This document shows, piece by piece, positions 1-34,002 of a stretch of DNA of 34,002 nt (position 1 is the stretch's first letter; each line of letters begins with the position of its first letter). A program made the translations under genes and the position numbers. Below the pieces are notes generated by a model. The model saw only the letters and a list, made by a program, of their open reading frames with translations. It was not told the origin of the DNA and did not search any database. This DNA comes from Bacteroidales bacterium. Its GTDB lineage: Bacteria > Bacteroidota > Bacteroidia > Bacteroidales > VadinHA17. The stretch lies in NCBI GenBank assembly GCA_023251395.1, contig JAHEYW010000006.1, positions 1 to 34,002 of the forward strand, written 5' to 3'.

Positions 1-596
1 GAAAGGGACTTTTTCTTGCCAACAAATTCAACAATGAGGGTCATCCTGGCTGCATTTTCAAGTACTTCAATTTTATCAAATGCCTGGAGAAGATTTGATC
101 CGGTGGTCAGAACTCCATGATTTTCGAGCAACAGAATGTCAGATTGGGCAACAGATTCAGCGACCAGCTCTGCAAGTTTTTTTGAGCCCATGAGAGCATA
201 AGGGACAAAGGATGGTTCACTCAGTATAATAAGTGCTTCAGCTGTAAGCTTGATATCTATCTTGTTCTTCATTGCGGTGAACGCAGTGGTAAAGGTCGGA
301 TGTGCATGGACAATTGCCTTTACGTCTTTTTTTCTGTATACAGATAAGTGTACTTCTGATTCAATTGATGGCTTCAGATGAGGTGTAAGATTATCCCCAT
401 TCAGACTAAGGAGTCCAACTTCTTCACATTTCATGCTTCCCTTATCTGTTCCTGATGGTGTAAGTGCAATAATATCATCAGCTACCCTGAGGCTGATATT
501 TCCACCGGTAGTTGTCGTCAGTCCATGGCTGTACAGCCGGCGCATGAATCTGGCTACCTCTTTACGTTCAGTTTTATATTTCTTAGAATAATCCAT
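1..596 (-). CDS. Class II aldolase/adducin family protein (FucA/MtnB-like), 3' end runs off the window
   Basis: Manual minus-strand translation from ATG at 596: MDYSKKYKTERKEVARFMRRLYSHGLTTTTGGNISLR...TPSG...KPSIESEVHLSVY...AIVHAHPTFTT...LLENHGVLT. Has the GGNIS and PSxE motifs and the HxH...NHG metal-binding motif. Not in the ORF track because it has no stop in the window. Confidence 0.9.
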   Translation of the reverse strand, partial: MDYSKKYKTERKEVARFMRRLYSHGLTTTTGGNISLRVADDIIALTPSGTDKGSMKCEEVGLLSLNGDNLTPHLKPSIESEVHLSVYRKKDVKAIVHAHPTFTTAFTAMKNKIDIKLTAEALIILSEPSFVPYALMGSKKLAELVAESVAQSDILLLENHGVLTTGSNLLQAFDKIEVLENAARMTLIVEFVGKKKSL

Positions 597-606
597 CTGA
601 ATGATC

Positions 607-614
607 CAAAGATA
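607..614 (-). promoter_or_regulatory. Bacteroidota -7 promoter element (TATCTTTG) for the aldolase gene
   Basis: caaagata on + reads TATCTTTG on -, matching TAnnTTTG just upstream of the ATG at 596. Confidence 0.55.
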
Positions 615-670
615 AAAATCTATTTTCTATCTGCTTTCGCTATTTATAAATTGTTTTACTATCACAGTAG

Positions 671-820
671 TTAATTCTACTTCGACAGATTAGAAAAATC
701 AACCTGTTTTTACCTTAATCCCTAAAGGGAACAGGTTGATTTTTCAGCTTGCTCCCTTTAGGGTCGGTACAAACAAGCTGAAAAATCAGATTAAAAAGCA
801 ATCTGTCAAAGTAGAGTTAA
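671..820. mobile_element. 150-bp MITE-like nested inverted-repeat element
   Basis: Terminal inverted repeats 671-691 (ttaattctacttcgacagatt) and 800-820 (aatctgtcaaagtagagttaa) match at 19 of 21 positions, with TTAA at both ends. Internal perfect inverted repeats: 693-708/730-745, 737-751/774-788 and 720-730/753-763. Confidence 0.7.
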
Positions 821-987
821 AATGAATATCTGAATGTTCATAACAAAAGTAGAACGGCAGATAAAAAGGTATAGTGTTATTTCGTTATTTTGTTATCTGA
901 TCTTTTAACTGAAGAAAAATTCTTCTGCTTAGATGTACCTGGAAATTGTTTAATGTCAAATTGCAGCCGGAACAAATAAAATAGTTA

Positions 988-1851
988 ATGATTATTGCGT
1001 ATATAAATGGCAGATTCCTGCCAAAACAAGAGATCACCATTAGTCCTGATGACCGAGGTTTTCTTTTTGCTGATGGTGTTTACGAAGTTATCAGATGGTA
1101 TGAAGGTTTCTTCTATGATATGGAAGGACATCTCACCAGATTGAAAAGGAGCCTCAGGGAGCTAAGGATTGACTGGAAGGAGACCGATTCATATCCATCA
1201 ATTGCCAGGGAGCTGATAAAAATGAACGGTTTTGAGGACAAGCCCGCGATGGTATATTTACAGGTAACAAGAGGGGCTGCCCCTAGAACACATTCTTTCC
1301 CCTCATCAGAAATAAGCCCGACAATATATGGATATGCCTTTGATTTTGTTCCTGACAGAAAGGGTATAGAATCAGGAATCAGGGTAATGTTGAAGGAGGA
1401 TATCAGATGGAGCAGATGCGATATAAAATCAATTGCCCTTCTGCCAAATACACTGAGCTTTCAGGAAGCTTATGAAAAAGGAATGAAAGAATGTCTGTTT
1501 GTCCGCAATGGGATAATAACCGAAGGGTCAAGATCCAATGCTTTCTTTGTCATCAATAAGATCCTTTTCACACATCCTGAATCTAATTTTGTCCTTTCAG
1601 GGGTTACAAGAAAAAATATACTCCGGATTGCCCAGGAATCAGGAATTCAGGTTAAAGAGGAGGCCGTCCCTGAATCTAGCCTGCCTGCGATTGATGAGGC
1701 ATTCATCTCAAATACATCAGCTGAAGTCACTCCGGTAATCGAAATCGGTGGAATGAAAGTAGGAGCCGGTGTTCCCGGTCCGGTAACTCGTCTTATTTAT
1801 GAAGGATTTGGGAGAGAAATTTCTAAATTGAAAATTTCAAGGACCCTCTGA
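988..1851 (+). CDS. dat: D-amino-acid aminotransferase (PLP fold type IV)
   Basis: Motifs DRGFLFADGVYEVIR, YLQVTRG-APRTHSFP (RxH), RWSRCDIKS (catalytic Lys), TEGSRSN and LSGVTR. Confidence 0.85.
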   Translation: MIIAYINGRFLPKQEITISPDDRGFLFADGVYEVIRWYEGFFYDMEGHLTRLKRSLRELRIDWKETDSYPSIARELIKMNGFEDKPAMVYLQVTRGAAPRTHSFPSSEISPTIYGYAFDFVPDRKGIESGIRVMLKEDIRWSRCDIKSIALLPNTLSFQEAYEKGMKECLFVRNGIITEGSRSNAFFVINKILFTHPESNFVLSGVTRKNILRIAQESGIQVKEEAVPESSLPAIDEAFISNTSAEVTPVIEIGGMKVGAGVPGPVTRLIYEGFGREISKLKISRTL

Positions 1852-1902
1852 GAAGATAAAGGATAAGCAAATTATTCAGTACATAAGACCCACTTATTTT
1901 TT

Positions 1903-1910
1903 TATATTTG
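1903..1910 (+). promoter_or_regulatory. Bacteroidota -7 promoter element (TATATTTG) for lysS
   Basis: Exact TAnnTTTG match 26 nt before the ATG at 1937. Confidence 0.6.
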
Positions 1911-1936
1911 CACAAATTTTTAAATGACCTTTTACT

Positions 1937-3658
1937 ATGAGTCTCAGCGAACAGGAACAGATACGACGACAGGCACTTGACGAATTAAGGAAGATTGGAA
2001 TAAACCCTTATCCGGCAGCCGAATTCACAACAAATGAATTTGCACAGGAAATTGTTGAAAAATTCGATCCTGAAAAGAATAATTTCCCGGATGTGACCCT
2101 GGCAGGAAGGATCATGAGCCGGCGTATAATGGGAAATGCTTCATTCGCCGAGATCATGGACTCTTCAGGCAGAATACAGATCTATCTGCGCCGCGATGAT
2201 ATCTGTCCGGGTGAAGACAAGACAATGTACAACACAGTCTTCAAGCACCTGTTGGATATAGGTGATATTGTCGGAGTAAAAGGTTTTGTTTTCAAAACCC
2301 AGATGGGAGAAACAACCATTCATGTAAAGGAATTAACACTTCTCAGTAAATCGATCCGGCCACTTCCAGTCGTTAAGGAGAAAGATGGTATTCTTTTCGA
2401 CGCAGTCACGGATCCTGAAATGAGATACCGGCAGAGATATGTTGACCTGATTGTAAATCCTCATGTCCGGGATATATTCCGGAAACGGACACAGATAATC
2501 CAGTCGATGAGGGAGTTGTTTAACTCAAAAGGATATCTCGAAGTTGAAACACCAATCCTTCAACCTATCCCTGGCGGAGCAACAGCAAGGCCTTTTATAA
2601 CTCACCATAACGCGCTTGATATACCTTTGTATCTGCGCATTGCAAATGAACTTTATCTCAAACGTCTGATTGTCGGCGGATTTGAAGGAGTATATGAATT
2701 TGCAAAGGATTTCCGTAATGAAGGAATGGACAGGACCCATAACCCTGAGTTCACCGTGATGGAGATCTATATATCGTATAAGGATTATAACTGGATGATG
2801 AGCTTTACTGAAGAAATAATCAGGAAAGCCGCAGTAGACCTCCATGGCTCAACAGTAGTCACTTATGGGGATAAAACTATCGATCTTACTCCTCCATATA
2901 AAAGGATTAGCATGCTTGATTCAATTAAGGAGAATACAGGTATTGACATTACGGGGATGAGTGAAGATGACCTCAGAAATGTTTGTGACAAACTGGCCGT
3001 TGCGCATGATAAAACGATGGGAAAAGGCAAGCTAATCGACGCTATTTTCAGTGAAAAATGTGAACATAGCCTTGTACAGCCAACTTTCATAATTGATTAT
3101 CCTGCAGAAACGTCGCCTCTGACAAAGATGCACAGGAGCAAACCCGGATTGACCGAAAGATTTGAGCTCTTCATCAATTGCAAAGAAATTGCCAACGCAT
3201 ATTCGGAGCTTAATGATCCGGTAGACCAGATGGAAAGGTTCCAGGACCAGCTTAAGCTATCTGAGAAAGGAGATGATGAAGCTATGTTCATTGACCTTGA
3301 TTTCGTCCGCGCGCTCGAATATGGAATGCCTCCGACATCAGGGATGGGAATGGGTATTGACAGGCTCACAATGCTTCTTACCAATCAATCATCAATTCAG
3401 GATGTTTTGCTATTCCCTCAGATGAAACCCGAGAAGAAATCATCTGCTGACGGGGATGAGAAATTCAATGCAGCAGGGATTCCGGCTGAATGGATCGATC
3501 CGCTTAGAAAGCTGGGGTATACAACTATCAGTAAACTCAGGGAAGTTGAGAAACACACCAAACTTCATCAGGATCTTTGCGGATTTAACAAGAAAAATAA
3601 ACTGGGTCTACAGAATCCGACACAGGATGAAGTGAAGGCCTGGCTTGAGAATAAATAG
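1937..3658 (+). CDS. lysS: Lysine--tRNA ligase (class II) with C-terminal extension
   Basis: OB-fold ([10 protein letters not shown]), [45 protein letters not shown] and [16 protein letters not shown]. Confidence 0.98.
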
Positions 3659-3664
3659 GGGGAT

Positions 3665-3702
3665 AAAAAAAAAGGGGCTTATTACGGCCCCTTTCCCTTT
3701 TT
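3665..3702. terminator. Bidirectional intrinsic terminator between convergent lysS and the hypothetical gene
   Basis: Stem aaaggggc (3671-3678) / gccccttt (3687-3694), with an A-run before and a T-rich run after. Confidence 0.8.
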
Positions 3703-3744
3703 AATTTAAACCTAAAACCAAACTATATTTATGTTGAAAGATGC

Positions 3745-4230
3745 TTAGTTTGAAGCGGTAAGATTCTCTACATTATTAAGCAGCATAGGAAAGAAAGCAG
3801 CTATGAGTCTGGTATTATCCCGCCTCCAGCCTTCTCCTGTAGTTAAGGCTTTCTGATGAAAATATTCTGCTCTGTTCAGGGCAGACTGAGAGGTTTTATA
3901 ACCCTCTCCTTCAAGACTGTTATCGAGTAAATTTACTCCAAAATAGTCCTTGTTGGCAACATACTTGACACTAAGAACATCAGAAATTACATAGTATATT
4001 TTCTGTTTCTTGTCCATGTCGACTGCAATCCTGACCTCCAGGTTTGAGTTTTCATAAGTAATGACGTATGGCAGGTGCTGTTTACCATTGATGGTCATAT
4101 ACTTATCATCAATTTCAACTTTATAGTTTCCCAGTGCAGAATATGTTTTCCCATCTGCAACAAATTTCCTCGCGTAGGAGGCCAGGCTTACAGCCAGTAT
4201 TAAACAGGCTACTAATAAAATTCTTTTCAT
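3745..4230 (-). CDS. Hypothetical secreted protein (161 aa)
   Basis: Sec signal peptide MKRILLVACLILAVSLASYA, then a beta-rich region and a C-terminal helix. No family recognised. Confidence 0.8.
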   Translation of the reverse strand: MKRILLVACLILAVSLASYARKFVADGKTYSALGNYKVEIDDKYMTINGKQHLPYVITYENSNLEVRIAVDMDKKQKIYYVISDVLSVKYVANKDYFGVNLLDNSLEGEGYKTSQSALNRAEYFHQKALTTGEGWRRDNTRLIAAFFPMLLNNVENLTASN

Positions 4231-4476
4231 GGCTAATTGTGTTTACATTAATAATTAATTACTTGTCCAAAAAATTCTTTAAGGTCTTTTATTTCGTTCT
4301 TTACTGTCCTTTTCGATATAAAGACCGGATAGAAAGTAATTATGCTGCAAATTTTTTGTTAATGTTGTGTTAATTCAACGTATAGCATTGATTATCTGAT
4401 ACTTATAAGACCGTCTTTTTTTCTCTTAAATTATTGAAGAAGTTAAAATTCTAAATGTATACCCCCTGGTCGAATG

Positions 4477-4663
4477 AACACCTCACCCTATCCCGATAGC
4501 TATCGGGACCCTCTCCTTAAGGAGAGGGACTTAAAATCATGAATATCATAGCTTTACACCCCCTTCTCTTGAAAGAGAAGGGGGGCGGGGGGATGAGGTG
4601 ATAATTTCAGGAGAAGAGCCTGTCCCGACCGAAGCGTCGGGACAGGCTGGGGGATGAGGTGTT
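4477..4663. repeat. GC-rich compound palindromic (REP-like) element with nested micro-palindromes
   Basis: Hairpins tcccgatagctatcggga (4491-4508), ccctctcc-ttaa-ggagaggg (4509-4528), cccccttctctt-ga-aagagaaggggg (4559-4584) and agcctgtcccgac-cgaagc-gtcgggacaggct (4617-4648). The left end aacacctcaccc pairs imperfectly with the duplicated right ends gggatgaggtg (4590-4600 and 4651-4661). Confidence 0.8.
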
Positions 4664-4828
4664 AAAATCAGGATAAAGTAATGCGGGATGCGTAAAAACC
4701 TATATAACGGAACTGAATTTACTTTTCTTCACACCGGATCTCAAGTGAAAAAAACATGAGAACATATAATATAAAAGGTATTTCTTCTAAATTTAAGTTC
4801 TGAAAGTAATTTTAAACAGATCATAAAA

Positions 4829-5449
4829 ATGCTCCATCTCTTAAAACATCCGCTTCTGACACATAAGCTTACTAACCTTCGCAGAAAAGATACTGATACC
4901 AAAGAATTCCGTGAAACTCTTGCAGAGATAGCCGGGCTTATGGCATATGAGATTACGCGAGACCTTCCGTTGAAGAAGATAACAATCGAAACACCCCTGG
5001 GCAGTTGTCATACCCACGAGCTTGCCATGGATGTGGTTCTGGTCCCGGTTTTACGTGCCGGACTCGGTATGGTCGGTGGTATTTCGAGTCTTATTCCATC
5101 AGCCAGAATAGGACATATCGGAATGTACAGGGATCATGAAACGCTGCAACCCATGACATACTATTCAAAATTTCCTGATAATCTCGGGGATGCAATGGTT
5201 ATGGTTCTCGACCCGATGCTGGCAACCGGAGGCAGCTCAACCGCTGCAATTAAGATAATTAAAGATCAGGGTGCAAAAAGCATTAAGCTGGTGTGTATCG
5301 TTGGAGCCCCTGAAGGAATTAAACGTATCGAAAAGGATCATCCCGATGTTCAGATTTATCTTGCAGGCCTTGATGAATCCCTGAATGATAAAGGCTATAT
5401 TGTTCCGGGTCTCGGGGATGCCGGTGACAGGATATTCGGTACGAAGTAG
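4829..5449 (+). CDS. upp: Uracil phosphoribosyltransferase
   Basis: HPLLTHKL, VPVLRAGLGM, PRPP loop VLDPMLATGGS and C-terminal GYIVPGLGDAGDRIFGTK. Confidence 0.97.
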   Translation: MLHLLKHPLLTHKLTNLRRKDTDTKEFRETLAEIAGLMAYEITRDLPLKKITIETPLGSCHTHELAMDVVLVPVLRAGLGMVGGISSLIPSARIGHIGMYRDHETLQPMTYYSKFPDNLGDAMVMVLDPMLATGGSSTAAIKIIKDQGAKSIKLVCIVGAPEGIKRIEKDHPDVQIYLAGLDESLNDKGYIVPGLGDAGDRIFGTK

Positions 5450-5450
5450 T

Positions 5451-5506
5451 GTCAGTGAGTCGTGCAGTCGTGCAGTCTTAAGGTCTTGTAGCCTAAAGGT
5501 CTAAAT
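5451..5506 (+). repeat. Degenerate 8-nt tandem repeat, 7 units
   Basis: gtcagtga gtcgtgca gtcgtgca gtcttaag gtcttgta gcctaaag gtctaaat; strict 8-nt phase with a G(T/C)C start. Confidence 0.65.
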
Positions 5507-5561
5507 TATAAACCTCAGGTTTGCCAAAACAATTACTAACTTTCGCATGTTAAACTGATAT

Positions 5562-6497
5562 ATGGCGAACCAATTCGTTATTGAAGCTAAAAACGTCTGG
5601 AAATCCTTCAAGACCGTGCAGGCTGTAAAAGGTGTTGACATAAAAATTCCTGAGGGGCAGTTTGTTGCACTTCTTGGGCCGAATGGTGCAGGAAAAACGA
5701 CGTTTGTGGAGATGATTGAAGGTATCCAAAAACCAGACTGTGGGGAGATAACAATTATGGGGAAGACCTGGAAAGGAAATGAGGATGAACTTCACCGCTT
5801 TCTTGGAATCTCACTTCAGGAAACTTTATTTATCGACAAGTTAAACGTATTTGAAACACTTGATCTTTTTGCATCTTTCTTCGACCTTGGAAAGCAAAAG
5901 GTTAATGAGATAATTGAAATTGTCGGGCTGGAGGAAAAGAGAAAATCATATGTGGTTAACCTTTCTGGCGGACAGCGTCAGAGACTGGCCCTTGGTGTAT
6001 CGCTGATAAATGATCCAAAGATCCTTCTTCTTGACGAGCCGACAACAGGCCTTGATCCAAATGCAAGAAGGGAAATATGGGAAATACTTCAGCGGCTTAA
6101 AGATAAAGCCGGTACTTCAATGATCCTTACAACTCACTATATGGAGGAGGCAGAAAATCTTTGCGACTATATCATTATTTTGGATAATGGAAAGATTCTG
6201 AAAGAAGGTACTCTCAGTCAGCTGCTCGATGAAGACACAAACCAGAAGGTCATTGAATTTACCACAGAGAAAGGAGTTTTACCGGAGGATGCTCATGGGC
6301 CCGACCTTCCCTTTTCAATCCGTCGTGAACCAACAGGAAATAAGGGTTATGTTACACTGACAAATTTTGAATCTGATCTCCCTGTATTCATGTCCTATCT
6401 TAAATCGAGGAACATTAGTCTGCGAAATATGGAATGCAGAAGAAAAACACTTGATGATCTTTTTGTTTCACTTACAGGGAGGAAGATTGATGAATAG
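5562..6497 (+). CDS. ABC-2 type (drug/multidrug) exporter ATP-binding protein
   Basis: Walker A GPNGAGKT, signature LSGGQ, Walker B LLLDEPTTGLD, TTHYMEEAE and C-terminal TLDDLF. Confidence 0.93.
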   Translation: MANQFVIEAKNVWKSFKTVQAVKGVDIKIPEGQFVALLGPNGAGKTTFVEMIEGIQKPDCGEITIMGKTWKGNEDELHRFLGISLQETLFIDKLNVFETLDLFASFFDLGKQKVNEIIEIVGLEEKRKSYVVNLSGGQRQRLALGVSLINDPKILLLDEPTTGLDPNARREIWEILQRLKDKAGTSMILTTHYMEEAENLCDYIIILDNGKILKEGTLSQLLDEDTNQKVIEFTTEKGVLPEDAHGPDLPFSIRREPTGNKGYVTLTNFESDLPVFMSYLKSRNISLRNMECRRKTLDDLFVSLTGRKIDE

Positions 6498-7632
6498 GAT
6501 CGTCAGGTTTAACCAGCTTTGGCGGCTAACAATAGCACTGCTTCTGGAAATAATCAGGGAACCAGGTGTTCTTTTCTGGGGAATTCTTTTTCCAATTCTC
6601 ATGTCGCTCGGCCTTGGTATTGCTTTCACTAAAAAAACCGATGTCATTAGAAAAGTAGCCGTTGTGGAACAAAACGAAAGTCAGGTTACTAAAAGGGATA
6701 CAGGAGCTATCTACAAATTTCTGAATTCAAGATGCGAACTGAACACATCCGGGAAGGCTGATTCTTACAATTGGAAATATACCATTAAAGACGAGAAGCT
6801 GGGAAATTCGATTTTCCTTTTTTACAAAATGGAACAGGAAGAAGCGATGAAACTGCTCAAACGTGGAACTGTTAACGTGCTTTTAATCAATAAGAATGGT
6901 GCGACAGAATATCATTTTGATCCTATGAATCCTGATGCGCAGCTGACATATCTTAAACTCAGCGGTATTTTAGGTACCGGAATGACAAGTGATGTGAAAG
7001 GCAGTGGTGAAATCAGACCATTGACTGTAACCGGGACGCGCTATATAGATTTCCTTGTACCCGGACTGATCACCATGGGTGTAATGATGTCATCAATGTG
7101 GGGAATAAGCTATGGCATCATTGAAAAAAGATCAAAGAAACTCCTCAGAAGGCTGGTAGCGACCCCAATGAAGAAATCTCATTTTCTCATTGCCCTGATA
7201 ACTGTGAGATTATTAATGAACTTCATTGAATCACTGGTTTTGTTCCTGTTTGCGCTTATCGCATTTAAGCTTAAGATACAGGGTGATATATCTTCACTTA
7301 TTGTAATGTTTCTTGCAGGAAACATTGCCTTTGCAGGTATTGCAGTTTTTGTATCATCACATACATCAAATACTGAGGTAGGAAATGGACTGATAAATTT
7401 CGTTGTTTTTCCGATGACTGTCCTCTCAGGGATCTTCTTCAGCTATCAGAATTTTCCGGACTGGAGCCTTCCCGTTATCAGGAACCTGCCCCTGACGATG
7501 ATGACTGATGGAATCAGGAGTATATTTAATGAAGGGGCAGGATATGCCGAGGTTGCCTTCCCAATTGTTATCCTGACATTTACCGGTATAGTCTTCTTCT
7601 TTGCAGGATTAAAAATATTCAAATGGCACTGA
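6490..7632 (+). CDS. ABC-2 type exporter permease
   Basis: Likely start is the ATG at 6490 (MNRIVRF), overlapping the ATPase stop. One N-terminal TM (FWGILFPIL), a periplasmic domain, then YIDFLVPG, LLRRLVATP and five further TM helices. Confidence 0.9.
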   Translation: MNRIVRFNQLWRLTIALLLEIIREPGVLFWGILFPILMSLGLGIAFTKKTDVIRKVAVVEQNESQVTKRDTGAIYKFLNSRCELNTSGKADSYNWKYTIKDEKLGNSIFLFYKMEQEEAMKLLKRGTVNVLLINKNGATEYHFDPMNPDAQLTYLKLSGILGTGMTSDVKGSGEIRPLTVTGTRYIDFLVPGLITMGVMMSSMWGISYGIIEKRSKKLLRRLVATPMKKSHFLIALITVRLLMNFIESLVLFLFALIAFKLKIQGDISSLIVMFLAGNIAFAGIAVFVSSHTSNTEVGNGLINFVVFPMTVLSGIFFSYQNFPDWSLPVIRNLPLTMMTDGIRSIFNEGAGYAEVAFPIVILTFTGIVFFFAGLKIFKWH

Positions 7633-7713
7633 CACTGAAAATATTCTTTATAATTAATGCAGCATCCTGATTTTCTATGAGTCTTTAGATCAAACCAATA
7701 AATTAGGAAGCAA

Positions 7714-8436
7714 ATGAAAAGCCTGAAAATTTTTCTGATCATATTAGTCAGTTTAACCCTTATTGCATCATGTATCAATGGCCAGATCCACAAGACAGTA
7801 AGGGGCAATGGCGATGTTGTAAAGAAAGAAAGAAATGTTGAATCGTTCGACGGAATAAAAGTAAGTTCCGGTGTAAGCGTTTACCTTCGTCAGGGGGACA
7901 AAGAATCGGTTACAGTTGAAGCTGACGAAAATCTTCATGAATATATAATTTCAGAAGTAAAAGGAGGTGTGTTACATGTCTATTCAGATGCCATTATCCG
8001 CAATGCTGAAAGGGAAAGGGTATATGTCACAATGAAAGAAATACATTCCCTGAAAACAAGCAGTGCCGGCGATATTATCGGCGAAGCACCTCTTAAATGT
8101 GAGGATGTCGAAATTGGGGTAAGCAGCGCCGGTGATATTAAACTTGAGATTACTGCAAAAAATGTCGAAGTCGATATAAGCAGTTCAGGTAATGTCAGGT
8201 TGACCGGGGAAGCAGAAAAGCTTAATGCAAACCTGAGCAGTGCCGGGAACCTTGAAGCATATGATTTCAAAGTAAAAGAAGCTGACGTTTCTGTTTCAAG
8301 CGCGGGTGATGCAAAAGTATTTGCCTCTGAACGAATTCATGCACGCGCATCAAGTGCAGGTGATATAACATACAAAGGCGATCCGGAATATGTTGACGCA
8401 CACTCATCGAGTGCAGGAGGTATTCATAGAAGGTAA
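7714..8436 (+). CDS. Head GIN domain (DUF2807) lipoprotein
   Basis: Lipobox LIASC, VRGNGDVVKKER, repeated SSAG-D/N beta-solenoid units and C-terminal YKGDP. Confidence 0.88.
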   Translation: MKSLKIFLIILVSLTLIASCINGQIHKTVRGNGDVVKKERNVESFDGIKVSSGVSVYLRQGDKESVTVEADENLHEYIISEVKGGVLHVYSDAIIRNAERERVYVTMKEIHSLKTSSAGDIIGEAPLKCEDVEIGVSSAGDIKLEITAKNVEVDISSSGNVRLTGEAEKLNANLSSAGNLEAYDFKVKEADVSVSSAGDAKVFASERIHARASSAGDITYKGDPEYVDAHSSSAGGIHRR

Positions 8437-8472
8437 TATACCACATAATATATATCCCTTCATTATTACAGG

Positions 8473-8506
8473 AGGCTGTTCCAGAATACCGGAACGGCTT
8501 TTTTTT
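8473..8506 (+). terminator. Intrinsic terminator after the GIN-domain gene
   Basis: Stem aggctgttcc / ggaacggctt with G-U pairs and an 8-nt loop, followed by a T-run. Confidence 0.8.
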
Positions 8507-8507
8507 G

Positions 8508-8535
8508 CCCCCTAAATCCCCCTAAAGGGGGACTT
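8508..8535. repeat. Short REP-like palindrome ccccctaaatccccctaaagggggactt
   Basis: Hairpin tccccc-taaa-ggggga preceded by a direct copy of ccccctaaa. Shares ccctaaaggg with the 671-820 element. Confidence 0.65.
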
Positions 8536-8630
8536 CAACATATATTATATTTGAATGTTAACCTTTTATAGCTCCTATTCAGGAAAGTTCCTAAAGCTAT
8601 CATATATGTCCTTCCTGACAGCTTTTTTCG

Positions 8631-8638
8631 TAACTTTG
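8631..8638 (+). promoter_or_regulatory. Bacteroidota -7 promoter element (TAACTTTG) for gpsA-pgi
   Basis: Exact TAnnTTTG match 16 nt before the ATG at 8655. Confidence 0.6.
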
Positions 8639-8654
8639 TATCAAATGGAATGAC

Positions 8655-9656
8655 ATGACAAAAAACTCTGAAGCAGAGGTAACAGTTATCGGTTCCGGAA
8701 GCTGGGCAACCGCTATAGTGAAGATGCTTTGCACCAATGTTTCAAAAATATGCTGGTATATTCACTTCGAGGAGGAGTTAAAATATCTGAAAAAATACCA
8801 TCACAATCAGAAGTATCTTAGTGCAGTTAATTTCAAACCGGAAAAGCTTCTTCTCACAGGCGATATCAACCGGGCTGTTAAAGCGTCAGATATTATCTTC
8901 CTTGTCACCCCGGCAGCTTTCCTTAAACAAACTCTTGCACCACTTATTATTCCGCTGAAAGGAAAAATAGTTTGCTCAGCAATAAAAGGATTTATCCCCG
9001 ATGACACGTGTATTGTCGGGGAATTCATTCATAATAACTACAATTTTCCTTACTCCGCCATTGTAATTATTACGGGACCAAGCCATGCCGAAGAGGTAGC
9101 AATGGAAAAGCTTACCTACCTTACGATTGCCTCCCAGGATCCTGAAAGAGCAAAAATTACTGCACATGTATTGAAGAATCACTACCTGCGGACAATCATT
9201 TCTGATGATATATATGGTACCGAGTATGCTGCAGTCCTGAAAAATATTTATGCAATTGGTGCGGGAATTTGTATTGGATTAGGATATGGGGACAATTTCC
9301 TGGCTGTCCTGTTATCCAATGCTGCGATGGAAATGAAGACATTCATTGATAATATTCATCCTATTGAACGTGATATTAAGAGTTCTGCTTACCTGGGTGA
9401 CCTGCTTGTGACAGGATATTCACAGTTCAGCCGGAACAGGGCTTTCGGCAATATGATTGGAAAAGGGTATCCGGTTCAGACTGCATTAATGGAAATGACA
9501 ATGATTGCTGAAGGATATTATGCATCTAAAGGAATACACAAAGTAAAATCCGACAAGAATCTGGATATTCCGATTGCAGAGACTGTATACAGGATACTGT
9601 ATGAAAATGCCATTCCCTCGAAAGAAATATATAACCTGACAAAAATACTTAAGTGA
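8655..9656 (+). CDS. gpsA: NAD(P)H-dependent glycerol-3-phosphate dehydrogenase
   Basis: Rossmann motif VIGSGSWATA, AIKG, GPSHAEEV, LKNIYAIGAG, YLGDLLVT-SRNR and AEGY. Confidence 0.96.
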   Translation: MTKNSEAEVTVIGSGSWATAIVKMLCTNVSKICWYIHFEEELKYLKKYHHNQKYLSAVNFKPEKLLLTGDINRAVKASDIIFLVTPAAFLKQTLAPLIIPLKGKIVCSAIKGFIPDDTCIVGEFIHNNYNFPYSAIVIITGPSHAEEVAMEKLTYLTIASQDPERAKITAHVLKNHYLRTIISDDIYGTEYAAVLKNIYAIGAGICIGLGYGDNFLAVLLSNAAMEMKTFIDNIHPIERDIKSSAYLGDLLVTGYSQFSRNRAFGNMIGKGYPVQTALMEMTMIAEGYYASKGIHKVKSDKNLDIPIAETVYRILYENAIPSKEIYNLTKILK

Positions 9657-9657
9657 T

Positions 9658-11001
9658 ATGAAAGAAAATATTAACGTAAGTCTGAAAGGGTTACCAGGAT
9701 TTGTTCCATTGGAAGAAATCATTGCTCTATCCCGTTTGTCTTTAAGACATCTGGAGGCAATAAATAGCAGAACAGGAGCCGGGAACGATTTTCTTGGCTG
9801 GGTCAGTCTGCCCGAAGAAATGCATCTTCAGACAGATCAAATCATGAAAATTGCCAGACATATAAGAAATGTTTCTGATACAACTGTTGTGGTTGGAATC
9901 GGAGGCTCTTATCTGGGTGCCAGGGCAGTAATCGAAGCACTATCACATTCATTTCCTCTTCTTTCGGCTTCCAAAAATCACCAGATCTTATATGCAGGGC
10001 ATAATCTTTGCGAGGATTATCTGTCTGAACTGCTAGAAGTTCTTGATCACCGGAATTACTCAATAGTTGTGATTTCCAAATCAGGTACCACTACTGAACC
10101 GGCTATAGCGTTCAGACTGCTTAAAGATCATCTTGAGGCAAAATATGGTAAGTCAGTGGCTGCCGACAGGATCATTGCAATCACCGATTCAACAAAAGGT
10201 GCACTCCGTTCACTTTCCGAATTAAATGGTTATGAGACTTTCTCTATTCCTGACGATATCGGAGGACGATATTCAGTACTTACACCGGTTGGTTTGTTGC
10301 CAATAGCAATAGCAGGCATAGATATTAAAGCCATTATGGAAGGTGCCATTTCGATTGCTGCATTAACAAGAGATAATAAGAACCATGAAAATAATCCTGC
10401 ACTTTTATACGCTGCAGCCAGGAACCTTATCCTCCAGACCGGCAGGAGCATCGAGATCATGGTAAATTACCACTCAAAATTTCATTATCTCTCAGAATGG
10501 TGGAAACAACTTTATGGGGAAAGTGAGGGAAAAGACGGTAAGGGACTATTCCCGGCATCTGTTGATCTTACAACAGACCTTCATTCCATGGGACAATATA
10601 TACAGGAGGGACAAAGAATAATGTTTGAGACTGTAGTTTCAGTAAAGTCTTCAGAGAAAAAAGTGATTATCCCGCTTGAAAAGGAAGATTCAGACCAGCT
10701 AAATTTCCTTGCAGGGAAAAGAATTTCTGAAGTAAATGCCAATGCTGAAACAGGAACTTTTCTTGCACATACCGACGGAAAGGTGCCGGTAATAGCTATT
10801 TCCGTTCCCAAAATTGATGAATTTTACCTCGGCCAACTTATCTATTTCTTTGAAATTGCCTGTGCAATAAGCGGATATATACTTGATGTAAATCCTTTTG
10901 ATCAGCCTGGTGTTGAAGCTTATAAGAAGAACATGTTCGCCTTGTTGAACAAACCCGGATATGAGGAAGCGGGAAAAAAGCTGAGGGAAAGGCTGAAATA
11001 A
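9658..11001 (+). CDS. pgi: Glucose-6-phosphate isomerase
   Basis: GIGGSYLG, SKSGTTTEP, IGGRYSV, QLYGESEGK, DLHSMGQ and NPFDQPGVEAYK. Confidence 0.97.
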   Translation: MKENINVSLKGLPGFVPLEEIIALSRLSLRHLEAINSRTGAGNDFLGWVSLPEEMHLQTDQIMKIARHIRNVSDTTVVVGIGGSYLGARAVIEALSHSFPLLSASKNHQILYAGHNLCEDYLSELLEVLDHRNYSIVVISKSGTTTEPAIAFRLLKDHLEAKYGKSVAADRIIAITDSTKGALRSLSELNGYETFSIPDDIGGRYSVLTPVGLLPIAIAGIDIKAIMEGAISIAALTRDNKNHENNPALLYAAARNLILQTGRSIEIMVNYHSKFHYLSEWWKQLYGESEGKDGKGLFPASVDLTTDLHSMGQYIQEGQRIMFETVVSVKSSEKKVIIPLEKEDSDQLNFLAGKRISEVNANAETGTFLAHTDGKVPVIAISVPKIDEFYLGQLIYFFEIACAISGYILDVNPFDQPGVEAYKKNMFALLNKPGYEEAGKKLRERLK

Positions 11002-11012
11002 GATAAAAGACA

Positions 11013-11040
11013 ATCCACCTTCGCCAAGGCTTCGGAGGAC
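11013..11040. repeat. 28-bp imperfect palindrome in an A-rich spacer
   Basis: atccaccttcgccaaggcttcggaggac: symmetric tcc/gga, cc/gg and gcc/ggc stems with symmetric a/a and ttc/ttc internal loops. Confidence 0.55.
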
Positions 11041-11093
11041 GAAGAAAGTAAAAAGATAAAAGCAGAATGACAAAAGAAGAAAATTAAACAAAT

Positions 11094-12173
11094 ATGAAAA
11101 TTGAACTTAAGAAAGATTGTACCTGGGCTCTAGTTGCACCAACCAGTATGGGTGTCAGAATTACACCTCCGAATGGCCAGCCTGTTCATTGCAGTGATAT
11201 GTTCCATATGCAGGTAACAAGTGCAGAAAGTAATGTTGTTTCAGTTTCTTCACTTTTAGGTTTACCGGTGAAGGTCCTGACGACATTTGTAAAGGAGAGT
11301 CCAATTGCAAGATTTATAAAAGACAATCTTGCTGCACGTCATATTTCCTATGAAGGTGTTGAAGTTGAACAGGGAGGACCATGGGGTTACCGGCATCAGT
11401 TTAATATTGCAGACAGCGGTATCGGACTGAGAGGTCCGAGGGTCCAGAATGACAGAGCAGGAGAAGTTGGAAGAACACTCAATGTAAAAGATTTTGATCT
11501 TACAAGGTTGTTTGAAAAGGAAGGTGTAAAGATACTTCACCTTTCGGGGTTAATTGCTGCATTATCACCAGAGACCAGTACATTTTGTCTTGAGCTTGCC
11601 AGGGCGGCTAAAAAACATGGGACAAGGATCTCCTTCGATCTTAACTACAGGGCAACCTTCTGGAAAAACCGTGAGAAGGAACTTTCTGCAGCATTCAGAG
11701 AGATTGCCGGGATATCAGATATCCTTGTAGGAAATGAGGAAGATTTTCAGCTTTGTCTTGGTATTGCAGGACCTGAAGAGGGAGGAAAAGACCTTGCATC
11801 AAAAATCGATAGTTTTAAGGAAATGATCAGCCGTGTAAAAAAGGCTTACCCTGATGCTTCGGTTTTTGCAACTACGCTTCGTCAGGTGATTCATACCAAT
11901 GAACATCTCTGGGGTGCTATCATGCTTGAGGGTGATGAATGGCATGTAGCAGAGCCCAGGGAGATACATGTACTTGACCGTATCGGGGGTGGCGATGGGT
12001 TTGTTGGTGGAATGCTTTATGCAATCCTGAAAGGATGGGAACCCGAAAAATGGATACAGTTTGGATGGGCTACCGGTGCTCTTGCAACAACATCAATATA
12101 CGACTACGCACAACCTGCAGACGAGGAACAGGTCTGGTCCATCTGGAAGGGTAATGCCCGCGTAAGAAGATAG
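11094..12173 (+). CDS. PfkB family carbohydrate kinase (2-keto-3-deoxygluconate kinase-like)
   Basis: SAESNV, ISFDLNYR..FW, GNEEDF, FATTLR and the anion-hole motif DRIGGGDGF. Confidence 0.85.
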   Translation: MKIELKKDCTWALVAPTSMGVRITPPNGQPVHCSDMFHMQVTSAESNVVSVSSLLGLPVKVLTTFVKESPIARFIKDNLAARHISYEGVEVEQGGPWGYRHQFNIADSGIGLRGPRVQNDRAGEVGRTLNVKDFDLTRLFEKEGVKILHLSGLIAALSPETSTFCLELARAAKKHGTRISFDLNYRATFWKNREKELSAAFREIAGISDILVGNEEDFQLCLGIAGPEEGGKDLASKIDSFKEMISRVKKAYPDASVFATTLRQVIHTNEHLWGAIMLEGDEWHVAEPREIHVLDRIGGGDGFVGGMLYAILKGWEPEKWIQFGWATGALATTSIYDYAQPADEEQVWSIWKGNARVRR

Positions 12174-12188
12174 AGAAGAGATATAAAC

Positions 12189-13535
12189 CTATTTCCCTTT
12201 CAATTTGAATCTCTTCACAAAATCATCAATAACCTGCTCCAGGTCAGGATAGCCAATTTCCTGAAGATCATAATATACCCTGGTATTAGGTCTCTTGATT
12301 TTGATAATTCTGTTCAGGTCGATAGGTGTTGCAATGATAACACTGTCGCAATCGGTGTTATTAATGGTTGTCTCGAGGTCTTTCAGCTGTTCTTCTCCGT
12401 AGCCCATTGCCGGCAGAAGTGTTCCTATGTTTGGATAAATTCTGAATGTTTCACTCAATTTACCGACAGTAAACGGACGTGGATCAACAAGTTCTGATGC
12501 GCCGAATTTTTTAGCAGCAACGATCCCGGCTCCGATCTTCATCTCACCATGTGTAAGAGTTGGTCCGTCTTCAACGACCAGAACTCTTTTCCCCTTTATC
12601 ATCGAAGGATCATCAACCTTAATAGGAGAAGCAGCATCAACCACTATAGCTTTAGGATTGACCTTCTCAATATTTTCTCTGACAATCTGAATAGCTTCCG
12701 GCCCGGCACTGTCGATCTTGTTAATTATCACCACGTCAGCAATTCTCAGAGTAACTTCACCAGGATAATAATTAAGCTCATGACCGGCTCTGTGAGGGTC
12801 AGTCACAGTAATCATAAGATCAGTCTTATAAAAAGGAAAATCGTTGTTGCCACCATCCCACAGGATCACATCGCAACCTTTCGGATCTTTCTCTGCCTCG
12901 CGGATTATAGCCTCATAGTCAACTCCGGCATAAATAACATTGCCTCTTACTACATGTGGTTCGTATTCTTCAAGTTCCTCAACTGTACAATTGTGTTTTT
13001 TAAAATCTTTCACCTGGGCAAAACGCTGAACTTTTTGAGCGTTCAGGTCACCATATGGCATCGGATGTCTTATTGCCACAACTTTCAAACCTTTTTTCAT
13101 CAGAAGTTCAATGACTCTTCTTGATGTCTGACTCTTTCCGCAGCCTGTCCTGATTGCACCCACTGAAATAACAGGTTTTGTGCTTTTTATCATAGTATCA
13201 GCCGGACCAAGCAGGATAAAGTTGGCACCAGCAGCATTTACTATTGCGCTCATTGACATAACTTTATGGTAAGTCACATCGCTGTATGAGAAGACACATT
13301 CGCTGACTTTGTGTTTCCTTATAAGGTTTGTAAGATTTTCTTCAGAGAAGATAGGTATCCCGTCTGGGTAAAGTTTTCCTGCAAGTTCAGCCGGATATTT
13401 TCTTCCGTCAATATCAGGAATTTGTGCAGCTGTGAATGCAACAACTTTATATGTTTCATTGTTCCTGTAGTAAGTATTGAAATTATGAAAGTCCCTTCCT
13501 GCTGCTCCGATAATAATAATATTTTTTATGGTCAT
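12189..13535 (-). CDS. Arginine synthetase (ArcE)-type P-loop protein (COG2403; often auto-annotated as cyclic 2,3-diphosphoglycerate synthase or GTPase)
   Basis: Motifs GAAGRDFHNFN, AFTAAQIP, RTGCGKSQT, RHPMPYGDL, EEYEPH, WDGGNND, EDGPTLTHG and LPAMGY. Likely start is the ATG at 13535 (MTIKNIII). Family is confident; the exact reaction is inferred. Confidence 0.8.
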   Translation of the reverse strand: MTIKNIIIIGAAGRDFHNFNTYYRNNETYKVVAFTAAQIPDIDGRKYPAELAGKLYPDGIPIFSEENLTNLIRKHKVSECVFSYSDVTYHKVMSMSAIVNAAGANFILLGPADTMIKSTKPVISVGAIRTGCGKSQTSRRVIELLMKKGLKVVAIRHPMPYGDLNAQKVQRFAQVKDFKKHNCTVEELEEYEPHVVRGNVIYAGVDYEAIIREAEKDPKGCDVILWDGGNNDFPFYKTDLMITVTDPHRAGHELNYYPGEVTLRIADVVIINKIDSAGPEAIQIVRENIEKVNPKAIVVDAASPIKVDDPSMIKGKRVLVVEDGPTLTHGEMKIGAGIVAAKKFGASELVDPRPFTVGKLSETFRIYPNIGTLLPAMGYGEEQLKDLETTINNTDCDSVIIATPIDLNRIIKIKRPNTRVYYDLQEIGYPDLEQVIDDFVKRFKLKGK

Positions 13536-13789
13536 ATTTCCTCCGGTTTTTTGGTTCAAAATTTTATTTCAACTTCTTGAGAAATGATTTAAACAGAAGC
13601 CGTAAATTTATATTTTAGAAAGCGAAGATGCGAGTGTTTAATTCAATTATTTATGACATTAATCAGCCAACAAATAATTGTATCATAATAATTTATACCA
13701 TATATCATTACATCAATACAATACACTGAAGAAAATGTTCATTAGTTGGCAAACTATATGGCAAATTCTTTGTACTATTGAAACTAATT

Positions 13790-14401
13790 ATGAATGTTTT
13801 GGCCCATATATATCTTTCAGGTGATTCAGAAAAGATAATCATTGGCAACTACATTGGCGACTATGTAAAAGGCCGGGATTACTTAAAATACCCTGAGATG
13901 ATCAGAAAGGGCATAATACTTCACAGGCATATTGATGGATTTACCGACCGGCATCCTGTAGTACACCGCAGCAAAATCCTCTTTACTCGAAAGTATCATA
14001 AATACGCCGGTGTGATTACAGATATCCTGTATGATCATTTTCTTACGAAAGAATGGGATTTTTTTTCAAGGCGTCCGCTTGAAAGTGTAACATACAACTT
14101 CTACCGGGCGCTGGTAAATAATTATGAAATCATGCCCGAGAATGTAAGGGAGATGATGCCATTCTTCATTATAAATAACTGGATTGAATCCTACCAGACA
14201 GTAAAAGGTATCAAGCATGTTCTGAATACTTTGAGCAAAAGGTCAACACTACCTAATGAGACCCGCTTTGCAATGCAGATGCTTGATAAGAATTACTATT
14301 CACTCCAGGATGATTTTATGGAATTCTTTCCACAGCTTATTGAATATGTTGAAAAGGATTTTGGGATCGAGATATCCCACAGGATAACTATACCTTTCTG
14401 A
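13790..14401 (+). CDS. acpH: Acyl carrier protein phosphodiesterase (AcpH/DUF479)
   Basis: MNVLAHIYLS, GNYIGDYVKG, GIILHRHIDGFTD and DILYDHFL. Likely start is the ATG at 13790. Confidence 0.88.
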   Translation: MNVLAHIYLSGDSEKIIIGNYIGDYVKGRDYLKYPEMIRKGIILHRHIDGFTDRHPVVHRSKILFTRKYHKYAGVITDILYDHFLTKEWDFFSRRPLESVTYNFYRALVNNYEIMPENVREMMPFFIINNWIESYQTVKGIKHVLNTLSKRSTLPNETRFAMQMLDKNYYSLQDDFMEFFPQLIEYVEKDFGIEISHRITIPF

Positions 14402-15826
14402 TCAGACCAGATATTCTGTTCTGCTTGCGTCGAGTCTCAGAAAGATAAATAACAATACAGTAAATCCCCACATTGAGCTTCCTCCATAGCTGAAGAAGGG
14501 AAGAGGAATTCCAATTACAGGTACCAGTCCGATTGACATTCCGATATTAATAAAGAAGTGCATCAGGAAAATTGATACCACACCATAACCGAAGATCCTG
14601 GAGAAGAAGGACCGTTGTCGTTCAGCCAGAAAAACAAGCCTTATCAGAAAGCCCAGATAAAGCCCAATTACAACAAAAGAACCTATGAAGCCCCACTCCT
14701 CCCCGACAGTACAGAAAATAAAATCGGAGCTCTGCTTTGGAACAAATTTGAATTTTGTCTGAGTTCCACGCAAAAATCCTTTTCCTGCAAAACCACCTGA
14801 TCCAATTGATATGATTGACTGATTAACATTATATCCGGTTTTATATGGATCTGTCTTCATTCCGAGTAAAATACTTATACGATCCCGTTGATGAGTTTTA
14901 AGCATATTATTAAATGCATAATCAACAAAATTCACATAAGCCAGGCTACCGACAAGGAAGAAATAAATAACCAGAACTGCGAAAGCTTTCTGCCGGTAGA
15001 TATATAAAGCTACGGCAAATCCTGTTATGATAACAGCAATCAGGATGATCAGGTCAGTTTCAAATTTATTCAGAAAATAGTAATTGAGCAGATATATTGC
15101 TGCGGAAAGAAATAAAACAATTCCTAATCCGGCAACACATAATATCCATTTCCTCGTTGCAAACCAGGTAAGAACAAATGCAACAGCCAAAATTACAATT
15201 GTCAGATACAGATTATTAAAAAGAAGGGTTACGAAAAACAGGAGAATCATCAGCAAGCCTGAAACAAAAATATATGGACTCATCCCCTCACGGAACAACA
15301 CAAGGAAAAAACCAAGATAAATAATTACCGATCCCAGATCAGGTTGAAGCGCAGTAAGGAATGCAGGAAGCAAAATAATGGCAGAAGCCTCAATGAGTGT
15401 TTTAAACTTTGAAAGGTCCTGTCCTCTCGCATGAATATACCGTGCAACAGCAAGGGCAGTTCCAGCTTTGGCAAATTCTGATGGTTGAAGTGTAACAGCT
15501 CCAAACTGAAACCATGATTTAGCACCATTAATTTCCTTCCCCAGGACAAGTACAAGGATTAACAGGAAGATTGTCCCTCCATACAGGAAATATCCGAAGA
15601 AGAAATAAAACCGGTTATCAATAATCACAACGAATACTGCCAGTATAATTGCAGCGAGGATCCATACAAATTGCTTTCCATATCTCTGGGACATGTTGAG
15701 TATCCCCTGGTGTTCCTCATTATAAACTGCAGCATAAATATTAAGCCATCCCAGGACGACCATTACCAGAAACAAAAGGACAGAGATCCTGTCAATTCGC
15801 AACAATATGTTCTCGCTCCGGTTCAT
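14402..15826 (-). CDS. rodA: Rod shape-determining SEDS protein RodA
   Basis: GAKSW, QPSEFAK, LQPDLGS, GSGG..GKG, DFIF...GEEWG and PFFSYGGSS; lies downstream of PBP2. Confidence 0.96.
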   Translation of the reverse strand: MNRSENILLRIDRISVLLFLVMVVLGWLNIYAAVYNEEHQGILNMSQRYGKQFVWILAAIILAVFVVIIDNRFYFFFGYFLYGGTIFLLILVLVLGKEINGAKSWFQFGAVTLQPSEFAKAGTALAVARYIHARGQDLSKFKTLIEASAIILLPAFLTALQPDLGSVIIYLGFFLVLFREGMSPYIFVSGLLMILLFFVTLLFNNLYLTIVILAVAFVLTWFATRKWILCVAGLGIVLFLSAAIYLLNYYFLNKFETDLIILIAVIITGFAVALYIYRQKAFAVLVIYFFLVGSLAYVNFVDYAFNNMLKTHQRDRISILLGMKTDPYKTGYNVNQSIISIGSGGFAGKGFLRGTQTKFKFVPKQSSDFIFCTVGEEWGFIGSFVVIGLYLGFLIRLVFLAERQRSFFSRIFGYGVVSIFLMHFFINIGMSIGLVPVIGIPLPFFSYGGSSMWGFTVLLFIFLRLDASRTEYLV

Positions 15827-17628
15827 TTCCTTGGTAATGAAAGGTTAAGAATATAATCTTCAAGATTCTTGTTAGATATACTGCCCTTCAGATATTTTTC
15901 TATCATCAGGCTGGCCACAGGGGCAGCATAAGTAGCACCATAACCAGCATTTTCGACATATACTGCAATAGCTATTTTCGGATCATCTTTCGGGGCAAAG
16001 GCAATAAATATTGAATGGTTAGCCCCGTGCGGATTCTGCGCAGTTCCTGTTTTGCCACAGATCACTATATCTTTTTGCGCAGCGATAGCAGCAGTACCAC
16101 CCGGGCCAACAACTTTCTCCATGCCATTTATTATATATTCGAAATTAGCTGAATCAATATCAATACGATGTTTAGTTGTGAAACGTTGTACTGTAAAGAT
16201 TGAATCGCCGACAGATTTCACGATATGCGGTGAGATATAGTATCCCCTGTTTGCAATTGCGGCTGTCATGTTTGCCATCTGAAGTGGTGTTGTACCGATT
16301 TCTCCCTGCCCGATTGATAAAGAAATAATATTAAGTGCTTTCCATTTATCCTTGCCATGTAATTTGTCATAATATGATCCTGAAGGAATAAAACCTGATA
16401 ATTCATTTACAAAATCAGTTCCAAGTGTATTCCCAAATCCAAACTCGGAAAGGTAAGTTTTCCATTTATTATATGCAGCCGGCACATTCTGATAGGCCGG
16501 ATTCTCAAGTACCCTTCTGAATACCTGGCAGAAATAAGCGTTGCAGGAGTTTTTGATCGCACCTTCCAGATCGAGTGGAGATTCATGAACATGGCAATCT
16601 ACAAAGAGATATCCCTGATTACATGAAAAGAATGTTGATGGGGATATTACTTTCTCCTGCAGTCCTATCAAGCCGTTAACAGGTTTAAATGTAGATCCGG
16701 GAGGATAAGAAGCCATCAAAGCCCTGTTAAATAAAGGCTGGGTGGAATCTCCATTGAGTTTCGTAAAATTTTCTGACCTTATCCTTCCAACAAGGAGTCC
16801 CGGGTCATAGAAAGGAGCAGATACAAGGGTAAGTACTTCACCGGTCTTCGGTTCTATTGCCACAATGCTTCCCGATTTATTCTGCATCAGGAATTCTCCG
16901 TATGCCTGAAGGTCCATATCAATTGAAGATACTATCTTCTTTCCTTCTGCTGCATCAGAATCCCTTCTTCCTTCATTATAAGAACCCTTCACCCTGCTGT
17001 AAACATCAACCATGAATATTTTGACTCCCTTCACTCCCCGTATCTCTTTTTCGTACGCCTCTTCAATCCCGCTCTTCCCAATATAATCGCCTGATTTATA
17101 ATATGGCTCCTTTCTGATAATATTATCATCTACCTCGCTGACATATCCGAGTATATGAGCTGCTATTGGTTTAGTATATTTTCTCAGGGTTCTTGGCTGA
17201 ACATAAAATCCTGGATACATAAACATCTTTTCCTGAAACCTTGCATATATCTCAGCGGAGACCTGCTTAAGAAAAATTGAGGGTGCCTTCCTGGAATAGT
17301 TTATTGCAAACTTCATTCGCTCTTTAAATATATCTTCTGTAATACCAAGAATATTACAAAAGCCGGCAGTATCAAATTTTGATGTTTGAGACGGGATCAC
17401 CATAATATCGTAAGCGGCCTGGTTAGAAACCATAATCTTACCATTACGATCAAGAATAATCCCCCTGGCTGGATACTGTGTAACATACCGGAGAACATTG
17501 TTATCCGCTGAAAGCCGGTAAGAGACATCCAGTACCTGAATCCGGAAAAGTCTTAAAAGCAGTGTAAGAGAAGCAATTACAATAAATGCAATGATAACAT
17601 ATTTCCGGTTTATGTAGGCATCTTTCAT
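15823..17628 (-). CDS. mrdA: Penicillin-binding protein 2
   Basis: RGIILDRNG and the catalytic motifs SxxK (GSTFK), SxN (SCN) and KTG (KTGTAQ). Confidence 0.96.
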   Translation of the reverse strand: MKDAYINRKYVIIAFIVIASLTLLLRLFRIQVLDVSYRLSADNNVLRYVTQYPARGIILDRNGKIMVSNQAAYDIMVIPSQTSKFDTAGFCNILGITEDIFKERMKFAINYSRKAPSIFLKQVSAEIYARFQEKMFMYPGFYVQPRTLRKYTKPIAAHILGYVSEVDDNIIRKEPYYKSGDYIGKSGIEEAYEKEIRGVKGVKIFMVDVYSRVKGSYNEGRRDSDAAEGKKIVSSIDMDLQAYGEFLMQNKSGSIVAIEPKTGEVLTLVSAPFYDPGLLVGRIRSENFTKLNGDSTQPLFNRALMASYPPGSTFKPVNGLIGLQEKVISPSTFFSCNQGYLFVDCHVHESPLDLEGAIKNSCNAYFCQVFRRVLENPAYQNVPAAYNKWKTYLSEFGFGNTLGTDFVNELSGFIPSGSYYDKLHGKDKWKALNIISLSIGQGEIGTTPLQMANMTAAIANRGYYISPHIVKSVGDSIFTVQRFTTKHRIDIDSANFEYIINGMEKVVGPGGTAAIAAQKDIVICGKTGTAQNPHGANHSIFIAFAPKDDPKIAIAVYVENAGYGATYAAPVASLMIEKYLKGSISNKNLEDYILNLSLPRK

Positions 17629-17637
17629 AGTGAATGG

Positions 17638-18144
17638 CTAACGGCCCCTCCTGTAATATTCAGCCAGAAGAATAAAGACTGTGGAAAAGATTGTACTCAG
17701 GATCACTCTCAGAAGTGTTGCAAAGAATTCGGCAAATCTGAAAACCTCCATGTAGAACAGGACGAAATGATGTGCAAAGATCATTACTCCTGAATATAAC
17801 AGAAACCATCTGAAACCATATATCACCATCGAAGGAACGGCACCAGCTTCATAACCATCCCTGGGTGAAATCATTCTGAGGATATATGGGCGAATGAAAC
17901 CTGAAAAGACCGTTGCAGATGTATGTATCCCCGGTGTTCCATTAAAAAGATCGACAGTCAGTCCCGAAAAGAAACAGATAATAAGCAGTAACCATGAAGG
18001 AATTTCAACAGGTAAAATTAATATCAGCATTACATAAACATATGGATTAATGAATCCACTGAACTGTATGTTGTTGAAAAGCAATACCTGTAAAAATATC
18101 AGGATAACAAAAATGACTGTATATCTGATTATTGAATTTATCAT
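17638..18144 (-). CDS. mreD: Rod shape-determining protein MreD
   Basis: Hydrophobic 168-aa protein with INPYVY and GLTVDLF; lies between mreC and mrdA. Confidence 0.92.
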   Translation of the reverse strand: MINSIIRYTVIFVILIFLQVLLFNNIQFSGFINPYVYVMLILILPVEIPSWLLLIICFFSGLTVDLFNGTPGIHTSATVFSGFIRPYILRMISPRDGYEAGAVPSMVIYGFRWFLLYSGVMIFAHHFVLFYMEVFRFAEFFATLLRVILSTIFSTVFILLAEYYRRGR

Positions 18145-18962
18145 TTATATGGCTTTTCAAGTTCTGTTTGTTCAAGTCTTCTGAGATTCCCGGCAATACT
18201 TACATAGTCTATTTTCCTGAAATCTGTTGTGAGCAAGATCTTCACTTTGTAAAAATCTCCTCCGGCTTTCTCATAACTGTCGATAATACCTACAAGTACC
18301 CCCTTGGGAAAAATTGAGGAATATCCGGTTGTTAAGACCGTATCTCCTTTATTTATAAGTACATGCAGCGGGATTTCATTAAGATATGCGAAGCGATAAT
18401 CTCTTCCGTCCCAGGTGACGGAACCAAAATATCCGTTTGATTTTATTCTTGCACTCAGGTGAAAATCGATGTTAAGGAGTGACATCCCAACAGAAAAATT
18501 TTCAGAGCTGCTGACAATTATGCCAGCTACACCATCCGGACTTATCACTGCCATATCTACATCGATCCCCTGTTTTTTTCCCTTATTAATTGTAAAGAAA
18601 TTTTTTTGCCTGTTTGTTGAGTTATTGATAACCTCAGCACTTGTATATGTATACTGCTGATTATTTGCTGAATCCGTATATGAAATAAAAAGATGATCAG
18701 CGCTTCTGTTCATCTTTTCAATATGGTTTCTCAGATCAATATTCTCCTGGGCAACTTTGGAATTGACAGAATAGAGGTTAAAGTATGTTCTTGTTTTTGC
18801 AATGTTTTTTTCAACGCCAAGGGTCATCAGCCTCATTCCCTTTGCCAGCCTGATATTATGATAGTCATTTCCCTGTACAGCAAGATAAATTGCAAAACCT
18901 TCCAGAAGGAGAAATATTATCAGGTTATTGTATCTGGCCAGAAAATTAAGCAGATTCCTCAT
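18141..18962 (-). CDS. mreC: Rod shape-determining protein MreC
   Basis: N-terminal TM, coiled coil, INKGKKQGI, GDTVLTTG and SIFPKG. Confidence 0.94.
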   Translation of the reverse strand: MRNLLNFLARYNNLIIFLLLEGFAIYLAVQGNDYHNIRLAKGMRLMTLGVEKNIAKTRTYFNLYSVNSKVAQENIDLRNHIEKMNRSADHLFISYTDSANNQQYTYTSAEVINNSTNRQKNFFTINKGKKQGIDVDMAVISPDGVAGIIVSSSENFSVGMSLLNIDFHLSARIKSNGYFGSVTWDGRDYRFAYLNEIPLHVLINKGDTVLTTGYSSIFPKGVLVGIIDSYEKAGGDFYKVKILLTTDFRKIDYVSIAGNLRRLEQTELEKPYK

Positions 18963-18975
18963 TCACACTGCTTTA

Positions 18976-19998
18976 TTATCTCATTAGGAACGGGAACTTC
19001 TCGACATTTTTAAGTGCAACACCTGTGCCCCGTGCAACCGCATGCAGCGGATCCTCTACAACATGAAAATTTATATTGATCTTATCGGTAAGACGTTTGT
19101 CAAGTCCTCTCAGGAGTGCTCCACCACCAGCGAGGTAAACCCCTTTGTTAACTATATCTGCATACAGTTCAGGTGGTGTCTGCTCCAGCACACTTAAGAC
19201 AGCTGCTTCAACCTTAGAAAGTGACTTATCCAGACAGTAAGCTATTTCCTGGTATGATATCGGGATTTCAATCGGAAGCGAAGTCATGATATTTGGTCCC
19301 CTCACAATGTAGTCAGGTGGTGGATTATCGATATCCGGAAGTGCTGCTCCCACGCCGATCTTTATGTCTTCAGCTGTTCTTTCACCAATTTTAATATTAT
19401 GCTGGTGCCTCATATAAGCCTGAATATCAGAGGTAAATCCATCACCAGCTATCCTGATCGATTTATTGCAGACAATACCTCCCAGTGCAATAACGGCAAT
19501 TTCAGTAGTTCCACCGCCAATATCCACAACCATGCATCCTTCGGGAGCCTCAACATCGAGACCAATTCCAATTGCTGCTGCCATTGGTTCATAGATCATA
19601 TAAACATCTCTTCCCCCTGCATGTTCGGATGAGTCGCGTACCGCTCTGATCTCAACTTCGGTGCTTCCCGAGGGAATGCAAACAACCATTTTCAGTGAAG
19701 GGGCAAACAGCCTTGGTCCTTTATTGATCATTTTTATCATTCCCCTGATCATAAGTTCAGCAGCATTAAAGTCTGCTATAACCCCATCTCTTAGCGGTCT
19801 TATTGTTCTTATGTTCTCGTGAGTCTTGCCATGCATTTGTCTGGCCTGCTCGCCGATTGCAATAAGTTTGCCGGTATTCTTATCAACTGCAACAATTGAA
19901 GGTTCATCAACTACAACCTTGTCGTTATGGATTATTATTGTATTTGCTGTCCCGAGGTCAATTGCTATTTCCTGTGTTAAAAACGAAAAAAGCCCCAT
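18976..19998 (-). CDS. mreB: Actin-like cell shape protein MreB
   Basis: IDLGTANT, RPLRDGVIADF, EPMAAAIG, VDIGGGTTE and AGGGALL. Confidence 0.98.
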   Translation of the reverse strand: MGLFSFLTQEIAIDLGTANTIIIHNDKVVVDEPSIVAVDKNTGKLIAIGEQARQMHGKTHENIRTIRPLRDGVIADFNAAELMIRGMIKMINKGPRLFAPSLKMVVCIPSGSTEVEIRAVRDSSEHAGGRDVYMIYEPMAAAIGIGLDVEAPEGCMVVDIGGGTTEIAVIALGGIVCNKSIRIAGDGFTSDIQAYMRHQHNIKIGERTAEDIKIGVGAALPDIDNPPPDYIVRGPNIMTSLPIEIPISYQEIAYCLDKSLSKVEAAVLSVLEQTPPELYADIVNKGVYLAGGGALLRGLDKRLTDKININFHVVEDPLHAVARGTGVALKNVEKFPFLMR

Positions 19999-20025
19999 TT
20001 TATATTTATATATTATTATTGATTA

Positions 20026-21549
20026 TCAATGTTTAAAGTGCCGTATTCCAGTGAAAACCAAAGCGATGTTGTTTTTACTGCAATAATCAACGGAATCCTG
20101 ATCCCTTACAGAACCTCCTGGTTCTACTACTGCAGTAATTCCTGCCTTATGTGCTATTTCAACGCAGTCGGCGAAGGGAAAGAAAGCATCAGATGCCATC
20201 ACAGCACCATGAATGTCAAATCCAAAGGAATGCGCTTTTTCGATAGCCTGCTTCAAAGCATCCACTCTTGAGGTTTGACCTATACCGCTTGCACATAGTT
20301 GTCCGTTCTTTGCCAGGACAATAGCATTTGATTTACTGTGCTTGACTATTTTGTTTGCAAAGACCAGATCGCTCAATTCCTGCTGTGTGGGTGTCCTGGG
20401 TGTTACAGCTTTCATTTCATTTTCAGATTCCAGACTATTGTCCTTTTCCTGCCACAGAACACCGTTTATAAGAGATCTGTATTGAGCATGAGGCTTAAGC
20501 TGCAATTTGCGTCTGAGTATGATCCTGTTTTTCTTTTGTCTGAGTATTTCCAGTGCTTTTGGGGAAAAATCAGGTGCAATGATTATCTCGAAAAAGATAC
20601 TGTCAACTTCGGCTGCGGTTTTATCATCAATTGCAGCATTTGTTACAATTATCCCACCGTATGCAGAAACTGGGTCACAAGCCAGAGCATCTTTCCATGC
20701 ATCGCAAAGTTTATTTCTTGAAGCTATTCCACAGGCATTGTTATGTTTTATAACGGCACAAGTAGTATCTGAAAAGTCATCAATAAGACTTAATGCAGCA
20801 TCGATATCAAGCAGGTTATTATATGAAATCTCCTTCCCGTGAAGTTTTTCAAAAACCTTATCAAGGTCACCGTAAAAGATACCTTTCTGGTGAGGGTTTT
20901 CACCATATCTTAATGTAACCGGAGTATTTATACTTTCCCTGAATACCGGAATCCCTGCTTCCCTGTTAAAATAGGAAAAGATTGATGTATCATAATGTGA
21001 AGTTGTCTTGAATGCTTCTGCAGCAAAGAGTCTTCTTTCCTCCAGAGTTGTTTCCCCTTTGCCATCTTCAAGAATTCGTAACAATGAACTATATTGTTCT
21101 CTGCCAGAGACAATCATTACATCTTTAAAGTTCTTTGCTCCTGCCCGTATCATAGAAATTCCGCCAATATCAATCTTTTCGATTATTTCTTCCTCATTAT
21201 TAACACTGGCAACTGTTTCTTCAAACGGGTAAAGATCAACAATAACAAGATCTATCTCAGGAATTTTGTATTTTGAAAGAGCAGCAGCATCTTCTGCATT
21301 TTCCCTCCTTGCCAGAATCCCGCCAAAGACCGACGGATGAAGAGTTTTCACCCTCCCTCCGAGTATTGACGGATACGTTGTTAAACTTTCAACAGATTCG
21401 GCCTGTACCCCCAGCTCCTGAATAAACTTTAAAGTGCCGCCTGTCGAAAATATCCTGACCCCAAGCTCTTTAAGTTTAACGACAACAGTATCCAATCCAT
21501 CTTTATAATACACTGATATAAGTGCACTATTGATTTTTTTATTGCTCAT
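20026..21549 (-). CDS. purH: Bifunctional AICAR transformylase/IMP cyclohydrolase
   Basis: ALISVYYK, STGGT, GGRVKTLHP, IDIGG, LRYGENPHQ, KSNAI and SDAFFPF. Likely start is the ATG at 21549 (MSNKKI). Confidence 0.97.
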   Translation of the reverse strand: MSNKKINSALISVYYKDGLDTVVVKLKELGVRIFSTGGTLKFIQELGVQAESVESLTTYPSILGGRVKTLHPSVFGGILARRENAEDAAALSKYKIPEIDLVIVDLYPFEETVASVNNEEEIIEKIDIGGISMIRAGAKNFKDVMIVSGREQYSSLLRILEDGKGETTLEERRLFAAEAFKTTSHYDTSIFSYFNREAGIPVFRESINTPVTLRYGENPHQKGIFYGDLDKVFEKLHGKEISYNNLLDIDAALSLIDDFSDTTCAVIKHNNACGIASRNKLCDAWKDALACDPVSAYGGIIVTNAAIDDKTAAEVDSIFFEIIIAPDFSPKALEILRQKKNRIILRRKLQLKPHAQYRSLINGVLWQEKDNSLESENEMKAVTPRTPTQQELSDLVFANKIVKHSKSNAIVLAKNGQLCASGIGQTSRVDALKQAIEKAHSFGFDIHGAVMASDAFFPFADCVEIAHKAGITAVVEPGGSVRDQDSVDYCSKNNIALVFTGIRHFKH

Positions 21550-21594
21550 TATCTGACGTTTACCACGGAGGTTTATACAATTTATCCCAGTGAT

Positions 21595-21602
21595 CAAAAG
21601 TA
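21595..21602 (-). promoter_or_regulatory. Bacteroidota -7 element (TACTTTTG) for the purH-mre operon
   Basis: caaaagta on + reads TACTTTTG on -. Confidence 0.55.
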
Positions 21603-21692
21603 GCTATTTTTATAACATGGCAGGTTTGTTCGGTGGAAAAAGTAAAAAAAATTCTGCCTGATTGATAACCCGGAAATAGTCGATGATTTTAT

Positions 21693-21700
21693 TATCTTTG
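21693..21700 (+). promoter_or_regulatory. Bacteroidota -7 element (TATCTTTG) for the ABC permease
   Basis: Exact TAnnTTTG match 25 nt before the ATG at 21726. Confidence 0.6.
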
Positions 21701-21725
21701 GAGATTAACTTTACAGACAGAAGAA

Positions 21726-22973
21726 ATGTTTTTCAGGATATTTAAAGAAGGTATTGTTTTTGCTGTTAACTCAATAGTTGTTAATAAGTTAAGAACATTT
21801 TTGTCCCTTTTTGGTATTACAATCGGGATTTTTTCCATAATTTCTGTTTTCACTGTTCTTGATTGGATGGAAAGTTCTATAAGGAGCAGCATTTCGACTT
21901 TAGGGGACAATGTAGTATATATTCAGAAATGGCCATGGACATTTAATGATAACTTTGCCTGGTGGGATGTAATGAAATGGCCTGCTATATCCCTCGATGA
22001 TCTTAAGGCTATCCAGACCAAAACAACAAAAGCTGAAACTGCCTGTTTTGATGTTACACAGTCAAAACAGATTAAATACAAGAAGAATATCGCCTCTAGC
22101 ATCGCAACAACCGCAGTAACATACGAGTTCAAAGATCTCAGGACAATAGATGTGGAAAAAGGAAGATATTTCTCTCCGTTTGAGGTCACTTCGGGCAAGA
22201 ATGTTGTTGTTCTCGGTAACACAATTGCAGAAAAGTTATTTGATAAATCTGATCCAATTGGAAAAGAAATAACCATAGGAGGGTATAAGACCACAGTAAT
22301 TGGTGTGGTGAAAAAGGAAGGGAAAGGTGCTTTTAGCGGTTTGGAACTTGATGAAAGAGCCCTTATTCCATTGAATTTTGGAAAAACCTTTATGAATCTG
22401 CGGAACAGGTTTGTTGATACAGAAATAATGGTAAAACCAAAACCAGGTATTGCTGCACAGGAATTGACTGATGATCTGCAAATGGTAATGCGGGCAGCAA
22501 GGAGGATCAGGCCCGGTCAACAAAGTAATTTCTCAGTAAATCAGGCTACACTTCTTACACAGGGATTCGATGCTATCTTCGCTGGGATTAATGTAGGCGG
22601 CTGGCTTATTGGAGGACTTGCAATTCTTGTAGGCGGATTCGGAATCGCCAATATCATGTTCGTTTCTGTAAGAGAAAGAACCAATCAGATCGGAATACAA
22701 AAAGCCCTTGGTGCAAAAAGATACTTTATCCTTATGCAATTCCTGACAGAATCTTTGTTGTTGTCAGTTGTTGGAGGAATCCTTGGAATAATTTTTATCC
22801 TTATTGGTACTGTGATAATAAATTATCTTTACGAACTTAATATGTTCCTTACATTCGGGAATATTATCCTTGCCATTGTCATTTCAGGTGTAATAGGGAT
22901 TGTGGCAGGATACGCGCCAGCGTATGCTGCAGCAAGAATGAATCCGGTAGACGCTATAGGTTTCTCATTCTGA
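21726..22973 (+). CDS. MacB/FtsX family ABC transporter permease
   Basis: NKLRTFLSLFGITIG, a periplasmic domain with GRYF, GGFGIANIMFVSVRERT.IGI.KALGA and PAYAAARMNPVDAI. Confidence 0.93.
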   Translation: MFFRIFKEGIVFAVNSIVVNKLRTFLSLFGITIGIFSIISVFTVLDWMESSIRSSISTLGDNVVYIQKWPWTFNDNFAWWDVMKWPAISLDDLKAIQTKTTKAETACFDVTQSKQIKYKKNIASSIATTAVTYEFKDLRTIDVEKGRYFSPFEVTSGKNVVVLGNTIAEKLFDKSDPIGKEITIGGYKTTVIGVVKKEGKGAFSGLELDERALIPLNFGKTFMNLRNRFVDTEIMVKPKPGIAAQELTDDLQMVMRAARRIRPGQQSNFSVNQATLLTQGFDAIFAGINVGGWLIGGLAILVGGFGIANIMFVSVRERTNQIGIQKALGAKRYFILMQFLTESLLLSVVGGILGIIFILIGTVIINYLYELNMFLTFGNIILAIVISGVIGIVAGYAPAYAAARMNPVDAIGFSF

Positions 22974-22978
22974 AAATA

Positions 22979-23758
22979 TCAGTCGACGATCATATTGGCT
23001 TTGACCCAATTGGTAAGGCCAATAAACTGGTCTACTGACAATTGTTCTGGCCTGAGATGGAATAAGGAATTATCTTCTGACTTGAGTCTGAATGCCGACC
23101 TGACTGAATTTCTGAGAGTCTTTCTCCTCTGGTTAAAGGAGGCTTTGACCACCCTTGTAAAAAGTTGTTCATCACATCCGAGTGTTTTAGTCCCGTTCCG
23201 TTTTAACCTGATGACACCTGATTTTACTTTTGGTGGCGGAGAAAAAACATTTTCAGAAACAGAAAAGAGATAATCTGTTTCATAATATGCCTGGAGCAAT
23301 ACACTTAAAATTCCATAAGTCTTTGATCCCGGACCTGCACAGATCCTTTCAGCCACTTCCTTCTGAAACATTCCTGTCACCTCGACCACCTTATCCCTGT
23401 TATCCAGAACTTTAAAAAGGATCTGACTGGATATGTTGTACGGGAAGTTACCAGCTATACAAAATTTAGCATCAAAGAGACTATTTATATCGATATTAAG
23501 GAAATCACCGGTAATAATATTTTTCAGCTCTGGCAGGTTTTCCTTCAGATAATTTACCGACTCATGGTCGATCTCAATGACCCTGAAATCACGAAAGTTT
23601 CTGTCGAGGAGGAATTTTGTAAGGATGCCCATTCCGGGACCAATTTCAAGGACAGATTCATAACCTTCCCCAGTAATTGAATCAGCAATCCTTGCTGCAA
23701 TTTTCTTGTCTTTGAGGAAATGCTGACCTAGATTCTTCTTTGGTCTGACCCTGTTCAT
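22979..23758 (-). CDS. rsmA: 16S rRNA adenine dimethyltransferase
   Basis: KKNLGQHFL, LEIGPGMG, GNFPYNIS, FSPPPKV and QRRKTL. Confidence 0.97.
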   Translation of the reverse strand: MNRVRPKKNLGQHFLKDKKIAARIADSITGEGYESVLEIGPGMGILTKFLLDRNFRDFRVIEIDHESVNYLKENLPELKNIITGDFLNIDINSLFDAKFCIAGNFPYNISSQILFKVLDNRDKVVEVTGMFQKEVAERICAGPGSKTYGILSVLLQAYYETDYLFSVSENVFSPPPKVKSGVIRLKRNGTKTLGCDEQLFTRVVKASFNQRRKTLRNSVRSAFRLKSEDNSLFHLRPEQLSVDQFIGLTNWVKANMIVD

Positions 23759-23791
23759 GTTAAACGGCTAAATGATAAATAAGAATCAGCT

Positions 23792-26700
23792 TCAAAGCAA
23801 TTGTCGTCCGAACTTTCTCCATAATGGTAGCCTGAGAGTCTCCAGCCAGTTAATGAAACGCTTGAGCAGGTTGTAGTACAGAGTAATAAAAAGGAAGCCT
23901 ACCATTATCCAGATTGCAATCAGATTAAAAAGCAGTGTCGGTATCCTCTTCCCGCCAATAACTTTATAAGGGGCAAAAAACTGAGCTCTCCCGACAGGGG
24001 AGTCGGGAATCATAAATATTGGCTGCGTTTTTCGTATATATCTGTTTCCAACCTGAAGTATCTCGGTTCGCAGATCATCCCTGTTTTTTACCAGGTCATC
24101 GAGCCTTTTATTAAAATATCTGTCCTGAAGTGCAGACCATCCATTGGGTCCGATCCTTAATGCAATACTCTCAGCAACAGAGTCCCTCAGTTTATTTGTT
24201 CTATCCTGCTGCGCCCTGAAATGCGTTTTAATTTTGCCCAGGTATTTTTTCATACTGTCAGCAACAAACTCATTTAAATCTTTAAATGTCAGACTTCTGA
24301 ATTCAGCAGGTAATACGATCCCGGATTCTCTGGATAAACTTCTGAAATGATATCGCAATAACCTGAGGTTTTTTTCAACTGTATCCCTGGAAATTGGATT
24401 CTTCCCGTATGTTTCGCATTCATTTATTTTAGCCATCATTGCTGAGTAAAGTACTCGTGCATTATAATCATAAGTGTTTGCCTGAAGATCATACTGGAAA
24501 AGTGGTTTTTCAAACTTATTATTCTTGAACTGTTCAACAGTTATTGCTTCATAAGCCCACCTTGTAGCCATAAAATCCCCAACCACAGGAACATATACCT
24601 TCCGGGAAATTGACCAGTGCAGATCATCGAATTTTATCATAGCACCACCGAGCAGTAACTGTGGTACCAGGATAAGAGGGATGAGAATGTAGATACTCAC
24701 AATTGTCCTCATCCCTGCAGAAATATTAAGTCCTATCAGGTTACCATAACAGGCAGTAGTAAAAAATATCAGCCATTGCTGCCAGAGCATCCCCCTTATC
24801 TCCAGGACCAAACTTGCCACTAGTACAAAAAACAGCGCCTGGATTGCAGATAGTACAAAAAGGAAATTAATTTTTGAAATAAGATAACTTAACCTGCTTA
24901 ATCTCAGAAACTTCTCTCTCTCCAGTATCTTTCTGTCCTTGAAGATCTCCTCAGCGCTTACCATAAGCCCAAGAAAAAGTGCAACAACAACAGTCATAAA
25001 CAGGAAGACCGGATAACTCTTGTTGTCTGAGAAGATATAATATCCGTTAATTGTATATTTTGAAAGGTAACCCAGGATAAATGCAAGGAATGGTGCTTCA
25101 ATAAGATTCAGAATAACATATTGAGTATCTGCTTGTTTCCTTAATAAATTCCTTTTTATGAATGTACGGATCTGGTATAGCTTTTTCGGTACTTTAAAGT
25201 TACTGGCAGGTAATTCTGTCTTTTCGGGTGACTTCTCAAAGACAGGCATCATCTTCTTTTTATACTTTTCATACCATTCCTCAGGACTAACCTGTCGCTC
25301 TGTCCCCTGGTAGCCCAATGTATCAATAACCTTTACCTCAACAATATGCAGAATATCTTCAGTATTTATATTGCCGCAGTTCGGACATTCACTTTCTGAT
25401 GCATTTGCCTGTGAGGCTTCTGTTTTGAAATATACCAGGGCTTCTACCGGATCTCCATCATAGATCATATAGCCCCCCTTGTCAAGTATCCATAACCTGT
25501 CAAACAGTTTCAGAATATTTGATGATGGCTGATGAATATTGGCAATTACAAGTTTTCCTGAAAGAGCATGTTTCCTGAGCAGATTCATAACCTTCTCCGA
25601 ATCATGCGATGAGAGTCCTGAAGTAGGTTCATCTACAAAAAGTACCGCCGGTTCCCTCATAAGTTCCAGACCGATGTTAAGTCTTTTTCTCTGACCACCA
25701 CTTACTTTTTTGCTCAGCAGGTCTCCAACCTGAAGGTCTTTAATTTCGAGGAGCTCAAGATCAGCCAGTACTTTTAAAACCAGATCATTAAGTTTTCTCT
25801 CATCAAAATCACCGAAACAAAGTCTTGCATTAAAATAGAGGTTCTGAAATACTGTCAGCTCCTCGATCAGCATATCATCCTGCGGGACATAACCTATCAG
25901 ACCTTTTAGTATTTCATCATCATCATGAAGATCGTAGCCATTTATAAAAAGGTTTCCGGAGTCTGGAACCATCTTCCCATGAAACAAATTCAGCAGGGTA
26001 GTTTTTCCAACACCACTTCCTCCCATAATTCCCACCAGGTTTCCTGATTCAAGCCTGAAATTCAGAGGTTTGATTCCATTATCAGATCCTTTGAATGAAA
26101 ACTCAACATCACGTCCTTCAAATACAATTTTACCATGGAAAGTATCAAGAAGGAATGCCTTATATACTTTTGAGTAATAAATCGGCTCAATTCCAGGTCC
26201 CTTGATATTCACACCCCTGTCGAGCAAATAAGGCCGGCAGGCAATGATATCACGACCTTTGAAATACAGGGCAAGAGAACCATCATAAGTCAGTACCAGC
26301 GAACCAGTGCTTTCAATATGGAGGACAAACAGCTGGCCTCTGAATCCCTTAACCCTGAGGTGCTTCCATTGATGATAATTGACGAAATCATTCTCAACGG
26401 AATATTTTGGATTATCACTTTCTATTATCAGTATACAATCAGGAGAAACTTTATCATAGTGCCTTCCGATCATGAATGCACAGGCATTCTCGTATTCTTT
26501 CTGAGAGATATTAAAAGTTCGTGAAACGATCTCGATAATGCTTTTCTCCTGTTCGGTAATACTGCCGTCTTCAAATGCAAACTCGAGCAGCTGCAGAAAG
26601 ACGATCATTCTTTCATCAAGGAAAAGCCCTTTTTTGATCTGACGGCAGATATTGGTGATCTGGAAGGAGATAAGGGAACCTTCGTCGGCAAGTTCTTCCT

Positions 26701-26902
26701 TGTCGACATTTTTAAGCTCATAGGAGTAAAATTCAAGATTGTTTTCGAACAGGGCAAAATATTCCTCTTCCAGCTCACGGTTAAGATATCTTCTGAGGTA
26801 ACTGCGAAGTATTTTTTTGCCTCGCGAAGTAATTCCTCCAGGATTAACTGTAGAGGCAATTGCAAAAATGTGTATTAATGCCAGTAATACCGATTCCCTC
26901 AT
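23792..26902 (-). CDS. ABCG/White-type half transporter (NBD before TMD) with an N-terminal TerB-like domain
   Basis: TerB-like FAFEDGSITEQEKSIIEIV (~aa 108-126). Walker A GGSGVGKT, GYVPQDD, VSGGQRKR, LFVDEPTSGL and IHQP. CPNC at aa 506-509. ABC-2-type TM region with EEIFKDRKILERE, a large soluble loop and a final TM. Confidence 0.88.
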   Translation of the reverse strand: MRESVLLALIHIFAIASTVNPGGITSRGKKILRSYLRRYLNRELEEEYFALFENNLEFYSYELKNVDKEELADEGSLISFQITNICRQIKKGLFLDERMIVFLQLLEFAFEDGSITEQEKSIIEIVSRTFNISQKEYENACAFMIGRHYDKVSPDCILIIESDNPKYSVENDFVNYHQWKHLRVKGFRGQLFVLHIESTGSLVLTYDGSLALYFKGRDIIACRPYLLDRGVNIKGPGIEPIYYSKVYKAFLLDTFHGKIVFEGRDVEFSFKGSDNGIKPLNFRLESGNLVGIMGGSGVGKTTLLNLFHGKMVPDSGNLFINGYDLHDDDEILKGLIGYVPQDDMLIEELTVFQNLYFNARLCFGDFDERKLNDLVLKVLADLELLEIKDLQVGDLLSKKVSGGQRKRLNIGLELMREPAVLFVDEPTSGLSSHDSEKVMNLLRKHALSGKLVIANIHQPSSNILKLFDRLWILDKGGYMIYDGDPVEALVYFKTEASQANASESECPNCGNINTEDILHIVEVKVIDTLGYQGTERQVSPEEWYEKYKKKMMPVFEKSPEKTELPASNFKVPKKLYQIRTFIKRNLLRKQADTQYVILNLIEAPFLAFILGYLSKYTINGYYIFSDNKSYPVFLFMTVVVALFLGLMVSAEEIFKDRKILEREKFLRLSRLSYLISKINFLFVLSAIQALFFVLVASLVLEIRGMLWQQWLIFFTTACYGNLIGLNISAGMRTIVSIYILIPLILVPQLLLGGAMIKFDDLHWSISRKVYVPVVGDFMATRWAYEAITVEQFKNNKFEKPLFQYDLQANTYDYNARVLYSAMMAKINECETYGKNPISRDTVEKNLRLLRYHFRSLSRESGIVLPAEFRSLTFKDLNEFVADSMKKYLGKIKTHFRAQQDRTNKLRDSVAESIALRIGPNGWSALQDRYFNKRLDDLVKNRDDLRTEILQVGNRYIRKTQPIFMIPDSPVGRAQFFAPYKVIGGKRIPTLLFNLIAIWIMVGFLFITLYYNLLKRFINWLETLRLPLWRKFGRQLL

Positions 26903-26918
26903 GGAGGTTTAACAATAT

Positions 26919-26949
26919 AAAAAGACCGCAAGGCTATGGCGTTGCGGTC
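26919..26949 (-). terminator. Intrinsic terminator-like hairpin between the lipoprotein and transporter genes
   Basis: Minus strand reads gaccgcaa-cgccatagcc-ttgcggtc followed by ttttt. Confidence 0.7.
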
Positions 26950-26966
26950 ATCATTTTAAGTCAGAA

Positions 26967-27794
26967 TTATTGAATTATTTTTTCCCTTACTGTGCTAATT
27001 GCTTTGCTGATGTCCTTGATATTATTCAATGTCAGACTTGTTCCCAGACCCTGATAAACCTTACGTATAGGTTCCATGTTCTTAAGCATTTCTTTGATAT
27101 TGGGATCATTACTATATGGCTTGGTCAGGTCAAGGTAAAGTTCAAATGATTTTTTCTGGTCAAGAAGCACTTTTGAAAACCTGGCATCCTGATAAGCTGC
27201 TTCATTAACAAGGCATGTAAGGTACATTCCTTCAACCCATCCACCACCAACAACCAACAGAGCAAAAGTCTGCTGATCATTATCAGTCATATATGAATAG
27301 GTCTCGTTGAATGCATTTGAAAGAATTGAAACCAGTTTATCCTTATTGTCGAAGTTGGTCTTAATACTATCGTATAAAGCAGGCTTATATATCTGTGACA
27401 AATTAAGATCATTGGCAAGACTTTTCATTACATCCATGTATGTGGTTACTTCCTGCATTATATTATAGACTGTAACATAACTCAGGTCTGCTCCATATAT
27501 ACCTATTGCAGTAGCTTTCGCTTTACTGGTATAGTATTTTTTTACATTTCCGGCAGAATTTGTGACCCCTATCTGATACCCGACTTCCATATCAGTAAGC
27601 AACTTTATTACCTGTGCACTTGTAGGTAGTGGATATACATTCTTTATGATTGCCTTTTTTATAGTATCTCCTTTTTGCAGATCAACTGTTCCTTTACCTT
27701 TGGCTTTATTGGAAGAACTGGAATTGCAGGAAGTTAATCCGATTAAACCAAAAACCAATAAAGGAATGATCATAGTTATAATGGTCTTTTTCAT
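26967..27794 (-). CDS. Uncharacterised alpha-helical lipoprotein (275 aa)
   Basis: Signal peptide II with lipobox LTSC, a Ser/Lys-rich tether, and motifs PLPTS, GIYGADLSY and GGWVEGMYL. Confidence 0.85.
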   Translation of the reverse strand: MKKTIITMIIPLLVFGLIGLTSCNSSSSNKAKGKGTVDLQKGDTIKKAIIKNVYPLPTSAQVIKLLTDMEVGYQIGVTNSAGNVKKYYTSKAKATAIGIYGADLSYVTVYNIMQEVTTYMDVMKSLANDLNLSQIYKPALYDSIKTNFDNKDKLVSILSNAFNETYSYMTDNDQQTFALLVVGGGWVEGMYLTCLVNEAAYQDARFSKVLLDQKKSFELYLDLTKPYSNDPNIKEMLKNMEPIRKVYQGLGTSLTLNNIKDISKAISTVREKIIQ

Positions 27795-27983
27795 GCCTGA
27801 TCGTTTTAAATGATTTATTTGCTTTTTAACGGGTATAAAAATAGAAAATAAAATTATATTAATTACACCTATTTTTCTAATTTGATCCGAACACTCAGAG
27901 TAAATTAGATGTCAATCAAATTTTCCTCACTTAAAATTAGGTTCTAATCTTCATCCTATTTAAGGTCCTGAACTATTTTTGAT

Positions 27984-27991
27984 TATCTTTG
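27984..27991 (+). promoter_or_regulatory. Bacteroidota -7 element (TATCTTTG) for patB-carA
   Basis: Exact TAnnTTTG match 26 nt before the ATG at 28018. Confidence 0.6.
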
Positions 27992-28017
27992 AACCCCTGA
28001 ATTTAACCTCATTTTTA

Positions 28018-29193
28018 ATGGGCTGGAATTTCGATGAACCTGTCATCAGGGAAGGTACTAATTGCATCAAGTATGATCTGAGAAAAGAAATTTTCGGAAA
28101 CGAAGATGTAATTCCCATGTGGGTTGCAGATATGGATTTTAAGACACCTGAGTTTATCATTCAGGCACTCACTGACCGTTTGAAACATGAAATCATGGGG
28201 TATTCTTTCAGGCCTCATGAATATTTTTCATCGATTATCGACTGGTCGGAAAAACGATATAACTGGAAAATAGAAAAAGAATGGATATGCTTCAGTCCGG
28301 GAATAGTTCCTGCTTTAAATTTCTGTACTCTTGCATACACAAATCCTGGCGACAAAATTATTGTTCAACCACCGGTATATTTCCCTTTCTTCAGCGCTGC
28401 AGAACTGCATGGACGGAAACTTATATATAACCGGTTAAAGGAATCAGATGGCAGCTGGGAAATGGACTTTGATAACCTTCGTGAGTCCATCGACGAGAAG
28501 ACCAAAATGATTTTCATTTCAAATCCTCATAATCCACTCGGCAGAGTCTGGTATCCTGATGAACTATATGAACTTTCTGAAATCTGCTTGGAAAATAATA
28601 TTATTATGGTCTCTGATGAGATACATTGTGACCTGGTCTTACCCGGCTTCAAATTTACTCCTGCGGCTTCTCTTTCAGACAGGATTGCATCTGACACAAT
28701 TACCTGTATTGCACCAAGCAAGACATTTAACCTGGCCGGGCTATCAACTTCTTCAGTCATTATTTCAAACCCGGAATTAAGAAAATCTTTTAATTCTGTT
28801 GTCGAAAAACTTCATGTTGGAAATGGAAATATTTTTGGTACTATTGCTTCAATTGCTGCCTATACCCACGGACATGCCTGGCTTGATGAACTATTAAAAT
28901 ATATTGAATCAAATGTGGGTTATGTACTTGAATTCTGTAGTGACAGGATCCCGGAAATAGTTCCTCTCAGGACGGAAGCAACTTATATGATCTGGCTTGA
29001 CTGCAGATCATTACATATGTCGGGCAAAGAACTGCAGTCCTTTTTTGTTAAAGAAGCTGGTGTTGGAATGAATGAAGGATCTACCTTCGGCCCCGGTGGA
29101 GAAGGTTTCATGAGAATGAACCTGGCTTGTCCAAAAGCCACACTGATTAAAGCAATGGATAAAATTGAAAAAGCGATCAGCAAACTAAGATAA
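28018..29193 (+). CDS. MalY/PatB family PLP-dependent C-S lyase (cystathionine beta-lyase-like)
   Basis: PMWVADMDF, NPHNP.GRVW, SDEIHCDL, APSKTFNLAGL and EATYMIWLD. Likely start is the ATG at 28018. Confidence 0.92.
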   Translation: MGWNFDEPVIREGTNCIKYDLRKEIFGNEDVIPMWVADMDFKTPEFIIQALTDRLKHEIMGYSFRPHEYFSSIIDWSEKRYNWKIEKEWICFSPGIVPALNFCTLAYTNPGDKIIVQPPVYFPFFSAAELHGRKLIYNRLKESDGSWEMDFDNLRESIDEKTKMIFISNPHNPLGRVWYPDELYELSEICLENNIIMVSDEIHCDLVLPGFKFTPAASLSDRIASDTITCIAPSKTFNLAGLSTSSVIISNPELRKSFNSVVEKLHVGNGNIFGTIASIAAYTHGHAWLDELLKYIESNVGYVLEFCSDRIPEIVPLRTEATYMIWLDCRSLHMSGKELQSFFVKEAGVGMNEGSTFGPGGEGFMRMNLACPKATLIKAMDKIEKAISKLR

Positions 29194-29214
29194 ACCAGTA
29201 ATACTCATTTGTGA

Positions 29215-30303
29215 ATGAAGAACAGGATAAATGTAAAACTAACCCTTGAGGACGGGACCATATATACAGGAAAATCGTTCGGGGCAAATATACCTGCTGC
29301 AGGAGAAGTAGTATTCAATACTGCAATGACGGGTTATCCGGAAAGTCTTACAGATCCATCCTACAGGGGCCAGATTTTGTGCCTTACATACCCGCTGATA
29401 GGTAATTATGGAGCGCCTGGAAAAGAAGAGGCTGATGATATATTGAAGTATCATGAGTCTTCATCAATTCATATTTCAGCATTAATAGTATCTGATTATT
29501 CTTTTGATTACAGCCACTGGAATGCAACCGAAAGCCTCGAAGAGTGGCTTATAAAAAATAATGTGCCAGGAGTCTATGGAATAGATACAAGAGCCCTAAC
29601 CAAAAGAATAAGGGAAAAAGGAGCCATGCTGGGCAAAATTGAACCAGATGGTTCATCAATTGATTTCTACGATCCGAATAAAGTCAACCTGGTGGCAGAA
29701 GTAAGTACAACTACAAAGAAAATATATGGTTCAGGTTCAAACAGGATCATCCTTGTAGATTGCGGAGTAAAATACAATATCATTAGGAATCTCCTTAAAA
29801 GGGACACAACAATAATTCGGGTACCCTGGAATTATGATTTCCATAAAGAGGAGTTTGACGGATTGTTCCTTTCAAACGGACCGGGTGACCCCAAAATGTG
29901 TGACATCACTATCAGCAATATAAAGAAATCGCTTGAAGGGAATAAACCTGTATTTGGCATATGTCTTGGCAATCAGCTGATGGCTCTCGCCTCAGGAGCC
30001 GATACATATAAGCTTAAATATGGTCACAGGAGCCATAATCAGCCTGTTATTCAGGTAGGGACTGACAAGGCATATATTACTTCTCAGAACCATGGCTTTG
30101 CTGTGAATAACAAAACTCTTGGAAGGGACTGGCTTCCTTATTTTATAAATATTAACGATAACACAAATGAGGGAATGATACACCGGAGAAAGCCGTTCTT
30201 TTCTACCCAGTTCCATCCCGAGGCTTCAGGTGGACCAACAGATACCGATTTTCTGTTCGATACCTTTATTGAAAATATTGCAAGGTATAAGGGTATTAAT
30301 TGA
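29215..30303 (+). CDS. carA: Carbamoyl-phosphate synthase small subunit
   Basis: GEVVFNTAMTGY, TDPSY.GQI, SNGPGDP, GICLG, SQNHG and QFHPE. Confidence 0.97.
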   Translation: MKNRINVKLTLEDGTIYTGKSFGANIPAAGEVVFNTAMTGYPESLTDPSYRGQILCLTYPLIGNYGAPGKEEADDILKYHESSSIHISALIVSDYSFDYSHWNATESLEEWLIKNNVPGVYGIDTRALTKRIREKGAMLGKIEPDGSSIDFYDPNKVNLVAEVSTTTKKIYGSGSNRIILVDCGVKYNIIRNLLKRDTTIIRVPWNYDFHKEEFDGLFLSNGPGDPKMCDITISNIKKSLEGNKPVFGICLGNQLMALASGADTYKLKYGHRSHNQPVIQVGTDKAYITSQNHGFAVNNKTLGRDWLPYFININDNTNEGMIHRRKPFFSTQFHPEASGGPTDTDFLFDTFIENIARYKGIN

Positions 30304-30321
30304 GCTTATAATAATAACGTG

Positions 30322-30414
30322 TTAACCACGGAGTTACACAGATGTAAATGAGAAGTTGAGGTTGTTTCAACAGCCTCAACTCCGTTCAAAACTCCGTGCC
30401 ACCCCTTGGTAAAA
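30322..30414. terminator. Nested inverted repeat / probable bidirectional terminator between carA and argH
   Basis: Inner stem agttgaggttgtt (30354-30366) / aacagcctcaact (30369-30381); outer stem cacggagtt (30327-30335) / aactccgtg (30390-30398). Confidence 0.6.
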
Positions 30415-30424
30415 CAATCTTTAC

Positions 30425-31771
30425 TTATTTATCCAATTTATAATTCACCAGCTTTGACTCAAGTTCAGAAGATGTTTTACTGTTGAAGCTTTTCATATGC
30501 GTTTCAGCCATCTTTTGAATCTGATCATTACATAGATTACCAATACTTCCTTCATGAGAATAATCTTTTGTAGATGTTCTGGAAAATGAACCATTTTCTA
30601 ACCTGGCTCCAACTTCTTTATAAGCGTCCCTGAAAGGAACTCCCGACCTTACAAGCCTGTTCACCTCTTCCGTGCTGAATATTGAATTATAAACCGGGTA
30701 TTCTGTAATATCTTTTCTGATCCTGATCCCGGTCAGCATGAAATTAAGTATATCAATGCAAGCTTCAAGTTCTTTAAAGGCATCAAATACAAGTGGCTTA
30801 AGAAGCTGAAGATCCCTGTGATAGCCCGATGAAAGATTGGATGTCAGCATAGCAATTTCCGCCGGTACAGCCTGCAGATGGTTTGTACGTGCCCTGATTA
30901 TCTCAAAAACATCAGGATTCTTTTTCTGGGGCATGATACTTGACCCGGTAATGTATTCCCCCGGAAAATCAATAAACTTGAATTCAGCACCCATATAAAG
31001 ACAAATATCCATTGAAAATCTTCCCAGGGTTCTGGCAACTGAAGCAAGTGCACCAGCAACTGCCATTTCAACCTTACCCCTGTTCAGGCTGGCATAGGCT
31101 GAATTAAAAACGAGATCATCAAATTCAAGCAGGTCTGCGGTGAGCTTCCTTTTTAATGGTAATGTCGTACCATATCCTGCAGCAGTACCCAACGGATTGC
31201 GGTTATTCAGTTTTCTTGCTGAGGCCAGCAGATGAAGGTCGTCAGCAAGGCTTTCGGAATAGGCTCCAAACCATAATCCGAATGATGAAACCATTGCCGG
31301 CTGCATATGTGTATATCCCGGAAGCAGAACCTCCTTATGCTGCTCACTCAGAGACTGAAGCTTATTGAAAAGGGCAAAAACCTTGACTGCTATCCTGTCG
31401 ATCTCTGATCTGGTAAATAACCTGATATCAAGCAGAACCTGGTCATTTCTTGATCTGCCGGTATGGATCTTTTTACCTGTTGGTCCCAGATTAACTGATA
31501 AATCCTTCTCAACCTGAGAATGGATATCTTCAACCCCTTTCTCTACAATAAGTTCCCCTTTTGTAGCTTTCTGAAAAAGAAGATGAAGGCCATTTAAAAG
31601 ACTTTGCTTTTCTTCAGGTGTCAAAAGGCCAACATTTTGGAGCATTATTGCATGTGCCATTGAACCGATAATATCCCATTCGGCCAGCGAAAGATCCATT
31701 ACCCTGTCATTGCCTACGGTAAATTCAATTATTGCCGGATCAGGTTCTACGCCTTTATCCCATAGTTTCAT
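30425..31771 (-). CDS. argH: Argininosuccinate lyase
   Basis: EDIHS, IHTGRSRNDQV, LPGYTHMQ, GSSIMPQKKNPD and GYHRDLQ. Confidence 0.97.
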   Translation of the reverse strand: MKLWDKGVEPDPAIIEFTVGNDRVMDLSLAEWDIIGSMAHAIMLQNVGLLTPEEKQSLLNGLHLLFQKATKGELIVEKGVEDIHSQVEKDLSVNLGPTGKKIHTGRSRNDQVLLDIRLFTRSEIDRIAVKVFALFNKLQSLSEQHKEVLLPGYTHMQPAMVSSFGLWFGAYSESLADDLHLLASARKLNNRNPLGTAAGYGTTLPLKRKLTADLLEFDDLVFNSAYASLNRGKVEMAVAGALASVARTLGRFSMDICLYMGAEFKFIDFPGEYITGSSIMPQKKNPDVFEIIRARTNHLQAVPAEIAMLTSNLSSGYHRDLQLLKPLVFDAFKELEACIDILNFMLTGIRIRKDITEYPVYNSIFSTEEVNRLVRSGVPFRDAYKEVGARLENGSFSRTSTKDYSHEGSIGNLCNDQIQKMAETHMKSFNSKTSSELESKLVNYKLDK

Positions 31772-31841
31772 AAGATGCAGAATTTAGTTTAACAGCTGTA
31801 AAGATTTCAATAAACTATAGAGTAAGTGAAGTAACTTCTTC

Positions 31842-33086
31842 TTACCCCAGGGTGCTTTTCTTACGTCCCGATTCAACTATTGCTCTGTGAGCCATCAGTC
31901 GGATAGCATTTATTTTTATGAACCCTTTGCTGTCAGTTTGATCAAAGCCTCCTTCAATATCCATACTTGACAGGTTTTTGTTATATAATGAGGATGGGGA
32001 TTCTCTTCCTTCAATTATAATATTGCCCTTATACAGACAAAGGTGAACACTACCGTCAATCAGCTCCTGGCTTTTATCTACAGCGGCCATCAGAAAGTCC
32101 ATTTCAGGGCTGAACCAGAATCCGTTATAAATAAGCTCCGAGAATTTTGGTGTAAGCATATTTCTCAGTCTCATTACCTCCCTGTCCATGGCAATGCCTT
32201 CGATATCTCTGTGGGCTGCATAAAGTATTGTAGCTCCGGGGGTTTCATATACTCCTCGTGATTTGATACCAACGAACCTGTTTTCAACCATATCCAGAAG
32301 ACCGATGCCATTCTTACCTGCAATTTCATTCAGGTAAACGAACATTTCGTAGGATTCAGTTTTTTCAGTTCCGTCATCCTTATTCAGAACTTTAACTGGT
32401 AAACCATCTTTGAAGTCAATTACTATCCTTGTTTCGACATCAGGTGCATCCTGTGGCATAACCATCTTCTGGAGCATGCTTTTATGCAGAGTATACATAG
32501 GATCTTCAAGTACCCCGGCCTCATGACTGATGTGCATAAGATTATCATCCTCACTGTAAGGTTTTGCAATACTTGCCTTAACCGGAATGTTTTTCTCAGC
32601 CGCATATTTCAAAAGATCGGTTCTGCCTTTGAAAGTTGCCAGGAACTCTCTGTCTTTCCAGGGTGCAATAACCTTTACTCCTGGCATCAATGCATAATAT
32701 GAAAGTTCAAAACGGACCTGGTCATTTCCTTTACCGGTAGCACCATGTGCGACAGCTTTAGCCCCTTCAGCTTTTGCGATCTCAATCTGTTTCAGAGCTA
32801 TAAGTGGCCTTGCCAGTGAGGTGCCCAGAAGGTACCTGTCCTCATAAATTGCATTTGCTTTTACTGCCTTTAGAACGTAACCATCAATAAATTCCTTCTT
32901 CAGGTCGCTGACAATCACTTTCGAAGCACCAAGAAGAAGAGCTTTTTTACGACATTCCTCAAAATCTTCCGCCTGACCAACATCCGCAACAAATGCAATA
33001 ATTTCATAACCTTTTTCAATAAGCCACTTCAGAATAACAGAAGTATCCAGACCGCCACTATAGGCCAAAACCACTTTTTCTTTCAT
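31842..33086 (-). CDS. argG: Argininosuccinate synthase
   Basis: [34 protein letters not shown] and [16 protein letters not shown]. Confidence 0.98.
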
Positions 33087-33118
33087 TGTATTATTATTAA
33101 TAATTGTTAGTGTGTATT

Positions 33119-33598
33119 TTATTCTTTTTTAACCACGTCCCTGAATCCCGGGAATATCATCTCGAGGCATGAATGAACCTGAGAGGCTGTAATATTGTCC
33201 CTTGGAATTATCATTACCGTATCATCACCTGCAATAGTCCCGGCTATTTCAAAGCGGCCGGCATTATCAATAATAAAAGCAGTACTGCTTGCGTGACCGG
33301 GAATTGTCTTAAGCAGAACCAACCCTCTTGCATTTACTACGGATCTGATCACTGAGATAATATTTTTATTCAGTCCGCTTCCCCCAATCTGCTTTGATGA
33401 ATCAGAAAGTGAATATTTGTAACCACCACTATCTGAAGGAATTCTTATTACACCCAGCTGATGAAGGTTACGCGAAAGGGTAGCCTGAGTGCAGGTAATT
33501 CCAGATTTTTTAAGCCTTTTAAGCAACTCTTCCTGGGAAGAAATATTTTCCTCCGATATGATCTTTTCGATCTCAAGAAGCCTTGCTACCTTTTGCAT
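33119..33598 (-). CDS. argR: Arginine repressor
   Basis: SQEEL, TQATLSR (wHTH), KTIPG.A and GTIAGDDT. Likely start is the ATG at 33598 (MQKVARL). Confidence 0.95.
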
Positions 33599-33630
33599 AT
33601 TTATACATTTTCGATGCAAATTTATACATT
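33592..33630. promoter_or_regulatory. Tandem ARG boxes overlapping the argR start codon and its -7 element (TAAATTTG, 33617-33624 on -)
   Basis: Cores TGCATATTTATACA (33594-33607) and TGCAAATTTATACA (33615-33628), 21 bp apart, as in canonical 18+3 bp tandem ArgR operators. Confidence 0.8.
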
Positions 33631-33665
33631 TTTTGAATATTCCAAGGCTCTTTTAAAAATAATTG

Positions 33666-33673
33666 TATTTTTG
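33666..33673 (+). promoter_or_regulatory. Bacteroidota -7 element (TATTTTTG) for carB
   Basis: TAnnTTTG match 17 nt before the ATG at 33691. Confidence 0.5.
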
Positions 33674-33690
33674 TGACTCAAAATCCGGCA

Positions 33691-34002
33691 ATGAAAGATG
33701 AATTAAAAAAGGTAATAATCCTTGGTTCCGGGGCACTTAAGATCGGGGAAGCGGGTGAATTTGATTATTCCGGTTCACAGGCACTGAAGGCTCTTAAGGA
33801 GGAAGGAATAGAGACAATTCTGATAAATCCTAATATAGCAACAGTACAGACCTCGGAGAATATTGCCGATAAAATTTACTTTCTTCCGGTCAATCCATAT
33901 TTCGTAGAAAAAGTAATAGCAAAGGAGCGTCCCGGTGGAGTTCTGCTTTCTTTCGGAGGGCAGACAGCTCTCAACTGCGGAACAGAACTATACAAAACCG
34001 GC
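33691..34002 (+). CDS. carB: Carbamoyl-phosphate synthase large subunit, 5' part (runs off the window)
   Basis: Manual translation: [55 protein letters not shown]...[10 protein letters not shown]. Confidence 0.96.

Follow-up and report, generated by a model that had tools for sequence, protein, structure and literature searches.

What do a lipoprotein and a large ABC protein do together when their genes lie side by side among housekeeping genes? The question is raised by a locus of an uncultured Bacteroidales bacterium, analysed here within a 34,002-nt stretch of DNA (the window). A preliminary description had reported a co-oriented lipoprotein gene and a gene for a 1036-aa ABC protein, located directly upstream of rsmA among core genes; both open reading frames are present on the minus strand, rsmA follows them, and the rest of the window around the pair carries genes of core metabolism and cell shape. 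The observation is confirmed: the gene pair is conserved and unstudied, and the lipoprotein and the ABCG-style ATPase probably serve the cell envelope jointly. The preliminary description knew of no characterised member, and the literature searched likewise gave no characterised orthologue of the ABC protein. No hints of a cargo were found among the neighbouring genes in the window. New findings are a terminator-like hairpin in the gap separating the pair and a fast-evolving, presumably periplasmic loop. The features are as follows.

22979..23758, next after the ABC protein gene: rsmA/ksgA (PF00398, E 1.1e-52)
23792..26902, minus strand: ABC protein gene, full length, 1036 aa (ORF; Pfam, NCBIfam and PDB matches)
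23795..23947, minus strand: last TM helix (residues ~988-1010) and short basic C-terminal tail (hydropathy, charge count)
23948..24580, minus strand: TM5-TM6 insert, ~200 aa, non-hydrophobic, residues ~775-985 (hydropathy)
24611..25177, minus strand: ABC-2 type membrane domain, TM1-TM5, residues 576-764 (PF01061, hydropathy, alignment with the ABCG1/2/8 TMDs)
25376..25387, minus strand: CxxC (Cys506, Cys509) in the NBD-TMD linker (each Cys at least 90% conserved, 50-sequence alignment)
25403..26110, minus strand: NBD, residues ~265-500 (PF00005 and motifs)
26138..26467, minus strand: FHA-shaped beta-sandwich, residues ~146-255 (fold comparison)
26468..26902, minus strand: TerB-like helical bundle, residues ~1-145, predicted cytoplasmic (Pfam, AF2 model, structure matches)
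26919..26949, minus strand: terminator-like hairpin (8-bp stem 26942-26949/26924-26931, 10-nt loop, T-run 26919-26923)
26967..27794, minus strand: lipoprotein gene, 275 aa (ORF)

An ABCG-type core with a putative regulatory head

The ABC protein, whose full-length relatives measure about 1000-1050 aa, is composed of a TerB-like bundle, an FHA-shaped beta domain, an NBD and an ABC-2 TMD with a loop between TM5 and TM6. ABC_tran (PF00005; residues 278-428, E 9.2e-29 in Pfam) is N-terminal to ABC2_membrane (PF01061; residues 576-764, E 5.2e-21), and IGYVPQDD, VSGGQRKRL and NIHQPS are readable in the translation. The Walker A, Q-loop, signature, Walker B glutamate and H-loop of the NBD are intact, and their columns are nearly invariant in an alignment of 50 sequences. 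Among NCBIfam models, TIGR00955 (White/pigment permease) fits best (E 1.2e-63, residues 284-818), although the 215.6 bits obtained lie far under its cut-off of 736. Structures of ABCG1, ABCG2, and ABCG8 align over the NBD and TMD (residues 271-801, E ~1e-34), the ABCG8 alignment stopping at residue 801, short of the last TM. The motifs, the model and the structures together bear out the ABCG-type core proposed earlier. The same NBD before a six-helix ABC-2 TMD is found in ABCG half-transporters (ABCG1, ABCG2, ABCG5/G8, and White) and in fungal PDR pumps; unlike ABCG proteins, the window protein is bacterial and has a TerB and FHA-like head of ~260 aa, a TM5-TM6 loop of ~200 aa and a lipoprotein partner.

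Hydropathy places TM segments at residues ~596-614, ~632-650, and ~681-699, two more up to ~755, and the last at ~988-1010. Between residues ~775 and ~985 it gives no hydrophobic segment, in agreement with the soluble insert of about 200 aa previously noted before the last TM. ABCG proteins likewise have their largest loop between TM5 and TM6, and the insert is read as periplasmic because it occupies the position of ABCG extracellular loop 3; on hydropathy and homology to ABCG topology, it may be called a helical periplasmic domain. Across 72 orthologous loci, mean identity is 36.4% in the insert, 50% in the lipoprotein and 70-74% in the NBD and TMD (NBD 74%), the parts that presumably face the periplasm being the fastest-evolving.

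The N-terminal TerB-like fold seen in the preliminary description was recovered by two approaches. In Pfam, TerB is found in 30 of 40 family members, with a best E of 6.4e-9; the window protein itself matches over residues 79-140 (E 3.6e-4, 21.2 bits; 23.7 bits in the family-level scan), under the cut-off of 24.4, so that the domain of this clade is sequence-degenerate and falls just below the threshold. An AF2 model of the bundle (pLDDT 89.3) resembles the small stand-alone proteins PG1108 of Porphyromonas gingivalis (2h5n_A; Z 8.3, 119 aligned of 132) and a COG3793 protein of Nostoc (2ou3_B; Z 8.2, 130 aligned of 160), whereas in the window protein the bundle forms part of a transporter polypeptide. 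It had been proposed that the TerB domain senses a metal or ligand and thereby gates transport; metal sensing would make the protein an exporter for tellurite or metal stress. While the TerB-like fold and the family-level Pfam matches fit such a role, we regard it as highly improbable: other ter or metal-handling genes were not found in the window, and TerB also occurs in contexts unrelated to metals, for instance in DjlA-like TerB-DnaJ proteins, an example of which is encoded at a compared locus. Moreover, TerB typically has two acidic "DG...E" stretches, and the first of them is not kept in the window's clade, though some paralogues keep it.

The second domain of the head had been interpreted as a degenerate FHA fold, and this reading holds at the level of fold. 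About 25 FHA structures match residues 146-255 at Z 5.3-6.3, and FHA domains occupy the top rows of a Foldseek search, though at E 0.04-0.4. Among the Pfam families shared by two or more of 40 family members, FHA did not appear, the PF00498 profile found no match in this genome, and hhalign against seven true FHA domains gave a probability of 12.6%. The canonical Arg/Ser/Asn residues of FHA are not conserved, and the phosphothreonine-reading residues are apparently absent. A close parallel is Rv1747 of Mycobacterium tuberculosis, whose TMD is also of the ABC-2 type. As described in the available text of the reports, Rv1747 is an FHA-regulated ABC exporter acting with the kinase PknF, with FHA-type regulatory domains N-terminal to the ABC ATPase-permease (PMC3138270, PMC5549992, PMC8339232). 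The window protein differs from Rv1747 in having one such domain instead of two, lacking the canonical residues and missed by Pfam FHA, and in adding a TerB domain, a giant, presumably periplasmic loop and a lipoprotein partner; no Ser/Thr kinase gene was found in the window.

The lipoprotein, its linkage to the transporter and the intergenic hairpin

The lipoprotein begins with a signal peptide (residues 1-23) whose lipobox cysteine, Cys23, is kept by every one of 40 aligned relatives, followed by a disordered tether of ~30 residues (~24-55) and an all-helical domain (~56-275). In the AF2 model, residues 1-55 have pLDDT below 50, while the rest is mostly above 90 and forms 12 helices. In Bacteroidetes, acidic residues after the lipoprotein cysteine are a signal for surface export; here, the following residues are basic or neutral, which argues for a periplasmic location. 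No family in Pfam, NCBIfam, or the PDB was matched, and fold searches gave nothing convincing (best Foldseek E 0.29), the weak resemblance to periplasmic helical sensor domains (NasR NIT, best Z 7.2; TorS, 5.4; McpS, 5.3) being in a range uninformative for helical proteins. The alignment contains many conserved Tyr, Asn, Asp, Gln, Trp, and Arg residues, which are as compatible with a polar ligand as with a hydrophobic one.

That the lipoprotein belongs with the transporter, as first suggested from a single locus, is strongly supported by gene linkage. An ABC gene lies directly downstream, on the same strand and at 50-400 nt, in 79 of the best 80 lipoprotein loci taken from species-representative genomes, although these loci are not independent because most are close kin with conserved synteny. 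Nine divergent loci among the 79 keep the pair after the rsmA/aminotransferase synteny has been lost. Records of Ancylomarina longa and Saccharicrinis are among the divergent paired loci. Counted from the ABC side, a lipoprotein-family gene adjoins in 9 of 11 loci drawn from three families of the class, of which one belongs to the window's own order; it lies upstream at 6 loci and downstream at 3. The pair is thus seen in either gene order, and it recurs among paralogous clades. In a sample of 151 genomes of the order, the lipoprotein family occurs in 69 and the ABC head family in 71, with 68 genomes having both, 4 only one and 79 neither; this co-occurrence could be partly due to shared lineage. 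Adjacency is not universal: in the order-wide sample, 7 of the best 20 lipoprotein matches have no ABC gene within ~5 kb, one further match has only a convergent one ~4 kb off, and of 20 ABC loci examined again, 17 lack a lipoprotein gene within ~5 kb.

These data bear on whether the protein is simply an ordinary multidrug or ABC-2 efflux pump with an unrelated lipoprotein gene as its neighbour. The source annotations call it "ABC-type multidrug transport system ATPase subunit", ABCG2 and the PDR pumps are among its closest solved relatives, and many family members stand alone. Nevertheless, the adjacency survives loss of synteny, across paralogous clades and in both orders, the two families are distributed almost identically (68 of the 72 genomes with either family have both), a conserved intercistronic element joins the genes, and a regulatory head and giant loop are foreign to plain efflux pumps, which makes this explanation very unlikely.

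The intercistronic element is the hairpin, located in the 64-nt gap between the lipoprotein gene and the ABC gene; 16 nt lie between its end and the ABC start codon. Its predicted fold has -17.4 kcal/mol (z -5.08), and none of 200 shuffles is equally stable. Of 78 related loci, 62 have a hairpin with T-run, versus 14/780 coding windows and 16/780 shuffles (~2%), and 89.5% of cells are paired, compared with 35-50% when the partner is slid; covariation in the aligned set was not above shuffles. In most close relatives, the hairpin is only 10-20 nt from the ABC start, and the Bacteroidetes -7 promoter motif, TAnnTTTG, occurs within the last 88 nt before that start in only 6 of 78 loci. The short spacing and the rarity of the motif suggest that ABC transcription probably passes through the hairpin; alternatively, transcription might end there completely, and the ABC gene might be read from a promoter inside the lipoprotein gene.

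A possible mode of action

We propose, with about even confidence for and against, that the two genes form an envelope module in which the lipoprotein is the dedicated partner of an ABCG-type half-transporter. The 1036-aa protein (ABC-2, type V fold) would most likely act as a homodimer, with the TerB-like bundle and the FHA-shaped domain devoid of the usual phosphothreonine-reading residues as its cytoplasmic regulatory head, and with the TM5-TM6 loop expanded into a helical domain in the periplasm, which the tethered lipoprotein would face. Powered by ATP hydrolysis, the protein may release a cargo, amphipathic or lipid-linked, from the inner membrane via the loop domain, and the lipoprotein would take the cargo up or control its release. 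The preliminary description had similarly suggested that the lipoprotein may dock on the insert to pass a hydrophobic substrate. The hairpin may let only part of the transcripts pass, so that more lipoprotein than pump would be made. ABC machines of the inner membrane that work with a partner of their own, either periplasmic or lipid-anchored, are known from LolCDE-LolA, LptB2FG-LptC/A, and MlaFEDB-MlaC, which hand off substrates, and from FtsEX, a mechanotransmitter. The likeness lies in the periplasmic domain and the partner, whereas the transporter folds differ, and in the fold searches the lipoprotein showed no kinship, in sequence or in fold, with LolA, LptA, or MlaC.

A hairpin after the first gene is also the classical arrangement by which importer operons produce excess binding protein. 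The flow could then be reversed: the abundant lipoprotein would collect a periplasmic or outer-membrane ligand and bring it to the transporter, which would insert it into the inner membrane or move it across, as MlaC-MlaFEDB and binding-protein-dependent importers do. The lipoprotein's many invariant polar and aromatic residues would fit a ligand pocket, and its faint likeness to sensor domains points the same way, but the latter scores are uninformative, the sequence does not reveal the direction of transport, and we know of no importer with an ABCG/ABC-2 fold. We consider uptake distinctly unlikely.

Paralogues and the SiaB/SiaC switch

The ABC protein family is multi-copy, with at least three further copies in this genome. 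In other clades, a small secreted protein and a SiaB/SiaC partner switch stand alongside, and at five loci transporter paralogues are directly beside SpoIIE/PP2C, DUF6272, and SiaC (PF09345) genes. These resemble the SiaABCD system of Pseudomonas aeruginosa, with PP2C SiaA, kinase SiaB, and phosphoprotein SiaC, the known output of which, as far as the available text of the reports describes it, is a diguanylate cyclase and not a transporter (PMC7647112/10.1101/674879, PMC8457831). The window is the reduced two-gene form, having neither the small secreted protein nor the switch genes.

The neighbourhood in the paralogous clades also fits an inside-out signalling device. As in FtsEX, MacB, and LolCDE, the ATPase cycle would move the loop and thereby switch the lipoprotein or its ligand, relaying outwards whatever signal the TerB/FHA-like head reads in the cytoplasm, and no substrate would cross the membrane. 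The large periplasmic domain with its dedicated partner, the regulatory head, the paralogous-clade gene directly after the PP2C/SiaB/SiaC switch and the finding of no biosynthetic or cargo genes nearby are consistent with it. However, studied members of the ABC-2/ABCG fold move substrates, known mechanotransmitters have a different, MacB-type fold, and we know of no ABCG-type example; the fast-evolving insert speaks, not strongly, against precise mechanical coupling. On balance, we find this explanation rather unlikely.

In sister clades, then, the core occurs with the small secreted protein and beside a SiaA/SiaB/SiaC phospho-switch; the window's clade, embedded among housekeeping genes, lacks both. 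Within this one genome, a contig-split ABC paralogue also has a lipoprotein-family gene, located downstream, and on one contig the neighbour of a paralogue is a DUF6272-SiaC fusion.

Gene order and the transporter core

The best-supported reading of this locus is a dedicated envelope module, made of a pump and a lipoprotein, which would be under cytoplasmic control through a TerB/FHA-like head at the N-terminus of the pump. Both genes are located on the minus strand, next to each other and followed by rsmA/ksgA.

Genes of the locus (window positions)
26967-27794, minus strand: lipoprotein ORF, 275 aa (ORF reading)
23792-26902, minus strand: ABC protein ORF, 1036 aa (ORF reading)
22979-23758, minus strand: rsmA/ksgA (ORF reading and domain match)

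The lipoprotein and ABC genes are separated by 64 nt, and rsmA begins 33 nt past the ABC gene. An aminotransferase gene is oriented divergently from the lipoprotein gene, and the remainder of the window is of housekeeping character (mreB-mreC-PBP2-rodA, purH, a MacB-type permease, the aminotransferase, carA, and arginine genes). The preliminary description had placed the pair upstream of rsmA among core genes; this placement stands, and the coordinates, lengths, and motifs quoted there all agree with the ORFs and their translation. The MacB-type permease (MacB_PCD and FtsX domains; 21726-22973) is convergent with rsmA and has no adjoining ATPase gene. A second, unrelated ABC-2 system is found at 5562-8433:

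5562-6494: ATPase of the second ABC-2 system
6367-7629: its ABC2_membrane_3 permease
7714-8433: DUF2807 protein beside it

The ABC protein is one polypeptide with the nucleotide-binding domain (NBD) N-terminal to the transmembrane domain (TMD), as indicated by Pfam matches to ABC_tran at residues 278-428 (9.2e-29) and ABC2_membrane at 576-764 (5.2e-21). Its core is the same as that of ABCG half-transporters, and similarity to ABCG1 (residues 271-770), ABCG2 (288-761), and ABCG8 (274-801) extends over both domains, with E values from 3.5e-35 to 1.8e-33. The top NCBIfam model is TIGR00955 (White/pigment-permease; 1.2e-63 over residues 284-818), whose curated cut-off of 736.35 bits is not reached by the ABC protein (215.6 bits). 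Because the three ABCG proteins align over both domains, yet the TIGR00955 score is far below the cut-off, the ABC protein is judged to be a distant relative from bacteria that shares the ABCG domain order and fold class but stands outside the eukaryotic subfamily. The Walker A, Q-loop, signature, Walker B-Glu, and H-loop motifs are legible in the translation and nearly invariant among 50 relatives, which is why the protein is predicted to hydrolyse ATP.

Hydropathy places five helices within residues 596 to ~755 and a last helix at ~988-1010, followed by a basic tail, with no hydrophobic segment between ~775 and 985. A six-TM pattern with a large TM5-TM6 loop fits this profile, and the ABCG8 alignment stops before the last TM. 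Assuming ABCG topology and a cytoplasmic NBD, the stretch of ~200 aa should be the counterpart of ABCG extracellular loop 3 and hence periplasmic. In the ESM Atlas, this insert falls into unnamed clusters, with a weak lead to a fungal PDR_CDR loop domain (score 0.80). A CxxC motif in the NBD-TMD linker (residues 506-509; window 25376-25387) is conserved in >=90% of 50 family members; its two cysteines per chain could build a four-Cys metal site within a dimer.

The N-terminal head

A HMMER search with residues 1-265 against 1.84 billion representatives returned 404 clusters, 158 of them at E <= 1e-10. Among the matches listed, the match starts within the first 30 residues in 146 of 150 clusters, and the matched sequences are proteins of ~1000-1050 aa or fragments. 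Since nearly all listed matches begin at the protein N-terminus, the head looks specific to this transporter family. A confident AlphaFold2 model of the head (pLDDT 89.3, pTM 0.85) shows eight helices ending by residue 144, then a beta domain (157-234) and a final helix. A profile of the head found no match among PDB sequences (best E 0.34).

The preliminary description had called the N-terminal domain TerB-like, and the family and fold matches support this. When members were scanned singly, 30 of 40 matched TerB (PF05099) at E <= 0.1, the best at 6.4e-9; the window's own protein scores 21.2-23.7 bits against a Pfam cut-off of 24.4. The two top structures among 48,161 PDB chains are both of TerB type, namely 2h5n_A (Z 8.3, 119/132 aligned) and 2ou3_B (Z 8.2, 130/160), in a range (Z below ~13) that can be unspecific for helical bundles. 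Here the fold match agrees with the profile matches, and a TerB helical bundle is predicted in the head. A role as a tellurite-resistance determinant was considered and rejected.

The beta domain had been described as a degenerate FHA fold, which holds for the shape and not for the sequence. About 25 FHA structures match residues 146-255 with moderate scores (Z 5.3-6.3), as exemplified by MDC1 3va1 (Z 6.3, rmsd 2.8, 79 aligned), and the Foldseek list is headed by FHA domains with probability up to 0.99 and a best E of 0.044, none reaching 0.001. The Pfam FHA family is absent from the 25 families listed for 40 members, where an unlisted family would occur in one member at most. PF00498 gave 0 matches in the window's genome, though this genome has at least three paralogues of the ABC protein; the same model detected true FHA domains in 2 of 12 relatives. 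An hhalign comparison of the beta domain with seven of these true FHA domains reached a probability of 12.6%, and because this alignment is weak, the equivalence of individual positions to FHA residues is uncertain.

Canonical phosphothreonine reading by FHA domains depends on a conserved Arg, Ser, and Asn. In the 40-sequence alignment, Gly189, Gly208, Gly230, and Tyr242 alone are near-invariant in the beta domain, and no conserved Arg follows Gly189, as far as the weak alignment to FHA allows positions to be compared. In the window's clade, even the Asn of the 'LNG' that is usual for the family is missing. We therefore read the beta domain as FHA-shaped and probably devoid of canonical phosphothreonine reading. 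Rv1747, together with the ABCG half-transporters among the nearest known systems, follows the same idea of an ABC exporter with an FHA-type head, but its FHA domains are canonical and it has a kinase; no Ser/Thr kinase domain was found among the ORFs of the window.

The lipoprotein and its pairing with the transporter

The lipoprotein begins with a signal peptide (hydrophobic segment at residues 5-19), which is followed by the lipobox L-T-S-C, whose Cys23 is invariant in 40 of 40 sequences. At many other positions, a Tyr, Asn, Asp, Gln, Glu, Trp, or Arg is likewise invariant or almost so. In the structural model, residues 1-55 form a disordered tether (pLDDT <50), and the remainder is confident and all-helical. 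No match was found in Pfam, NCBIfam, or PDB sequences; Foldseek gave none at E <= 0.001 (best EfeO, 0.29), and the best VIA Z of 7.2 lies inside the uninformative range for helical proteins. ESM Atlas matches are confined to unnamed Bacteroidota clusters, and among 1437 homologues at E <= 0.001 the named ones are almost all "hypothetical"; source annotations of the ABC protein are likewise generic throughout. The rule for surface export of lipoproteins in Bacteroidetes concerns the residues following the lipoprotein Cys. Here, these are basic or neutral, which by this rule argues that the lipoprotein stays in the periplasm.

Co-occurrence of the lipoprotein with the transporter had been proposed as a check, and the counts agree with it. 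Of 151 genomes sampled across the order, 69 carry the lipoprotein family and 71 the head family; 68 have both families, 4 have just one of them, and 79 have none, and both families are multi-copy. In species-representative genomes, a same-strand ABC gene follows at a distance of 50-400 nt in 79 of the 80 best lipoprotein loci, most of which are close kin sharing the order aminotransferase-lipoprotein-ABC-rsmA. The pair is also retained despite lost synteny in nine divergent loci (L098, L099, L102-L108; lipoprotein identity 32-40%), including those from Ancylomarina longa and Saccharicrinis records. In a set of 11 loci centred on ABC genes, which come from three families of the class (one belonging to the window's order), a lipoprotein-family gene adjoins the ABC gene in nine cases, six upstream and three downstream; likewise, a lipoprotein-family gene lies downstream of the paralogue split over contigs C252 and C262 of the window's genome.

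Separated copies were found on both sides. At 7 of the 20 best lipoprotein matches of the order sample, there is no ABC gene within ~5 kb, in one more it is convergent and 4 kb off, and in another a further gene lies between the two. Among 20 ABC loci without a listed lipoprotein match, 17 truly had none and were flanked by unrelated housekeeping genes, and the paralogue on contig C28 of the window's genome is a stand-alone copy without a lipoprotein gene. A FastTree phylogeny of 64 members, built on their first 800 residues and rooted at the midpoint, is descriptive only, its supports not having been inspected; it places the window inside a large clade in which the lipoprotein gene precedes the ABC gene. 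Copies that stand alone or are linked to a switch fall in other clades, and lipoprotein-linked copies occur in every major clade. We conclude from these comparisons that the pairing is probably old and functional, yet not obligatory in cis. In view of the pairing counts across clades, the lipoprotein as a chance neighbour of the ABC gene was rejected.

Two unusual arrangements were encountered among the fetched loci. In L140 (G110:C11:600-12095), lipoprotein-family and small-secreted-protein-family genes stand on both sides of one transporter gene. In another locus, an 'orphan' lipoprotein-family gene has a gene for a TerB-DnaJ (DjlA-like) protein (L014:636-1355) at a distance of ~1 kb.

Divergence within the pair is uneven. 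Mean identity to the window over 72 orthologous loci is highest in the NBD (74%), TMD (70%), and head (68%), lower in the lipoprotein (50%), and lowest in the C-terminal insert region (36%), so that the parts predicted to face the periplasm change fastest. The correlation between lipoprotein and insert divergence is weak once NBD and TMD are controlled (partial r 0.26), and no inference is drawn from it because of this weakness and because the loci are kin.

One further element is located in the gap that separates the two genes:

26919-26949, minus strand: hairpin with an 8-bp stem and a loop of 10 nt, and a T-run after it

This element stops 16 nt short of the ABC ATG and folds at -17.4 kcal/mol (z -5.08). 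A strict scan recovered a hairpin with T-run in 62 of 78 related loci, compared with 14/780 same-length coding windows and 16/780 shuffles; a generic terminator scan had missed it because of a loop limit of 8 nt. The stem sequence is conserved in close relatives, with 89.5% of cells paired versus 35-50% when the partner is slid (hand-given structure), and distant loci carry different hairpin sequences in the same place. Covariation within the alignment was not above shuffles, RNAalifold predicted no consensus for this alignment, and Rfam returned no family over 23700-28050. The distance to the ABC start is 10-20 nt in most close relatives, and the Bacteroidetes -7 promoter motif occurs within the last 88 nt ahead of that start in 6 of 78 loci only. 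Given this short distance and the rarity of the motif, we favour a read-through partial terminator, or a stabilising 3' hairpin, as the probable nature of the element. By analogy with binding-protein operons, where more of the binding protein is made than of the transporter, lipoprotein output would exceed pump output via the hairpin.

Switch-linked relatives, proposed function, and distribution

Related loci carry additional genes. In some clades, the order is lipoprotein, small secreted protein, and ABC, with convergent DUF6272 and SiaC genes (L110-L112); in others, it is SpoIIE/PP2C sensor, DUF6272, SiaC, ABC, lipoprotein, and small secreted protein (L116, L118). The small secreted protein of these clades has 138-150 aa and a signal peptide, and its gene is present in L110-L112, L114, L116, L118, and the C262 locus. 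The window contains no DUF6272 or SiaC genes, and the small secreted protein gene is absent beside its lipoprotein gene, as the two short intergenic gaps leave no room for it. The window locus is a reduced two-gene form. The SiaABCD switch of Pseudomonas aeruginosa is the nearest known system for the neighbour genes of the paralogues.

Within the window's genome, the C28 paralogue (42% identity; L002:1486-4554) faces a divergent DUF6272-SiaC (PF09345) fusion gene (L002:4762-5673), and downstream there is a 452-aa protein whose start appears TIR-like by eye, with no Pfam match at E <= 0.001. A third paralogue is broken at the contig ends C252/C262 (L003, L004, L127), with a STAS-domain gene upstream; after its C262 part come the lipoprotein-family gene and a secreted protein of 151 aa. 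Contig C173 ends in a partial fourth copy. Additionally, a small custom profile identified a SiaC-like gene in L098, L105, and L011, three relatives from sister branches of the window's clade, where it comes immediately after the lipoprotein-ABC pair and in the same orientation.

Eukaryotic ABCG-type transporters are well studied and export sterols, lipids, and drugs. To our knowledge, such transporters have hardly been studied in Gram-negative bacteria. By analogy with ABCG and ABC-2 exporters, we prefer a function in which membrane-embedded cargo would be exported to the lipoprotein; alternatively, the transporter may act as a mechanotransmitter or may run in the retrograde direction. A conserved ABCG-fold pump with a helical periplasmic lipoprotein would be a testable candidate for a route by which envelope lipids and glycolipids cross the Bacteroidota periplasm, or for inside-out signalling; a regulatory head is built into the pump, whose relatives in sister clades are linked to a phospho-switch.

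A composite model, which we regard as rather improbable in its entirety, would have the ABCG-fold ATPase hand cargo or a conformational signal, via its hypervariable periplasmic loop, to a dedicated lipoprotein overproduced through the intercistronic attenuator, with the phospho-blind FHA-like head as a docking site for SiaC-type on/off control in sister clades. If true, a transporter would for the first time be the output of a partner switch, and the machine would be a bacterial counterpart of ABCG/ABCA lipid hand-off to helical acceptor proteins. Full-text searches outside subscription journals turned up no TerB/FHA-like ABCG transporter of Bacteroidota, no transporter linked to DUF6272/SiaC, and no transporter output of SiaB/SiaC. 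The contributions of the window are the two-gene form set among core genes, the hairpin that separates the two cistrons, the unevenness of divergence, and the frequency with which a partner gene is lacking.

In the phylum beyond the order, 7 of 294 sampled genomes carry the head family, and these 7 belong to two further families of the class; adding the genome of the window and another from its order brings the total to 9/301. No sampled genome of the two largest families has it (0/63 and 0/49), and its apparent absence from these large, well-studied families may be why it has been overlooked. Within the order, roughly half of the family-level lineages sampled carry the family, and it also occurs in cultured bacteria, such as Ancylomarina longa, Geofilum rhodophaeum, and a Saccharicrinis record.
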